Below, piece by piece: positions 1 through 64,000 of a DNA stretch of 64,000 nucleotides; the stretch's first letter is position 1; each line of letters begins with the position of its first letter. Under the pieces are notes generated by a model, which made no database searches, was not told the DNA's origin, and saw only the letters and a program-made list of their open reading frames with translations. The translations under genes and the position numbers were made by a program. This DNA is from a virus (lineage: Duplodnaviria > Caudoviricetes). The DNA lies in IMG/VR virus record IMGVR_UViG_3300016486_001578. One strand, given 5' to 3'.

Positions 1-167
1 TAATATGATAAAATAAACAAAACTTCTAATTTTAATATTATTATTCTCACTTTTTTTTAGCTCTATTATTATATCAACACAATCAATTTATATAATTGAT
101 CATCAAAGAAAAAATAATGATAATATTGAAACAGTGAATAATGATTCAACTAAATTAAAAATAAAAT

Positions 168-389
168 ATGGATTATAAAAAATTAAATTTAAAAAATATA
201 CACTCTGAAGCTATTTTTGTAGATGATTTATTGGGTAAGAAATTTAGAAGAAATAAATATGGATTATCAGATTGGATAGATGAAATAGTTCAAGTTAGAG
301 AAGTTTCTGATTTATACCCACATACAGTAGTTTGTGGTAAAAAAAATAGCTTTATCTATAGATTAGACGAAATAAAGATCATTGATTAG
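168..389 (+). CDS. hypothetical protein
   Basis: 73-aa ORF with A-rich upstream region. Confidence 0.6.
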   Translation: MDYKKLNLKNIHSEAIFVDDLLGKKFRRNKYGLSDWIDEIVQVREVSDLYPHTVVCGKKNSFIYRLDEIKIID

Positions 390-402
390 TTATGTAGATT
401 TT

Positions 403-412
403 TTAATATATA
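403..412 (+). promoter_or_regulatory. representative TTAATATATA putative late-promoter motif
   Basis: Recurs shortly before starts at 2129, 2706, 9793, 14012, 27150, 34469, 36076, 62742 and on the minus strand. Confidence 0.7.
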
Positions 413-416
413 ATCA

Positions 417-1397
417 ATGGGTATTAAAAAATTCGAAAACTTCATACCATCTGGTTGGGTAAATGTTAAATTAGATGAAGAATTACACATTAGGATATCT
501 AGGTATATCGAAGCATTAGATACACTAGTAGATACTAAAGATAAGTTTAATCTTTTTAAAAAAATAGAAGCACTATCCGATAGAGATTTAATAATGAATT
601 CTGATATAAAAACAAAAATATCAGTCTTAACAATTCTACAATACCTCAAAGAAATAAAAGACAATTTCAACCCATCATCATCCGGTTTCTTATTAGAAGG
701 GTTTTTGGCAGCATTAATACATGGTGAGATAGTCGGTGATTATGGATATTCGGATATAAGATCTAAGAATAAAAATTTAACTCCTTATAATGACTTAGAC
801 CCTATTGTTTTCAAGACTAAGATTGGTCAAAGTAATAAAGTCTGGAATTATCAAATAAAGTTATATAAAGATAAAAGCTCTATAAATGTTACTTGGGGTG
901 ATGTTGATAAAAGGTGTGATTTTTATGTTATTTGTGTTAAGGACTCTGATAAAATTTCTGTAAAAATATTAAATGGTAAAGATGAAAGCGATGAAAGTTA
1001 CATAGGTAGGTTTTGTACAACAAAAAGGGACAAAAGTGGGTCCATTCCACACTTTATAGATGGTGAGTTAAACCCCCTATCATATGAAAGAGAGAAAGGC
1101 ACTAAGAGGTATGTTACAATAAGCTATGCCAAGATGAGAGATAACTTTAAATATAGTAGAACTTTGGATTTTGGTATTATGGAGAATATAATAGACTCTT
1201 GTGGTGATGATATAAAGAAGTCTATAAAAGAAATTTATGATAGTTTATCTGAGCTTCATTATGATATAGACTCTTTGGTATCCGGACATAGCAAAGAAAA
1301 TAGAGTAATAAAAACAGAAGATGCTGGTGATAACGCAATTGCTAGTGCTAATAAAATAATAGATGAAGTTGATAAACTAAAAAAAGGACTGGGTTAA
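417..1397 (+). CDS. hypothetical protein, possible PD-(D/E)XK nuclease fold, N-terminal CTS-like motif
   Basis: GFLLEGFLA...SDI...YQIK pattern resembles the restriction-endonuclease fold; starts MGIKKFENF; TTAATATATA at 403-412. Confidence 0.5.
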   Translation: MGIKKFENFIPSGWVNVKLDEELHIRISRYIEALDTLVDTKDKFNLFKKIEALSDRDLIMNSDIKTKISVLTILQYLKEIKDNFNPSSSGFLLEGFLAALIHGEIVGDYGYSDIRSKNKNLTPYNDLDPIVFKTKIGQSNKVWNYQIKLYKDKSSINVTWGDVDKRCDFYVICVKDSDKISVKILNGKDESDESYIGRFCTTKRDKSGSIPHFIDGELNPLSYEREKGTKRYVTISYAKMRDNFKYSRTLDFGIMENIIDSCGDDIKKSIKEIYDSLSELHYDIDSLVSGHSKENRVIKTEDAGDNAIASANKIIDEVDKLKKGLG

Positions 1398-1552
1398 TCA
1401 CTTGGCAGTAAAACCTTAACTGTTGTTGCTTTTACTCCGCCACAAAATGGCAACACTAACCAGGCACCTCTTTTTGATTTATATAACTCACCTTCATCTA
1501 AACCGGCCCAAGGCAATAATTCTTCGTGTGTTCTGTATTTATATTCTTCCAT
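1394..1552 (-). CDS. small hypothetical protein (52 aa)
   Basis: Read manually: MEEYKYRTHEELLPWAG...; below ORF-track cutoff. Confidence 0.4.
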   Translation of the reverse strand: MEEYKYRTHEELLPWAGLDEGELYKSKRGAWLVLPFCGGVKATTVKVLLPSD

Positions 1553-1652
1553 ATAATAAAGATAGTTAAAAAAAATTAATTAAAGATATTTTTGTATATT
1601 TATATCAGAATAGAAACAAAGAATTGTTTTTTAATATATAATTAGTAAATAA

Positions 1653-1683
1653 TTTGGAAATTAGAAAACATTCCGTATATTTA
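1653..1683 (+). promoter_or_regulatory. Bacteroidota-type sigma70 promoter (near consensus)
   Basis: TTTG (1653-56), 19 nt, TATATTTA (1676-83); consensus TTTG-N19-21-TAnnTTTG. Confidence 0.55.
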
Positions 1684-1717
1684 CATTATAATTAATAACA
1701 ACAATAAAAAAAGAAAA

Positions 1718-1807
1718 ATGAGAACAAGTAACACACATACAAACCGACAAGAGCTTCCCCAAGAGGAAACCAGTTCATTATGTGGAGTTAATATGTGTAT
1801 GGAATAA
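1718..1807 (+). CDS. putative attenuator leader peptide 1 (29 aa)
   Basis: MRTSNTHTNRQELPQEETSSLCGVNMCME, between promoter and a terminator preceding tRNA-Pro. Confidence 0.6.
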   Translation: MRTSNTHTNRQELPQEETSSLCGVNMCME

Positions 1808-1832
1808 ACACATTTGTTTTTTAAAGATATTT

Positions 1833-1868
1833 AAAAACCCTCTACATTAACTTGTAAGAGGGTTTTTT
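1833..1868 (+). terminator. intrinsic terminator/attenuator upstream of tRNA-Pro
   Basis: AAAAACCCTCTACA-loop-TGTAAGAGGGTTTTTT hairpin with U-tract. Confidence 0.8.
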
Positions 1869-1877
1869 AATTTATAT

Positions 1878-1951
1878 ACGGTAGCGATCCATTGGTGTGG
1901 TTACCTCATTTGGAATGAGGGTTATTGTGGGTTCAACTCCCACCTACCGTA
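1878..1951 (+). tRNA. tRNA-Pro(UGG)
   Basis: Acceptor ACGGTAG/CTACCGT, anticodon arm CCTCA-TTTGGAA-TGAGG, T arm GTGGG-TTCAACT-CCCAC. Confidence 0.8.
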
Positions 1952-2028
1952 CAAATACCTATATTTGTATAAATAAATAAAAATATGCAAAAAGAACCAT
2001 CAATAGGGTCTTCCCGCCAAACAGCGGG

Positions 2029-2139
2029 TTTAGGGAGATTGATGGAAAGCCCGGTATTATTTTAGATAGGCTAAATTCATTCTTAGAAGACATAGGAGAA
2101 GAATCGGTTAATAAAGTTGAAGGATATATTAATATATAG
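2029..2139 (+). pseudogene. 3' remnant of a further LRR-like gene copy
   Basis: Near-identical to the 3' ends of the two downstream genes (FREIDGKPGIILDRLNSFLEDIG...VEGYINI*). Confidence 0.7.
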
Positions 2140-2143
2140 TTTA

Positions 2144-2716
2144 ATGAAGCACCTAAAAATATTTGAAAACTTTAATTCTGATGAGAAAATTCATGAAATT
2201 TGTAAAAAGCATAATATCAAAAATTATACTATAAATAAAGACCATTCAATAGATGTTGATGGTGATGTTTATTTATATAGAAAAGGATTAACTAAAATTC
2301 CACTGAAGTTTAGAAAAGTTAGTGGATATTTTGATTGCGATGATAACAGTTTAACTTCATTAGAGGGCTCTCCAACTTCAGTCGGTGGTGATTTTTATTG
2401 TGATAATAATAAATTAACTTCATTAGAGGACTCTCCAACTTCAGTCGGTGGCCATTTTTATTGTGATAATAATAAATTAACTTCATTAGAAGGTTCCCCA
2501 ACTTCAGTCGGTGGTTATTTTTATTGTAATGATAATCCAGTCAATGAGGTATACAATCTATTCAATGATAAAGACAAAATAGAACTTCTAAACGACTATG
2601 ATATCTTTAGAAAGGTTGATGGAAAACCTGGTATTATTTTAGATAGACTAAATTCATTCTTAGAAGACATAGGAAAAGAGAGCGTCACTAAAGTTGAAGG
2701 ATATATTAATATATAG
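2144..2716 (+). CDS. LRR-like 22-aa repeat protein, copy 1
   Basis: Three LTSLE(G/D)SPTSVGGxFYC repeats; ATG at 2144 after TTAATATATA; starts MKHLKIFENF. Confidence 0.85.
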   Translation: MKHLKIFENFNSDEKIHEICKKHNIKNYTINKDHSIDVDGDVYLYRKGLTKIPLKFRKVSGYFDCDDNSLTSLEGSPTSVGGDFYCDNNKLTSLEDSPTSVGGHFYCDNNKLTSLEGSPTSVGGYFYCNDNPVNEVYNLFNDKDKIELLNDYDIFRKVDGKPGIILDRLNSFLEDIGKESVTKVEGYINI

Positions 2717-2720
2717 TTTA

Positions 2721-3608
2721 ATGAAGCACCTAAAAATATTTGAAAACTTTAATTCTGATGAGAAAATTCATGAAATTTGTAGAAAATATAATATCGAAAA
2801 TTATACTATAAATCCGGATGGATCAATAGATGTTGATGGTAGTGTTTTTTTATATAGAAAAGGATTGACTAAAATTCCACTGAAGTTTAGAAAAGTTAGT
2901 GGATATTTTGATTGCGATGATAACAGTTTAACTTCACTAGAGTTTGCTCCAACTTCAGTCGGTGGATATTTTAATTGTTCTAGTAATAAATTAACTTCAT
3001 TAGAAGGTGCTCCAACTTCAGTCGGTGGCCATTTTTATTGTGATAATAATAAATTAACTTCACTAGAGTTTGCTCCAACTTCAGTCGGTGGAAATTATTA
3101 TTGCCATGATAACCGATTAACTTCATTAGAAGGTTCCCCAACTTCAGTCAGTGGTAATTTTTATTGCCATGATAACCGATTAACTTCATTAGAAGGTGCT
3201 CCAACTTCAGTCGGTGGAGATTTTAATTGCAATTATAATCAATTAACTTCATTAGAAGGTGCTCCAACTTCAGTCGGTGGCGGTTTTTATTGTTATAATA
3301 ATCAACTAACTTCATTAGAAGGTTCCCCAACTTCAGTCGGTGGTGATTTTTATTGTGATGATAATCAACTAACTTCATTAGAAGGTTCCCCAACTTCAGT
3401 CGGTGGTGATTTTTATTGTGATGATAATCCAGTCTATGAAGTCTGGAAATTATTTAAAGATTTGGATAAAATAGAAATTCTAAGTGATTCTGACATCTTT
3501 AGGGAGATTGATGGAAAGCCCGGTATTATTTTAGATAGGCTAAATTCATTCTTAGAAGACATAGGAAAAGAAAAGGTTGATGGAGTCAAAGGATATATAA
3601 ACTTATAG
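2721..3608 (+). CDS. LRR-like 22-aa repeat protein, copy 2
   Basis: Eight LTSLE repeats; tandem paralog of 2144..2716. Confidence 0.85.
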   Translation: MKHLKIFENFNSDEKIHEICRKYNIENYTINPDGSIDVDGSVFLYRKGLTKIPLKFRKVSGYFDCDDNSLTSLEFAPTSVGGYFNCSSNKLTSLEGAPTSVGGHFYCDNNKLTSLEFAPTSVGGNYYCHDNRLTSLEGSPTSVSGNFYCHDNRLTSLEGAPTSVGGDFNCNYNQLTSLEGAPTSVGGGFYCYNNQLTSLEGSPTSVGGDFYCDDNQLTSLEGSPTSVGGDFYCDDNPVYEVWKLFKDLDKIEILSDSDIFREIDGKPGIILDRLNSFLEDIGKEKVDGVKGYINL

Positions 3609-3938
3609 ATTAATTTTAATTATCTTGTATGGGTAATCCCTTTTATCATAGAACCTCATCCTTTCTTTAAAATGTGTATAGTGTATATTATTGAAATTAT
3701 CATGACTAAAGACATCAACCAAATCGAATATAGTTGCTTTCTTTTTATCAGCGTGTAGCCTAAGTGATCTACCAATAGATTGTATTATTATTTGCTCAGA
3801 CTTAAAAGAATCAGCAAAAATAACATTAAATATAGCATTTATTGATACACCGGTACTCAGTGTACCAAAACTCGCAATTAAAACCTTAGTCGCCCCTTCT
3901 TCTCTAATCTCTTTTCTTTTATCTATTATTCTCGCCAT
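3603..3938 (-). CDS. uvsW: UvsW-like SF2 helicase, fragment 3 (motifs V-VI)
   Basis: VLIASFGTLSTGVSI, QSIGRSLR, IFDLVD; 14-aa non-helicase N-terminal extension. Confidence 0.85.
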   Translation of the reverse strand: MARIIDKRKEIREEGATKVLIASFGTLSTGVSINAIFNVIFADSFKSEQIIIQSIGRSLRLHADKKKATIFDLVDVFSHDNFNNIHYTHFKERMRFYDKRDYPYKIIKINL

Positions 3939-3941
3939 TAT

Positions 3942-4971
3942 TTATTTTATTGTTTCTATTAAGGAATCTAATAAATTAACGTTTTCATTATTTAAATGTT
4001 TTTCTAAAACCACATTATTAGTGTCTCTATATTTTCTTATTAGGTGTTTACTAAAGTTGTATTTTCTAACTACATCTTCCATATTTTCAAATATTTCAAT
4101 ATCACCGCCTTTTTTAATTATTTTTATCTTAGTCCCACATCTCTTTTTTCTATTTTTCATCTTTTCTAGGTAATCTAGGTCTTTCCATTTTTTCTTTATT
4201 TTTTTACCAGCATCTAATCTTTTAGACTTATCTTTATTTATAAGTGTCATCTTATTTTTAAAATTTCTCCTATAATCATCATCTAAGTTATCCCATCTAT
4301 CTTTAGTTTCTTTTCTTTTCTTCTCAACATTATCGGGGTTAGAATAATATTCATTCATTTGATTTGATTTTTCTAATCTCTTCTCTTCTGTCCAACATGA
4401 TTTCATTTTTTTACAAAATTTTTCATAATCATCATCACTTATATTTTCCCAAAATATATTAATTCTTTTTCTTTGTATTTCTGATGAATATCTATTGTCA
4501 AAATATTTGTTATTATTAGAATAGTTAATCATATATTCCTTATATTTTTCTGAATTCCTAAATTCTTTCATCATATCTGATTTCCCTTTTCTCCAATTAT
4601 TATATTTTTCTTTATCTTTCTTTAATTTAACCCAACCCTTTTTTGCAGCATTTGATGTTTCTTCTGAATTCTTATAATAGTTCATCATCCAATTTAATGG
4701 TCTTTGATATTTTCTTATATTTATTGCTTTAAATATCCATAAATGTGATAATTTATGATCCTCATAATCTAATTCAATTATATTCCACTCCTCATTTTCA
4801 TATTCTGGGAATGTCGATCTTGGTAGAATATGATGTTTTTCTGAATAATCCATTTTCTCTTTTAATTCATAATTTATGAGTGTTGATATATATTTATCTA
4901 GATATTTATCATCATCTATATTTTTGTGCTTTTTTTATAAATTGATCCTTAATGAATTCATAATTTCTCAT
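3942..4971 (-). CDS. free-standing HNH-type homing endonuclease (probable 5' frameshift)
   Basis: EKHHILPRS...WNIIEL...HKLSH; upstream ATG at 4971 joins the frame if the 7-T run at 4930-36 is 6. Confidence 0.7.
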
Positions 4972-5007
4972 ATACTATATATAAATTAACCATTACCCCC
5001 GTAGATA

Positions 5008-5793
5008 CTATTTTTTAAGTGTTTTAATAAAATCATCACTTATATCATCATATGGTGTTATATCTTCCGCCTTTTTATATTTACCATCACTAAGTAATAT
5101 CATAAAATTGGATTTAACATCTATTTCATAGTCGCCAAAATTTAGAATAGTGTATTCTACTTTGGTTTTAGTTTTCTCCATTTCTTTCTTAATTATCTCT
5201 CTATTCTTACCACTAATAGAACCATCAATATAATAAAATTCCTTATCCGGTATCTCCGATTTTAATTTATTTAATAATCTCTTACCATGTTCAATTGTAT
5301 AAAATAAAACTAATGTATTACCATCACATTTATCTACTATTTTCTTTATAAAATCTAATCGCTTTTCGGATATATGTATATAATCCTTTTCTAAACCGAA
5401 GGCTTCTTTTCCAAGACCGGCCTTTCGAACTTCGTTTATCTTATCTCCAAAATCAGAATCATTATGGTTTATTATCACTGCTTTTATCTCCATTGGCGTA
5501 ACAATTCCTTTTTTCTTTAATTCTGTTGCGGAAACTTCTGTTATTTTGGGCCCAAGAACAGATTGTATAGTTAATATCTCACAAGTGTCTTCTTCTGGTA
5601 TAGTACCACTAACACCAAATCTAGAATAAGCATGTCCGAATGTTTTTCCTAATATTTTAGTATATGTCTTGGCTTTAGACTGATGACAATTACTAACACA
5701 AACACTATTTGCAAAATAGTTATGATTGTCCTTTATCCTTAAATTATAAACATCACCACTATATCCTATCTTTTTAATACACTTAATCTTCAT
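5008..5793 (-). CDS. uvsW: split-intein C-part fused to UvsW-like fragment 2, ending in an intein-like tail
   Basis: VYNLRIKDNHNYFANSVCVSN|CHQ, then GVSGT motif III and RecA2 region. Confidence 0.85.
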   Translation of the reverse strand: MKIKCIKKIGYSGDVYNLRIKDNHNYFANSVCVSNCHQSKAKTYTKILGKTFGHAYSRFGVSGTIPEEDTCEILTIQSVLGPKITEVSATELKKKGIVTPMEIKAVIINHNDSDFGDKINEVRKAGLGKEAFGLEKDYIHISEKRLDFIKKIVDKCDGNTLVLFYTIEHGKRLLNKLKSEIPDKEFYYIDGSISGKNREIIKKEMEKTKTKVEYTILNFGDYEIDVKSNFMILLSDGKYKKAEDITPYDDISDDFIKTLKK

Positions 5794-6608
5794 TTATATC
5801 TTTTTAATTTTCTGATTATATTATCACCATCTGGTTGGTTATCTAATAGGTGTATGAATTTTTCTTTATTCTCTATTATCCAATCTTCTGTTATGTAAAT
5901 AAACTCATAACCATTTAATAAACACCATTCTTCGGCATATCTTCTTTTTGTTGTATTTTTTGATAGACCAATAGTTGATTTTGGTTTTATCTCATATAAT
6001 ATTTTTTCATCATAATCAACAAAATCTATTATATAATTATGTGATATATCTTTAAATAAATATTCTATTCGTATATCTTCGTATAATAGTTTGGGGTTAC
6101 ATAGATGAAAGAAAGCCTCCCAGGAAGATCTATATCTAAATTTTTTATTATCAATGGTTAAGTATGAGAAACTACCGTGCCAGCTATTTGTAATGTTTGG
6201 AGTGAACGAACCATTTTTTATATTAGCCTTCATTTTCTTTGAATTTTTTCTACACATATTTTTGAAAGTTTCCTCAGACATTCTATGTGATGTGTTATTT
6301 TCACCCATTTGTCTAATTGATATACTTTTGTTATAACAATTATCTGAACAAAAACTATTAAATCCAAAATTTTCTTTATTTCTAATACCGACAAATATTC
6401 TTTCATTATCACATTCATCAATTTGGCATTTTTTTTCAATATTTTTAAGGTATGCGATTACATTTTTTATTGATATTTTAAAATTAAAATTTATGTTATT
6501 TTTTTCTAAAAATAACATAAATTTCTCTTCTTTCTCCTTCCGATTGAATATTGAGTATCTTTTTTCAAATATTAATTTATATATTTTATCCTTTTGCTTT
6601 TGATCCAT
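5790..6608 (-). CDS. free-standing TnsA-like PD-(D/E)XK endonuclease between the split-intein halves
   Basis: YRSSWE...YIIDF...YEIKP; Cys-containing N-terminal part. Confidence 0.75.
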   Translation of the reverse strand: MDQKQKDKIYKLIFEKRYSIFNRKEKEEKFMLFLEKNNINFNFKISIKNVIAYLKNIEKKCQIDECDNERIFVGIRNKENFGFNSFCSDNCYNKSISIRQMGENNTSHRMSEETFKNMCRKNSKKMKANIKNGSFTPNITNSWHGSFSYLTIDNKKFRYRSSWEAFFHLCNPKLLYEDIRIEYLFKDISHNYIIDFVDYDEKILYEIKPKSTIGLSKNTTKRRYAEEWCLLNGYEFIYITEDWIIENKEKFIHLLDNQPDGDNIIRKLKRYK

Positions 6609-6625
6609 GTCCTTCTGTGCTTTTG

Positions 6626-7729
6626 TTATATATTAAAATTAATATCCAATATTTCTTCATCAACATTTAATTCATCGACCCTTTTCCATTCACCACTTAT
6701 TAGTTTTACTTTATGATTGCCTGTTATTTTTAATACTTCTCCGTTATCTAGTGATATCTCATATATATCATCAGATTTTGTTAGATTCTTATAAACAAAA
6801 TCAACTTCTTTATTTTCTATTAGGAGGCTTTCTTCATTTATGGTTTTGACAAAATCGCCTATTTTTATTTCGGATATATTTTTTTTTGATCCATCTGACA
6901 TAGTTATTTTAGTAGATGGGTGCAAACACTCATCAGTTATCACCGTATGAAACTGTTTAAAGAAGCTTTTTGGCCACTTATCTAGTGATTGATAAGTTCC
7001 TATGTATATGTTAGCATCTTTTGTTCCGGTGTGTTTTCTTGGCTTCTCCGACATTATCTCCTCAACTCTTATATCACAAGCAGTATATTTTACTTCTTTT
7101 GTTAATATAGCGTCTAATTTAGCATCTCTTACTTCAATTAAATTATTTATACCATGATTATACTCAACTATATTATCATAAAATTGTGTAACTAATGTTA
7201 TTGATGGTACTATTATCAAGAATTTAGCACTTTTGTCTATCTTATGTAATGTATAAAACATCACGATTGATATTATCAGTGATTTTCCACCAGATGTGGC
7301 AACTTCGGCCATACAATATCTATTTTTTAGAATTTTATAAGCACTCTCTACTTGATGATCATATGGAGTAAATGATATCCAATCTCCACTCTTTGTCTTT
7401 ATTTTATGATTTTTGAAAAATTCATCACAAAAATCTTTCACTTTCTCTAAAGTAACATCTCTATTTATTGGGAAGTCTTCTTTATTTTCTAAAATGAAAG
7501 GAACGCCTATTTCCTGACAAGCTCTAAGTGATTCTTTCCAAAGGCCTAAATTTATCTTACCATCTCTAAAATATGAATTTTTGCCATTCCAAACACCCAT
7601 CTTAACCAATGGCATATATTTATATCCCTTAACATGTCTTGTTAACCAAAGATCAAGCTGGTGATACTCTATTCGTGTTGCCTCACTAACAACTATCTCT
7701 TCTTTTTTCTTATCATATCTAAATTTCAT
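6626..7729 (-). CDS. uvsW: UvsW-like fragment 1 fused to split-intein N-part (100 aa, 6928-6629)
   Basis: PYDHQ, Walker A ATSGGKS, IIVPS, TYQS, ITDE|CLHPSTKITMSDG...ITGNH. Confidence 0.9.
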   Translation of the reverse strand: MKFRYDKKKEEIVVSEATRIEYHQLDLWLTRHVKGYKYMPLVKMGVWNGKNSYFRDGKINLGLWKESLRACQEIGVPFILENKEDFPINRDVTLEKVKDFCDEFFKNHKIKTKSGDWISFTPYDHQVESAYKILKNRYCMAEVATSGGKSLIISIVMFYTLHKIDKSAKFLIIVPSITLVTQFYDNIVEYNHGINNLIEVRDAKLDAILTKEVKYTACDIRVEEIMSEKPRKHTGTKDANIYIGTYQSLDKWPKSFFKQFHTVITDECLHPSTKITMSDGSKKNISEIKIGDFVKTINEESLLIENKEVDFVYKNLTKSDDIYEISLDNGEVLKITGNHKVKLISGEWKRVDELNVDEEILDINFNI

Positions 7730-7824
7730 ATTAACTTATATATTAATATTATGATTTTTCCACCGGTTTTTTACAAAAAAGGGAAGGAGACTTATGTAAT
7801 ATATACATAAAAATAAATTTAAAC

Positions 7825-8208
7825 ATGAGTATTTTATCATTCCTAAAAAATCTTTTTACTAAACAAGAAGTTAAACAAGTCGAAGAGACCAAACAAGAAG
7901 TTAAACAAGAAGTTAAACAAGAAGTTAAACAAGTTGTTAAAAAAGTTGAAGAGACCAAACAAGAAGTTAAGCAAGAAGTTGAGCAAGTTAAAGAAGTTGT
8001 TGAAGCAAAGAAAGAAACACCCAAGGCTACGCCTAAGAAAGCTACAGCAAAGTCACCTAAGAAAACTACAACTAAAAAGAAGACATCCACAAAAGAAAAA
8101 CCAGTAACGGCAAAGGATATTAAATCAAAAGCTAAAGAAACTAAAGAAGATAAACCTAAGGCAAAAAGAAAATATACAAAAAGAAAGCCTAAGACTCCTA
8201 AGAAGTAA
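7825..8208 (+). CDS. low-complexity protein with KQEV repeats and Lys-rich tail
   Basis: 12-nt AAACAAGAAGTT tandem repeats; K/T/A/P-rich C-terminus. Confidence 0.75.
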   Translation: MSILSFLKNLFTKQEVKQVEETKQEVKQEVKQEVKQVVKKVEETKQEVKQEVEQVKEVVEAKKETPKATPKKATAKSPKKTTTKKKTSTKEKPVTAKDIKSKAKETKEDKPKAKRKYTKRKPKTPKK

Positions 8209-8229
8209 TAGATTAATGAGAAAAATGAT

Positions 8230-8255
8230 AAAACCACCATATTATGGTGGTTTTT
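8230..8255 (+). terminator. intrinsic terminator
   Basis: AAAACCACCAT-ATT-ATGGTGGTTTTT. Confidence 0.75.
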
Positions 8256-8324
8256 CTGTTTTGGTGTAATTTAAATTAAAAGGGTTTTTTAATTTAATAT
8301 ATAATAAAAAATAAATAAATTAAT

Positions 8325-8666
8325 ATGAAAACTAAAGTCGAAATCGAAATAGGGGATTATGAAATCCAAATTGAAGAAGTAGATGGTGTAATATCTGTAA
8401 GAGCTGAAAAAGATGATGAGGTTGTTGAAGAATTTTCTATCACTACCGAAGAAGTAGAAGGAGAAGACTCAGAGATGGGTGATGATGAAGAAGGTGATGA
8501 GATAAAAGGATTCGGTGAATTCGGTGATGAAGAAGAAGATTTTGGATCTGAAGATCTAGAAGGCGAAGCTGGAGAAGGCGAAACCGAAGAATCTGAAATG
8601 GATATCGAAGAATTAGAAGACGAAGGTACACTAGAATCTTTTCAATCTTTTATAAGTAAAAAATAA
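8325..8666 (+). CDS. highly acidic protein
   Basis: Very D/E-rich; ends LESFQSFISKK. Confidence 0.75.
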   Translation: MKTKVEIEIGDYEIQIEEVDGVISVRAEKDDEVVEEFSITTEEVEGEDSEMGDDEEGDEIKGFGEFGDEEEDFGSEDLEGEAGEGETEESEMDIEELEDEGTLESFQSFISKK

Positions 8667-8674
8667 GAACAAAA

Positions 8675-9751
8675 ATGCACAATTTCATTTCATTCATAAA
8701 AGAAAGTGAAAGCAAGATTATTAAATATTATGCCTTTGATTGGGATGATAATATTGTTAATATGCCGACCGTTATACATATGGAAAAACTAATTGATGGT
8801 GATTGGGTACCAACTGATGTTTCTACATCAGAATTTGCTGAGGTAAGAGGTGATAAAGAAAATTGGAGACTATTAAGTGATCCAGAGAAATCATTCTCTG
8901 AATTTAGAGATACAGGACCAAGGGGCGAAGTAGCCTTCTTAGAAGACCTAAAACACGCAATTGAATTAGGCAATTATGGCCCAGCTTGGGATGATTTTAT
9001 AGAGTGCTTAACGACTGGTTCGTTATTTGCTATAATAACTGCGAGGGGACATGAGCCAAAAGCAATAAGAACTGGAATAGAATGGTTATTAGATAATGTT
9101 TTGTCTCCTGACCAAATGTATGATATGTATAATCATTTGATGAAATTCGCATATCTATTCAGAGATGAAGAAGAATTTGATAGATTATTAAAAGGAAAAC
9201 CATCCGAGAATAAACTAATATCTAAATTTTTAGATAGTTGTGATTATGTTGGTGTTTCTGCTCCATCAAGAGGATCGGACTCAGCATCGAATCCGGAAAA
9301 GGCTAAAGTAAATGCTTTGTTGGAATTTAAAACAAAAGTTAATGATTTATGCTCACAGATAGGATACAAAGCGATGGTTGGGTTTTCGGATGATGACTTA
9401 GGTAATGTAAAACATATCGAAGACTTAGTTGATAGCTTAACACACGAACAGTTCCCGAATATAATAAAATATGTAGTTAAGGGAACTAATGATCCAAAAA
9501 ACATGACCAAAACAGTTAGAACAATGGGTCCACCAAAAGATACTACACTAACAGAAACAAATCAAGCACCTGGATTAGAATCATCTATTATGCCGTTTTC
9601 TTCATTTAATAATATGACTACCCGGCTTTACCCAAGTGGTGAAAAAAATAGACAAGATGATTTTGCTAATCGGTTTCAAAAAAAAACTGAAAAATTAGCT
9701 AAAATGTCTAAAGAATTGGTAAAACCAGTTAAGAAGAAAAAAAAGAAATAA
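8675..9751 (+). CDS. HAD-superfamily phosphatase-like protein
   Basis: AFDWDDN (DxD), ITARG, GFSDDD motifs. Confidence 0.7.
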   Translation: MHNFISFIKESESKIIKYYAFDWDDNIVNMPTVIHMEKLIDGDWVPTDVSTSEFAEVRGDKENWRLLSDPEKSFSEFRDTGPRGEVAFLEDLKHAIELGNYGPAWDDFIECLTTGSLFAIITARGHEPKAIRTGIEWLLDNVLSPDQMYDMYNHLMKFAYLFRDEEEFDRLLKGKPSENKLISKFLDSCDYVGVSAPSRGSDSASNPEKAKVNALLEFKTKVNDLCSQIGYKAMVGFSDDDLGNVKHIEDLVDSLTHEQFPNIIKYVVKGTNDPKNMTKTVRTMGPPKDTTLTETNQAPGLESSIMPFSSFNNMTTRLYPSGEKNRQDDFANRFQKKTEKLAKMSKELVKPVKKKKKK

Positions 9752-9754
9752 TCT

Positions 9755-9783
9755 AAAGACCCAAACATTTGGGTCTTTTTTTT
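9755..9783 (+). terminator. intrinsic terminator
   Basis: AAAGACCCAAA-CA-TTTGGGTCTTTTTTTT. Confidence 0.75.
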
Positions 9784-9806
9784 GGTTAATTTTTAATATA
9801 TAAATA

Positions 9807-11588
9807 ATGTTAAAGTATATAGAATTCATATTAGAAAATGCTGATAATTTTAAATTATATTATTCGTATGATTTTAAATATATTCTAAAAAATATGGAAT
9901 CAGATAAAGTAGCAAAACTTTTATTACAAATAGAGGACAACTCATATTTTACTGGAAAACAAACACTAATTGATATTACTGATAAGAACGATAAGATTTC
10001 TTTTGTACAGAGTAATAGAATTTCTAGAAAAACACCAAAACTTAAAGATGAGATAAACTTACCAATTACAATAAGAAATAGTCAAATGACAAACAGATAT
10101 CCTTTGTGGGATTCTAATAGAACCGAGATGTCTATAGGTAGATGGGTAAATAAGACATTCACTGACGTTTTACAAAAACACGATAAATCATTATCTTTAA
10201 GTAATTCTGATTTAGAAAAATTTGTAAATAATTATAAATCAACATATGATGAGGGAACTGACTTAGGTCTTGAATTAGTAGAGGGAGAAGAAATAAGACA
10301 TTGGTATTGTTTTGAAAATTACGAAAAGCGAGATGGTCAATTAGGTAGCTCTTGTATGAGACAGAAACGTAAATCTAAATTTTTTGATATTTATGTTAAA
10401 AATCCAGATGCTTGTAAGTTATTAATATTAAAATCTAAAGAAGATGAAACAAAAATAAAAGGACGTGCATTAGTTTGGAGATTAGATAATGGTGATTACT
10501 ACCAAGATAGGATATATACACATGCTGATCACGATTTTGTATCATTTGAAAAATGGGCTAAGAAGAAAGGAATGAAATATTATAGCAATAATGAGTATGA
10601 TATTATGAAAATAACACTTGGTACTGATGGTGACTTTGAATATGAATACTACCCATATATGGATACCTTCAAATATTATAGCCCGGGCGAAAAAATATTA
10701 ACAAATAATGAATCTAAGTTTCCAAATTGGGGATATCAAAGACTCGAAAGTGTTGATGGTGGTTTTGATCCAGAAGATTCGGTTTGGTCTGATTGGGATG
10801 ATAGTTTTATATCAGCACGAGATTCAATAGAAACAATAGATGCTGGGATAATGAGAAAGGATCAAGCAATTTATGTAAAATTTAGAGATGAGTGGTATTC
10901 ACCAGATTATTATAACTTAGTATATTCTAATACTGACCAAGAAACACACCATATAGATGATTGTGTATTTAGTGAGATATTAGATGATTGGTTGTTCGTC
11001 ACAGATGATTTGATTGAATTGGAGGGAGGGGATTATTGTAGCAAAGATATGGAATACCTCTATTTTAAATCTGATGATAAATATTTTTCTAGGATTTATT
11101 GGATAAGAGACCCATTTACTAGTAATTTAATAGACAAAGAATCATTTAAAGACATAAATAAAAAACTAAAATCAGAGTTAGGAGATTATGATAAAGCTGA
11201 GTCTAGATTGATGGAAATTTTCAAAAATAAAGACTTTGATATAGAAAAGGTGTATAATTATATTAATAATAATAAATTTTATATCAAAGAAGTACGAAAC
11301 ATCTATTGGGGTATGGATCACAAACCGGATCCTAATTTAATTTTAGAAATAATAATAAATAGTATACCATTAAATATTAAAGATAGAATTAGAGTTGGGC
11401 CTTCATTTCTTGATATAAATAAAAAAATGGTATTCTATTCCGGTGATGATTGTCCGAATATAAATGGATGGCAATATTTACTAAAAGATAGAGTTTTTAA
11501 ATTTATTAAATTCTTTGATTATGAACTACTTGGAGAGGAGATATATAAAATATTCGTTTACTTTAACACAAAGAATAGAGAACAATAA
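9807..11588 (+). CDS. 'SCM' family phage protein, paralog 1
   Basis: LGSSCM...GRALVW...DRIY...YPYMDT shared with 36105 and 40798. Confidence 0.75.
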   Translation: MLKYIEFILENADNFKLYYSYDFKYILKNMESDKVAKLLLQIEDNSYFTGKQTLIDITDKNDKISFVQSNRISRKTPKLKDEINLPITIRNSQMTNRYPLWDSNRTEMSIGRWVNKTFTDVLQKHDKSLSLSNSDLEKFVNNYKSTYDEGTDLGLELVEGEEIRHWYCFENYEKRDGQLGSSCMRQKRKSKFFDIYVKNPDACKLLILKSKEDETKIKGRALVWRLDNGDYYQDRIYTHADHDFVSFEKWAKKKGMKYYSNNEYDIMKITLGTDGDFEYEYYPYMDTFKYYSPGEKILTNNESKFPNWGYQRLESVDGGFDPEDSVWSDWDDSFISARDSIETIDAGIMRKDQAIYVKFRDEWYSPDYYNLVYSNTDQETHHIDDCVFSEILDDWLFVTDDLIELEGGDYCSKDMEYLYFKSDDKYFSRIYWIRDPFTSNLIDKESFKDINKKLKSELGDYDKAESRLMEIFKNKDFDIEKVYNYINNNKFYIKEVRNIYWGMDHKPDPNLILEIIINSIPLNIKDRIRVGPSFLDINKKMVFYSGDDCPNINGWQYLLKDRVFKFIKFFDYELLGEEIYKIFVYFNTKNREQ

Positions 11589-11611
11589 AGTATTTTGTCC
11601 ATATAAAAAAC

Positions 11612-12802
11612 GTGGATAAATCTTATATAAGGGGAATAACCCAAAAAATACTAAATAAAGAATTCGCTTCTACTAATAGAAGAAAGATAGTGGAATATGG
11701 CGATAGGCTGAATTTGAGCTGTCCATATTGTGGTGATGGTAGGTCCGAATATAAAAAAAGAGGTAATATATACTTCAATAGATTGTTCTACATTTGCTTT
11801 AATTGTGATAAAAAGACAACATTTGATAAATTTTGCAAAGATTATCATGAACAAATAGATCCTAGTAAAAAGTTAGAGATGATAGAATATTTAGATTCTG
11901 TTATGACATACTCCGACTTTGAGGGTGATTTTATGGATGCTAGAATAGAGAATCTAATAGATATGAAGGATCTAGAAAAGGCAATATTATCTAATGTTAC
12001 ACCAATAAGTGATTTTCAACCAATAAAAGTAGGTGGTGGTATTTATAAATACCTCATAAACAGAGGAATAAAAAAAGAACTACATAAAAACATATACCAA
12101 GGAAAATTCTGGATAAACGAAGACCAATCCGAGTGGATTATAATAATGCTAAATAGGCGAGATGATAAAATACTAGGTCTACAAATTAGAAACCTAAAAT
12201 CTGGACGTAGACGTATGTTCAAAATATACAACTATGAGAATGTATTTGAGTGGGTATCTTTAATAAACCCAGATAAGAAAGAATTAGATGTTAATCAAAT
12301 GGTTATTTATAATAAATTGTCATATTACTTTAATATACTAAATATAGATGTTTCTAGAACAATAACTGTCTTTGAGGGATATTTAGATTCTCTTTTCTAT
12401 CCAAATTCTATTGGATTAGTTGGTGTTAATACTGATTATAGGTTCTTAGAAAATAATGATCTAGATATACAATATTTCTTCGATAATGATGATGCTGGGT
12501 TTTCTAAATCAGAAGAAAAAATAGAAATAGGATATCCAGTTTTTTTATGGAAAAAACTATTCGAGGATATAGTTGATAAAAAAAATGATAAAGATCCATA
12601 TAGGTTATTACATAGAATATCGAAAGTTAAAGATATAAATAAATTAGATGAGCTAATAAATGGCTCTTATGGTAAATTAAAATTATATAATTATTTTAGT
12701 AGTGATGTTTTGGACAAAAAATGGATACCAAAAGTTGGTAAAAAGAAATATAACAATGATATTGATTATAATAGAAAATTTGATTCTTTTAATAAACTTT
12801 AA
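11612..12802 (+). CDS. DNA primase, T4 gp61-like
   Basis: CPYCGD/CFNC zinc ribbon; TOPRIM VFEGYLD...FDND; KDIN. Confidence 0.85.
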   Translation: MDKSYIRGITQKILNKEFASTNRRKIVEYGDRLNLSCPYCGDGRSEYKKRGNIYFNRLFYICFNCDKKTTFDKFCKDYHEQIDPSKKLEMIEYLDSVMTYSDFEGDFMDARIENLIDMKDLEKAILSNVTPISDFQPIKVGGGIYKYLINRGIKKELHKNIYQGKFWINEDQSEWIIIMLNRRDDKILGLQIRNLKSGRRRMFKIYNYENVFEWVSLINPDKKELDVNQMVIYNKLSYYFNILNIDVSRTITVFEGYLDSLFYPNSIGLVGVNTDYRFLENNDLDIQYFFDNDDAGFSKSEEKIEIGYPVFLWKKLFEDIVDKKNDKDPYRLLHRISKVKDINKLDELINGSYGKLKLYNYFSSDVLDKKWIPKVGKKKYNNDIDYNRKFDSFNKL

Positions 12803-13266
12803 ATAAACTTTATATTGTGGTGATTTATATTTTTTTGTGATAAAAAATCTCTAAAATCTATATTCCCTCTCTCTGAATTACAAGGCTGACAACAGACTAT
12901 TAAGTTGACTTGTGTATTATTACCACCATTGGAAATAGGAACAATATGATCAGCCGTTGCATTATCGTAATTTAATTCATCATCACAATATAAACATTTG
13001 GCATCCCTGTTTCTATCTAAAAAATTCTTAGCATAGCCACTTGTTCTCCTTTTGACATTTTTACCACTATATTTCAAACCAACTACAACAAATTCTTTTC
13101 TGAATTTGAATTTCTTCCGGTATATCTCACAAGGTCGGTAATTTTTATTAATTAGTATAGCTATTATTATAAGATATTTCCACCTTTCGTATATTTTATA
13201 ATCCACTGATAGGAAGTGGTTATTTTTTGCTTTAACCAATATTTTCAATATTTTAAATATACTCAT
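12799..13266 (-). CDS. HNH endonuclease
   Basis: CLYC...TADHIVPISNGG...NLIVCCQPCN. Confidence 0.85.
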   Translation of the reverse strand: MSIFKILKILVKAKNNHFLSVDYKIYERWKYLIIIAILINKNYRPCEIYRKKFKFRKEFVVVGLKYSGKNVKRRTSGYAKNFLDRNRDAKCLYCDDELNYDNATADHIVPISNGGNNTQVNLIVCCQPCNSERGNIDFRDFLSQKNINHHNIKFI

Positions 13267-13318
13267 TTTCTAATTGTATATATTATAAAAACCATTTTCC
13301 TAAAAAAATATATAATAT

Positions 13319-13993
13319 ATGTCTGATAATAAAAAGAAAAAATATGTTGTTAATTTAAACATACCAAGGGATGGTGGTTTAAAGAAAACAATTGAACTGA
13401 ATATATCAAGTAAACCAAGGAGAAAGCCTTTACCGGTGGCCAAAAATGACACACCAAGGGGCGTTGGTGGTTTTATTTCTTATGTATTTTTAGATAGTTT
13501 TTTTGGATGGAGAAACATAAAATGGCTTTTATCAGAAATAGCTAAAATATATTCAGCCGAGCCTTCTTATTTTTCCAAAAAGAGAGTAGAATCTAGTATA
13601 GCCTTTATAATTGGTCAATTTGGTATGATATTCTATTTTTGTCATAATTATGAATCACTTGTTATGTCGGATTTGATGCTATGGGCATCCGCTGAGTTTG
13701 TTATAGCTGGTTATTATGTGAATAAGATACAAAGTGAGAAAAAAGAATTTCCTGATAACGGCGGAGATTATTTTGACCCAGAAGATTATGTAGATCCCAA
13801 TGATCCAAGTGGTTATGTAGATCCTAATGATCCAAATGGTTATGTAGATCCTAATGATCCAAATGGTTATGTAGATCCAAATGGTAACCAAGATGGATCA
13901 AACAACCAAAATGTTGTTAACAATAATGGTAGAAATAATCATAAAGATGGACCAATTGATCCAAGTGACCTAGACTCAGAATATTACAAATAG
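13319..13993 (+). CDS. membrane protein with YVDPNDPNG repeats
   Basis: Two to three hydrophobic segments; 27-nt tandem repeats at ~13787-13885. Confidence 0.7.
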   Translation: MSDNKKKKYVVNLNIPRDGGLKKTIELNISSKPRRKPLPVAKNDTPRGVGGFISYVFLDSFFGWRNIKWLLSEIAKIYSAEPSYFSKKRVESSIAFIIGQFGMIFYFCHNYESLVMSDLMLWASAEFVIAGYYVNKIQSEKKEFPDNGGDYFDPEDYVDPNDPSGYVDPNDPNGYVDPNDPNGYVDPNGNQDGSNNQNVVNNNGRNNHKDGPIDPSDLDSEYYK

Positions 13994-14026
13994 ATTGGAA
14001 TATATTATATTTTAATATATAATTTC

Positions 14027-16495
14027 ATGTCCATCAATACTAAAATAACACTCAAAACAAAATCAGGCCCAGGTGAGATAGTTGGTAAAACCGAATTAGA
14101 AATGGTTGATGGTTATGTTGAATTTACTAAAATTCAATTCACAGAACCAGGCGATTATGTTGTTTCTGTAGTGCCATCAAATTCAGAAGAGTTAGAACTA
14201 GGTGAGTTTGAAATAAGTGTATCACCACAAGAAGAGTTCATTCCACAAGAAGACTCTGATGAAGTCGAAGATAAAAAAATAGATGGAGTTAGACCAATAA
14301 TTGCACAAATAACACAACCAACAATTAAGTTAGATCCAATGGAATTCGAAACTAGTGATAATGATAGAGATAATGCTGATATAGGAAGCTCAATAGGATA
14401 TACACCATTTGTTTGGTATAATGGAATACAAATACAAACAAAAGATATAATAAAATTATTTTTATACTATGATAACTTAGTACCTAAGTGTAAATTGACG
14501 ATAATTGACACACTTGGTTTGATAAATACACCAGAGACTATGCCATTGAATGATACTAAATTTGAGATATTTTTTAATTCAGGGTCGGAGTTATTAAAAT
14601 CTATACATCTAAAATTTAAATTAGAAATAAACCAATTAAATAAAAATAACACAAACTCAATAACAGGAACGATAGACTTGGTTGATTTTTATAAAGGAGC
14701 ATATGAATCAAATGTAGGAACATCATATGATGTTTTGAAAAAGGTATCCTCCAAACTTAGCCTTGGATTTAACTCAAATATAGGAAATACATCAGATGAG
14801 ATGAAGTGGATAAGAAGAGGATCTAAATACTCGGAATATATTTCAAATATAATAAAACATTCATATATATCCGATAACTCTTTTTTGATGGGATATGTAG
14901 ATTTTTATTGGTGTTTTAATTATATTGATTTAGAAAAGGAATGGACTAGGGATATATCAAGTGATGTTGGTGTAAACTCACAAGGAATATCATCAATAAG
15001 TAATGGAGAGAATTTATTACCAATGGTTCTAACTAATGACAAATCAGATAGCTCATCATCCTTTTATTTTTCGGATTATAGATTAAATAATAATTCAACA
15101 TATAGGACAACAAATAATGGTGTATTCACGACATCAAAGGTATATGATAGAATAAAAAAACAATTTTTAAAATTTGATATAGATTCTATAACATCAAACG
15201 CTGATGATAACATAATATTAAAGGGCGCACCAAGTGATTCCAATGAATTAAAAGATAATTTTATATCTAAATATGGTGGCAAGATAGACACAGATAATGT
15301 GCATGAAAATTATCAATATTCGGTTGAACAAAATAGGAGAAATTTAGAAAACTTAGATAATATATCAATAGATATGACATTACCTCAGCCAAATTTTAAC
15401 ATATACCTTTATCAAAAGGTTGAAATTCTTTTTATAAATGAAAAACAAACTGTTGTTAATGAAAAAATAAAAGATGAGAGGCTATCCGGTGGTTGGTTAA
15501 TAACAGATATATCCTTTGTTTGGATAAATGGATCACTAAAACAGAGGCTATCAGCATCTAGAAAAGAATTAGGTAAAACGAAAAACGAAAGAGAAGAACA
15601 AAGAACATCCACCGATAAAAGTGTAAATAATTCAGAAATAAATGAAAACCCAGTAACAGAAGAAGTTGAGCAAAACATTGGCGACTTTGTATTCGGTGAT
15701 GAAGTATCTGGTGATAATTCATTATTGGGAGAAGAATATACCGAAGAATTTGGCGGACTTAGTGAAGAAGATATGCTAGTAGAGGAATTAAGTGAACATA
15801 TAGGATCTGAGGTTAATTTACAAGAAGAAGAAATAGATATAAAGAGTTCTGATTCATATAATGGATTAGATAAAAACCCAGAAACTTGGTCAAATAGTGG
15901 TATAATAGTAATTGGTAGCAAAGTACCATCTGATATATCCGGTCCACCAAAGGTATTTAATAAAATAACTATAAATAATACCATAAAAGAAAAATACATA
16001 CCAATAATAGAGAAGATGGATGTTACTATTGGTACTAGATTGTTAGCAACAATAATGACACAAAAAGAGGGGTTTAAGGAAGGAACTAGATCTTTCAAAA
16101 CAAACAATCCTGGTAATATAGGAAATATAGATAATGGTAGCAACAAGGAATTAAAAACATTAGAAGATGGTATAGAATTACAAATCGATTATATTAATAA
16201 AGTTGCTGTTGGTAAACACACATCATACCCAATAGGTAAGAAGAAATTAGTGAAGCCTTATTATTCAAAAGAGATATCAAATAACCCACAATATAAACTA
16301 ACGCCCTTTTTACCAGGATATGAATTTAATTATAGTGGAAAAATAGAAGAATATGTTAAAATATATTCAACTGGAGCAAGGGTCAGTAATTCTTATATAA
16401 GTATGATAGTTTCTTGGTTCAACATAAATGGTTATAATTGGGTAAACTCAGAGACAACCATAAAAGAATTAACAAGAATAAATAACACAGCATAA
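14027..16495 (+). CDS. probable baseplate/tail protein with C-terminal lysozyme-like domain
   Basis: Baseplate context; QKEG...NNPGNI motif. Confidence 0.55.
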   Translation: MSINTKITLKTKSGPGEIVGKTELEMVDGYVEFTKIQFTEPGDYVVSVVPSNSEELELGEFEISVSPQEEFIPQEDSDEVEDKKIDGVRPIIAQITQPTIKLDPMEFETSDNDRDNADIGSSIGYTPFVWYNGIQIQTKDIIKLFLYYDNLVPKCKLTIIDTLGLINTPETMPLNDTKFEIFFNSGSELLKSIHLKFKLEINQLNKNNTNSITGTIDLVDFYKGAYESNVGTSYDVLKKVSSKLSLGFNSNIGNTSDEMKWIRRGSKYSEYISNIIKHSYISDNSFLMGYVDFYWCFNYIDLEKEWTRDISSDVGVNSQGISSISNGENLLPMVLTNDKSDSSSSFYFSDYRLNNNSTYRTTNNGVFTTSKVYDRIKKQFLKFDIDSITSNADDNIILKGAPSDSNELKDNFISKYGGKIDTDNVHENYQYSVEQNRRNLENLDNISIDMTLPQPNFNIYLYQKVEILFINEKQTVVNEKIKDERLSGGWLITDISFVWINGSLKQRLSASRKELGKTKNEREEQRTSTDKSVNNSEINENPVTEEVEQNIGDFVFGDEVSGDNSLLGEEYTEEFGGLSEEDMLVEELSEHIGSEVNLQEEEIDIKSSDSYNGLDKNPETWSNSGIIVIGSKVPSDISGPPKVFNKITINNTIKEKYIPIIEKMDVTIGTRLLATIMTQKEGFKEGTRSFKTNNPGNIGNIDNGSNKELKTLEDGIELQIDYINKVAVGKHTSYPIGKKKLVKPYYSKEISNNPQYKLTPFLPGYEFNYSGKIEEYVKIYSTGARVSNSYISMIVSWFNINGYNWVNSETTIKELTRINNTA

Positions 16496-16549
16496 TTCTA
16501 TGTAGTTAACAGTTTATTTTATATATAATATAAATTTAAATCATAATAA

Positions 16550-18433
16550 ATGCCAATAGGAAAAGAGTCACTCGCAAAAGAGTCATTAGATAAATTAAAA
16601 AATAAAGCGACTGCAACTGCTGAGGGCCTTAAAAGACAATATGGCATAGGTGGTGATGGACCAACTTGGCCACAAACAAAATATGAGCCAATAACAGGAT
16701 CATCAGGACTTTCTCTATACCCAAATCACAAAACCAGAGGGTTCTTACCACCAGTTAATATCAATCCTATTCTAGACTCCGAAAGGAAAGTCGGTAATTA
16801 TGTATATAAAGATTGGAGAGGACACCAATTATCATTAAATACTAACCAATTAGAAACAAAGGATAGATTTGATGAAGGAATAAATATACCCAAATCAAGC
16901 TCAGAATTAATAGATTCGCCATACTCAACAAGAGATACTTATTTAATATTTGGTGATAACTCACAAGATTATTTTAAACACGGATTACATATAATAGATG
17001 GATTAACACCAATAGAAAACCCAGAAAGTGGCAAATCTAATTTAAGACTTGGTAGTTTTACCGAGACACCATTTGAGAATAGTGATCCAATAGTATATGG
17101 TTTTGAAATAATAATAGATGATATTAGCTCACCATTATTAAATGGTTCTATATCAGACTTTCTTAGAAATTATTCTGGTGTTTCTGAAATAGAATCTAGA
17201 GTGAAGGTATATGAGGAATTTAAACAACAGTTTATAAAGTTCTTTAAAACAAAAGCAACGGTTAGAATAAATGATAGTGGTGATGGAATAACAAAAATGA
17301 GATCATCTGGATATCCAGAATCTGATAGCACCAAAAGTATATTCCAATCTGGCAAAAAATCATATTTTAATTATTATTTAAAAAAAATAGATGGGTTAGA
17401 TAAATTAGTCGAGGGTAACACACCAAAGAGTAAAAAATTCTTGAATAGCTATAATGATGATATAATAACACTATCATTTAGTGAAGATGTTTCGTTGAGT
17501 GTTGGTACATTAGCACACCTTTATAAATTATTATATTGGTCGAAGCCCAGAGGAAAAGGAATAGTTCCTGAAAATTTACTTAGATTTAATTGTGATATAA
17601 TAGTTTCGGAAGTAAGAAATTTCAATAGAGTAAGGAAGGCAACCGGTAGTGGTGAATTAGAAATAATAAAAGATAATGTTTCTAGGTACGTTTATTCACT
17701 AAAAGAGTGTCAATTTTACTTCAATAATATGCCACATGATTCTACTATAAACCTTGGAAATATAGCACCACACCCAGAGGGTAGTTATGTTGTTCAATTT
17801 GATTATAAATATTCAACTTCAAAATTAGAAAGGTTCATGCCAAGTGGTGATGGGTTTGGAAAGTATGTTGGTTATAATAATGGTGCTATATGGAAAATAG
17901 GAAACCCAGGTGAAAGAAGCAACAGAACGGGTACACAATCAATTGGCGGTGATACCTCAGTTCCTAGATTCTTCACAACTGGTGATAATACATTAAATAA
18001 ATCTGGCGTATTAGAGCCGTTTATTTTATCAACACCAATTGATAACCAATTTAAAAGAACTTTTTTTGATAACGATGATGGTTCATCAGATCAACTTAGT
18101 GGGTTGGAAAAATTCAAAAAGAATGCTAAGAGTGGTGCTAGAGAAATAAAAAATAGATTAGAAGACGTAGCGATAAGAGCAGCAACTCGTGAGTTACAAA
18201 CATTTATAAACACAAGAGCAGCAATTTTAAACAAAACATTAAACAAAATATTAAATTCCTCAGGAGTAACACAGATGAGACCACCTAGAAATATATATAC
18301 TGATAAAGGATTAACCCCTGGTCAAAGAATATTTTATGATATCCGGGGCGAGTTAGGAGACTTCCTAGGAGGCGCATTAGGTGGAGCCCTTGGAGGAGGT
18401 GGAATAACTAGTGGGGTATTTAATCCAAGATAA
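16550..18433 (+). CDS. probable virion structural protein
   Basis: Long ORF between hub-like and gp5-like genes. Confidence 0.45.
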   Translation: MPIGKESLAKESLDKLKNKATATAEGLKRQYGIGGDGPTWPQTKYEPITGSSGLSLYPNHKTRGFLPPVNINPILDSERKVGNYVYKDWRGHQLSLNTNQLETKDRFDEGINIPKSSSELIDSPYSTRDTYLIFGDNSQDYFKHGLHIIDGLTPIENPESGKSNLRLGSFTETPFENSDPIVYGFEIIIDDISSPLLNGSISDFLRNYSGVSEIESRVKVYEEFKQQFIKFFKTKATVRINDSGDGITKMRSSGYPESDSTKSIFQSGKKSYFNYYLKKIDGLDKLVEGNTPKSKKFLNSYNDDIITLSFSEDVSLSVGTLAHLYKLLYWSKPRGKGIVPENLLRFNCDIIVSEVRNFNRVRKATGSGELEIIKDNVSRYVYSLKECQFYFNNMPHDSTINLGNIAPHPEGSYVVQFDYKYSTSKLERFMPSGDGFGKYVGYNNGAIWKIGNPGERSNRTGTQSIGGDTSVPRFFTTGDNTLNKSGVLEPFILSTPIDNQFKRTFFDNDDGSSDQLSGLEKFKKNAKSGAREIKNRLEDVAIRAATRELQTFINTRAAILNKTLNKILNSSGVTQMRPPRNIYTDKGLTPGQRIFYDIRGELGDFLGGALGGALGGGGITSGVFNPR

Positions 18434-18437
18434 TAAA

Positions 18438-19601
18438 ATGATAGATTCAAATAAAACATATGTTGGTGTAGTAGAAGACAACCAAGATCCAAATAGGATA
18501 GGTAGAGTAAAGATAAGAGTGATGGGTATATTTGATGATATTCCATTAGAAGATATACCATGGGCAATGCCTTGGAAAGATTTAAATGGTAACGAATTCA
18601 ATGTTCCAGAGATAGGAAAAGTTGTTATTGTTATATTTGATGATGGTAATGAGAATAACCCAGAGTTTATTTATTCAGATCATTATAATATAAACCTCGA
18701 AGAAAAACTTAAGTCACTATCTGATGAGGATTATACTTCTATGAAGTCTATTATATTTGACCATAAAACACAAATATATGTGAATGATTCGGAGGGATTA
18801 AAGATAGACCATAAGTATAATAATTTGAACATAACAAATGGTGGAGTTGATATAAATCTAAAAGATAATAATGCTTCACTAAACTTAGGGGATTCAACAG
18901 CATCACAACAAGCCATATTAGGAAACCATTTTCTTGATTGGGTTGGTAAATTTTTAGAAGCACTACAATCTGGATCGCTAATGAACCAAGCTGGACCAGC
19001 TGTGCCGAACCCGGCTATGTTAAAATTAATCGTAGAATTTAATTCATTAAAAGATTTAAATTTTTTATCACACCATGTTAATATAGCAGATAATAATAAA
19101 ATAACAACAGTAAATAGCGAGGAAAGAGAGGATGATCCACAATATGGTGATACATGGACATCAACAAAAGAAGATAATGAATTAACTTCTAAGAAAGAAG
19201 AAAGCTTTGCATCAAAAGAAGGACCGAAAGATGAATATAATAAACCAATAAGTATACCAGTTTCACAAAACCAAGACTCACAAACTGCAGAAAATGAGAT
19301 AGCAGTTCAAACAGGACTTACGCCTAATAGAATAGCCGAACTAAAACAAGCCGCTAGCCTTATTTCAATAGAGTTAGAAACAGGAAGCAATTTAAGTTGG
19401 TGGGATAATTTAACAAATATAGCAGAATTTTCAGAAATAAAAAAATTGTTAATTGGTATTAATTCAACTGCTGAAATGCAAGTTTTATCATCGTTCTATA
19501 AAAATATTTTTACATTAAATGGTAATTTATACCAAGACATCGCGCAAGAGTTTTCGGCAGACGAAGTCGCTACGATTCCTTTTTTAAGTTCAATTGCATA
19601 G
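18438..19601 (+). CDS. gp5/VgrG-type OB-fold baseplate spike; C-terminal ~105 aa probably foreign
   Basis: YVGVVEDNQDPNRIGRVKIRV...IPWA...VPEIG. Confidence 0.8.
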   Translation: MIDSNKTYVGVVEDNQDPNRIGRVKIRVMGIFDDIPLEDIPWAMPWKDLNGNEFNVPEIGKVVIVIFDDGNENNPEFIYSDHYNINLEEKLKSLSDEDYTSMKSIIFDHKTQIYVNDSEGLKIDHKYNNLNITNGGVDINLKDNNASLNLGDSTASQQAILGNHFLDWVGKFLEALQSGSLMNQAGPAVPNPAMLKLIVEFNSLKDLNFLSHHVNIADNNKITTVNSEEREDDPQYGDTWTSTKEDNELTSKKEESFASKEGPKDEYNKPISIPVSQNQDSQTAENEIAVQTGLTPNRIAELKQAASLISIELETGSNLSWWDNLTNIAEFSEIKKLLIGINSTAEMQVLSSFYKNIFTLNGNLYQDIAQEFSADEVATIPFLSSIA

Positions 19602-19709
19602 CTATGAATTTAGGCACAATTGGCACAGTTGAAATAGTTTTAACTTCAGATAGTATTAAAAATTACAGTTTTTATTTTAGTGATCATTACAAAAAAAATA
19701 AATTAAAGC

Positions 19710-20123
19710 ATGAAAAAAGGAAATTTTAAACGGAAACTAAAGCAATTTTTTGAAAAAGTACGGGAATTTTTTAAGGAACTAAACAGTGATTTAGATGAAT
19801 TTTTTGAAAATACAGTTAGACCGACTGTTCAATTTTTAGAAGTAATAAAATTATCGCTCAACAATCCAGCTATAAATATTTTAACTGTATTTATACCCGG
19901 AGAAATAGACGATAAAATAATTCGTAAACTTCGGGAAATTTTGCCGAAAATTATTATAAAATTAGGTATTGTAATAAATATTCAAGAACATTTTAGTCCA
20001 GAAAAAACTATAGATCTATATTGTAAAGAATTAAATAACTTACCCTTAGAATTAAAAAACGCCGCACTTCACATAGCATATAATCAATTAAAAGAAGAAA
20101 ACACTAATAAAAATGGCATATAA
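19710..20123 (+). CDS. hypothetical protein (foreign block)
   Basis: Uses CGG/CGT/CCG codons that are rare elsewhere. Confidence 0.6.
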   Translation: MKKGNFKRKLKQFFEKVREFFKELNSDLDEFFENTVRPTVQFLEVIKLSLNNPAINILTVFIPGEIDDKIIRKLREILPKIIIKLGIVINIQEHFSPEKTIDLYCKELNNLPLELKNAALHIAYNQLKEENTNKNGI

Positions 20124-20247
20124 AAAATTCACAACAAAGCAAATAGCCGCTCAAAAAATGTTTGCAAAAAATGCAAAGAAAGCCCGTTTATTAGTTAAAC
20201 AGGGTAAAGCCAAAAACCTTAAAGCAGCCTGGAAAAAATTAAAATAA
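20113..20247 (+). CDS. small very basic protein, 44 aa (foreign block)
   Basis: Read manually: MAYKKFTTKQIAAQKMFAKNAKKARLLVKQGKAKNLKAAWKKLK. Confidence 0.6.
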   Translation: MAYKKFTTKQIAAQKMFAKNAKKARLLVKQGKAKNLKAAWKKLK

Positions 20248-20249
20248 CC

Positions 20250-20627
20250 TTGACAGCAAAAAACAAAATAGTAATTATTATTACTACGTTGCTAATATTA
20301 GTCGCAACGATACTTTATTTCGTTAAATATAAAAGGCTACCAATGACAGCAGTTAAAACACCAGGACAAACACCTGGACAAAGTAATAGAAAATTTACAT
20401 TAGAAGACGCAACACCAGCTTTAAGACAAATTATAAATGAATATGGCCGAGAAATGGCCGAAAACGTGGAAAAAGTTTATAGGTGGGAAACGGCGCATTT
20501 TAAAAGTTCTCAATTTACCAATACAGGCAGCGCAGGTATGGAAGCCGCCTTACATTCAAAAGCCCCAAATTATGGCTGGAATCCTGCAAGCTGGATTAAC
20601 GACATTAACTCGGCGCCAATTGGATAG
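20250..20627 (+). CDS. membrane-anchored, possibly lysozyme-like protein, probably truncated (foreign block)
   Basis: N-terminal TM helix; VYRWETAHF resembles an ET catalytic motif. Confidence 0.45.
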   Translation: MTAKNKIVIIITTLLILVATILYFVKYKRLPMTAVKTPGQTPGQSNRKFTLEDATPALRQIINEYGREMAENVEKVYRWETAHFKSSQFTNTGSAGMEAALHSKAPNYGWNPASWINDINSAPIG

Positions 20628-20635
20628 AGGATCAA

Positions 20636-21328
20636 TTGGGTATAGAAAATATAAGTAACCAAGAATTAGAAAACTCAATTAGCGATACAAATACAATAAT
20701 AGAAGAACAAAACCCAGATTATGACATTAGAGTTGATAAATTAATATCTTTTATGGAAAATAAAAAATATAAAATTTATAGATCTAAAAATATACTAAAT
20801 ATACTATCTATGAGAGGAAAAGATAGTGGTGAAATAACAAATAGGTTTGATGAAAAAATGTTTGTTTTTTATATGGATGATTCAAATAATTGGAAATTAA
20901 ATGAATATGATATAACCACATTACCTGGTCTGATAATATCTAATGAAGAAAGAAGGCTACCGAATAATGTAAATTTATTATCTTGTGGTCAATACATAGA
21001 CCAGTGTTCTCTAAATTACTATAAAGGAGACCTTACACACAGATGTTTATCCTTTAATAATTCTACGGTATATATAAACAAAAGAACAGATAGATATGAT
21101 TATTCCTCACCAACCAAAACTGGTAATTTTGGAATATCAATACATAGATCCAGTAGTTCAGGAACATCCGAATTAGTTTATGACTACTCACAAAATGGTG
21201 ACCAAGTATTTAAAAACTATAATCAATTCAATCAATTTATTAAGCTATGCGAAAAACAAGAACTGATAAAAAATAATTTCACTTACACAATTTGTCTAAA
21301 ATCAGATTTTGATAGATTCTTAATTTAG
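20636..21328 (+). CDS. phage lysin-like domain, likely the original C-terminus of the gp5-like gene
   Basis: NILSMRG...NRFD...TTLPG...GQY...GISIH; no ATG start, frame open only from 20609. Confidence 0.5.
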   Translation: MGIENISNQELENSISDTNTIIEEQNPDYDIRVDKLISFMENKKYKIYRSKNILNILSMRGKDSGEITNRFDEKMFVFYMDDSNNWKLNEYDITTLPGLIISNEERRLPNNVNLLSCGQYIDQCSLNYYKGDLTHRCLSFNNSTVYINKRTDRYDYSSPTKTGNFGISIHRSSSSGTSELVYDYSQNGDQVFKNYNQFNQFIKLCEKQELIKNNFTYTICLKSDFDRFLI

Positions 21329-22926
21329 ACTATTGATAAATTATTCAATCCTAAATCACTATAGAATAAATTATTGGATTTTGGCAAAGATGCGTATGGC
21401 CCCTTAGTTGCCTTAGTCGGCCAGTATTCATAGTGCCACTCCTCTGTTGAAACTGTTCTAAGAAATCCAAATCTCCAACTGTTTTTGATTAACCAAGAGT
21501 ATATTTTGGGATCTAGTTTGCTATTTAGTTTACCTGTTCTAGTGCCAGTATTGAAATCAACTGCTATACCACTACCATGCTTTGATGTGCCTGCCCTTGC
21601 AGTAGCTGGGGAACATTTACCATTCTTACAGTTTTGATTATATAGTTCTTCTTGTGATTGAGCACTAACACTAACACCTGATTCTGATTTACCATCTATA
21701 TTAGGGTAGAACGCTGGTCGAAATCCAGAATTTAACCTCAAACTAACACCATCCTTTTTAGCCTCTTCTATCATATCCAAAACAGCATCGGCTATGTTAA
21801 CATTAACTGGTCTCCCATGTATTTGGCAACATCTAATAGAAGTCTTTGAGTTAGTTATGTAGCTATTTGGTATTAGATCTAACCTATGGTTTCCTTGAAC
21901 ATATGTCTCACTATTAATAATATTAGCATTGTTCTCAGTCTCAATAAATACCTCTTTGCTTGTATATTCTTGTATTTCTATTTCAGATTCTTCACGGCCA
22001 CTAAAATCCTCTTCAATGAACTCACCACTCAGTAAGTCCGAATCTTCCATATCACCAAAATCAAATCCATCAATAGTTGAATCTTTTGGTGGCTCGCCTA
22101 TATAAACTTTTATAGAAAAGTCTTCTTTTATTTTTAATACTAAATCAGATGGTATAACAACACTTATTTTTTCTTTGTTATTTTTACTCTCTTCTGGTAT
22201 CTCATTATCTAATTTATAATCTGGTAGATTTTCAGTTTCTAATGGACTAATATAATCTATCTCTTTACATGAGTAATTAATATTTTCACATAAGCTTAAT
22301 TCATAATTTGGTACTGAATATTTCCATTTCGTGATTATAGATTCTAATATTTTTAAATCTAAAATCAAGCCCGAATACTCTAAGTCTTTTTCAGATAAAT
22401 CATATTTAACTAATCCATAAGAAGTCATCATTAATTTATCATTACCATCTGGTGGTAAAATTTTAATTATTTTAGTTATGAATCCCTTTGTGCTAGTAGT
22501 CGCTCCTTTTTCTATATCCAACTCACCCCCTTCATCATCACTCCAAGATTTACCACCAACCGATGTATCACCATCATTCCAGGATATTATAACCTTAGAC
22601 CCATTATTTAAGTGATATTCGTCAAACCCATAGCTTCTTAGGATTGGCAAATTATCCTCCCAGGGGTCTTGTATTATACTAAAATTATTTCCTTGAGCTT
22701 TTTGTGTATTTAACCAAGATTCTACATATTTATTAACATCATCTAACCAAGTTTCATACCTCTTATTATATTTAAAATTTAAATCAAATTTTGTTTGTTT
22801 AGTAGCATATCCCTCATTAGATATTGTCATTATCGATATAAACCTATCTTTGCCCCTTTTTTGAATAGTTAATTTATAATTTTTTAAATTATCTATACCA
22901 AGTCTTATTGATTTTATATCTTCCAT
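21325..22926 (-). CDS. virion-associated protein with C-terminal M15/VanY-type peptidase
   Basis: SGFR...SKHGSGIAVDF...EEWHYEY zinc-ligand pattern. Confidence 0.8.
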   Translation of the reverse strand: MEDIKSIRLGIDNLKNYKLTIQKRGKDRFISIMTISNEGYATKQTKFDLNFKYNKRYETWLDDVNKYVESWLNTQKAQGNNFSIIQDPWEDNLPILRSYGFDEYHLNNGSKVIISWNDGDTSVGGKSWSDDEGGELDIEKGATTSTKGFITKIIKILPPDGNDKLMMTSYGLVKYDLSEKDLEYSGLILDLKILESIITKWKYSVPNYELSLCENINYSCKEIDYISPLETENLPDYKLDNEIPEESKNNKEKISVVIPSDLVLKIKEDFSIKVYIGEPPKDSTIDGFDFGDMEDSDLLSGEFIEEDFSGREESEIEIQEYTSKEVFIETENNANIINSETYVQGNHRLDLIPNSYITNSKTSIRCCQIHGRPVNVNIADAVLDMIEEAKKDGVSLRLNSGFRPAFYPNIDGKSESGVSVSAQSQEELYNQNCKNGKCSPATARAGTSKHGSGIAVDFNTGTRTGKLNSKLDPKIYSWLIKNSWRFGFLRTVSTEEWHYEYWPTKATKGPYASLPKSNNLFYSDLGLNNLSIV

Positions 22927-22946
22927 TATCTATTTATAAATAAATA

Positions 22947-23447
22947 TTATATCCCACCAACAGAAAACTTACCATTAGAAATTCTAACAGGAGCTCGTGG
23001 TGTTTCTAAAACCACTGGAGGTAAAGAATAATTATTGGATTTAAATTTCTCTCTGTCTTTGTCTTTTCTTGTTGATTTGTTTGGAACAATAATCTGTTCT
23101 CTTATACTTAACTTATCTTCTTCTAAAGTTGATAAACTTATTCTAAATTCACCAAAATTGGATATATTAGGAAATTTAAGGATCATTCCTTCCTTTATAG
23201 ATAGTGGATTATCTATATTATTTATATAGAGTAATATGTCTATATTCTCTAAATAGACACCAACTTCATTTGGTTCCAAATTATAAATATCTTGAAACAA
23301 TAGGTCTACTCTCATTTCATGTTCTCTTTTTACTTTATACTCGCCCGATATTTTATCTTCTCTGTATATAAAAGATGGTGTAGTTAAGTCATATAATTCT
23401 AAATCAGAATCATATTTAACATATTCATTTATTGATTTAAAATTCAT
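22947..23447 (-). CDS. baseplate wedge protein, gp53/LysM-like
   Basis: EMRVDL...INNIDNPLSIKEGMILKFP. Confidence 0.6.
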   Translation of the reverse strand: MNFKSINEYVKYDSDLELYDLTTPSFIYREDKISGEYKVKREHEMRVDLLFQDIYNLEPNEVGVYLENIDILLYINNIDNPLSIKEGMILKFPNISNFGEFRISLSTLEEDKLSIREQIIVPNKSTRKDKDREKFKSNNYSLPPVVLETPRAPVRISNGKFSVGGI

Positions 23448-23449
23448 AA

Positions 23450-25159
23450 TTATCCGTTTTCTTTGGTTGTTATTTTTATTCCATCTTTACCAACTCTAGC
23501 GTTGGATCCAGAATCACTAACAGTATTTCCAGAATCATCTCTTATATAATCCTTTATATCATCATAATATGTGTCATTATCACTAGATGTGAAGTTTGAT
23601 GTTATATAGTCCTTTCTAACATTAACAACCCTTAAATATCCTGTATTAAATTTTGCTAATATTTCTTGTAACCCAAGGTTTCTAGCATTTTTAAGTGTAA
23701 ATTCTATTGTTATATTTGATGGCAAATCATTAAAGGCTAAAGTAGGCCCCATCCTTAGAGTAAGGTTATCAGTATACATATCACCTGAGCAAAATATTGG
23801 TCTCAGTGGATTTCCGACTGTTATGTGCCAAGGAGTAGAGGGTAGACCAGATAATGAATGAGCTATACCCATTAATTCGACTCTATATTTCTCTATTGTT
23901 TTTTCTACACTCAAGACAATTTTATCAAATAAATCATTAGAATCCTTTTTTTTATCTTTTTCTTTATCTTTTTCTTCTTTTTCCTTTCTTTTTTGAGATT
24001 TCTTTCCTGCTCCCTTGTTTTCTTCACTACTACTCTCACTTGTTCCTAGTAAGGAGTTAACTATTTCATTCTTTAGATCTTTCAGTGATTCAGTTATAGA
24101 TTCTATAACTTTTGATATCAATATCTTTGTACCACCTGGTCCCGTCCATTTTTTTATATTTTCATCAAACTCTGGAGATAAGCCGTAATTATCACTATTT
24201 GAAGTACCAAAAGATAAAGCATTATTCATTATATCCATCCAAGCTATTGTTGGATCAATTCCTGATATAAACTTTTGCTCATACTCAACTTTAATTTTTA
24301 TAGATATCTTGGCCATTAGTCCAGATCCAGAGCTACCATAAGGTACTGTTTTTCTTCTCTTTGCTTCTTTTATTAAATTTGGATTACCGGACGGTAGTGG
24401 CTCATCACCATCTGGGCCTAATATCCCTAGGTTTGTCATTAATTGTCTTTGTATAACTTCCGTGAAGCCGGTCAATGGAACAACATTTAGTCCCTTACCA
24501 AGACCAGAACCCTTACCTCCAATTCCAAAATTACCACCTAGTTTATTTAAAACACTAGTAAAATCGGCATCAGCATCCTCCCATTCTTCTCCATATGTGA
24601 AGTCTATGAAATCTTCTTCTTCTGGTTTCCAAGATATTAATACCGCCAATGGTATACTACCACCTTTATCCATTATATTATCTTTTTGTGGTTCAGAAAA
24701 TCTCCTGGCTATCATTAATCTATTATTTGGATACACACCTAAATTTTTTAAGTATGCGAAATCTTGTGGCCTAAGTGATGCTTTTGGTGAAAATGATAAT
24801 TTCTCAATTATGTTAAGAACACTAGTATCATATACTTCATTACTATGTAGAGCGCTTCTATTTATGCCCTTATATTTCTCTGATCTACTTAGGCCAGTGG
24901 TTGTTTCGTCTGTTCCGGATTTTGCTATATTTGCCCAAAATTTTGGAATAGAACCACCAGTAAACAATGATACAGTAGAATCTAAATTATTACCACCAAC
25001 ACTTATATTGGTGCTTTGTTCTTTTGCTGAATTATATGAATTTATATTTATATCTCTGGAATCACCACCATTAAATGTTGACATTCCAGTTGAGGTTGGT
25101 CTACTCTTAACGCCTATTAATCCCAATGGGGATCCACCCAAAACAAAAGTATTAGCCAT
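23450..25159 (-). CDS. probable baseplate/tail-tube-associated protein
   Basis: Adjacent to gp53-like gene; PWHITVGNPLRP segment. Confidence 0.45.
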   Translation of the reverse strand: MANTFVLGGSPLGLIGVKSRPTSTGMSTFNGGDSRDININSYNSAKEQSTNISVGGNNLDSTVSLFTGGSIPKFWANIAKSGTDETTTGLSRSEKYKGINRSALHSNEVYDTSVLNIIEKLSFSPKASLRPQDFAYLKNLGVYPNNRLMIARRFSEPQKDNIMDKGGSIPLAVLISWKPEEEDFIDFTYGEEWEDADADFTSVLNKLGGNFGIGGKGSGLGKGLNVVPLTGFTEVIQRQLMTNLGILGPDGDEPLPSGNPNLIKEAKRRKTVPYGSSGSGLMAKISIKIKVEYEQKFISGIDPTIAWMDIMNNALSFGTSNSDNYGLSPEFDENIKKWTGPGGTKILISKVIESITESLKDLKNEIVNSLLGTSESSSEENKGAGKKSQKRKEKEEKDKEKDKKKDSNDLFDKIVLSVEKTIEKYRVELMGIAHSLSGLPSTPWHITVGNPLRPIFCSGDMYTDNLTLRMGPTLAFNDLPSNITIEFTLKNARNLGLQEILAKFNTGYLRVVNVRKDYITSNFTSSDNDTYYDDIKDYIRDDSGNTVSDSGSNARVGKDGIKITTKENG

Positions 25160-25213
25160 AGTATTTTTTGATATTTAATTATATATTAAAGGCACTACAA
25201 TACCTATGTTTGT

Positions 25214-25603
25214 TTAGTAATCTCTTATTATTTGTGATGCTGAAAATTTAGATAAATTTGATAAAACATTTGTTACTATATCAGGATTCTTTCTGAATTC
25301 GTTATAAAAAATCAATACATTGAAATTATTATCACCGAGTATTTTTTTGATATTTAATAGTTTTTCTATTGAGAAGTCATTATCAAAATCAGGCAAATAA
25401 TATATATCCTTCTCTTTTTCTATTGCTTGTTGGATTTTATTAAATATTAGTATTTTTAGATATGTTTTATCATTATTAAAATCCACATCCTCATCATCAA
25501 CTATTCGTCTTATATCGATGATGTATTTATTTTTTACTTTGTTTACTTTGATAAATTTATCAAATTTTTTTCTTGTTTTACAATAGACACAAAAGAACTG
25601 CAT
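25214..25603 (-). CDS. hypothetical protein
   Basis: 129-aa ORF. Confidence 0.6.
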   Translation of the reverse strand: MQFFCVYCKTRKKFDKFIKVNKVKNKYIIDIRRIVDDEDVDFNNDKTYLKILIFNKIQQAIEKEKDIYYLPDFDNDFSIEKLLNIKKILGDNNFNVLIFYNEFRKNPDIVTNVLSNLSKFSASQIIRDY

Positions 25604-25741
25604 TCAGGTGGTAATATTTTTTATTATATATCAAAAATATCTCCTCCCATCCTATTGCTCATCATTAATGCCTTATTAAAGATATCATCTATTTCAGTAT
25701 CTGATAAAAATTTGCAATTAACTTATTTAATATATATGTTT

Positions 25742-27127
25742 ATGAGGACATATTCGGATAAATTTTTAAATGAAAATGAAAAATTAAGAGACGCTGTTGT
25801 TGGAATAGAATTTGAGTTTTACACAAAGGATATTTCATATTATAAAACAATGGAAATATTAAATGATTATTTATACCCAGTAAAGGTTTGGGGATTTAGG
25901 CAATATCACTCAGATTTTAAACCAGATTCTAATAACTTCAAAATAGAGCCTGATTTATCTGGTGGTTCTAATATGGTTGAATTAGTAACGGGACCTTTGG
26001 ATTATTTAGATGCTAAATTTTATTTGATAAAAATAATGAAATTTATACAAGAGAATGGATATACAACAGATAAATGCTCGATACACTTTAATGTATCTTT
26101 CAAATCAGAAGATATGGACTTAAATAATATGAATATACTAAAGTTGATATTAGGCTTAGATGAGGACGAAATATATCAAGCTTATCCATCTAGAAAAAAT
26201 AATGTTTATGCTAAATCTATAAAACAAATAATACCATTTAAAGAATATGATTTTTTTAATATACCCATTTCTGTAGTTAAGAATAATATTAGACTACCGG
26301 ATGATAAATATTATGGAGTAAATTTTTTAAATATAACAAATCTAAGAAAAGATCAAAGGGTTGAATTTAGATATATTGGTGGGAAAGATTATGAGAAGAA
26401 CTTAGGACAAATAATTTATTTCATGGAGAAGTTTATAATTGATGTTAGTGATTCTATACAAAATGATTTTAATACAGATGATTTAGAGAAACTAAAGACA
26501 TATTTAGAAGATAACATAAGAGATTATAAGTCATTATCAAAATATGATAATTTTATAATTGAGTTTCCAAGTATAAATATACAAATAGATAAGGATGGTA
26601 GTTATGAGATGGTATCATCATATTATTATAAAATATATCAAAAAATATATGATATAGTTAACTCTACCGAAGATATAAAAGATTGTATAATAAACTACAC
26701 AACAGACACACAAGCAATAGAAATTGTTGATGCTGATATAAAAGGAGCAACAACAATAAAGGGCATAGAATTAATACACTGTAATGTAGAGGGTATATTT
26801 CTTGATTGTTTCTTTGTTGGGTGTGATGTTACAAATTCACAATTAACCAAATGTAAGTTTAATAATTCAGAAGCAATAAATTCAAAATTCTTAAATTGTA
26901 GTGTAGAATCTTCATTATTAATAAATTCATATTTTATGAATGGATATCTTAATGGTGATATGAATGGTGGTGTATTTAGATCTGGTAAATTGGGACCATA
27001 TGCTTCATTGGACGAGGATGTTAAGGTAGTAACCGACAATAATAATTTCTTTGATACAAAATATGATGAAGTGGATAAGGGAGATAAGGGTGATGTGTTG
27101 AAGTCTTATGGTAAGTATGCAAAATAA
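25742..27127 (+). CDS. putative amidoligase (COOH-NH2 ligase) with beta-solenoid-like C-terminus
   Basis: GIEFEF, EPDLS, ELVT, SIHFN, VEFR; start placed after TTAATATATA. Confidence 0.7.
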   Translation: MRTYSDKFLNENEKLRDAVVGIEFEFYTKDISYYKTMEILNDYLYPVKVWGFRQYHSDFKPDSNNFKIEPDLSGGSNMVELVTGPLDYLDAKFYLIKIMKFIQENGYTTDKCSIHFNVSFKSEDMDLNNMNILKLILGLDEDEIYQAYPSRKNNVYAKSIKQIIPFKEYDFFNIPISVVKNNIRLPDDKYYGVNFLNITNLRKDQRVEFRYIGGKDYEKNLGQIIYFMEKFIIDVSDSIQNDFNTDDLEKLKTYLEDNIRDYKSLSKYDNFIIEFPSINIQIDKDGSYEMVSSYYYKIYQKIYDIVNSTEDIKDCIINYTTDTQAIEIVDADIKGATTIKGIELIHCNVEGIFLDCFFVGCDVTNSQLTKCKFNNSEAINSKFLNCSVESSLLINSYFMNGYLNGDMNGGVFRSGKLGPYASLDEDVKVVTDNNNFFDTKYDEVDKGDKGDVLKSYGKYAK

Positions 27128-27177
27128 GCCATTATTGTTGGTTTGATTTTTAATATATAATAAAAATAATAATAGAT

Positions 27178-27402
27178 ATGAAAAAATTTATAGAATATCT
27201 AAAGGAAAATAATAGTGAAGTAAAAGCGAACTTAGGTGACCTCAGAGATGAGATTTATAATGCTGAGGATGTTATAGATGGAGTTTATAATAGTGAAGAT
27301 GTAAAATATTCTGACCTAACTGATATAAATAAAAGATATAAAAAACTATTAGCTGATATGAATGAATTTATTGAAGTATTAAATAGTGAAATTAATTCAT
27401 AA
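27178..27402 (+). CDS. small protein with CTS-like N-terminus
   Basis: MKKFIEYLKE; TTAATATATA at 27150-59. Confidence 0.7.
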   Translation: MKKFIEYLKENNSEVKANLGDLRDEIYNAEDVIDGVYNSEDVKYSDLTDINKRYKKLLADMNEFIEVLNSEINS

Positions 27403-27422
27403 AAATAATAATAATTTACAAA

Positions 27423-29309
27423 ATGAAGAAATATATAGAGTTTATAAATGAAGAAGTTGGTATGAAAAACATATCAAAATTAGCAAAATTACATAAAACT
27501 GCGGAAATTTATTTCCACAAAGATTTGGATGGAGTGACATCAGCGTTAGCTATAAAGGAATTTTTAAAAAATTATTATCAAATAGAAACAGTTGATAGCC
27601 ATGTTATACAATACGGAGGGTTAGAATATGCTATAAAAAATCACAAACCAGAAAATTTATCAGTTTTAGTTGATTTTGCACATGGTAAGCCAATGTTTCA
27701 TATACAATCTGATCACCACGATAAACAAGTTGGTGCCGAAGATACCGAATCAACATATTTTAAATCTGCTAGGTCTAATGTTGAGATTATATCAGGTGAA
27801 ATATCATATAGTGATATTTTTACAGATACTGATTTACAATTAATAAGAACAATTGACTCTGCTGATTTTTTCGCAAATGATATTAAACCAGAGGATGTAC
27901 AAAACTCTATTTTTAAATACCAAAAAGGTGATTCTGCAAAAAAGAATAGAACAATGATGGGTTTCACTGTTAATAGATTATTATTAGCATATAAAAATAA
28001 AAGAATATCACTTAAATCATTAGATGGTAAGAGAACTCATAATAATAGAAATATATTAGAGTGTTTGTTATTAGATTCGACTGCGAGTTTATATTCTATG
28101 TTTAATAACATAAGACACTACATAAACGTAGCCAAGACTACTGATAAGTTGGGTAGATTAGCTACTCCAGAAGAAATAAAAGTAAATTTATCAAATTATA
28201 TTGATAGAATGAAAAATTATAGCTTTGTTGAAGACTCATATGGAAGAACACACGAAATTAGTGGCGATGAGTTAAATGTGCTTAAAAACATAAACAATAA
28301 AAAAGAATCTGATTTACCTGGATTAGCCACAAAATTAAAATTACCATTAGAGAAAGTAAAAGAAATAATAGAAAAGTTAAAATCTAGTAAATATATTTTT
28401 TGGAGTGATAAAGGATCTAATTATTTTGTTGGAACCAACGGTGATAAAATCATACAAGGAAAGAAAGCAATAAAAGGGGTACACATGGATGATGATTATA
28501 ATATTTTAATGCAATATGGTGGAGGTAGTATGTTTAAACCAGGTTCTTATGATAGATACACACCTTTTAAAAATTACCCAGATTCAGAATTCTTGTGTAT
28601 AATATGGCCAATGGGTCTTATTCAAGTTTCTTGTAACCCATTCAAAGAAAAGGTATTAAAAGATATAAATCTAGGCGAAATGGCTAAAGAAGTTTTAGCA
28701 AAACACGAGCCTATGTTATCAAGATATTATATAGCACTAGAATCTGTTAAATATGAATTTGAGACATCACAAGATTGGAAAAAAATGAAAAAAGAAGAAG
28801 GTGAAGATTATCAAGGTGTCGGATTTAAATATTCTGATTTAGAAGCATTTTATTCTGATTGTGTTTATAAAAAAGAAGATGGTAAAATTCAAAATGTTGA
28901 TATAAATAATGACAAATTAAAGGATGCTATGAATACTATCTACGAAGATATGACATATGATCAAAAGAATTATCTAAAAGGTCTTAAAATTCCTGTTTGG
29001 GAAATAATAAAAAGAAATAGTGGTGGTCACCCATCAATAACAAATATATCTGGATTGAGCTTCTTAAAGTATAATAAACCAGTTATGAGTAGATTGTATA
29101 AAACAGAAAGTTATGTTGATGTTTTAAAAATGTTAGCAAGAGAACTTGTTGATAAACTAAAAGAAAAAATAGATGTTGTTAGATCCGGTGATAAGGTCTC
29201 ATACGATACCGCTGGTATTGAATTATTAGGAAGTGATACAAATGAATCTGTTAGTATTTCAAAAACAAAATCAAATATTATAAAATATTTTAATAAATAT
29301 GAGAATTAA
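27423..29309 (+). CDS. DHH-family phosphoesterase
   Basis: HKDLDG, VDF, DHH, C-terminal GGH. Confidence 0.75.
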   Translation: MKKYIEFINEEVGMKNISKLAKLHKTAEIYFHKDLDGVTSALAIKEFLKNYYQIETVDSHVIQYGGLEYAIKNHKPENLSVLVDFAHGKPMFHIQSDHHDKQVGAEDTESTYFKSARSNVEIISGEISYSDIFTDTDLQLIRTIDSADFFANDIKPEDVQNSIFKYQKGDSAKKNRTMMGFTVNRLLLAYKNKRISLKSLDGKRTHNNRNILECLLLDSTASLYSMFNNIRHYINVAKTTDKLGRLATPEEIKVNLSNYIDRMKNYSFVEDSYGRTHEISGDELNVLKNINNKKESDLPGLATKLKLPLEKVKEIIEKLKSSKYIFWSDKGSNYFVGTNGDKIIQGKKAIKGVHMDDDYNILMQYGGGSMFKPGSYDRYTPFKNYPDSEFLCIIWPMGLIQVSCNPFKEKVLKDINLGEMAKEVLAKHEPMLSRYYIALESVKYEFETSQDWKKMKKEEGEDYQGVGFKYSDLEAFYSDCVYKKEDGKIQNVDINNDKLKDAMNTIYEDMTYDQKNYLKGLKIPVWEIIKRNSGGHPSITNISGLSFLKYNKPVMSRLYKTESYVDVLKMLARELVDKLKEKIDVVRSGDKVSYDTAGIELLGSDTNESVSISKTKSNIIKYFNKYEN

Positions 29310-29625
29310 AAGAATAAACGAAGATTTTGAAGGAAAAGAGATTGATGAGAAATCAATAACCCATTCAAATGTAAGCGATTATAGAGGATTACCTCCGTTT
29401 GGATATGAATTTAGTTCAAGAAAACTAACTCAAAAAGCAAGGGGGTTCCTAAACGGTTATTGGACAATGACCGCCAATCTTAATGAGAAGAATCAAGAGA
29501 TATCAGAAGACTATAAACCAGGAGAATCTATCTCCGAATTTGATAGAAAGTGGAAATATAAATACATGAGTGGTCAGGCTCGGTTTCTAGGTGAACTAAA
29601 ACCATTTATTAGGAGAAAAAGATAA
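29299..29625 (+). CDS. hypothetical protein
   Basis: 108-aa ORF overlapping the upstream stop. Confidence 0.6.
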   Translation: MRIKRINEDFEGKEIDEKSITHSNVSDYRGLPPFGYEFSSRKLTQKARGFLNGYWTMTANLNEKNQEISEDYKPGESISEFDRKWKYKYMSGQARFLGELKPFIRRKR

Positions 29626-29628
29626 TAT

Positions 29629-30261
29629 CTATCCAGATATTATACTAGATATTTTATCATTTCTAATTTTTGATACATCTCTAAATGATATTTTATATGA
29701 GCAATAGTCACAATCATAAATCTTATAATATATTGTATGTATATTACCATCTATAACATAAAACATATTTTGTATTACATAAACTAAAGATTGTATAGAC
29801 CTATCAGTAACATAGATATCAATCTCATTTTTATGACTAATTATATTTGGTGATTCGTATATCTTAATACCGTTTAAGTTTTTCTTTATATAAAAGTATT
29901 GAGGAAACGGTCTGTTTGTATCACTTATAGATGGTCCAAATAAATTAGAATAACTTATTTGACAAAAAACATATTTACGTCCAATATTTAATTCTTCTAC
30001 CTTTTCCAAAAATGATTTTAATATATTTGTTTCTCTATCAAAGGCCAAATCAATTAATTCTGATTTATTTATCATCTGTAAGATACTTTTTTTGTATATT
30101 CCGGATATACATTCTATTATAAATTTAGGAGATATTTGATTATTATCTATTGATTTGGATATATAATGATCTGATGATGATATTATATCACCATCATATA
30201 GATATTTAAAATTACTAAAATTACTTTCTAATGTTTTTTTATACTCATCAAAGCTTTCCAT
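29629..30261 (-). CDS. hypothetical protein
   Basis: 210 aa; ends IRNDKISSII. Confidence 0.6.
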   Translation of the reverse strand: MESFDEYKKTLESNFSNFKYLYDGDIISSSDHYISKSIDNNQISPKFIIECISGIYKKSILQMINKSELIDLAFDRETNILKSFLEKVEELNIGRKYVFCQISYSNLFGPSISDTNRPFPQYFYIKKNLNGIKIYESPNIISHKNEIDIYVTDRSIQSLVYVIQNMFYVIDGNIHTIYYKIYDCDYCSYKISFRDVSKIRNDKISSIISG

Positions 30262-30342
30262 AAAATTTATATGGTTTATAATATCTTAGTTTTAATTAAA
30301 CAAAATTACTTTTTATAGTATAATATAAAAACAATATAAATT

Positions 30343-30780
30343 ATGATAGAAAATGGAAAATTAGTATCAGTTCATTATACCGGCAAACTTACCGACGGTA
30401 ACGCATTTGATACATCAGAAGGAAAAGACCCACTTAAGTTTCAAGTCGGCTCTGGTCAAATTATACCAGGATTTGAAAAGGCAATTATGGGAAAAAATGT
30501 TGGTGATAAAGTAACGATAAACATATCTTCTGATGAAGACGGATATGGCCCTATTAGAGAAGATCTAATAGTAAAGGTACCTAAGGACCAAATGCCAGGA
30601 GAAGTTGTTCCAGGTCAATCTTTAGAAGCACAGGGTGATGGTGAACAATCGATCAATGTCGTAGTTAAAGAAGTAAATGAGGATCACGTAGTAGTTGATG
30701 GGAATCATCCATTGGCAGGTAAAGATTTGATATTTGAAATCGAGATAATGAAAATCGAGGAATTACAAGAAGAAAATTAA
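30343..30780 (+). CDS. FKBP-type peptidyl-prolyl isomerase (SlyD/FkpB-like)
   Basis: VHYTGKLTDG..FDTS, IIPGFE, DGNHPLAGKDL. Confidence 0.93.
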   Translation: MIENGKLVSVHYTGKLTDGNAFDTSEGKDPLKFQVGSGQIIPGFEKAIMGKNVGDKVTINISSDEDGYGPIREDLIVKVPKDQMPGEVVPGQSLEAQGDGEQSINVVVKEVNEDHVVVDGNHPLAGKDLIFEIEIMKIEELQEEN

Positions 30781-30798
30781 TTTTCAATTAATTTAATA

Positions 30799-30830
30799 AA
30801 AAAAGACACTTAAAGCTAAGTGTCTTTTTT
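30799..30830. terminator. bidirectional intrinsic terminator
   Basis: AAAAAAGACACTTA-AAGC-TAAGTGTCTTTTTT between convergent genes. Confidence 0.75.
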
Positions 30831-32780
30831 TATTAACTCATATTTTATTTTACCACAATCCCATATTCTATAATAGCCTTTACTTCTCATGAATTGACTT
30901 TCAGTTATTTTTTGTCCCTTTATTCCTAAATTAGATTTCTTAAAATTTTGCTTGTGTTTTCTATTTCCATCAATTACATATTTGTAATCTGGGTTACTTT
31001 CTGATAATAAAGAAAAACCTAATTTATTATATAAATTACCAGTTGACCAATCTCTATCAGCATAACTAATTATTCTATTTGTTTTATATCTTTTTATAAA
31101 AAAATTTAACATTTTACTTGATCCACCAACAATACTAAAATTTAGTTTATTACAAAATCTAGATAAGTTCCAACAACCATCTTTCATTTTTTTCCTACCC
31201 TCTAATTTATTAAATGTCATGACAGAAATCAACTCATTATCAAAGAACATACCTATTTTGATATTAGATATATCAATTCCTTGTATATGGTTATTGTTTA
31301 AGAATTTAGATACCTTGTCTTGTTTTATCTCTTTAATGTCACATCTTCTAGCGTATATTTTGTTCTTAGTCAGTCCTAACCAATTACTAATCTGTGATTC
31401 TAGTATTCTTTTTTTATTAATCCAATCATCTTCCCAGATATGAATAATCCTTATTCCTCTCTCCATAAAGTACTTAGTCTTATCCAAATGATAGTTTTTA
31501 TCCTTGAATTCTTCTGAGTGCCAATAAAGTCCATTAAATTCAAAGCCTATTTTTAATTCTGGTAAATAAATATCAATTTCTAAACCATCACGATATGATT
31601 GAATTATTTTACCATCATATATTGAATCTATAAAATTAAATAGTTCTTTTTCTTTTATTGAAACTGAATCACCAATTGGATTACAAACGGTACATATAGG
31701 GATATTTAGCTTTTTCCTACTCAAATAGTTATCTGATTTTATTTCAAATTCATGTCCTTCATCACATCTAAATAGTGATATAGAATCTTTTACATAACTA
31801 TCATAACCAACTTCTTTGCCTATTTTTGTGTCTAAATGAAATTTTTCCGATTTTTTGTAATTATTAACCCCGTATTTTTCAAAAATAGTCTTTTCTGACT
31901 TTGAGATAAACTCACTAGAAAGCATATAGTTATTAACACCATACTTTTCTAAACAAGTCTCTTTTATTTTATCTTTAAATTCATCCGTCTTTGAATAACT
32001 ATATGTGCCATATTTTGTAATAATGGTATCTAGCGACTTTAGCCTAAACTCATCAGAAAGCATATAGTTATTAACTCCATATCTCTCTATACATGTTTCT
32101 TTTATTTTATCTCTAAATTCATCTGTCTTGGAGTAATTATCAACACCGTACTTTTCTAAACAAGTTTCTTTTATCTTATCTTTAAATTCATCCGTCTTTG
32201 AATAACTAGTGTATCCATATTTTTCTAAGTTTTTATACTTTATTATATCCTTTATTAAAGTAGACTCAAATACGTTACCAACCCCATATTTCATTAAATT
32301 ACTACTTATTAATTTATCCTTTATTTCTTTGGAAAACATTGAATTTTTAACACCATATTTACTAATTAGAGAATTTTCACTTTTCTTCTTGAAATCGACA
32401 GTATTCATATAACTTATCTCATCATATCTATTTATGCAGGTATTCTTGGCCTTTTCTTTAACCGAGTCTAACATAGACGGACTCTCCACTCCATATTTTA
32501 TAATAGAAATTTCCTTTTTCTTGATACTACCACACTTATTTGAACAAGAATACTTATTATTATTTGATATATTTCTATTATATTCTTTGAATCCGACTTC
32601 TTTTATAGAACCACAATAGTCACACTTAGATGATATTTTTATATTAGATCCAATTGATAAGTCATCAGTAGATACTAATATTTTCTTACCACTTGGCTTT
32701 TCTGGGATATCATATTTTTTTTTATAATATGATATGTTTTTTGGATTTAAAGTGACCACCACATTTTTCGTCAATATCAT
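30816..32780 (-). CDS. Hef-like homing endonuclease with KYGV repeats
   Basis: KETCLEKYGVDN repeats; EIDIYLPE..GFEFNGLYWH; IHIWED; C-terminal SYAD...IWDCG domain. Confidence 0.75.
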   Translation of the reverse strand: MILTKNVVVTLNPKNISYYKKKYDIPEKPSGKKILVSTDDLSIGSNIKISSKCDYCGSIKEVGFKEYNRNISNNNKYSCSNKCGSIKKKEISIIKYGVESPSMLDSVKEKAKNTCINRYDEISYMNTVDFKKKSENSLISKYGVKNSMFSKEIKDKLISSNLMKYGVGNVFESTLIKDIIKYKNLEKYGYTSYSKTDEFKDKIKETCLEKYGVDNYSKTDEFRDKIKETCIERYGVNNYMLSDEFRLKSLDTIITKYGTYSYSKTDEFKDKIKETCLEKYGVNNYMLSSEFISKSEKTIFEKYGVNNYKKSEKFHLDTKIGKEVGYDSYVKDSISLFRCDEGHEFEIKSDNYLSRKKLNIPICTVCNPIGDSVSIKEKELFNFIDSIYDGKIIQSYRDGLEIDIYLPELKIGFEFNGLYWHSEEFKDKNYHLDKTKYFMERGIRIIHIWEDDWINKKRILESQISNWLGLTKNKIYARRCDIKEIKQDKVSKFLNNNHIQGIDISNIKIGMFFDNELISVMTFNKLEGRKKMKDGCWNLSRFCNKLNFSIVGGSSKMLNFFIKRYKTNRIISYADRDWSTGNLYNKLGFSLLSESNPDYKYVIDGNRKHKQNFKKSNLGIKGQKITESQFMRSKGYYRIWDCGKIKYELIKKDT

Positions 32781-32917
32781 TTTTTATCAAAAAATTTAAT
32801 TACAAGTCTTTCTAAAAATTTAGATTTGTTTATATCATTATCATCCAAATACTTAATCATTTTGTTATACACTTTTGGGTCTATTGTATAATAGTCCTTT
32901 TTTCTTCTTGTCTTCAT
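32777..32917 (-). CDS. ribbon-helix-helix-like small protein (46 aa)
   Basis: Read manually: MKTRRKKDYYTIDPKVYNKMIKYLDDNDINKSKFLERLV; ATGA overlap with the nuclease. Confidence 0.6.
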   Translation of the reverse strand: MKTRRKKDYYTIDPKVYNKMIKYLDDNDINKSKFLERLVIKFFDKK

Positions 32918-33226
32918 ATCATATATATTAAATAACCATTCTGTATTTTACACTTTTTACACTTTTTTATTTTTTTTTTAATTTTACTAACTTAATATAT
33001 ATTTAGTGAAAATTAACGAAAATATATCCTACGCCAAATCAATATTAAACAAAAATGGCATAAATAGTGACTCAGATGGATATGAACACCAAGAAGTTAT
33101 TTAAGTAATGACAGACTTGATGTTCTTAGATTTATAAAAAATATAAATAAACCTAAGAAGGAAGTGGTGAAGGAACCAAAAAAGAGTATTATGAAAAGAT
33201 TTGGTGATTTTTTCAAAAGGAAATAA

Positions 33227-33499
33227 ATGATTATGAAATATTTAAAAATATATGAGGAGTTCAATGATGGTGATGTAGTAAAATATAGAGGACAGCCGGC
33301 CAAGGTAGTATCAGAAGAATCCGATAAAGTTACAATTAATTTATTAAAATTTAACAGGAAATTAGAAGTAGGTAAAAATGAAATAACTAAAATAAATAAA
33401 TGCTTATCACAATGTGATAAAAAAGTCATAACAGATGAAGAAGGGAAGAGGTTTGTTAAGTGTTCTTTTTGTGGTATGGAAAAAAGGTTTAAGAGATAA
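33227..33499 (+). CDS. small zinc-ribbon protein, CTS-like N-terminus
   Basis: MKYLKIYEEF; CLSQC...CSFC. Confidence 0.65.
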   Translation: MIMKYLKIYEEFNDGDVVKYRGQPAKVVSEESDKVTINLLKFNRKLEVGKNEITKINKCLSQCDKKVITDEEGKRFVKCSFCGMEKRFKR

Positions 33500-33686
33500 T
33501 ATCAAACTTCCTTAGTATAACTGTATCATTTTCATACCCTTCGTATAAATCCTTTTTATATAGTGTAAATTTAGAAACCCCCAAAACACCAGAAGAATGT
33601 ATTGAATATAATTTACCTAAATTAACGAATATTTCAATTCTATTTGTTAACTTCCATATAACACATATGACTGTTCGACTATTCAA
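33489..33686 (-). CDS. hypothetical protein
   Basis: 65-aa ORF coupled to the DUF1653-like gene. Confidence 0.4.
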   Translation of the reverse strand: MNSRTVICVIWKLTNRIEIFVNLGKLYSIHSSGVLGVSKFTLYKKDLYEGYENDTVILRKFDIIS

Positions 33687-33898
33687 ACCCCACTATATAC
33701 TTTGAATCTAATTCCGCCATCTTCGGTTTCTTTATTCCATTCAACCAATGGTCTAGCGAAATATGTTCCAAAAAGTACAGATTTATAAATAACTAATATA
33801 TCATCATTTTCTGTGTGTTTAGATAAAAATAAAAATTCATAAACACCACCTTTATAGTGTTCATATAATCTTCCAGGCATAGGGTATTTATTTTCCAT
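33683..33898 (-). CDS. DUF1653-like protein
   Basis: YEHYKGGVY...HTE...VIYKS...FARP. Confidence 0.8.
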   Translation of the reverse strand: MENKYPMPGRLYEHYKGGVYEFLFLSKHTENDDILVIYKSVLFGTYFARPLVEWNKETEDGGIRFKVYSGV

Positions 33899-33947
33899 CC
33901 TTTTATATTATATAAATCTGATTAAGTTTTATCAGACAAAATCGATT

Positions 33948-34466
33948 CTAGGGTTTTTGATTTTTTATACCCTTTAAGTGTTTTCTAAAAGATTTCTTTG
34001 TTTTTTTATAAGAAGTAATTCTATTTTTATTTAATTTTTCTTCATGTTTTATTATATAGTCCCAAAAAAACAAAATAATATCATTACGTATTGGTGAATC
34101 ATTATCAATAGATAAATTGGCACCATTGGTTCTGAGCCTAATAAAAGGTAAATTTACTTCACCATCATTCGTTGTTCTTATTCTACATAATATTTTAATT
34201 TCTTCATTTGGTGAATTCATCGATATCTTCCAACTATCTTTATAAATAATATCATGTATAATTTCTGATTCCCAATTTTCTAATTTTATAGTTTCTAATA
34301 TCTCATAAATTATCTCATGATTTGGGTCTACATCAGTGTATATTGATTTTTTTGGTATTGGTACCAATCTTAAACTTTCTTTAGTTATATCAATAGGGCC
34401 CTTGCGAAAAAGAAAATAAAATGTTACGATTTGTGATAAAATAAGAATTATTAGAATATATTTCAT
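33948..34466 (-). CDS. membrane-anchored hypothetical protein
   Basis: N-terminal hydrophobic helix. Confidence 0.6.
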   Translation of the reverse strand: MKYILIILILSQIVTFYFLFRKGPIDITKESLRLVPIPKKSIYTDVDPNHEIIYEILETIKLENWESEIIHDIIYKDSWKISMNSPNEEIKILCRIRTTNDGEVNLPFIRLRTNGANLSIDNDSPIRNDIILFFWDYIIKHEEKLNKNRITSYKKTKKSFRKHLKGIKNQKP

Positions 34467-34483
34467 TTTTAATATATAGATTT

Positions 34484-35482
34484 ATGATTAACAAATATAA
34501 TGAATTTATATTAGATAATGAATTTAATTCTATAATTAATGAATCTTTATCTATTTTAGAGTCTAATACAGAGTGGATAGATGATAGGAATGTGGTTTGG
34601 GACTTAAATGATAGAGAATTTGAATGGGACTTATCTAAACCAAATTCAATAACCGAGAAACTAAAAAACTTTTTATCAAAGCTACCAAAGGAAAAAATAA
34701 AATATTATTTTTATGAATTATTAAAAAAAATAAAATTTTTACCAAAGAAAAAAAGAAAAAAGCTAGTGATGATATATTCATTAGTTTTCTTATCGTTTGT
34801 TTCTGTTAATTACTTATTACCAAATAGCACAGATTCAAATATACAAGACCAAAAAGAGCTAATTTCAACATATAGTGAAGAAATATCACAAATGAAAAAT
34901 AATAATAGAAATAGAGATTATCACAAGGAAAAAGTACAATTTGATAAAGCACAAGGCATAACAAAACAAGTAGAAGCTGGATATTCTTCTGATAAAAAAG
35001 ACACCGGTAATTATATAGGTGATTTATTCATAGGAACAAATCATGGTATATCAGCACAAGTTTTGGCTGATTATATGAAAAAAACACCAACCGTTGATGA
35101 TATGATAAACTTATCTTATGAAAAAGCACTAGATATATTAAAATCTAAATATTGGGACAGCACAAATATTGAAGAATTGACTAATCAAAATGTTACTAAT
35201 TTGATATATGATGGGTTTGTGAACCAGGGAATAGGTGGAACAAAAAAAATTCTTAGAGAAGTATACGATAGAAATGGTATAGAAATATCAGATGATGATA
35301 ATCCACTTAACAAAGAATTTATATTAAAATTAAATGAATTAGACCAGAGAAAATTATTTTGTCATATAAAAGATGCTAGAGAAAATAGATATAAATCACT
35401 AAAAACATTTAAAGTACATGGTGATGGTTGGTTATCTAGATTGAATAAATTTGAATATAATGACACAGAAATAAGAACCTAG
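34484..35482 (+). CDS. GH108-family lysozyme with N-terminal extension
   Basis: EAGYS...GTNHGI, DGFVNQG, GWLSR; hydrophobic segment before the catalytic domain. Confidence 0.8.
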   Translation: MINKYNEFILDNEFNSIINESLSILESNTEWIDDRNVVWDLNDREFEWDLSKPNSITEKLKNFLSKLPKEKIKYYFYELLKKIKFLPKKKRKKLVMIYSLVFLSFVSVNYLLPNSTDSNIQDQKELISTYSEEISQMKNNNRNRDYHKEKVQFDKAQGITKQVEAGYSSDKKDTGNYIGDLFIGTNHGISAQVLADYMKKTPTVDDMINLSYEKALDILKSKYWDSTNIEELTNQNVTNLIYDGFVNQGIGGTKKILREVYDRNGIEISDDDNPLNKEFILKLNELDQRKLFCHIKDARENRYKSLKTFKVHGDGWLSRLNKFEYNDTEIRT

Positions 35483-35829
35483 TTTGGTTCGTTGTTATGG
35501 TAGCATTTGTGACATATATAGGGGTCTTCTCCGCCATCTTTTATCTTCCAAGACCAACCACATTTATCACACTTTATCTTATCACCAATTATTGATTCTC
35601 TTAATGGGTCACTTAACTTAACATCATCTACCTTATTTGTTTTCGATGGTTCTAAGTCCAACAAATCTGATACTTCAGTAGCGTCGCCTTTTTTAGACTT
35701 TTCTTTTTTTAATGGAAACCCAATATCACCAGAACCAGCAGTTCCGGTAGATCCAGGCAAAGATCCAGGTTGAGCAGAAATAACACCACCATCTTCAAAG
35801 AACTTTTTGTATTTTTTTATATAATTCAT
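35479..35829 (-). CDS. small zinc-ribbon protein
   Basis: CDKCGWSW...CHKC. Confidence 0.65.
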   Translation of the reverse strand: MNYIKKYKKFFEDGGVISAQPGSLPGSTGTAGSGDIGFPLKKEKSKKGDATEVSDLLDLEPSKTNKVDDVKLSDPLRESIIGDKIKCDKCGWSWKIKDGGEDPYICHKCYHNNEPN

Positions 35830-35848
35830 ATAATTCTATATATAAATT

Positions 35849-36066
35849 ATGGAAAGTATAGATTTACATGGAGTCAAACATATGGACGTTAAGAGGATAT
35901 TAGATATTTTTTTTGGAGAATGATGCAAAGAAATATAATACAATTTAGAGTAATAACAGGGTATAGCAATAATATGAAAATAATTGTAAAGGATACTTGT
36001 TCCGAATATGGGTTCTCAGTAGAAGAAGAGTTAAGAAATGGTGGTAGTCTAATAATAAATTCTTAG
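35849..36066 (+). CDS. Smr-domain-like protein (frameshift in T-run)
   Basis: MESIDLHG...(shift near 35907-13)...RVITG...NGG. Confidence 0.6.
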
Positions 36067-36104
36067 AATTATAATTTAATATATAAATAAAATATCAAAG
36101 AAAA

Positions 36105-37742
36105 ATGGTAAAAAAATATCTAGACTTTATTAATGAAGAATCCTATATAATATTAGAATCAGATGTTATTTATTCTGATAAATTCAGAAAAGCAATTAAT
36201 AAAATAGATCATCCAATATCAAAATCATTAATAGATATAGAAAATAAAGATTTAGATGTTAGAAACAACTATTTTGATATATCAATAGGAACAAATGATA
36301 GAATATCTTTTATTCCGGATTCAAAAGCACAAGAAATAATAAACGATGATAAGAAATACTATTCATTTAATGGTAGTGGTAGAGTAAGGCACTCAGATGC
36401 AAATAGTGACATTTTTAATAGATTAGGATACGAACCAGTTGGTGATTCTTCTTATTCACCAAACTCAAATGAGATAGGGGAAGAAATATCAAGAGCAGAT
36501 TCTAATATTAGTAGTAATACATATGTTTATGTTAAATTCAAAGATGGTGAGGGTGTCTATAATTTAAATGGATTGAGAGAAAGGGAACCAATAGATGGTG
36601 TTTGGACAAAAAATAGACAAGAGATAAAAATAGGAAAGGGCGTTAAATCGATATTAAAAAGCTCAGATATAGAATTTTCACCAAAAGAGTTGGAAGATTA
36701 TGTTAATTTATTTAAATCAACTATTGATATAATGAGTGATAAATTTTCAAATTTTGAAGTTGTTGATGGAGATAAAATAGCACATTGGTATAAAAGAAGA
36801 AATTACCATAAAAACGCAGGAAGTAGCACAACCGGTACTTTAGGAACATCTTGTATGGCTGGCGTACCTAGTAGTTATTTTGATATTTATGTAAAAAACC
36901 CAGAGGTTTGTAAGTTAATAATAATGAAATCACCTGATGATGATGCTGAGATAATAGCAAGGGCCCTTCTCTGGAAATTAAAGGATGGTAAAATGTTTAT
37001 GGATAGAGTTTATACAATAAATGATTCCGATGTAAATTTATTCAAAGAATACGCTAAGGAAAATGGTTGGTACGCTAAGTATTATAATAATTCCAGCGCA
37101 GACAGTGATGCAAAAAACCCACAAGGAGAAAGGGTTGACTTAGATATAGAAGTACAATTAGGAGTTTTTGGATATAATGATTATCCTTATATGGATACTC
37201 TAAAATTTTATAATGATAGCGAAGATACACTATCAATAAACTCTACCTATTCAACCGCAACATTGGAATCAACAGATGGAAATGCTATGGATTGTGAGGA
37301 TTGTGAGGGTTCTAGAGTGGTTACTTGTGGTGAATGTAATGGAAACGGTGAGTGTAGGTGTGAGGATTGTGATGGCGAGGGTGATATCGATTGTAATGAA
37401 TGTGATGGTGAGGGCGAGTCAGAATGTGGGGACTGTGATGGAACAGGGTCGGAAGAATGTGATGAGTGTATCAGAGGAAAAATAGAGTGTGTTAATTGTG
37501 ATGGATCAGGAGAATACGATGATGAGGATTGTGAGGATTGTGATGGCGAAGGCGAATCAGACTGTGAGGATTGTGATGGCGAAGGACATATAGAATGCAG
37601 AAGATGTGATGGTGAATCAACAATAAAGTGTAATGATTGTAGTGGTAGAGGATCTAAAGATTGTGAAAATTGCTATAGTGGTTATGTAGAGTGTAGTGAT
37701 TGTGGAGGTGATGGTGAAGTTTCTTGTTATGAGTGTTCATAA
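36105..37742 (+). CDS. 'SCM' family paralog 2 with DnaJ-type CxxCxGxG repeat tail
   Basis: GTSCM, RALLW, MDRVY, YPYMDT; 13-14 CxxC units. Confidence 0.8.
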   Translation: MVKKYLDFINEESYIILESDVIYSDKFRKAINKIDHPISKSLIDIENKDLDVRNNYFDISIGTNDRISFIPDSKAQEIINDDKKYYSFNGSGRVRHSDANSDIFNRLGYEPVGDSSYSPNSNEIGEEISRADSNISSNTYVYVKFKDGEGVYNLNGLREREPIDGVWTKNRQEIKIGKGVKSILKSSDIEFSPKELEDYVNLFKSTIDIMSDKFSNFEVVDGDKIAHWYKRRNYHKNAGSSTTGTLGTSCMAGVPSSYFDIYVKNPEVCKLIIMKSPDDDAEIIARALLWKLKDGKMFMDRVYTINDSDVNLFKEYAKENGWYAKYYNNSSADSDAKNPQGERVDLDIEVQLGVFGYNDYPYMDTLKFYNDSEDTLSINSTYSTATLESTDGNAMDCEDCEGSRVVTCGECNGNGECRCEDCDGEGDIDCNECDGEGESECGDCDGTGSEECDECIRGKIECVNCDGSGEYDDEDCEDCDGEGESDCEDCDGEGHIECRRCDGESTIKCNDCSGRGSKDCENCYSGYVECSDCGGDGEVSCYECS

Positions 37743-37779
37743 AAATTAAACTTTATATAAAATAACATATATCAATATT

Positions 37780-38115
37780 ATGATAAATAAAATAATATCT
37801 TTAATAGAAAAACACCATAATAATTCAGATAATTGGATATCCGAAGTTTCAAAAGAAATAAAAAAAATACATGACAAAGAGATAGGCTATATAGAAGAAG
37901 ATTTTTATAATTTAAAAGATGAGATTTCTGACTTAGAGAGTGAAATAGAAAATCTTGAAAATGAAATATCATCAATGAATTATAGACATTCTATTTTAGG
38001 CAAACTAACTCCAAGTAATTTATTAGAAGAACAAAAAGTTGAAATATTATCAACATTTATTGATCTAAGTTTAGGTGATTTGGAGAAAATACAAAAGGAC
38101 AAAATTAGAGATTAA
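37780..38115 (+). CDS. coiled-coil hypothetical protein
   Basis: Heptad-like LKDEISDLESEIENLE. Confidence 0.6.
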   Translation: MINKIISLIEKHHNNSDNWISEVSKEIKKIHDKEIGYIEEDFYNLKDEISDLESEIENLENEISSMNYRHSILGKLTPSNLLEEQKVEILSTFIDLSLGDLEKIQKDKIRD

Positions 38116-38161
38116 TAAACTTTCTTGATATCATCTTATATCAAGATTATAAAATATAAAT

Positions 38162-38890
38162 ATGAATTTAAAAGAAGATTTTAAAAAATATGCCAAGAGT
38201 GAAGGCATTTCTACAACAATATTAGATAACCAAATAAACTCAATAGAAAATTCACTAACTCCATATATCTTAGAAGAAAGAGAGATGAGAATGACACAAA
38301 TGGATGTTTTTAGTAGATTATTAAGGGATAGAATCATATGGCTATCTGGACCAGTTAATAGTTATATGTGTGATGTTGTGCAAGCACAATTGATGTTTTT
38401 AGACTCTACCGAGAAAAAAGATATAACACTGCATATAAATACACCAGGTGGATCGGTTTTAAGTGGATTAGGGATAATTGATGTCATGAACTATATAGGT
38501 TCTGATATAAGAACGATAAACACTGGAATGGCAGCATCTATGGGTTCAGTTCTACTTTCATCCGGAACAAAGGGTAAAAGATCCTCATTATTATACTCTA
38601 AGGTAATGACTCATCAAGTATCTCATGGAACACAAGGAAATGTTCAAGATACTAGAATAAGTCAATTAGAAGCAGAAAAATATAACTTTATTTTATTTAA
38701 AATATTAGGTGAGAATTGTGGAAAAGATTATAAAGAAGTAATTGAATTTTCTAGAAGAGATAAATGGTATAATTCACAAGAAGCTTTAGACTTTGGGTTA
38801 ATTGATGAAGTTGTTAGTGAGTCAAGTATGTCAAATATATTAGAAGGATTTGATGAATATTATAAAGAAGAGGTGTTAATAAATGATTAA
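38162..38890 (+). CDS. clpP: Clp protease proteolytic subunit
   Basis: DVFSRLLRDRII, INTPGG, AASMG, MTHQ, RDKW, FGLID. Confidence 0.95.
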   Translation: MNLKEDFKKYAKSEGISTTILDNQINSIENSLTPYILEEREMRMTQMDVFSRLLRDRIIWLSGPVNSYMCDVVQAQLMFLDSTEKKDITLHINTPGGSVLSGLGIIDVMNYIGSDIRTINTGMAASMGSVLLSSGTKGKRSSLLYSKVMTHQVSHGTQGNVQDTRISQLEAEKYNFILFKILGENCGKDYKEVIEFSRRDKWYNSQEALDFGLIDEVVSESSMSNILEGFDEYYKEEVLIND

Positions 38891-39200
38891 TAAAATAGAA
38901 TCACTTTTAAATCTAAAAGACCCAATAACTAAGCAAAATTTAGAATCTTGGGACAAAGGAGATTGCTCTGATGTTGGTATTTGTGAAATTTTATTAGATC
39001 AAATAATAAGAAATCACAAATCAGAAAATGGATCAAATTATAATACGGATTATGATTATATCAAATTAAGATATTCTAATATCGTAGATAATGATTATAT
39101 TTATAGGGTATCACACATAGGTTATAATTCAGCTACGATAAGTGGTCCCTTTACCAAAACACTAGCTGAGGAAGTTTGTTATTATTTAAATAGTAAATAA
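38883..39200 (+). CDS. hypothetical protein
   Basis: 105-aa ORF. Confidence 0.6.
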   Translation: MINKIESLLNLKDPITKQNLESWDKGDCSDVGICEILLDQIIRNHKSENGSNYNTDYDYIKLRYSNIVDNDYIYRVSHIGYNSATISGPFTKTLAEEVCYYLNSK

Positions 39201-39253
39201 TTAAACTATTACAAATTTTTTACCTATATTTACAATCAGTTAAAAAAAACACT

Positions 39254-40343
39254 ATGTCAAATTGGAAAGTATCTAAAGAAAATATTGAGTTATTTGTTCA
39301 CACAAATGCTGATGGTCTAGATTTGGGCAAAGTTGGATCTTATCAAGTTGTCGTTCAGAAAGGACTTTATAATGATGGTGATGAAGTTATATTCGCACCT
39401 GAAAAATCTGTATTAAGTGGTCAAATAAAATTAGAATTTGAAAATTATTTGGCCGGACCAAATTAGAGACAGAGTAAAGGGAGTTAGGCTTAGGGGAGAA
39501 ATATCTTCTGGTATAATTATACCTAAACATTTAGTTCCGGATTTTGAAGATATAGAAGTTGGTGTTGATGTTTCTGAAATCTTGGGAATTCACAAATATG
39601 AACCACCAATTCCAGAGGAACTACTTGGCGATGTTAGTATAATTGAAATGAATAACATAGGAACTCATGATTGTGAGCAAGTCGGTATTTATATAAATGA
39701 TCTTATAAAGGGAGAAAGGGTTGTAATTTCTGAGAAATTACACGGAACTCAAATAGTAATGGTTCATAATATAGAAACTGATGAAACTATTTTATCATCA
39801 AAGGGTCTTTTAAAAACCGGATTATCAATAAATGAATCAGATTCCAATAAATATTGGATAGCCGCTAACAATGTTGATTTAGTAAATCTTATTAAATCAA
39901 ATTTTAAAAGTGGAGTTGTTCAAATTTTTGCCGAGCTTATACCAATTCAACCTGGTTATGGTTATGGACAAGAAGAACCAACTATTAGAATATTTGATAT
40001 AAGGTTAAATTCCGAATCAATTCCATATGACAAAGTACCGACAGATTTTTCCAAAATCTGGGTACCGATTATTTACGATGGTACTTTAAATCTCGAAGAG
40101 AAAGAGGTAATTCTTCATGAAGATGAAGAGAAAGGAATCCGTAAAGTTAAAATCAATAATGTCCTTCCAAAAGAGATTATTAGTTTTAGCAAAGGTATGG
40201 AATTGGTTTCTGGAAAAGGATTACACATCAAAGAAGGGGTTGTAATAAGTCCTTATATTGATAGGTTTGCTATGGATGGCACTAGATTGCGATTGAAAGT
40301 AATAAATCCAAAATACAAAGAGACTGGTGATGAAATAAATTAA
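39254..40343 (+). CDS. RNA ligase, DRB0094-like (one-base frameshift near 39463)
   Basis: HTNAD...RLRGEISSG N-domain; EKLHG, AEL, FDI, EGVV, LKVIN motifs. Confidence 0.85.
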
Positions 40344-40372
40344 AAAAGTGTCCTTAATTGGACACTTTTTTT
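40342..40372 (+). terminator. intrinsic terminator
   Basis: AAAAAAGTGTCC-TTAATT-GGACACTTTTTTT. Confidence 0.8.
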
Positions 40373-40396
40373 GTTTATTTTCCTTATCTTTATTCG

Positions 40397-40744
40397 ATGA
40401 ACACCCATAAAAAACTACTAAATTTAGGCTTCAAAAAATGCGAGCCATATATAATCAATAATTATGATTATTCAAATCCAAAGGTAGTTATACAAAAGCC
40501 AACTCAAAATCTAGAAGAATATAGAAGATTGTATAAAAAATCAGAAGGATTTTATAATTTAAAATCAATGAACTATAAATTATGGATAAAAACAGACAGA
40601 GGATATATCTGTGAAATACTCATAGAGAGTAATAATAAAATAGAGAAAATTAGAAACATAAATATATCAAACGAGTCTGATATAATCAAAAAAATGCCAT
40701 TCACTATAAGAAGAGATATGAACCTAAATAAATTATTTAGTTAA
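40397..40744 (+). CDS. hypothetical protein
   Basis: ATG after the terminator; ends IRRDMNLNKLFS. Confidence 0.6.
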   Translation: MNTHKKLLNLGFKKCEPYIINNYDYSNPKVVIQKPTQNLEEYRRLYKKSEGFYNLKSMNYKLWIKTDRGYICEILIESNNKIEKIRNINISNESDIIKKMPFTIRRDMNLNKLFS

Positions 40745-40797
40745 TGAGATTTTATTTAATAATATACTTATTGATATCTATTGTTAATATATACAAT

Positions 40798-41886
40798 ATG
40801 ATAAATGGTTTTGATGATTTTATTTTTGAGTCTTATTTGGCGGAATCTATATTGTGCTTTTCTCCTAGGTTTAGGAAAAAATTAAATTCAATATCCGATG
40901 ATAATAACATAGCAAAAGAATTATTAGATTTAGAACAAACGGATATAAAATCCGACCTAACATTCATTGACATAGATGAAGAAGATTTTAACTTTCTAAC
41001 TTTTATACCAATGAAAAATGCTGAATCAATTATAAAAAATCATTGGGCATATGATGATGATCATGGTCTAGAATTCTCAATAACAGATGATATTTGGTCA
41101 AATAGATTTGATGCTGATAATAAATTTCCCAGAGTATATACAAAAGGAAGAAATTCTATAAAAATAGGAAAACTAGTAAATAAAATTTCACAGGGCAAGT
41201 ATAAAAATGTCGATGTCGAAAGATTTGTCAATATGATGAAATCGACAAGATCTGATAAAAATGAGACTTTTGAATTAGTATATGGTAAAGAAATACCACA
41301 ATGGTATGATAAAGATAAATACTTTGATAAGAGTACTGGAAATATACTTGGTAATTCTTGTATGAGAGATTTAAGAAAGGACGCATTTAAAATTTATGAA
41401 GATAACCCAAATAGTGTTAGAATGTTGATACTTAAATTAGGTGATAAATTATTAGGAAGAGCACTAATTTGGAAATTAAAAAAAGTAACTAGTAAAGGAA
41501 AAGAAATACAATATGAGTATTTTATGGATAGAGTTTATGTTGGAAAAGATAGTGATTATCATAAATTTGTTAATTATGCAAACGAAAAAGGCTGGCTCAG
41601 AAAAGGACACAATGGACTAGGAAGTCCGGATTGGGCTAATTATAAGTCTATGGAATTAAATGATGTAGTTATGACTGTTAAAGTAAAGCCAATTCATTAT
41701 GAATTTTATCCATATCTAGACACATTTGGTAGATATAATAGTGACCTAGGAATTTTATACAATGATACAAATTGGAAAAAAGGCGGTCATATAATAAATT
41801 ATGTAAATGGTGAATATAGAAGGTCAATAACCAAGTCAAAAATTTTAAAGAATAAGATAAAGCGTTTTTTTGGATTTGATGATTAA
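40798..41886 (+). CDS. 'SCM' family paralog 3
   Basis: GNSCM, GRALIW, MDRVY, YPYLDT. Confidence 0.75.
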   Translation: MINGFDDFIFESYLAESILCFSPRFRKKLNSISDDNNIAKELLDLEQTDIKSDLTFIDIDEEDFNFLTFIPMKNAESIIKNHWAYDDDHGLEFSITDDIWSNRFDADNKFPRVYTKGRNSIKIGKLVNKISQGKYKNVDVERFVNMMKSTRSDKNETFELVYGKEIPQWYDKDKYFDKSTGNILGNSCMRDLRKDAFKIYEDNPNSVRMLILKLGDKLLGRALIWKLKKVTSKGKEIQYEYFMDRVYVGKDSDYHKFVNYANEKGWLRKGHNGLGSPDWANYKSMELNDVVMTVKVKPIHYEFYPYLDTFGRYNSDLGILYNDTNWKKGGHIINYVNGEYRRSITKSKILKNKIKRFFGFDD

Positions 41887-41900
41887 TTTAAGTATCTTTG
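41869..41900 (+). promoter_or_regulatory. Bacteroidota-type sigma70 promoter
   Basis: TTTG, 20 nt, TATCTTTG; ATG at 41905 suggests a leaderless mRNA. Confidence 0.55.
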
Positions 41901-41904
41901 TTGA

Positions 41905-42141
41905 ATGACAAATAGAAAACACTGGACAATAAAATTAAAAGAATGTCCATATTGCTGTGAGAAGATTGAAATAACACAAAGTGGTATGGATAAACAATCA
42001 CCAATTCTCAGATTAATAAAATTATCAAAAGAGCATACAAAAAATTGTAGCGATGGAAAATCAGGAGCTATAGTTAATGTTACAATAAGAGAAAGAAACG
42101 GAAATTTAATAACCTACAAAGACGGTAAAATAATAATATGA
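41905..42141 (+). CDS. small hypothetical protein
   Basis: CPYC...H...C. Confidence 0.55.
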   Translation: MTNRKHWTIKLKECPYCCEKIEITQSGMDKQSPILRLIKLSKEHTKNCSDGKSGAIVNVTIRERNGNLITYKDGKIII

Positions 42142-42229
42142 AAAGAATAAATGGTTTAAAAAACAAAAAACCAGAAAAATAATATTTTGTAGAATTTTAA
42201 ACTAATTTATATTAAAAAATATAAATATT

Positions 42230-42547
42230 ATGGAACAATTCAAAATAGATAAAAACCCAAGGCTAAATAAATTTTACAAAAAAATATTAGATTTTTTTAC
42301 AAAAAAATATAAAAATACAGAAAGTCTAGTGATAGACCCAACCTCGGTTAAGTTACCAACGCCATATTGTTTGGTAATACGATATTCAGTAACAAACAAA
42401 GCCGAGAAGTATGAATTAGTTTTACAGGGAGATTGGAGAACTTGGTATGCTGAAATGGCAAATGATTCTGATTTAGAAAAACCAAAAGAATTGGATGTTG
42501 TTATGACTATAAGACACAAACATGATAAATCACTTAAATTAAATTAA
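42230..42547 (+). CDS. hypothetical protein
   Basis: 105-aa ORF ending at a terminator. Confidence 0.6.
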   Translation: MEQFKIDKNPRLNKFYKKILDFFTKKYKNTESLVIDPTSVKLPTPYCLVIRYSVTNKAEKYELVLQGDWRTWYAEMANDSDLEKPKELDVVMTIRHKHDKSLKLN

Positions 42548-42550
42548 AAA

Positions 42551-42583
42551 AAAAAGAGGAAATATAATATTTCCTCTTTTTTT
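42551..42583. terminator. bidirectional intrinsic terminator
   Basis: AAAAAGAGGAAAT...ATTTCCTCTTTTT between convergent genes. Confidence 0.7.
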
Positions 42584-42600
42584 TAATTTAAATTTTTAAT

Positions 42601-43431
42601 TTAATTTTGTTGTTCATTCATTTGTTCATTGAATCCCAATAGGAAATTTCTATAAAATTCATCAACATTTTCAGACATTGATGCCTCTTGTAAAAAGTTC
42701 TCAAAAGTTTCTAAGTAATTACTTTGACAAGTCTCAGCATCTAAAAACATTCCATAATGAACATCCTTAACAAGTGATGCTAATTGATCAGATCCTAAGG
42801 TAGTTATAACCATTTGGTTGGCCTCGAAATCACCACTGAAACCATAAGATTCTCCTAGGTTGTTCCAATATTCATCAACACAATTATTATTATTATTATT
42901 ATTATTATTATCACAACCAAATCCCATCATAGAAACTTCCTCGATTACTGGATTAGCAAAATTTGCTAAGAAATCTCCAAAATCTTCAGCTCCTTGTGAA
43001 TCTTGTAGGAATTGTTGGAAAACCTCAGGTTGTCCTATGATATCATAGTAATGTTGTAATGACCCTTGTTGAGCATTTAAATCCATGCCGAAAAATAAAT
43101 TATAATTATTCTGAACATCTGATGTAAAGTTTAGATTACAGAACCAACCATTCAATGAATTATTATCATAGTTACCACCTTGGCAATCACAATCATCAAA
43201 CTGACCATCACATGGTTCTTTACAACAATCAAATTCTGCACAATTTTCACATTCCTCTAATTTACCTAACAATATCATTGCTACGTCATTTGCTTTTTGT
43301 ATTACTGCTTCTCCCAGTATTCCTTCTTGTTTTAAATTAACTGCTGCTTCTGAGAACCTCAATATAGCCTCTGAAATTTCTGTTAAACTTGGTCCTTGAT
43401 CATTTTGATATTGGTAATTTTGATCTTCCAT
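42601..43431 (-). CDS. acidic Asn/Gln/Cys-rich protein
   Basis: Poly-Asn tract, Cys cluster, few basic residues. Confidence 0.7.
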   Translation of the reverse strand: MEDQNYQYQNDQGPSLTEISEAILRFSEAAVNLKQEGILGEAVIQKANDVAMILLGKLEECENCAEFDCCKEPCDGQFDDCDCQGGNYDNNSLNGWFCNLNFTSDVQNNYNLFFGMDLNAQQGSLQHYYDIIGQPEVFQQFLQDSQGAEDFGDFLANFANPVIEEVSMMGFGCDNNNNNNNNNCVDEYWNNLGESYGFSGDFEANQMVITTLGSDQLASLVKDVHYGMFLDAETCQSNYLETFENFLQEASMSENVDEFYRNFLLGFNEQMNEQQN

Positions 43432-43495
43432 ATAATGTTTTATTTTTTTATTCTAATAGATATATTATATATTAATAGCAATAATAGTATTTTAT

Positions 43496-44416
43496 CTAAT
43501 TTGATTCTTTTTTATCTTTTTTATCTTTTCTTTTTCTATATAACCAAGTAAAAAGAGGTATAAAAATAGTTGTTGTTATTCCTGCCATTTCTTTCCACCA
43601 TTTTAAAAACCATTCTGAGAAACTAAATACCCAATTACTCTGTACTGGTATATTCTTCTCATACACAACAATATCTCTTCCAGATATTGTTATTATCATT
43701 TTTATATAGTGATCACCTGGTTTAAGTGGTCTAATTCGCCAAACCCATTCTGTGTATCCATCTTCTGATAACGTCTGTTCAGCATTATCACCAACCATAG
43801 AAACTTCAAAGAATCCATCATCGGTGTATAAAACAGCAGACATTATACTATCCACTTTTATACTCTCGACTATTATATCATCAGAGCTTCCCTTTTTAAC
43901 TATTGGTATATTTCTATTACCAATTATTATGCTTTCTATTTTCTTTAAATAACTTATTCTAAGTTTTATAGTGGAGTATTTATTTACCTCAAAATCACTT
44001 GGTACATTATATGCTATTGTTCCATCTGATTTTTCGGAATCATTTGTTAGATCTATTATATTGAAATCTGTGGATATATCAGTAGATGTGTTATTAGTAG
44101 ACGTATTATTAGTGATTATTAGTGAATTTTGTTTTTTAGCTGATTTGGATTCCTCTATAATAATTGGATAAGATTCCACATATTCTGGATCAATATTGTA
44201 CTCTATATAATCAGGCTCTATATAATCAGGCTCTATGTATTCCACATAATCAACTATTGGTTCTATATAATCCACAACACCATTTTCGTCTTCTATAATT
44301 GGTCCAAATCTGCCTGGGTTTGATATTGTATCATTAATGTGATCATCTTCCATATAAGTAGATGTTGACTTACAAGATGATAAAAAAAACAAAGTAAAAA
44401 ATATAAAAATTCTCAT
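43496..44416 (-). CDS. putative lipoprotein with C-terminal TM helix
   Basis: LSSC lipobox; YIEPD repeats; hydrophobic helix plus basic tail. Confidence 0.65.
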   Translation of the reverse strand: MRIFIFFTLFFLSSCKSTSTYMEDDHINDTISNPGRFGPIIEDENGVVDYIEPIVDYVEYIEPDYIEPDYIEYNIDPEYVESYPIIIEESKSAKKQNSLIITNNTSTNNTSTDISTDFNIIDLTNDSEKSDGTIAYNVPSDFEVNKYSTIKLRISYLKKIESIIIGNRNIPIVKKGSSDDIIVESIKVDSIMSAVLYTDDGFFEVSMVGDNAEQTLSEDGYTEWVWRIRPLKPGDHYIKMIITISGRDIVVYEKNIPVQSNWVFSFSEWFLKWWKEMAGITTTIFIPLFTWLYRKRKDKKDKKESN

Positions 44417-44891
44417 ATAATATATATAAAAATATATTAATAAAAAATACTTTATAGATTATTTTATATCTACTAGATTGTTCTGTAGCTAATTCATCAC
44501 ACCTCTCGTTCTCTGGGTGCCCATTGTGTCCCTTTACCCAAAATAATTGTATATCACTGAATTTATTGTATATAGATAAAAATCTTTTCCATAGGTCTGG
44601 GTTTTTCTTACCAGCCATATTTGGTTTTTTTGACCAATTAAATAACCAACCTTTATTAACCGAATCAACAACATATTTAGAATCGCTATATATCTCTATT
44701 GGGTATTTTTTTGATTTTATGGACTCCATAGCCTCTATAACGGCGGTTAATTCCATTCTATTGTTTGTTGATTTTTTTTCACCACCGGAAATTTCTTTTA
44801 TTTTATCACGAAACTTCATAACAACACCCCAACCACCTGGTCCTGGGTTTCCCAAAGAGCTACCATCGGTATATATGTATAATTTATCCAT
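44370..44891 (-). CDS. rnhA: ribonuclease HI (3' end uncertain)
   Basis: YTDGSSLGNPGPGG, TNNRMEL, DSKYV, WVKGH, NERCDELA. Confidence 0.95.
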   Translation of the reverse strand: MDKLYIYTDGSSLGNPGPGGWGVVMKFRDKIKEISGGEKKSTNNRMELTAVIEAMESIKSKKYPIEIYSDSKYVVDSVNKGWLFNWSKKPNMAGKKNPDLWKRFLSIYNKFSDIQLFWVKGHNGHPENERCDELATEQSSRYKIIYKVFFINIFLYILYENFYIFYFVFFIIL

Positions 44892-44924
44892 ATTATTTGT
44901 AATTAAAAAATTGTAATAAGTTTA

Positions 44925-45629
44925 TTAATTAAACAAAAGGTTATAATCCTCGAATGATAAAATATTAGACTCTTTGATAAATTTTGTTTTAACTTTATTT
45001 ATTATGTCATTTATATCCTTATATCTGTTGTCTTTAAAATTCTTAACATGACCAACCATAGATTTTAATCCGTTTAGAATATCTTCTAGGAAGTGTTTTA
45101 CTGTAAAAGCACCTATACCAATTGAAGTACTTATTGTTTTCCCGCCTATATCAGTTGAGAATGCTCCAAATATATCCGAAAAAGATAGATCACCGGCTTT
45201 TATTATATTCGAAAATGTTGCAGCAAATGGAACAAACAAAGCAGTGTATGCAAATAATTCATAATAATCCTTTAGTACTTTGCCGGATTTTTTTAAGAAA
45301 AAGTCAACTATTTTTTTAAAAATTCTTATTATCTCTGTGGTGCTTTTTAAAATATAAAATAGTTCTTTTTCTTTTATCTTATCTATAATACCCTTATATT
45401 TCTCACTTGGTTCATCCAAAATCATAGCAATGGATGCTATTGTCAAATAAACGATAGAATCGGTTCCAATTTCAAGTGTTGGGTTTGAGTTAATTAATAG
45501 CCTTTCTATTATTGGATAAAAACCTCTAACTGTTGGAGCTAATATAAATACAAACTGGTATTCATACTTCAATTGTTTTAGTAGGTTATTGACCTTCTTT
45601 TCGGTTTCTTTATTTTTAAAAAATATCAT
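44925..45629 (-). CDS. hypothetical membrane-associated protein
   Basis: Hydrophobic segments; ends ILSFEDY. Confidence 0.6.
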   Translation of the reverse strand: MIFFKNKETEKKVNNLLKQLKYEYQFVFILAPTVRGFYPIIERLLINSNPTLEIGTDSIVYLTIASIAMILDEPSEKYKGIIDKIKEKELFYILKSTTEIIRIFKKIVDFFLKKSGKVLKDYYELFAYTALFVPFAATFSNIIKAGDLSFSDIFGAFSTDIGGKTISTSIGIGAFTVKHFLEDILNGLKSMVGHVKNFKDNRYKDINDIINKVKTKFIKESNILSFEDYNLLFN

Positions 45630-45639
45630 GAATTATATA

Positions 45640-46116
45640 TTAATTATATATTTTACTTTTATCCAAATGCCTTAGTATTTGTTGTTGGCTTGGGTCCAAT
45701 ACCTTTTTGGCTTTATTTATAGAATAGAACTTAACATCATAAATTTCCTCATCTACCCTATTCAAGACTTTCTTTTTTATTTTATACTTGGTTCCTAACC
45801 ACTTATCTATCTCTTCTTTGGTCTTATAATAGAAGTATACGGTCATTACCTTTCTTTTATTTCCTCTTTTATAATTTATAGTTTTTTTATGAGAGTATGA
45901 TTTGTCTAGTTTTATACCAGTTTCTTCTTTTAACTCTTTTAGAGCTGATTTTAATCTACTGCTACCATCTATATGACCCTTTGGTAATGACCACATATCT
46001 GATGTTTTTTTATGTTTTTCTGAATGAACTAATAGGATTTTACCATCAACCACCAAAGATACACCAGACAATTTATCCACACTTTTATATGATTCGAATG
46101 TTTTTATAAATAACAT
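45640..46116 (-). CDS. NUDIX hydrolase
   Basis: LPKGHID...ALKELKEETG. Confidence 0.9.
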   Translation of the reverse strand: MLFIKTFESYKSVDKLSGVSLVVDGKILLVHSEKHKKTSDMWSLPKGHIDGSSRLKSALKELKEETGIKLDKSYSHKKTINYKRGNKRKVMTVYFYYKTKEEIDKWLGTKYKIKKKVLNRVDEEIYDVKFYSINKAKKVLDPSQQQILRHLDKSKIYN

Positions 46117-46170
46117 AGAGTATATATAAAAAAAACAATTATTATATTTACTATATAAAATATAAATATT

Positions 46171-46326
46171 ATGAAATTACAAAAACTCAAAAAAATTAGT
46201 GATGTGTTCAAGAAACACAACAGAAATAGGAGAATAAATGATTTATTAGGAATAAAGAATACTGAACCAAAAATAATTGATTTTGAAATAGATTATAAAT
46301 ATTCTACTATAAAAAATATTAAATAA
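46171..46326 (+). CDS. small hypothetical protein (51 aa)
   Basis: Read manually; contains RNRRINDLLG. Confidence 0.45.
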   Translation: MKLQKLKKISDVFKKHNRNRRINDLLGIKNTEPKIIDFEIDYKYSTIKNIK

Positions 46327-46415
46327 AATATGGAAAATGGAAAAACTCCCAAAGCAAAGAAGGAATTAAAAGAAGAAGAATATGAAAAATTCACAAAAGA
46401 AGAAATAAAATCATT

Positions 46416-46976
46416 TTGGAAAAAGAAAATAAAATCAATAAAGGGGAAAAGATAGCCAGAAAAATAAAAATAAAATCACCAATAACCATAATATTTTCAT
46501 TAATTTGTGTGGTAGCTTTTTTGTTAGGTAATCCAAATATGTTTATATTAGGATCTGGTAATGTATTTGGTGTTTTTCTTTGGATATTTGGACATAATGG
46601 TATAGAACACTTAATTGGTAATCTACTACCAATATTAATAATAGGTCCGGTATTAGAATCTAGATATAGTAAAAAAACACTAATATCATTAATAACACTA
46701 ACAACACTAACAACATCAATACTTCATTTATTTTTATTTCAAGACTCAGTAACTGGTGCTAGTGGCATATTATGTATGTTTGCAATACTAACGTTAATGG
46801 GTAAAGAAGATGGTGAGATACCACTTATGGCTGTGGTATTTACATTCTTTGTAATGGTATCACAAATATTATCAGGAGCACAGATGAATGGTATTTCCGA
46901 ATTTTCACACATAATTGGTATATTAATGGGATTTTTATTCGGATTAATAATAAAGAGAGATAAAGATTATATATAA
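46416..46976 (+). CDS. rhomboid intramembrane serine protease
   Basis: HLIGN, GASG, SHIIG; multiple TM helices. Confidence 0.88.
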   Translation: MEKENKINKGEKIARKIKIKSPITIIFSLICVVAFLLGNPNMFILGSGNVFGVFLWIFGHNGIEHLIGNLLPILIIGPVLESRYSKKTLISLITLTTLTTSILHLFLFQDSVTGASGILCMFAILTLMGKEDGEIPLMAVVFTFFVMVSQILSGAQMNGISEFSHIIGILMGFLFGLIIKRDKDYI

Positions 46977-46980
46977 TGAC

Positions 46981-47574
46981 ATGATGGATAGTTTGTTAAT
47001 AATGGTGTTTAGTGGTATAATAAATTGTACCACTTGTATAGGAATAGATATGACGGAATATAGAATGTTATATGACACATTATATCAAGTACCAGTGGTT
47101 ACAGTATACTCAATAAATGAGTCAGAAAAATTAGAAGTTGTAGAAAGAGGAAATTGGTTAGAGAGTGAGAAACACTTAGGCATAAATACACCAGACTACA
47201 ATGAACATTTCTATAAAACAGGATATGATAGAGGACATCTTGTTCCACTAGATAATATGAAATACTCTAAAGAAGCAATGAATAGAGCTTGTTTGGATAT
47301 AAATATGACAAAACAAAATGCTTCTTTTAATAGAGGTGTTTGGAGAGAGATAGAAGAAGATGTAACAGAGATAATAGATACCTCTGATTTTACAATAGTA
47401 GTCACTGGGGTGGTTTATAAGAGAGGAAATGAGCTACCACCTATACCGACACACTATTATAAAATAGTTTACTCTGGTGAGTGGATATATTGGTTATGTG
47501 AAAACAAAGCAGGACTTAGTGTTAATGGAAGTAGATGTGAATATGATGATATATTAGAACTTATAGAAAAATAA
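46981..47574 (+). CDS. DNA/RNA non-specific endonuclease
   Basis: GYDRGHL, QNASFNRGVW, IPTHYYK. Confidence 0.88.
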   Translation: MMDSLLIMVFSGIINCTTCIGIDMTEYRMLYDTLYQVPVVTVYSINESEKLEVVERGNWLESEKHLGINTPDYNEHFYKTGYDRGHLVPLDNMKYSKEAMNRACLDINMTKQNASFNRGVWREIEEDVTEIIDTSDFTIVVTGVVYKRGNELPPIPTHYYKIVYSGEWIYWLCENKAGLSVNGSRCEYDDILELIEK

Positions 47575-47748
47575 AAATAGATATGAAATATTTAGAAAAT
47601 TTTAAAGAATCTGGATTAAAAAGAGTAGTGGCTTTTCAAGACGAGTTTGATAATAAATGGGGAGAATATAGAACCGGTGGTGATATAAATTTAACAGAAT
47701 TATACGCAAAAATTTGAAAAATAAGATAATTAGTATTATATTTACATA

Positions 47749-48069
47749 ATGATAAAAAATATAAGCGAGTCTCCCGAAAGATGGGTCATATTGAAATTAC
47801 CAAATAATAACTATAAAGTATTTGGAACTTGGGCTGGTGGTTATTTAGGAAGTGATAGATGGAAATTAAATTCTGGTATAAAAGAAGTTAGACAAGATGA
47901 TGATTTTTATTATTTTATAGGATTCAGTGGATCAGCTTATAAATGTCATAAAAAATCATACGGAACAGCTACTTCATATGGATTAGGAGTTTTAAATGAT
48001 ATAATAGAAAGTGGTGAAGGTAAAATTGAATTACTAGAAGATAACGATAAATGGGAATCTATTTTATAA
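47749..48069 (+). CDS. conserved-looking phage hypothetical protein
   Basis: WAGGYLGSDRWKLNSGI...GFSGSAYKC. Confidence 0.7.
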   Translation: MIKNISESPERWVILKLPNNNYKVFGTWAGGYLGSDRWKLNSGIKEVRQDDDFYYFIGFSGSAYKCHKKSYGTATSYGLGVLNDIIESGEGKIELLEDNDKWESIL

Positions 48070-48084
48070 AAAAATCACAAATAA

Positions 48085-48116
48085 TTTGATATTATGAAAA
48101 CTATTTCATATATTTG
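48085..48116 (+). promoter_or_regulatory. Bacteroidota-type sigma70 promoter of the tRNA operon
   Basis: TTTG (48085-88), 20 nt, TATATTTG (48109-16): perfect consensus; TTAATATATA also at 48147-56. Confidence 0.75.
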
Positions 48117-48180
48117 TGTTATAATACAAAAAGAGAGACAAACAATTTAATATATACAACAACAATAAATTAAGAATAAA

Positions 48181-48273
48181 ATGAAAACAATGACTACAAT
48201 GACAAAAAATATGAATACGGCAATTAATGCGGTGGGCGGAAATATTCGTGTCAGAGAGTTATGTATAATTTAA
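48181..48273 (+). CDS. putative attenuator leader peptide 2 (30 aa)
   Basis: MKTMTTMTKNMNTAINAVGGNIRVRELCII; residues 1-22 match the downstream tRNA set. Confidence 0.8.
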   Translation: MKTMTTMTKNMNTAINAVGGNIRVRELCII

Positions 48274-48294
48274 AAATATAAAATATAAAATTAT

Positions 48295-48327
48295 AAAAAC
48301 CCTCTGAGAAATCAGAGGGTTTTTTTT
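48295..48327 (+). terminator. intrinsic terminator/attenuator upstream of the tRNA cluster
   Basis: AAAAACCCTCTGA-GAAA-TCAGAGGGTTTTTTTT. Confidence 0.9.
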
Positions 48328-48339
48328 GTTTATGAATAT

Positions 48340-48413
48340 AGCGATATGGTGAAATTGGTTTATCACATGCTCCTCATAAGGGTAAATTCCGAGTTCGAGT
48401 CTCGGTATCGCTA
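48340..48413 (+). tRNA. tRNA-Met(CAU) (Ile2 not excluded)
   Basis: Acceptor AGCGATA/TATCGCT; loop CTCATAA. Confidence 0.88.
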
Positions 48414-48419
48414 CAAAAA

Positions 48420-48492
48420 GGGACCATAGTTTAATTGGCAAAAATAGTTGGCTTGCACCCATCAGACCCGAGTTCGACTCTCGGTGGATCCA
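48420..48492 (+). tRNA. tRNA-Ala(UGC)
   Basis: Loop CTTGCAC; G3:U70. Confidence 0.85.
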
Positions 48493-48520
48493 CAAGAAGG
48501 AATTCTATAAATTCAAAAAC

Positions 48521-48596
48521 GGGGTGACATGTTCCAAGGCTTTGGCGAGTTTGGTTTGCAACCAGACTGTGGTGGGTTCGATACCCATTCGCTCCA
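48521..48596 (+). tRNA. tRNA-Ala(UGC), atypical D arm
   Basis: Loop TTTGCAA; G3:U70; T arm GTGGG-TTCGATA-CCCAT. Confidence 0.75.
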
Positions 48597-48626
48597 CAAA
48601 AAGAAGGAATTCTATAAATTCAATAA

Positions 48627-48700
48627 TCCTTAATAACTCAGAGGTCTAGAGTGCCGTCCTGTTAAGTCGGAAGTCCTTGGTTCGAATCCAAGTTAGGGAG
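48627..48700 (+). tRNA. tRNA-Asn(GUU)
   Basis: Loop CTGTTAA; G73. Confidence 0.88.
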
Positions 48701-48732
48701 CAAAAAAAGAAGGAATTCTATAAATTCAACAT

Positions 48733-48804
48733 TGGTACGAATCCGAATGGTTAGGAGGCAAGCTGTTAACTTGTTATAAGAGAGTTCGATTCTCTCCGTG
48801 CCAG
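48733..48804 (+). tRNA. tRNA-Asn(GUU)
   Basis: Acceptor TGGTACG/CGTGCCA; loop CTGTTAA. Confidence 0.85.
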
Positions 48805-48870
48805 CTTAAAAAAGACTAATAACATTCTTTGTTAATAGACCATTATAATTAATAATAAAAAATATTAATT

Positions 48871-49329
48871 ATGATGAAAAAAATAAAGAATACTAAAAAA
48901 GTCACTGATAAAAAAATAAAAGAAATTAAAAAATTATATGAAAAACTAAAAAGTTCTAGAAAAGTAGCCGAGAAACTAAATATTTCAAAAACAACAGTAC
49001 TAAAATATACATCAACAAAAAAGATAATAGTTGATGATGAGACAAAAAAGAAAAGAGTCAAATCTGTTATAAGTTGGAGAAAAAGGAAGAAAAGAGAATT
49101 AGTAGAATACAAAGGAGGTAAATGTGAAATATGTGATTACAATAAATCACTTAGATCTCTAGATTTTCACCACAAAAATCCAAAAGAGAAGGATTTTGGA
49201 ATATCAGGAAAATCGTATTCTTTTGATAGATTAAAAAAAGAGGTGGATAAATGTGTGCTTGTTTGTAGTAATTGTCACGGAGAAATACATGATGATATAG
49301 AGCAATTTGGTTATTCAAATAAGATATAA
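48871..49329 (+). CDS. HTH + HNH homing endonuclease
   Basis: YKGGKCEIC...DFHH...CSNCHGEIH. Confidence 0.85.
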   Translation: MMKKIKNTKKVTDKKIKEIKKLYEKLKSSRKVAEKLNISKTTVLKYTSTKKIIVDDETKKKRVKSVISWRKRKKRELVEYKGGKCEICDYNKSLRSLDFHHKNPKEKDFGISGKSYSFDRLKKEVDKCVLVCSNCHGEIHDDIEQFGYSNKI

Positions 49330-49343
49330 GGAGGAAATTAAAA

Positions 49344-49814
49344 ATGGAAGATTTTAAAAAAGAAAGTGGAAAAGTTATTTATGATGTAAAAGAGTATATA
49401 TTGGATATTTTAAAAAACAATAAAGATACTAAAATACACATAGGAACTGATAGCCAAAAAAGGAAAGGAAAGTGGATACACTTTGCGACAGTTATATCTT
49501 TTAGATATGGAACAAGGGGAGCACATTATATTTATGCTTTCAGAAAAGAAGTAATGTTCAAAACTGTTGTACAAAGGTTGATGAGGGAAATTGAATTAAC
49601 CGTTGATTTATACCTTTGGTTAAAAGATGTGGTAGGAATAACTGCAAATGTCTTGGAAGCAGATGTTAATGAAGACAAAAAGTGGAAAAGTAATTTAGTA
49701 TATAATGCCGCTACGGGGTGGTTGATGGGAGTATCAGCACCAGAAACAGAAGTTTTGGCTAAGCCAGATCTTTTGGTAGCGGTTCGAGCAGCGAATCATT
49801 TATGTAATAGATGA
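49344..49814 (+). CDS. RNase H-like YkuK family protein
   Basis: IHIGTDSQ...ATVI...RLMRE...EADVN. Confidence 0.75.
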   Translation: MEDFKKESGKVIYDVKEYILDILKNNKDTKIHIGTDSQKRKGKWIHFATVISFRYGTRGAHYIYAFRKEVMFKTVVQRLMREIELTVDLYLWLKDVVGITANVLEADVNEDKKWKSNLVYNAATGWLMGVSAPETEVLAKPDLLVAVRAANHLCNR

Positions 49815-49885
49815 TAGATTGGGGTCTTCGAACTTATAGTTAGAGTCTTGCGCCAAGTAAAGCAAGAAACAAAGTAAACTAAAAA

Positions 49886-49971
49886 GCGCCTTTAGCTCAG
49901 TTGGTATCCGAGAGGTGAAGAGCATCCGCCTTTTAAGCGGAGGGTCATAGGTTCGAGTCCTATAAGGCGCA
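49886..49971 (+). tRNA. tRNA-Lys(UUU) with D-loop insertion
   Basis: Acceptor GCGCCTT/AAGGCGC; loop CTTTTAA. Confidence 0.88.
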
Positions 49972-50001
49972 CAAAATGAAAAAGAAAGAAACATTGAGTA
50001 T

Positions 50002-50082
50002 ACTCACATACCGTCCTAACCTGATAAGTTAGAGAAACGTAATTGGTTGTTGAAAATGTCGGTTCGATTCCGTCTGTGAGTA
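50002..50082 (+). tRNA. D-armless tRNA-Ile(GAU)-like RNA
   Basis: Perfect acceptor ACTCACA/TGTGAGT; CTAAC-CTGATAA-GTTAG; T arm present; no D arm; ~25-nt variable region. Confidence 0.65.
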
Positions 50083-50153
50083 CAAAGTCAAAAAATTAAC
50101 CATTGTGGTGAATAAAAGGCTCATAAGTTTTAATATATAAAAATAAAAAACTT

Positions 50154-50741
50154 ATGAAAACAAGAGATAAAGTAATAGAATTAAAAAAAATAGGAAAAAG
50201 TTATGACGAAATAAAAAAAGAATTAAATATATCAAAATCGACAATTAGTTATCACTGTAAGAGATATGGCCTAGATTACATAGGACCAACGAAAAAATTA
50301 GACGAATTAACTATAAAAGAAATAAAAAAATTCTGCGAAAGTAATACAATAAAGGAAGCCTCGGAAAAATTCAAGGTCTCTATAAGCTCAATAAAAAGAT
50401 ATAAAAGAAAAAAAGAAAAAATATCTTTAACAGATATAGAGAAGAAAAATAAACAAGTAACAAGAATAAGTAATTGGAGAAGAAAAATAAAACTTAAAGC
50501 ACTCGAATATAAGGGAGGTAAGTGTGAAAAATGTGGATATAATAGGTGTGTATCATCTATGGATTTTCATCATTTAGATCCAAATGAAAAAGATTTTGGA
50601 TTAAGCGGTAGTATAAAAAGTTGGGAAATAACAAAAAAGGAATTGGATAAGTGTATTTTGGTTTGTAAAAATTGTCACGGAGAAATACATAATAAAATTG
50701 AAGAAGAAAAGAGAGAAAAAAGATTAAAAAAATATAAATAA
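50154..50741 (+). CDS. HTH + HNH homing endonuclease (paralog of 48871)
   Basis: YKGGKCEKC...DFHH...CKNCHGEIH. Confidence 0.85.
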   Translation: MKTRDKVIELKKIGKSYDEIKKELNISKSTISYHCKRYGLDYIGPTKKLDELTIKEIKKFCESNTIKEASEKFKVSISSIKRYKRKKEKISLTDIEKKNKQVTRISNWRRKIKLKALEYKGGKCEKCGYNRCVSSMDFHHLDPNEKDFGLSGSIKSWEITKKELDKCILVCKNCHGEIHNKIEEEKREKRLKKYK

Positions 50742-50743
50742 AT

Positions 50744-50816
50744 GCTGGTGAAGCTCAATAGGAAGGGCGTCTGTTTTGTAATCAGAAAGCTGTGGGTTCG
50801 ACTCCCATCACTAGCT
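50744..50816 (+). tRNA. tRNA-Thr(UGU)
   Basis: Loop TTTGTAA; acceptor GCTGGTG/CACTAGC. Confidence 0.85.
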
Positions 50817-50821
50817 CAAAT

Positions 50822-50905
50822 GCTCCCGTGGTGTAATTGGTAACATCCTTCCCTTACATGGAAGAGACGAGAAGTAAAACATAGGTTCGAATCCTATCGG
50901 GAGTA
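50822..50905 (+). tRNA. tRNA-Val(UAC) with long variable region
   Basis: CTTCC-CTTACAT-GGAAG; 16-nt variable region. Confidence 0.8.
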
Positions 50906-50918
50906 CAAAAATAAAAAT

Positions 50919-50992
50919 GCTAGTGTAGCTCAGTTGGTCAGAGCAGGGATCTTGTAAGTCTCAGGTCGTAGGTTCGAATCCTATCACTAGCT
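50919..50992 (+). tRNA. tRNA-Thr(UGU)
   Basis: Canonical cloverleaf; loop CTTGTAA. Confidence 0.9.
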
Positions 50993-50998
50993 CAAAAT

Positions 50999-51073
50999 GG
51001 GAGTATATCTCAGTTGGTTTAGAGCAATTGTTTTACACACAATAGGTCGGGGATTCGAATTCCTCTAGTCCTA
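50999..51073 (+). tRNA. tRNA-Val(UAC)
   Basis: ATTGT-TTTACAC-ACAAT. Confidence 0.8.
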
Positions 51074-51084
51074 CAACACCATAA

Positions 51085-51171
51085 GCGGGTGTAGCTCAGT
51101 TGGTTATCCGAGAGGTGTAGAGCGTCAGTCTTCCAAACTGAGGGCCGTGGGTTCGAGTCCCACCATCCGCT
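51085..51171 (+). tRNA. tRNA-Gly(UCC) with D-loop insertion
   Basis: GCGGGTG/CATCCGC, U73, loop CTTCCAA. Confidence 0.88.
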
Positions 51172-51231
51172 CAAAAAATATAAGCCATAGGAGAATCTCG
51201 GATTTAATATATAATAAAATTAATGACGTAA

Positions 51232-51896
51232 ATGAAGTGGCAAAAAGGAGAAGAAATAGAATTATTAGAATTATTAAAAGAAGGTAAAAATTATATTGAA
51301 ATAGAAGAAATACTAAACAGGAGTAAGAACTCCATAAGGAATAAATCTCAAAAAATGGGATATTCCTTACAATCATTTAAGATACAAAATAAAAAGTGTA
51401 TATTTTGTAAGAAAAATTTTAATTATAATTGTAGAGACGAAAAAGAAAGGAGTAAAATATTTTGTAATAGCTCATGTTCCGCTAGTTATAATAACAAATT
51501 AAGAAATAAGAAAGGGAAAAGTGTGAGATATGTGATAAGAAAACTAATAATATAAAAACATGTAGTATGATTTGTTATCAAGAATTATTATTCTTGGAAG
51601 GGTTGGAAAAATTTAATAAGGGTTATTTAATAAATAACCGAGCAATTAAAAAATATCTAATATATTTATATGAAGAAAAGTGCTCTAATTGTGGATTAGG
51701 AAATTATTGGGATAACAAATTCTTATCAATACAGGTTGATCATATTGATGGTAATTCCGATAATAACTCAAAAGATAATGTTAGGCTATTATGTCCAAAT
51801 TGCCATTCACAAACACCAACATTTGGTATAAAGGGAGGAAACAAAAACAAAAAAGATAATAGAAATATATATCGAAAAAAATATAGACAAAAATGA
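51232..51896 (+). CDS. HNH homing endonuclease (two track ORFs joined by a frameshift near 51520)
   Basis: HTH, CxxC, FCNSSC, then QVDHIDG...LCPNCH. Confidence 0.75.
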
Positions 51897-52201
51897 TTAA
51901 ATGGATAAAAAAATATTTAATTCCGAAGAAAAAAGAAGAATACATTCCCTATGGAATGTGTCCAGGATTTTATATTAAGGTAAATGATAGTTCTTGGATA
52001 CAAGGACATATGGTTATTAAAAAATCAGACAACGAAGCCGAGATAAGAAAGAAATTTAATGATTTGATAGTTAAATTTTGCAAAGAAAGAAACCTAAGCA
52101 AAGAAGAGACAGAAAAAAATCTAAAAAATAATAACCTAGATTCATATTTTGGAGCCGATGATATACCGGATTGGTATATCCCACCCAAGGCGAAGGGGTA
52201 A
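51893..52201 (+). CDS. hypothetical protein
   Basis: ATGA-coupled ORF. Confidence 0.55.
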   Translation: MIKWIKKYLIPKKKEEYIPYGMCPGFYIKVNDSSWIQGHMVIKKSDNEAEIRKKFNDLIVKFCKERNLSKEETEKNLKNNNLDSYFGADDIPDWYIPPKAKG

Positions 52202-52209
52202 TTAATAAT

Positions 52210-52283
52210 GCGGATGTAGCTCAGTTGGTCAGAGCGTTAGTTTTCCAAACTAAGAGTCGTGAGTTCGATTCTCTCTACTCGCT
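52210..52283 (+). tRNA. tRNA-Gly(UCC)
   Basis: Loop TTTCCAA; GCG start; U73. Confidence 0.82.
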
Positions 52284-52288
52284 CTTAT

Positions 52289-52378
52289 GTAGTATATTCT
52301 CAGTTGGTACAGAGATAAAAAACAGGCAGAAAAATTATTGAAGTTTTGTCATAGTTTGGTTCGATTCCAAAATCTACT
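52289..52378 (+). pseudogene. degenerate tRNA-like element
   Basis: D arm CTC-AGTTGGTACA-GAG and T arm TTTGG-TTCGATT-CCAAA; no recognisable anticodon arm. Confidence 0.5.
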
Positions 52379-52400
52379 TTAATTTATTAATACATACATT

Positions 52401-52838
52401 ATGAATTATATTAAATTATTTGAAAACTTCGATAACATAGAATATTTTGATATGGAAGATATATTTCTAACCATAATAGATAAGGGGTTGATAATTGAAG
52501 ATGCTATGGTATGTAACATAATAGATATTGGTGATAATGATGTAGTATTTGGTAATAGTAATACCGAATCTACTAGTGGGTTATTGTTGGAGTTTTCTAC
52601 TGAGACTGGTTTATATTTTAATAGTGAGTTTTATAATGAATTAGACTTAGCCATTAAACATGCGGAAAGTAGGTATGATATTAAATTAAATAATATACAC
52701 ATAGATAGCTCTAGATTTGAATTGGTTCATGATGAGGATAAATTTAATATATATTGCTCAACGGTACATAAAATGAAAGAGATGTATTCTACCAGATTTG
52801 ATAAAAAATGTTGTATGGGTTTATCGTTCAAAAAATAA
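52401..52838 (+). CDS. hypothetical protein, CTS-like N-terminus
   Basis: MNYIKLFENF. Confidence 0.65.
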   Translation: MNYIKLFENFDNIEYFDMEDIFLTIIDKGLIIEDAMVCNIIDIGDNDVVFGNSNTESTSGLLLEFSTETGLYFNSEFYNELDLAIKHAESRYDIKLNNIHIDSSRFELVHDEDKFNIYCSTVHKMKEMYSTRFDKKCCMGLSFKK

Positions 52839-53480
52839 TTATACCTTTCTCCATTTAAAGAAAATGTCTTTATCTTCTTGGTTCTCAACATATCCCTCTT
52901 CTTTATATTGTTCATCATTTATAATAACCAAATAAGAATAACCAGTATGAAAAGATTCTAATCCTGGATAATCACTATTTTCTGGAAAATATAATTTGTT
53001 AAAAAAGGTAGATTGATCATCTGATATATTAATGCCTAACTCTTCTTGCATTCCTCTTTTTATTGCCTCTTTGTGATCTTCTCCATATTTAAACTTTTCC
53101 GCCATTGAATACCAGATATCAGACCTTATCCTTTCCCTACCACCTTTAAATATGGCCTTTTCTTCAAATAAAATAAACTTATCATTGCCATTTATATACA
53201 TAATCCTAGCCCCAACAAAATTAACTTCCCTTCTTAGTTTTCCATTAATTGAATATAATTCGGTTTCTTCCTCTTTGATTTCATTCCAAAGGTGGTTGAT
53301 TTTTTTATATTTCTTCTTACCCCAATCAGAAAGATCTATTTTATGACTCTTTAATAAATTATCCAATCCTTCTCTTGATTTAGGAGTTACGATATATTTA
53401 TCATCTAGTGGTTCTTTTTTGCTTATTATATTATTATACTCATTTATTATATAACTTTCAAATTTTTTTATATTATCCAT
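52839..53480 (-). CDS. divergent NUDIX-like protein
   Basis: AEKFKYGEDHKEAIKRGMQEELG. Confidence 0.6.
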   Translation of the reverse strand: MDNIKKFESYIINEYNNIISKKEPLDDKYIVTPKSREGLDNLLKSHKIDLSDWGKKKYKKINHLWNEIKEEETELYSINGKLRREVNFVGARIMYINGNDKFILFEEKAIFKGGRERIRSDIWYSMAEKFKYGEDHKEAIKRGMQEELGINISDDQSTFFNKLYFPENSDYPGLESFHTGYSYLVIINDEQYKEEGYVENQEDKDIFFKWRKV

Positions 53481-53546
53481 TTATTATATATTAATATGGA
53501 AAATTATTTTTAATAATTTAATATATAAAGAAAATAAAAACCAACA

Positions 53547-53822
53547 ATGGCAAATTTTGACAAATATTTAGTAAACATATCACATGTTCCATCAAGACCA
53601 AATGGACAAGAATTAATTAGTGCTGGTGGAGTAACACACTCAGTTCATACTTACTCAGAAGAATACTGGGTAGCTTCTGCTCCTGAAATTAGATTATACG
53701 CAACTGGATCATCACAAGGAGATGCTTATACTAATTTAGTTAGTGCTGGGACAGATGGATCAGCATCTAATTATGCGGGACCTTTCGGTCAAGAACCTTT
53801 AAGTAATATAAGAACTTATTAA
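53547..53822 (+). CDS. small protein, possible HicB-like N-terminal fold
   Basis: YWVASAPEI...ATGSSQGDAYTNL. Confidence 0.55.
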   Translation: MANFDKYLVNISHVPSRPNGQELISAGGVTHSVHTYSEEYWVASAPEIRLYATGSSQGDAYTNLVSAGTDGSASNYAGPFGQEPLSNIRTY

Positions 53823-53828
53823 GATATT

Positions 53829-54323
53829 TTACTTTTCACTATTTGGTAGTTGTGCCTTTCTGTGTATATCTGAGCCCACGAAAGTCTCAACACTAGCAAT
53901 ACAAGACTCTCCCCAGCCCTCGTCTTGTGAACTTTCTGCTTCTTCTGCTTCTTCGGAGCTTAAATACCATGTTAGACCAACAGAACCATCACCGTTATTC
54001 ATACAAGCATACCAAACAACGACCTTTTCTAGTTTAGAAGTTTCTTCTTTTTCAGAATCAAATTCATCATACTCATCCAATATTATTTTAACTAAACCAT
54101 CCACATCATTTTTTATCTTATCACTAGATACTACTTTCTCCATATCTCCTTTGGTCATTTCTAAATCATTTGATAATTCTCCCAATTCGGATAATAAATC
54201 AACATTACTTGGTTCATCACCTTGTTCGAATTCTTCGTCATAATTTAGAATATCATTTGCTTTTCTTATATATGAATCTATTTTATTTTCATTAGATTCA
54301 TTAAATCTCATTAAGTGTTTCAT
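53829..54323 (-). CDS. hypothetical protein, CTS-like N-terminus
   Basis: MKHLMRFNES. Confidence 0.65.
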   Translation of the reverse strand: MKHLMRFNESNENKIDSYIRKANDILNYDEEFEQGDEPSNVDLLSELGELSNDLEMTKGDMEKVVSSDKIKNDVDGLVKIILDEYDEFDSEKEETSKLEKVVVWYACMNNGDGSVGLTWYLSSEEAEEAESSQDEGWGESCIASVETFVGSDIHRKAQLPNSEK

Positions 54324-54332
54324 ATTAATTCA

Positions 54333-54524
54333 TTATTTTAGTTGTGATAATATATTTTTTACCTCTTTTATTGTTTTCCAATCATTTGGAACAAATTCAT
54401 GTAAAGAAGCCTTTGGGTATTTATTATATTCTTTTTTCTCTTTATCTCTTATTTGTTTTCTAGATAGCTCTCTATTATCTGGCTGTGTTCTAATTGAATT
54501 GAATCCAAATTTCATATCATTCAT
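54333..54524 (-). CDS. hypothetical protein
   Basis: 63-aa ORF, possibly the 3' part of a frameshifted gene starting near 54640. Confidence 0.4.
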   Translation of the reverse strand: MNDMKFGFNSIRTQPDNRELSRKQIRDKEKKEYNKYPKASLHEFVPNDWKTIKEVKNILSQLK

Positions 54525-54759
54525 ATCATCCTTTATAATTATTGAAAATCTATTTTAGATTTTCTTCCCAATTTTCTCTATTCGGTAATTTATCCTTTTT
54601 TCTACCAAATGAAAAAATTCATACATCTTTAAGTGTTTCATAAGACTATATATTATTTTCTAAAACAAACTATCTATCCACCTTTTTATATCTGGTGGCA
54701 TGTCATCAAATGATACTTTGATATTAAGTAATTTATCATTTATGTTAAATTTCTCAATA

Positions 54760-55173
54760 TCAGAAGTGCTCAATTTGATGAGCATTCTTTATCTTTGATA
54801 TAAAACTATGGTGCTCTTTATTTTGTATAACCAATTTAGATGTTGAATTGGATGAATATTTTAAAAATAAACCCTTTCTATATGTTATTTCAATTTTTAT
54901 TAACCTATTTTTCATATAATCAACAAGCCTAATTATAGTATCCTTGACATCGGTATAATAAAATGGTTCTCCGCCATTACTTATTGTAATATCACCTCTA
55001 GTATGTGAAGTAATTTGTAGATTATTATCTTCGAGCTCTAATAAGATGTCTTTTATATTTCTTACTAATTCTTTTTGACTATCACCATTTTCATCAATAT
55101 ATTTTTTGGGTTCCTCGGTTGTTTTCTTATTTTTCCAAAAATTGAAAAACTCATATACCTTTAAATATTTCAT
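54760..55173 (-). CDS. hypothetical protein, CTS-like N-terminus
   Basis: MKYLKVYEFF. Confidence 0.6.
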   Translation of the reverse strand: MKYLKVYEFFNFWKNKKTTEEPKKYIDENGDSQKELVRNIKDILLELEDNNLQITSHTRGDITISNGGEPFYYTDVKDTIIRLVDYMKNRLIKIEITYRKGLFLKYSSNSTSKLVIQNKEHHSFISKIKNAHQIEHF

Positions 55174-55188
55174 AAAGTTATATATAAA

Positions 55189-55578
55189 TTATAAAATTTT
55201 ATTTAATGTATATTCCCTAAACCTGAATATAAAATCATCAAATGTTTCCGAATTGCTTAATAGTTCAAACCTATCTTCTATTACCTTTATTAGAGTAGAA
55301 TCATCCAACCCCTTTTTATAAATACAACTAATATCATTTTTATCCGATGCTATTATCCAAACTGTTATATTAGAATAAATATCAAAAGCCTCCCTATATT
55401 TATTCAAAGTTTCTTCAGCCCTTTGTCTGGATAAACCAGAGCAATTTATCTCAAATTTAAAAATAGGATTATCTAAATTTAATTCTTCTTTATCTTTTGG
55501 TTTATTGTAGATATTGCTAAATATTTTACTATTATATGTGTTATTATTACTAGGCATATATAATATATTATTATTCAT
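55189..55578 (-). CDS. hypothetical protein
   Basis: Ends FREYTLNKIL. Confidence 0.6.
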   Translation of the reverse strand: MNNNILYMPSNNNTYNSKIFSNIYNKPKDKEELNLDNPIFKFEINCSGLSRQRAEETLNKYREAFDIYSNITVWIIASDKNDISCIYKKGLDDSTLIKVIEDRFELLSNSETFDDFIFRFREYTLNKIL

Positions 55579-55642
55579 ATAATTTGTTGAAAATAAAACA
55601 TTTTTAATTATATTTGTTATAAATAAAAAAAAAAAGATTTAA

Positions 55643-55984
55643 ATGGAATTATTTATAATTAAATACGGATTAGGCGGTGGCTTTGGTGGTGCCGATAAAT
55701 ACGAAGTTGTTGAAGCTATGACTCAACAAAAAGCAGAAACAATGGCTTATTATCTTGCTTGTGAAGAATATGATAGTTTTGCTGGTATGCACGGACTAAG
55801 AGATAGAGATGAAATAATGGATGAAGATGAGTGTGATGAGGAAGAAGCAGATCAAATCTATAGAGAAGATAGAGAAAGTTGGTTAGATTATGATGCGATG
55901 CCTTATTCTAAAGAGTTAGAAAAAATGGCTAGAGGATATCACTTTGAAAACCCATACAAAGCAAAAACAGATCTTATTAAATAA
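55643..55984 (+). CDS. acidic phage hypothetical protein
   Basis: YGLGGGFGG; TATATTTG at 55609-16 upstream. Confidence 0.7.
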   Translation: MELFIIKYGLGGGFGGADKYEVVEAMTQQKAETMAYYLACEEYDSFAGMHGLRDRDEIMDEDECDEEEADQIYREDRESWLDYDAMPYSKELEKMARGYHFENPYKAKTDLIK

Positions 55985-55985
55985 G

Positions 55986-56879
55986 ATGATAATAGAAAAT
56001 AATAATATCTATTTAGGTGATTGTTTATCACTGATGCCATATATGAAGGATAATAGCATAGATGTTATATTTGCTGATTTACCTTATGGCACAACGAATT
56101 GTTCTTGGGACACAATAATACCATTAAATGATTATATGTTAGTCGATGTTGGTAAAAAAACTAAGCCTATGTACGAAGGTGATTATATTCTATATAATTC
56201 ATTAAATAATGGAGAAACGGCCAATTATTGGAAGGATAAATTTAAATCTGAGAAGGAAATAGGTCTTTGGTCAAATTATAAGAGAATAATAAAGGAAAAT
56301 GGTGTTATTTTATTATATGCACAAACACCCTTTGATAAAATATTAGGAAATAGTAACAAAGAAATGCTTAGATATGAGTGGATATGGGAAAAATCACAAG
56401 CAACTGGTCACCTAAATGCTAAGAGAATGCCAATGAAATCACATGAGAATATTTTAGTTTTTTATAAAAAATTACCAAAATATACACCACAAAAAACATC
56501 AGGACATGTCAGAAAAGTTTCATCTGCTAAAAATAGATCAGCTTGTATAGAGCGTAGGAATGATACGGATAACATATATAATAACGAATATCCAGATAGG
56601 GTAAATGATTATGATAGTACAGAAAGATATCCAAGAAGTGTCATAAAATTTGCATCCGATAAACAAAAATCTAGCTTACACAAAACACAAAAACCATTAG
56701 CATTAACCGAGTATATGCTAAAAACATATGGATTTGAAGGATGTAATGTTCTAGATAATGTATCTGGTAGTGGTACTGTCGGAGAAGCTTGTATTAATTT
56801 AAATATGAATTATATACTAATGGAGAAAGATGAAGATAATTATAATATCTCATTAAAAAGGATAAGTGGAATATTATAG
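55986..56879 (+). CDS. DNA amino-methyltransferase (N6A/N4C, beta order)
   Basis: GDCL, DLPY, HKTQKP, VLDNVSGSGT. Confidence 0.9.
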   Translation: MIIENNNIYLGDCLSLMPYMKDNSIDVIFADLPYGTTNCSWDTIIPLNDYMLVDVGKKTKPMYEGDYILYNSLNNGETANYWKDKFKSEKEIGLWSNYKRIIKENGVILLYAQTPFDKILGNSNKEMLRYEWIWEKSQATGHLNAKRMPMKSHENILVFYKKLPKYTPQKTSGHVRKVSSAKNRSACIERRNDTDNIYNNEYPDRVNDYDSTERYPRSVIKFASDKQKSSLHKTQKPLALTEYMLKTYGFEGCNVLDNVSGSGTVGEACINLNMNYILMEKDEDNYNISLKRISGIL

Positions 56880-56929
56880 AAATAAAATTATTTTCCTTAT
56901 ATTTAAAAATATATAAAAATAAACTAAAA

Positions 56930-57331
56930 ATGAAAAAAACAATATTAATATTCGAAAAGGTAAGAGCATATGCTTATAGTAATAAGTTAAGTTATGAATT
57001 TTATTTTCAACCAGAATCACTTATGTTTAGAATACAGGGCTGGGGTGAAATAAAAGACACTAATTTTATAAATTTCTTGGTATCATTGGGATTTTATATT
57101 GATATAGATAATGGTGATGAAGATAGATTACCTATGTTTAGTTATATTTTTAAAGAAACTAAGAAAAAAATATTATATGATGCTAGAACAATAAGTGGTA
57201 ACGATGTTATTGTTTGGCTACATAGGGTACCCGAGTTAGACGAACAACATGGCGATGATATCATTATGATAGACTCAAATGGAGTCGAATATCCAACACA
57301 ATCACTAAAATATATAAAGGAAATAAAATAA
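56930..57331 (+). CDS. hypothetical protein
   Basis: 133-aa ORF. Confidence 0.6.
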   Translation: MKKTILIFEKVRAYAYSNKLSYEFYFQPESLMFRIQGWGEIKDTNFINFLVSLGFYIDIDNGDEDRLPMFSYIFKETKKKILYDARTISGNDVIVWLHRVPELDEQHGDDIIMIDSNGVEYPTQSLKYIKEIK

Positions 57332-57406
57332 TTACTATAAATCCGAAAAAATGGATAAACCAACTTTAGTAAAAATACTGAATATAATAGAAAACATATA
57401 AATATA

Positions 57407-57889
57407 ATGAAAAGTAATAAAACACACATATTTTTTTGGAGTGGCATTTATTCAAATTGGCACCCTGCTAAATTTGAATACAAAGGCGAAAAATTTGAAA
57501 ATTCAGAGCAAGCATTTATGTGGGAAAAGGCAAACTTTTTCTCTGATAAAAAAATAGCTAATATGGTATTAGACACACCAGATCCATCGGATAATAAAAA
57601 ATTAGGTAGACAAATAAGAAATTTCAATAAATATAAATGGGACAACGCCTGTAAAGAAATAATGTATGACGTAAACAAGGCAAAATTTGAACAAAACCCA
57701 AAACTAAAGAGATAACTGATAGAAACAGAAGGAAAATCATTAGTAGAAGCATCACCATATGATACTATATGGGGAATAGGAATGTCAGAAGATGAAGCAA
57801 TGAACTCAGAACCTAGTATGTGGAGAGGAAAAAACTATCTAGGAGAAGTTTTGGATGAGCTAAGATTAGATTTTATTAATGGGATATAA
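57407..57889 (+). CDS. NADAR/YbiA family protein with in-frame TAA at 57713-15
   Basis: YSNW, SEQAFM, KKLGR, KFEQN*, then in frame LVEASPYDTIWGIG...GKNYLG. Confidence 0.85.
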
Positions 57890-57996
57890 TAAATTTATAT
57901 ACATAATATCTGGTGTTATAATTTTAATAACATTTATTAATTTAATATCAGGAATGTTTGATTTGATAAAAATCGATAAAATATTTAATAAAAATT

Positions 57997-58422
57997 TTGA
58001 AAATAGGAAAAAACGACATAAGAATAGGAAACCTTTTAAGAACAAAGGATGGGGAAGAAATTAGAGTTGAGAGTATAAACAACGATGGTATTAACCTAAA
58101 AATAACTAGTATAATAAATCCATCTAATAGAAAATTAAGCGGATTGGTCTCTATACCAAAGTATAAATTTGATGATTTATGTGGAATAGATATAACAAAA
58201 GATCATTTAGTTGATTATGGGTTTATCCATCGAGAGTGTGGAATATCCGGTGCTGATATGTGGCAAGGAATGGACTTTTGGACACTACTAAATACATCAT
58301 TCTCATTAAGAGGAAATCCAGGTGGTTTAAAATTAACCGGTCACATAAATAGTGAGATATTATATCTACATCAATTACAAAACTCTTATCATTCAACACA
58401 AAACAAAGAATTAAGTGATTAA
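57997..58422 (+). CDS. hypothetical protein
   Basis: DIRIGN...LHQLQN motifs. Confidence 0.65.
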   Translation: MKIGKNDIRIGNLLRTKDGEEIRVESINNDGINLKITSIINPSNRKLSGLVSIPKYKFDDLCGIDITKDHLVDYGFIHRECGISGADMWQGMDFWTLLNTSFSLRGNPGGLKLTGHINSEILYLHQLQNSYHSTQNKELSD

Positions 58423-58460
58423 TTTCTATTAATATATAGATTATAAATTTAATTTAAAAA

Positions 58461-58913
58461 ATGAAACACCTTAAGGTATTTGAAGAATTCGATATTAGTA
58501 ATATATTTAGAAGAAAAAAGAAATTCATTATGGATGAAACACCAGAAGAGGATACAGAAAAAGAAGTCTATGTGAGTCAAGGTGAAGAGATAATGATAGA
58601 TAGGTTCCCATATAAAAAAAATGAATATGGACAAGATGAATTTGGAGTTTATATAAATAAAGAAGAAAAAACCTATTATATAGGTGATTTAAGGTCTTTT
58701 GGTAAAAACTCAAGATATTATATAAATTATCTAAAAATAGATAATTATAAAGAAAAAGATCCAACCGGGCAATTAGTTATACCAAATGAAGAACAAATGA
58801 AAGTTATTAATAATGAATTAAATGAGCCTTATATATCATCAAAATTATTAGATAAGCCAATAACACTTAGGGAGTTTTTAGAAGAAGAGGGTGTTCTAAA
58901 TCCTACTAATTGA
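58461..58913 (+). CDS. hypothetical protein, CTS-like N-terminus
   Basis: MKHLKVFEEF; TTAATATATA upstream. Confidence 0.65.
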   Translation: MKHLKVFEEFDISNIFRRKKKFIMDETPEEDTEKEVYVSQGEEIMIDRFPYKKNEYGQDEFGVYINKEEKTYYIGDLRSFGKNSRYYINYLKIDNYKEKDPTGQLVIPNEEQMKVINNELNEPYISSKLLDKPITLREFLEEEGVLNPTN

Positions 58914-59210
58914 TACTATTTTATCAACCAATAATCAAATATATACAAAAAATAGGATTTTTTATTTTATATATAAAAAAAAGTATAAATTTAAAAAAAT
59001 AACCTATGGGAAATTTAGAAAGTGTTTTATCAAAAGAGCTATGTAAATTTATAAAAGCAGGACACACACAATCAGAGTGTGTAGCATTTATAGAAGGATT
59101 CAAATTAGCATTCAATAAAAGTGAGGAAGTACCACTAAGTAAAATCACATTAGCTAAGAAAGTAATAGATTAAATTTTTTATACCAAAAATTTTAACTAT
59201 ATTTGTTACT

Positions 59211-59717
59211 ATGAAAATAACAAAAGAAGAATTCGAAAGATTCGTCATAAAAACGGGTCCAGAATTAGGAATGAAGATGGGTGATTTTTGGTATGAATTT
59301 TTCACATCAAGTAGTGATGAAAACAACTACACAATACACTTTAATTGCAACACACCCAATATACTAAATGAGGTAAAATCTAAGATAGAAGATAATTTCA
59401 AATGTACTTTTTTTAATGATTGTAGATTTTTTAGGATTGCTGATAGATTTGTTGAAAAATTCAAATACCAATATTATATACATTTTAAAATGCATAATGG
59501 TTTTCCAAAATTAGTCAAAATGAGTGATGATTTAATAAAAAATCTTAATGAAAGTAGCAAAGAACACACTGAGGAGTTCTCAGGATGTGTTGGTTCTGTT
59601 GTTGGTCACCCAGACTTAGGATCGGGACCAGAATTAGATACACTTGATATTAAATGGCAACCAAGTGGTTTAAAATATATGTATCCAATTGATGGACTGG
59701 AGGTTATTTTGAGATAA
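59211..59717 (+). CDS. hypothetical protein
   Basis: TATATTTG at 59198-205 just upstream. Confidence 0.65.
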   Translation: MKITKEEFERFVIKTGPELGMKMGDFWYEFFTSSSDENNYTIHFNCNTPNILNEVKSKIEDNFKCTFFNDCRFFRIADRFVEKFKYQYYIHFKMHNGFPKLVKMSDDLIKNLNESSKEHTEEFSGCVGSVVGHPDLGSGPELDTLDIKWQPSGLKYMYPIDGLEVILR

Positions 59718-59793
59718 AAAAATTACTAATAATATCTATTATATTAATATCCATTAAGTATCAACAACATCTGTTATTAACTATATAATTATA

Positions 59794-60084
59794 GTGGATG
59801 TGTTTTCTTATATTTTTGTCTTTTTGTTATCAACCATCAAGTTCCTTGCTGGTATCTTATTATCTGTTTGTTTACAACCAGGTTTTGTATTTAGTTATTT
59901 AACCACTGTTGGTGGTGGTGTTTTTGGTTCAATGTTTTTCTTATTAACAGATAGTTTGTTAATTAAAGTAACCAATAGATTATTTCCAAATAGAAAAAGA
60001 AAGATTTTCTCAAAAAAAAGTAGACTATTAGTTAAACTAAGAAAAAACTTTGGATTGATGGTAATCCCCTTTTTTAATAAATAG
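59794..60084 (+). CDS. small membrane protein, possibly truncated
   Basis: Hydrophobic helices followed by a basic loop. Confidence 0.5.
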   Translation: MDVFSYIFVFLLSTIKFLAGILLSVCLQPGFVFSYLTTVGGGVFGSMFFLLTDSLLIKVTNRLFPNRKRKIFSKKSRLLVKLRKNFGLMVIPFFNK

Positions 60085-60087
60085 GCT

Positions 60088-60387
60088 ATGTGGAATAAAC
60101 CAAAATATAAAAGATTATTAGAATCAGTGATAAAATCTGATTATTGTCAAATATGTGGCAACTTAGATTGTTATGAATGTGATTTGGAATGTTGGTATTG
60201 TGATTATGAGTGTGATTGTTACTATGTTTGTGATATAGACTATAGTGGGGAATGGGTAGAAGAGAGTGTAAAAATAAGAGGAACAGAGAGAGTAAATAGG
60301 TATTACCTAATTGATATAGAATCATCCTATCCAGAAGAGAAAAAGAGAAATATAAAAATTAATAAAATCTTAGGATTGGATTTTTGA
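60088..60387 (+). CDS. Cys-rich small protein
   Basis: CxxC series; ends KRNIKINKILG. Confidence 0.6.
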   Translation: MWNKPKYKRLLESVIKSDYCQICGNLDCYECDLECWYCDYECDCYYVCDIDYSGEWVEESVKIRGTERVNRYYLIDIESSYPEEKKRNIKINKILGLDF

Positions 60388-60833
60388 AACTAGATTCCCT
60401 GTACCTGGTTCCTTTCTTTAAGAAAAAGAAGGATCCATTTTCTAATCCCGATTTGGAATATATTGTAGAAGAATCTCTATTAGAGTGATTCTGGATTTGA
60501 AGTTGCAGTTGATCATAAGATTTTTTCCAAAAAGGTGGAGCTCAATTATATTGGGGGTTCTAAAAAAACAGACGAGATCTTGATTAAGGTATCCAAAAAT
60601 AATGAAGCATTTTGGACATATGATGTTAAAGAAGTCCTTGAATTTGCACTAACATTTTTAAGAAAAGAATATGGATTAAAGCTTTTTGAACTATCATATA
60701 GAGATACAAACTGGACTTATGGGGGTAACTCAGGCACAAGAAATAAACACACACATTATAAATTAAAAAGACTAAAGGATATAGAAACTAAAAGTATATC
60801 AATAACACTATCATACTTGGGATGATAAGTGGT

Positions 60834-61104
60834 TTTAAATATTATCTGGTTTTATATTGTATGATTTTTGAATTTCTGGGTATAATCCCTTATATGAGAA
60901 CCTTTGGTCAAGATGTTGTGTTATTTTTAGACCACGAACTCGTATACTAACTAAGCAAATTACTCTATATAGTTCATCATCATTTATATCCCAATGATAA
61001 ACAAGGTCTTGTGCTAGTTCTATACCAGCTATCTCCCAGGTATTCCAGATGGTATGGATTTTCTAATCAGAATTAAAGTTTTCAAATATTTTTAGGTGTT
61101 TCAT
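60834..61104 (-). pseudogene. disrupted gene starting with the LRR-gene 5' cassette
   Basis: MKHLKIFENFNSD*KIH, TAG at 61063-65. Confidence 0.5.
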
Positions 61105-61105
61105 T

Positions 61106-61372
61106 TCATTTATTCTTAGATTTCTCTTTCTTTTTCTCTTCTCTACGAATTCTAGAAATCTCCTTTATGAATTCTTTTATTTCGGAATCACAATCTGGTG
61201 TTGGTAAAAATCCATAACCACGCAATCTACTATACCACTTAATCTGGCCTATTGTATTTCCATCCTTAACAACATTATATACATCTGTCTTAGCTCCCTT
61301 TTTTCTAGGAAGTTTATTAAATTTTACATTTGATTTTTTCTCAAATATCTTATATGTTGTTAAATAGTTCAT
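61106..61372 (-). CDS. basic hypothetical protein
   Basis: 88-aa ORF. Confidence 0.6.
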   Translation of the reverse strand: MNYLTTYKIFEKKSNVKFNKLPRKKGAKTDVYNVVKDGNTIGQIKWYSRLRGYGFLPTPDCDSEIKEFIKEISRIRREEKKKEKSKNK

Positions 61373-61377
61373 AATAT

Positions 61378-62082
61378 TTATTTTTCACCAATGAATATAA
61401 AATGATCCAAAGATTCTCCTTTAAATTTAGCATTTAATAATTCACATAATATCTCTTTTAATAACTTATCTGTTATGTTACCTGATATCTCATCACCAAA
61501 TGGTTCCTTATCTACAATTTTTGATAAATCAACCGATATTTTATCAATTAATTCTATTTTCTTATTAGAAAACTCATGATATAAATAATCTAATATGTTA
61601 TCTTTTATTAGATCAATATCTTCCTTTGAAAATATTATAACATTTTTTACCTCAGACCAAGTATCTATACTAAAGGTGTGTTTTTTCGAATCAACAACTG
61701 TAACATCGCTTAAATTTGTATCAAAATAATCAGCTAATATTTTTTCCATTTTTATATCAGCTCTTTCTATGCCATTAAAACAATCTTCTAATGAAGAAAC
61801 ACCAAAATTGTTTGATTCTAATATATTAAAAGATTCGAATTTCAATATTCCATCTTTCTCCATAGATGCTCTATCATCTATTATATCACTAAGTACAACA
61901 GATATTCCATTTATATCAGATAAATTATTTCTTAATAAAAAGTTCTCGAATCTTTTTGTTCCTTTTTTTAAATATTTTTTTAACCTAGTTGGTCTTATTT
62001 TCCATTTTTCAACATAAACATCTATTAGCTCATTTAATAAGCCATAATATTTATTTAGATCTTCTCTGTTATTAATTGACAT
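61378..62082 (-). CDS. hypothetical protein
   Basis: 234 aa; internal ILKFESF motif. Confidence 0.65.
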   Translation of the reverse strand: MSINNREDLNKYYGLLNELIDVYVEKWKIRPTRLKKYLKKGTKRFENFLLRNNLSDINGISVVLSDIIDDRASMEKDGILKFESFNILESNNFGVSSLEDCFNGIERADIKMEKILADYFDTNLSDVTVVDSKKHTFSIDTWSEVKNVIIFSKEDIDLIKDNILDYLYHEFSNKKIELIDKISVDLSKIVDKEPFGDEISGNITDKLLKEILCELLNAKFKGESLDHFIFIGEK

Positions 62083-62401
62083 TATATCTATTGTTATTTT
62101 TTCCTAATGAAAACATATCTAGAAGATTTTCTGATTCTTTTTTTCTCTCATCCCTTAGTACTTCTATTTCACCTTCTTCTAACCCATCTTCTACCATAGA
62201 ATAGTACTCTGATTCACTCAACTCTTCGATTTTACTTGATTTACAAAAATTACAACCACTTAGGTTCTCATTAAATGACTTCCACAAAGCATTACAATCA
62301 TCACAACTATAAAACATAGTTAAATCATTTTGGCTAACTATCGGTATGGGTGAGTTTTTTTTACTGAAGTCAAATTCTTCAAACATTTTAATTATTTTCA
62401 T
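62072..62401 (-). CDS. zinc-ribbon protein, CTS-like N-terminus
   Basis: MKIIKMFEEF; CDDC...CNFC. Confidence 0.65.
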   Translation of the reverse strand: MKIIKMFEEFDFSKKNSPIPIVSQNDLTMFYSCDDCNALWKSFNENLSGCNFCKSSKIEELSESEYYSMVEDGLEEGEIEVLRDERKKESENLLDMFSLGKNNNRYNVN

Positions 62402-62483
62402 ATTCTTATATATTATTATAAACAAGTGTGTTATTTTAATATATAAAACATTCCAATTATGGATAAAAAAAATTAATTTTAAA

Positions 62484-62657
62484 ATGAAAAAAATGTTAAA
62501 AACAACAATTGTTGTTTTTGCTCTATCACTAGCTTTATATTCTTGTGATACAACAAGTGCTGATGAAGTAGTAGTAACAGATACAGTTGACACTACTTGT
62601 GTAGATGTTGATACTGTTTGTGTAACTACAGATTCACTAGTGGTAGATTCTTTATAG
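62484..62657 (+). CDS. small lipoprotein rich in D-(S/T)-x sequons
   Basis: Signal peptide ending LYSC; own promoter motif and terminator. Confidence 0.75.
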   Translation: MKKMLKTTIVVFALSLALYSCDTTSADEVVVTDTVDTTCVDVDTVCVTTDSLVVDSL

Positions 62658-62682
62658 TAGAGAATATTATTTACTAATAAAT

Positions 62683-62720
62683 AAAAAAGTGTTATGGTTA
62701 ATAAATCATAACACTTTTTT
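62683..62720 (+). terminator. intrinsic terminator
   Basis: AAAAAAGTGTTATGGTT...AATCATAACACTTTTTT. Confidence 0.75.
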
Positions 62721-62758
62721 ATTTTTAGGTATTATTGTAATTTAATATATAAAATACA

Positions 62759-63667
62759 ATGAATTTACACCAAACTAGAACATATTATAACAATAAACCT
62801 GTTGAATTTGTCATTAAAGAAAATTATAATCTATTAGAAGACAGAGAATATGTTCCTAGGTTCTCATTAAAGAATATTAAGGAGATAGGTAATATACCAA
62901 TAAATGAGCCAATAAAATACTCTGATGCCATAATGACAAAGGCTATAAAATATGGTATGATATTTCTTTTAAATTATAAAGGAGAAAAGGATAAGCACTT
63001 TGCTGGTCACGAAAGAGTAATATACCCAATGGTATTAGGAAGATCTTCAAAAGGAAAGACGCTATTAAGAGGTTGGCATCTAAATGGTTGGTCTGTTTCA
63101 CAAAAAAGACACATTAATAAAATATGGAGACTATTCAGAACGGATAGAATATTATCAATGACATTTACTGGTTCATTTTATAGATTGCCTCCATCAGGAT
63201 ATAAAGCTGATGATAAAGGAATGAGAGGTGGTATAATAGCCAAAGCAGATTTTAATCAAATAAGAAGAAATCAACAAAATTTAGTAAAACAAAATAAAAT
63301 ACAAAATAGAGAAGAAGTGACAATGGGTGATGATAACCGAAAGTTCGCAACTATTAAAATAAAAGAAACCGATACTAAGATAGATTTGACAAAACCATTA
63401 GATAATTCATATTTTGGCAACTCAAAAGACCTAGCTTCTGTCAGAATATCATTCTGTAAGAGTGTTTATGGTACAAAATATGTTGCTATATTAGGAGCTA
63501 TGGGTCAACCAGGAAATACAATAAAAATATTAAACGAAAAAGGTGATAACCTGGGAGTATATAAGGTGTTGGATTCCACCACAGGAAATGTGTTAAAAAA
63601 TATAAAATCAGTTAAGGGAAATAAAATATATGACCTTTATGTGTTTGATGAAAAAATTCAGTTTTAA
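62759..63667 (+). CDS. WYL-like domain protein
   Basis: YKG...ERVIYPMVLG...LLRGW...WRLFRTDRI. Confidence 0.65.
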   Translation: MNLHQTRTYYNNKPVEFVIKENYNLLEDREYVPRFSLKNIKEIGNIPINEPIKYSDAIMTKAIKYGMIFLLNYKGEKDKHFAGHERVIYPMVLGRSSKGKTLLRGWHLNGWSVSQKRHINKIWRLFRTDRILSMTFTGSFYRLPPSGYKADDKGMRGGIIAKADFNQIRRNQQNLVKQNKIQNREEVTMGDDNRKFATIKIKETDTKIDLTKPLDNSYFGNSKDLASVRISFCKSVYGTKYVAILGAMGQPGNTIKILNEKGDNLGVYKVLDSTTGNVLKNIKSVKGNKIYDLYVFDEKIQF

Positions 63668-63684
63668 AAATTAATAAATAGTTT

Positions 63685-64000
63685 ATGCTTAAATATATTA
63701 AATCGATAAGAGAGGAGCTCAGGATATCAGAAACCGATGAAAAGACATTGGAGATGATGAAAAAAAACCTACTTTTTAGATTAAGTGAATATAAAGGGTC
63801 TATATTAGACAATATACACTATAACCTAAAAACGAATAAAGTAGAATATAAACACTTTAACAAGCTTGATCTAAAAGTTATGTTTAGAGAGCTATATAAT
63901 GAATTAACAGAAGATTTTGTTAAAGACTTAAATATAGAAACCTTTCTTAGAAAAGTCAATCAAGTCATGTTACTGCAAAAAAGAAACACCAAAAGTAAAG
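63685..64000 (+). CDS. hypothetical protein, partial at window edge
   Basis: MLKYIKSIREEL, open to the end. Confidence 0.55.
   Translation, partial: MLKYIKSIREELRISETDEKTLEMMKKNLLFRLSEYKGSILDNIHYNLKTNKVEYKHFNKLDLKVMFRELYNELTEDFVKDLNIETFLRKVNQVMLLQKRNTKSK

Follow-up and report, generated by a model that had tools for sequence, protein, structure and literature searches.

A leader ORF matched to its downstream tRNA genes suggests a ribosome-mediated attenuator of phage tRNA synthesis

Leader region and tRNA cluster

The window analyzed here, a 64,000-nt stretch of viral DNA, carries at 48085-52284 a promoter, a short leader ORF, an intrinsic terminator and a cluster of tRNA genes. The carrier of the locus is a giant salt-lake phage. 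The leader region comprises the following features:

48085..48116, + strand: Bacteroidota primary-sigma promoter (-33 TTTG at 48085, 20-nt spacer, -7 TATATTTG at 48109-48116)
48147..48156, + strand: phage promoter-like motif TTAATATATA, candidate second promoter for the leader
48181..48273, + strand: predicted leader ORF of 30 codons, sensing stretch about codons 2-21 (48184-48243)
48187..48204, + strand: candidate anti-antiterminator strand, pairing with 48249-48264 when no ribosome is present
48251..48260, + strand: antiterminator strand, pairing with the terminator 5′ arm (48298-48307) and overlapping the end of the leader ORF
48295..48327, + strand: intrinsic terminator (13-bp stem, GAAA loop, U8), beginning 22 nt past the leader stop

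The promoter, which the initial annotation had described as a consensus one, corresponds to the Bacteroidota -33/-7 consensus (PMC6847099), and the 30-codon ORF and strong terminator proposed together with it are both borne out, the terminator having a predicted fold of -20.6 kcal/mol (z -6.4). With 28 occurrences in the window (3.2 +/- 1.3 expected), most of them 8-45 nt upstream of gene starts, the phage promoter-like motif may be a promoter; the matches of a sigma-70 scan were at chance level (50 vs 48.5) and were discarded. The leader start shows A at -3, -6, -12 and -13, the Bacteroidota initiation context. A 13-codon ORF (48227-48268) overlaps the leader, its start lying inside it in another frame.

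Downstream of the terminator the cluster is organized as follows:

48340..48414, + strand: tRNA-Met(CAU), 1-72 paired, without the three G-C anticodon pairs
48420..48493, + strand: tRNA-Ala(UGC), G3:U70
48521..48597, + strand: tRNA-Ala(UGC) of atypical type (Ala-2), G3:U70; region 95% identical in the orthologous unit L385
48627..48701, + strand: tRNA-Asn(GUU) (ARAGORN, Rfam)
48733..48805, + strand: tRNA-Asn(GUU) (ARAGORN, Rfam)
48871..49329, + strand: inserted HTH-HNH endonuclease-like gene, lacking in L385
49344..49814, + strand: RNase H-like protein (PF04308), position shared with L385
49886..49972, + strand: tRNA-Lys(UUU) with D-loop insertion (anticodon caller)
50002..50082, + strand: tRNA-Ile(GAU)-like RNA without D arm, kept in both L385 and L122, where the anticodon stem has compensatory changes
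50130..50139, + strand: internal phage promoter-like motif, preceding an HTH-HNH gene (50154-50741)
50744..50817, + strand: tRNA-Thr(UGU) (ARAGORN, Rfam)
50822..50906, + strand: tRNA-Val(UAC) (ARAGORN, Rfam)
50919..50993, + strand: tRNA-Thr(UGU) (ARAGORN, Rfam)
50999..51074, + strand: tRNA-Val(UAC) (ARAGORN, Rfam)
51085..51171, + strand: tRNA-Gly(UCC) (Gly-1) with D-loop insertion (Rfam, anticodon caller)
51204..51213, + strand: internal phage promoter-like motif, preceding a split HNH gene (51232-51896)
52210..52284, + strand: tRNA-Gly(UCC) (ARAGORN, Rfam)

An independent anticodon caller returned the same 13 tRNA or tRNA-like genes for eight amino acids as the initial annotation, in the same order (Met, Ala, Ala, Asn, Asn, Lys, Ile, Thr, Val, Thr, Val, Gly, Gly). 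ARAGORN found 11 of the 13, missing Ala-2 and Ile, and called Lys and Gly-1, the two with D-loop insertions, Leu; both Leu calls were rejected on their anticodon arms, which have a 5-bp stem and a 7-nt loop. With Rfam, 10 tRNAs exceeded the threshold and Lys fell slightly under it. The tRNA-Met is not of the initiator type, because position 1-72 is paired and the three G-C anticodon pairs are absent, and a homologue of the atypical tRNA-Ala is annotated as tRNA-Ala in Pseudomonas phage VCM. The sole Lys and sole Ile tRNAs of the cluster are both structurally odd, and a degenerate tRNA-like remnant follows the cluster at about 52289-52378. The genes downstream of the terminator are tRNAs, HNH genes and the RNase H-like gene, and none makes or charges an amino acid. 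Five assemblies are concordant across the leader-tRNA stretch, and no more tRNA blocks were found in about 16 kb and 20 kb past the window ends. A second unit of the same design lies within the window:

1718..1952, + strand: leader 1718-1807, antiterminator about 1780-1787, terminator about 1833-1868, single tRNA-Pro(UGG) 1878-1952

Its leader has His, Arg, Gln, Glu, Leu and Pro codons, with only the tRNA-Pro downstream.

Residues 1-22 of the main leader contain all eight amino acids of the cluster (Met, Lys, Thr, Asn, Ala, Ile, Val, Gly) and no others. This composition stands as first described, and the sensing stretch was narrowed to about codons 2-20/21, the first five codons of such leaders being generic. 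As these eight amino acids make up 46.7% of the window proteome, the composition would have a probability of 0.467^21 = 1e-7, which overstates its rarity because of those generic first codons; in 103 other leaders, at most 84% of residues 2-20 belong to this set. The control codons, one to four per amino acid, are scattered with no tandem runs, and since the leader has just one to three codons for most amino acids, the switch may stay unresponsive under mild starvation. Both sensing Ile codons are ATT, though ATA accounts for 70% of the Ile codons of the window, and a Thr codon (ACT) and a Gly codon (GGC) fall outside what strict wobble can read.

Predicted exclusive structures and the orthologous unit

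The region 48251-48260 is identical to the terminator 3′ arm (48312-48321) at 9 of 10 positions, as had been pointed out in proposing it as an antiterminator, and folding does give two mutually exclusive structures. For a transcript that extends only to the terminator loop, the predicted antiterminator helix reaches -11.9 kcal/mol (z -4.8 to -6.0) and continues through 48264-48271/48288-48295. With the terminator favored by about 8 kcal/mol over the antiterminator, switching must depend on kinetics, as it does in textbook attenuators. Folding with a ribosome footprint placed the switch edge at codon 20/21 of the leader, with a modest contrast in this model (0.84 vs 0.53, falling to 0.62-0.68 for stalls at codons 16-19). 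The anti-antiterminator (1:2) pairing is predicted, weakly, in the window (z -2.1) and is not predicted in L385. An Rfam Phe_leader match at 48277-48328 (25.9 bits, threshold 55) was discarded as merely the terminator.

L385 is an orthologous unit in a related phage, with an RNase H-like gene 59% identical to that of the window and the -7 box of the leader promoter kept. The first 14 of the 24 codons of its leader encode all eight amino acids and no others, ahead of tRNAs for Met, Ala, Asn (two), Lys (two), Ile, Thr, Val and Gly. Between the two units, 4 of 10 positions of the terminator 5′ arm differ, all still paired with the 3′ arm, and for three of these four the antiterminator has changed in a compensatory way. 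The leader, whose conservation bears directly on the attenuation proposed at first, is thus retained in the ortholog together with its pairing. Viral and genome contigs gave no match to the exact pattern of the leader or to that of the atypical tRNA-Ala, and no orthologous cluster was found through relatives of the neighboring genes in viral contigs.

Survey of leader-tRNA units

In viral loci, a rule that takes no account of tRNA content assigned a leader to 127 of 142 terminator-headed tRNA clusters; the same short-ORF rule was passed by 51 of 264 (19%) other terminators of the same loci and by 2 of 11 clusters in bacterial genomes. In 104 de-duplicated units, gathered by a terminator-plus-tRNA pattern and not phylogenetically independent, the fraction of tRNA amino acids found in the unit's own leader was 0.946 vs 0.666 +/- 0.021 after shuffling, and the fraction of leader residues belonging to the own set 0.491 vs 0.287 +/- 0.010, with the trend visible for all 20 amino acids. 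Within single genomes the true leader-cluster pairing ranked 1 of 720 and 1 of 5040, and it won in 23 of 23 within-locus leader swaps, so that covariation of leader and downstream tRNA content in related phages, on which the initial annotation had made its reading depend, is strong. The terminator arm paired better with its own leader than foreign arms did in 85 of the 104 units.

The match is also positioned. Counted in codons before the antiterminator, the cognate fraction was 0.66-0.78 at -11 to -4, 0.49 at -3 and at background thereafter; it thus ends four codons ahead of the antiterminator, which is the position of a stalled ribosome's edge. The values for the sensing zone (0.66-0.68 vs 0.28-0.32) and for the tail (0.32-0.34 vs 0.27-0.30) were stable at 28% de-duplication. 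At the codon level, Ile codons track the isoacceptor (ATA in 13 of 16 for clusters with Ile(UAU) only, ATY in 21 of 24 for those with Ile(GAU) only), as do Arg codons for the AG vs CG box (15/16 and 13/17). Overall, 233 leader codons were readable vs 178 expected (z 6.6), and exact Watson-Crick codons over all units were not enriched (234 vs 261 expected). Of 305 cases of a cognate amino acid, 114 had a single codon for it in the leader and 77 had two, the median across units being two. The cultured Cellulophaga phage phi38:1 has three such units, located near 35283, 36744 and 37990 of KC821614; an RNA-seq study of this phage and Cellulophaga baltica reports six phage non-coding RNAs (PMC5335546).

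Proposed mechanism, alternatives and known systems

Taken from sequence, the covariation, the conservation in the ortholog and the stalled-ribosome geometry support the attenuation reading first put forward, and we consider it very likely that the locus is a ribosome-mediated transcription attenuator exerting negative feedback on tRNA supply. The leader is written in codons that its downstream tRNAs read, therefore the phage probably holds back these tRNAs until a shortage of them stalls ribosomes. Host RNA polymerase would initiate at the Bacteroidota-type promoter and a ribosome would translate the leader. When the codons of all eight amino acids are read fast, the ribosome would move past codon 21 and over 48251-48260, the predicted terminator would form and the tRNA genes would stay off. 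A missing or unusable tRNA of this set would stall the ribosome at about codon 20-21 at the latest; with the ribosome held early, the antiterminator could capture the emerging terminator 5′ arm and polymerase would enter the 13 tRNA genes for the same codons.

In this genome such a switch might be partly bypassed or decaying, with inserted HNH genes bringing promoters and much of the tRNA output constitutive or late, which we regard as rather unlikely. The motifs at 50130 and 51204, from which the last six tRNAs may be transcribed without the switch, would fit it, as would the absence of the HNH genes from L385, the loss of most predicted tRNAs from the second unit and the degenerate remnant after the cluster; against it, leader, antiterminator and terminator are intact and agree with L385, no such motif lies ahead of the first seven tRNAs and the five assemblies are concordant.

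During infection, the most likely signal is that particular tRNA species are lost or run short, through host tRNases or through a general decay of tRNA. Amino-acid starvation is less likely, because extra tRNA cannot cure it and because leader codons follow the anticodon and not just the amino acid. An attenuator of the same build that senses uncharged tRNA like thrL/ilvL, with the tRNAs co-induced in a starvation response, is in our view improbable. A stalled ribosome is blind to the difference between uncharged and missing tRNA, Met, Lys, Thr, Asn and Ile all derive from aspartate, and some related leaders contain long runs (poly-Gln, Ser/Arg); however, cognate amino acids are mostly sampled once or twice, unlike in tandem starvation sensors, and the groupings vary between phages and cut across biosynthetic families (Glu+Tyr, Asp+Pro, Phe+His+Lys+Trp). 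It is very unlikely that the leaders act as general, whiB7-like slowdown sensors in which every stall would open the terminator and the codon match would be of historical origin: the generic first five codons and the leaders with nearly all 20 amino acids in phages with one whole-set array are compatible with this, but the separate clusters of one genome each have a matching leader, which a general sensor would not need, and the match is limited to the sensing zone. A short ORF lying by chance upstream of an ordinary terminator in AT-rich DNA, as could be suspected from the 19% of other terminators passing the rule and from Met, Lys, Thr, Asn and Ile being common at AT-rich N-termini, is largely refuted by the unit survey and the permutation tests, along with the compensatory changes in the ortholog, the positional edge and the codon-level match.

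For the tRNA-loss attenuator, anticodon nucleases may be the trigger. Phage tRNAs counter tRNA-cleaving defenses (PrrC, VapC, retron Ec78, PARIS), a likely reason for replacement tRNAs (PMC10264068; by title also PMC11555353, PMC11464382); such studies treat what the tRNAs do, and attenuation is not mentioned in the text of PMC10264068. A literature search, mainly of openly available papers, found no attenuator on phage tRNA genes. In leader-peptide attenuation the position of the ribosome decides (PMC11857589), and thrL, the ilvGMEDA leader, Corynebacterium ilvL, trpL, hisL and pheL are alike in having a promoter, a short leader ORF with control codons and exclusive antiterminator and terminator; the phage locus, in contrast, controls tRNAs instead of biosynthetic enzymes, and its leader samples eight amino acids, mostly with one to three isoacceptor-matched codons each. 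The pheM-pheST and Salmonella trpS2 leaders likewise attenuate a part of the translation machinery and respond to a poorly decoding tRNA (bioRxiv 10.64898/2026.09.09.750475), but their output is a one-amino-acid synthetase from the host chromosome, whereas that of the phage unit is the tRNA set itself. The Anabaena trn operon is also a silent tRNA array (26 genes) turned on by translational stress (PMC10272220); it is governed by a DNA-binding repressor, TrcR, which is not codon-specific, and lacks the leader peptide that the phage unit has. T-box riboswitches, too, set a terminator/antiterminator switch by tRNA status, but bind tRNA directly through a specifier loop and independently of translation, and no Rfam match to a T-box (stem I with specifier loop, T-box bulge) was found at the locus.

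The reason for phage tRNA genes has been debated for decades, between codon compensation and replacement of cleaved host tRNA. A switch that is on only when its own codons are read slowly would make phage tRNAs a conditional replacement, and terminator read-through a direct readout of the tRNAs failing in infection. Attenuation would be extended to tRNA genes and to viruses, the leader would help annotation by predicting the identity of odd tRNAs missed or miscalled by scanners, and such leaders would be compact natural sensors of single-tRNA activity. Since phi38:1, which belongs to a cultured phage-host pair, carries three such units, the design is testable now. We hold tentatively, at somewhat below even, that phages sense the destruction of tRNAs in a modular, isoacceptor-specific way: each tRNA block would have its own leader, and once a defense nuclease of the host, or tRNA decay, has removed certain tRNAs, the phage would detect which ones and transcribe only the block replacing them. 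If true, this would be an inducible counter-defense run by RNA and the ribosome alone, with a wide distribution among Bacteroidota phages, and the tRNAs being attacked could be predicted from the leaders.

Elements of the main unit

All elements that the initial annotation had listed from the DNA alone were recovered in the window, and five other assemblies are in agreement over the main unit (48085-52284). Features of the main unit and its vicinity are the following.

48085-48116, promoter of the -33/-7 type
48181-48273, leader ORF of 30 codons, with A at -3, -6, -12 and -13; residues 1-22 draw on all eight amino acids of the downstream tRNAs and on no others
48251-48260, predicted antiterminator, copying the terminator 3′ arm at 9 of 10 positions
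48295-48327, strong terminator (-20.6 kcal/mol, z -6.4)
48496, 48603 and 48709, a 20-nt spacer repeated between the first tRNAs
49886-49972, tRNA-Lys
50002-50082, tRNA-Ile(GAU)-like RNA
50130 and 51204, copies of TTAATATATA
51085-51171, tRNA-Gly
52289-52378, degenerate tRNA-like remnant directly after the last tRNA-Gly, with D and T arms and no anticodon loop

When the transcript was folded up to the terminator loop, 48251-48260 paired with the 5′ arm (-11.9 kcal/mol, z -4.8 to -6.0), as had been proposed. An independent anticodon caller returned the same set of 13 tRNAs for eight amino acids (Met, Ala, Asn, Lys, Ile, Thr, Val and Gly); ARAGORN missed two of the 13 and miscalled two, the tRNA-Lys and tRNA-Gly listed above, as Leu because of a short D-loop insertion common to both. 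The Lys and Ile genes have an odd structure: the tRNA-Ile(GAU)-like RNA lacks the D arm and its variable region is long, a form kept in three phages (also at L385:1400-1485 and, in another phage contig, L122:11726-11805) with compensatory anticodon-stem changes. One copy of the 20-nt spacer is kept at L385:383, and the repeat may reflect either module duplication or a processing signal.

The window contains 28 copies of the motif TTAATATATA against 3.2 expected, and most of them, on either strand, lie directly ahead of a gene start; the motif resembles the T4 late promoter and is probably a phage-specific promoter. The copies at 50130 and 51204 stand in front of inserted HNH genes and could allow independent transcription of the last six tRNAs.

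Related units in other phages

For the RNase H-like gene of the main cluster, a single distant relative (59% identity) was recovered, in L385, a related-phage contig carrying an orthologous unit without HNH genes. Codons 1-14 of its 24-codon leader (L385:80-154) specify all and only the eight amino acids of the main unit, and its tRNAs run Met, Ala, Asn, Asn, Lys, Lys, Ile, Thr, Val, Gly up to the contig end. The terminator 5′ arm differs from that of the window at four of 10 positions; each of the four keeps its pairing with the 3′ arm, and compensatory antiterminator changes (L385:136-144) match three of them. In these two sequences, the pattern is what selection on both helices would be expected to produce.

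A pattern-based search for terminators with a T loop after them yielded 142 viral or metagenomic terminator-headed clusters. Of these, 127 have a 12-45-codon ORF whose end lies 18-42 nt ahead of the terminator, compared to 51 of 264 for other terminators and 2 of 11 for bacterial-genome clusters. The covariation of leader and tRNA content proposed as a check was borne out: among 104 de-duplicated units, the own leader contains 0.946 of the tRNA amino acids (null 0.666 ± 0.021) and the cognate share of leader residues is 0.491 (null 0.287 ± 0.010), with none of 20,000 shuffles close to the observed match. Phages LR756502 and LR745206 were reached through a weak DNA match to the window promoter region. 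Each has six or seven scored units, and the tRNA sets differ between units (Phe/His/Lys/Trp, Arg/Ser, Glu/Tyr, Ala/Gly/Ile, Asp/Pro and Gln, with an eight-amino-acid block additionally in one of the two). The true leader-cluster pairing ranked first of 720 and of 5040 permutations in these two phages, and within other loci the own pairing beat swaps in 23 of 23 cases; kinship between genomes is therefore not the explanation.

Where a phage has one array for the whole set, the leader uses nearly every amino acid; in L413, L439, L461, L462, L481, L485, L490 and L497, such arrays are preceded by leaders about 40 codons long that draw on nearly all 20. In the cultured Cellulophaga phage phi38:1 (L512:5284-8800), three leader-terminator-tRNA units split most of the code among them. 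Several phi38:1 tRNAs are unannotated in GenBank, and RNA-seq of this phage is published.

Source phage and a second unit

The window is part of a 560,843-bp contig from salt-lake metagenome runs. One window protein is best matched in Cellulophaga phages and in uncultured phages of 635-735 kb, and another in Prevotella Lak phages; together with the -33/-7 promoter consensus (PMC6847099), these matches suggest that the source is a huge phage infecting Bacteroidota. The phage also carries a class II aminoacyl-tRNA synthetase-like gene adjoining IF3 (L516:7450-9257), an RNA ligase gene lying 8 kb ahead of the tRNA block (L379:1-998, window about 39300-40343) and an intein with a TnsA-like endonuclease ORF splitting a helicase gene (5008-7729).

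The leader of a second unit (1718-1952) contains codons for His, Arg, Gln, Glu, Leu and Pro, similar to the third phi38:1 unit, and in every assembly seen it is followed by tRNA-Pro only; a leader may thus outlive its cluster. The unit is probably a truncated block. After tRNA-Pro lies a stable non-coding hairpin structure (1996-2075, -24.8 kcal/mol) without a match in an Rfam search, with a TAnnTTTG box at 1960; two leucine-rich-repeat genes lie downstream of the unit.

Position and identity of the putatively sensed codons

Counted from the predicted antiterminator start of each unit, the cognate fraction was 0.66-0.78 at codons -11 to -4 and 0.49 at -3; from -2 onwards it was close to background (0.28), and in the first five leader codons it was also at background. 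When its A site is empty, a ribosome covers about 12 nt past that site, and the antiterminator is therefore left free only by stalls at codon -4 or earlier. In the window leader, codon -4 corresponds to codon 20-21, and by codon 19 all eight amino acids have been reached. Ribosome-footprint folding placed the edge in agreement with this position; the contrast was modest for the window (0.84 to 0.53) and strong for L385 (0.85 to 0.10). The geometry was stable with stricter de-duplication and with the window left out.

Across units, most amino acids are sampled by one or two codons, and leader codons track the isoacceptor for Ile (ATA in 13 of 16 with UAU, ATY in 21 of 24 with GAU) and Arg (AG in 15 of 16, CG in 13 of 17). 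In the sensing zone of the window leader, Ile is ATT twice, although ATA makes up 70% of the window Ile codons. Starvation is not relieved by additional tRNA, so the switch would report a missing tRNA species, in agreement with phage tRNAs as replacements for cleaved host tRNAs (PMC10264068).

The main unit shows the leader-peptide attenuator features testable in sequence, apart from tandem control codons, which are absent. An attenuator of a biosynthetic operon was rejected because the gated genes are tRNAs. The proposed working resembles the thrL/ilvL-type multivalent attenuators (PMC11857589), pheM-pheST being nearer in purpose; the Anabaena trn operon is a functional analogue for tRNA arrays, under repressor control (PMC10272220). 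Our literature search turned up no account of tRNA genes under attenuator control.

The leader-attenuator design is real, conserved and widespread. On the sequence evidence, the tRNA block of the main unit is very probably controlled by ribosome-mediated attenuation, and it may serve as an inducible counter-defence, a role to which we give slightly less than an even chance.
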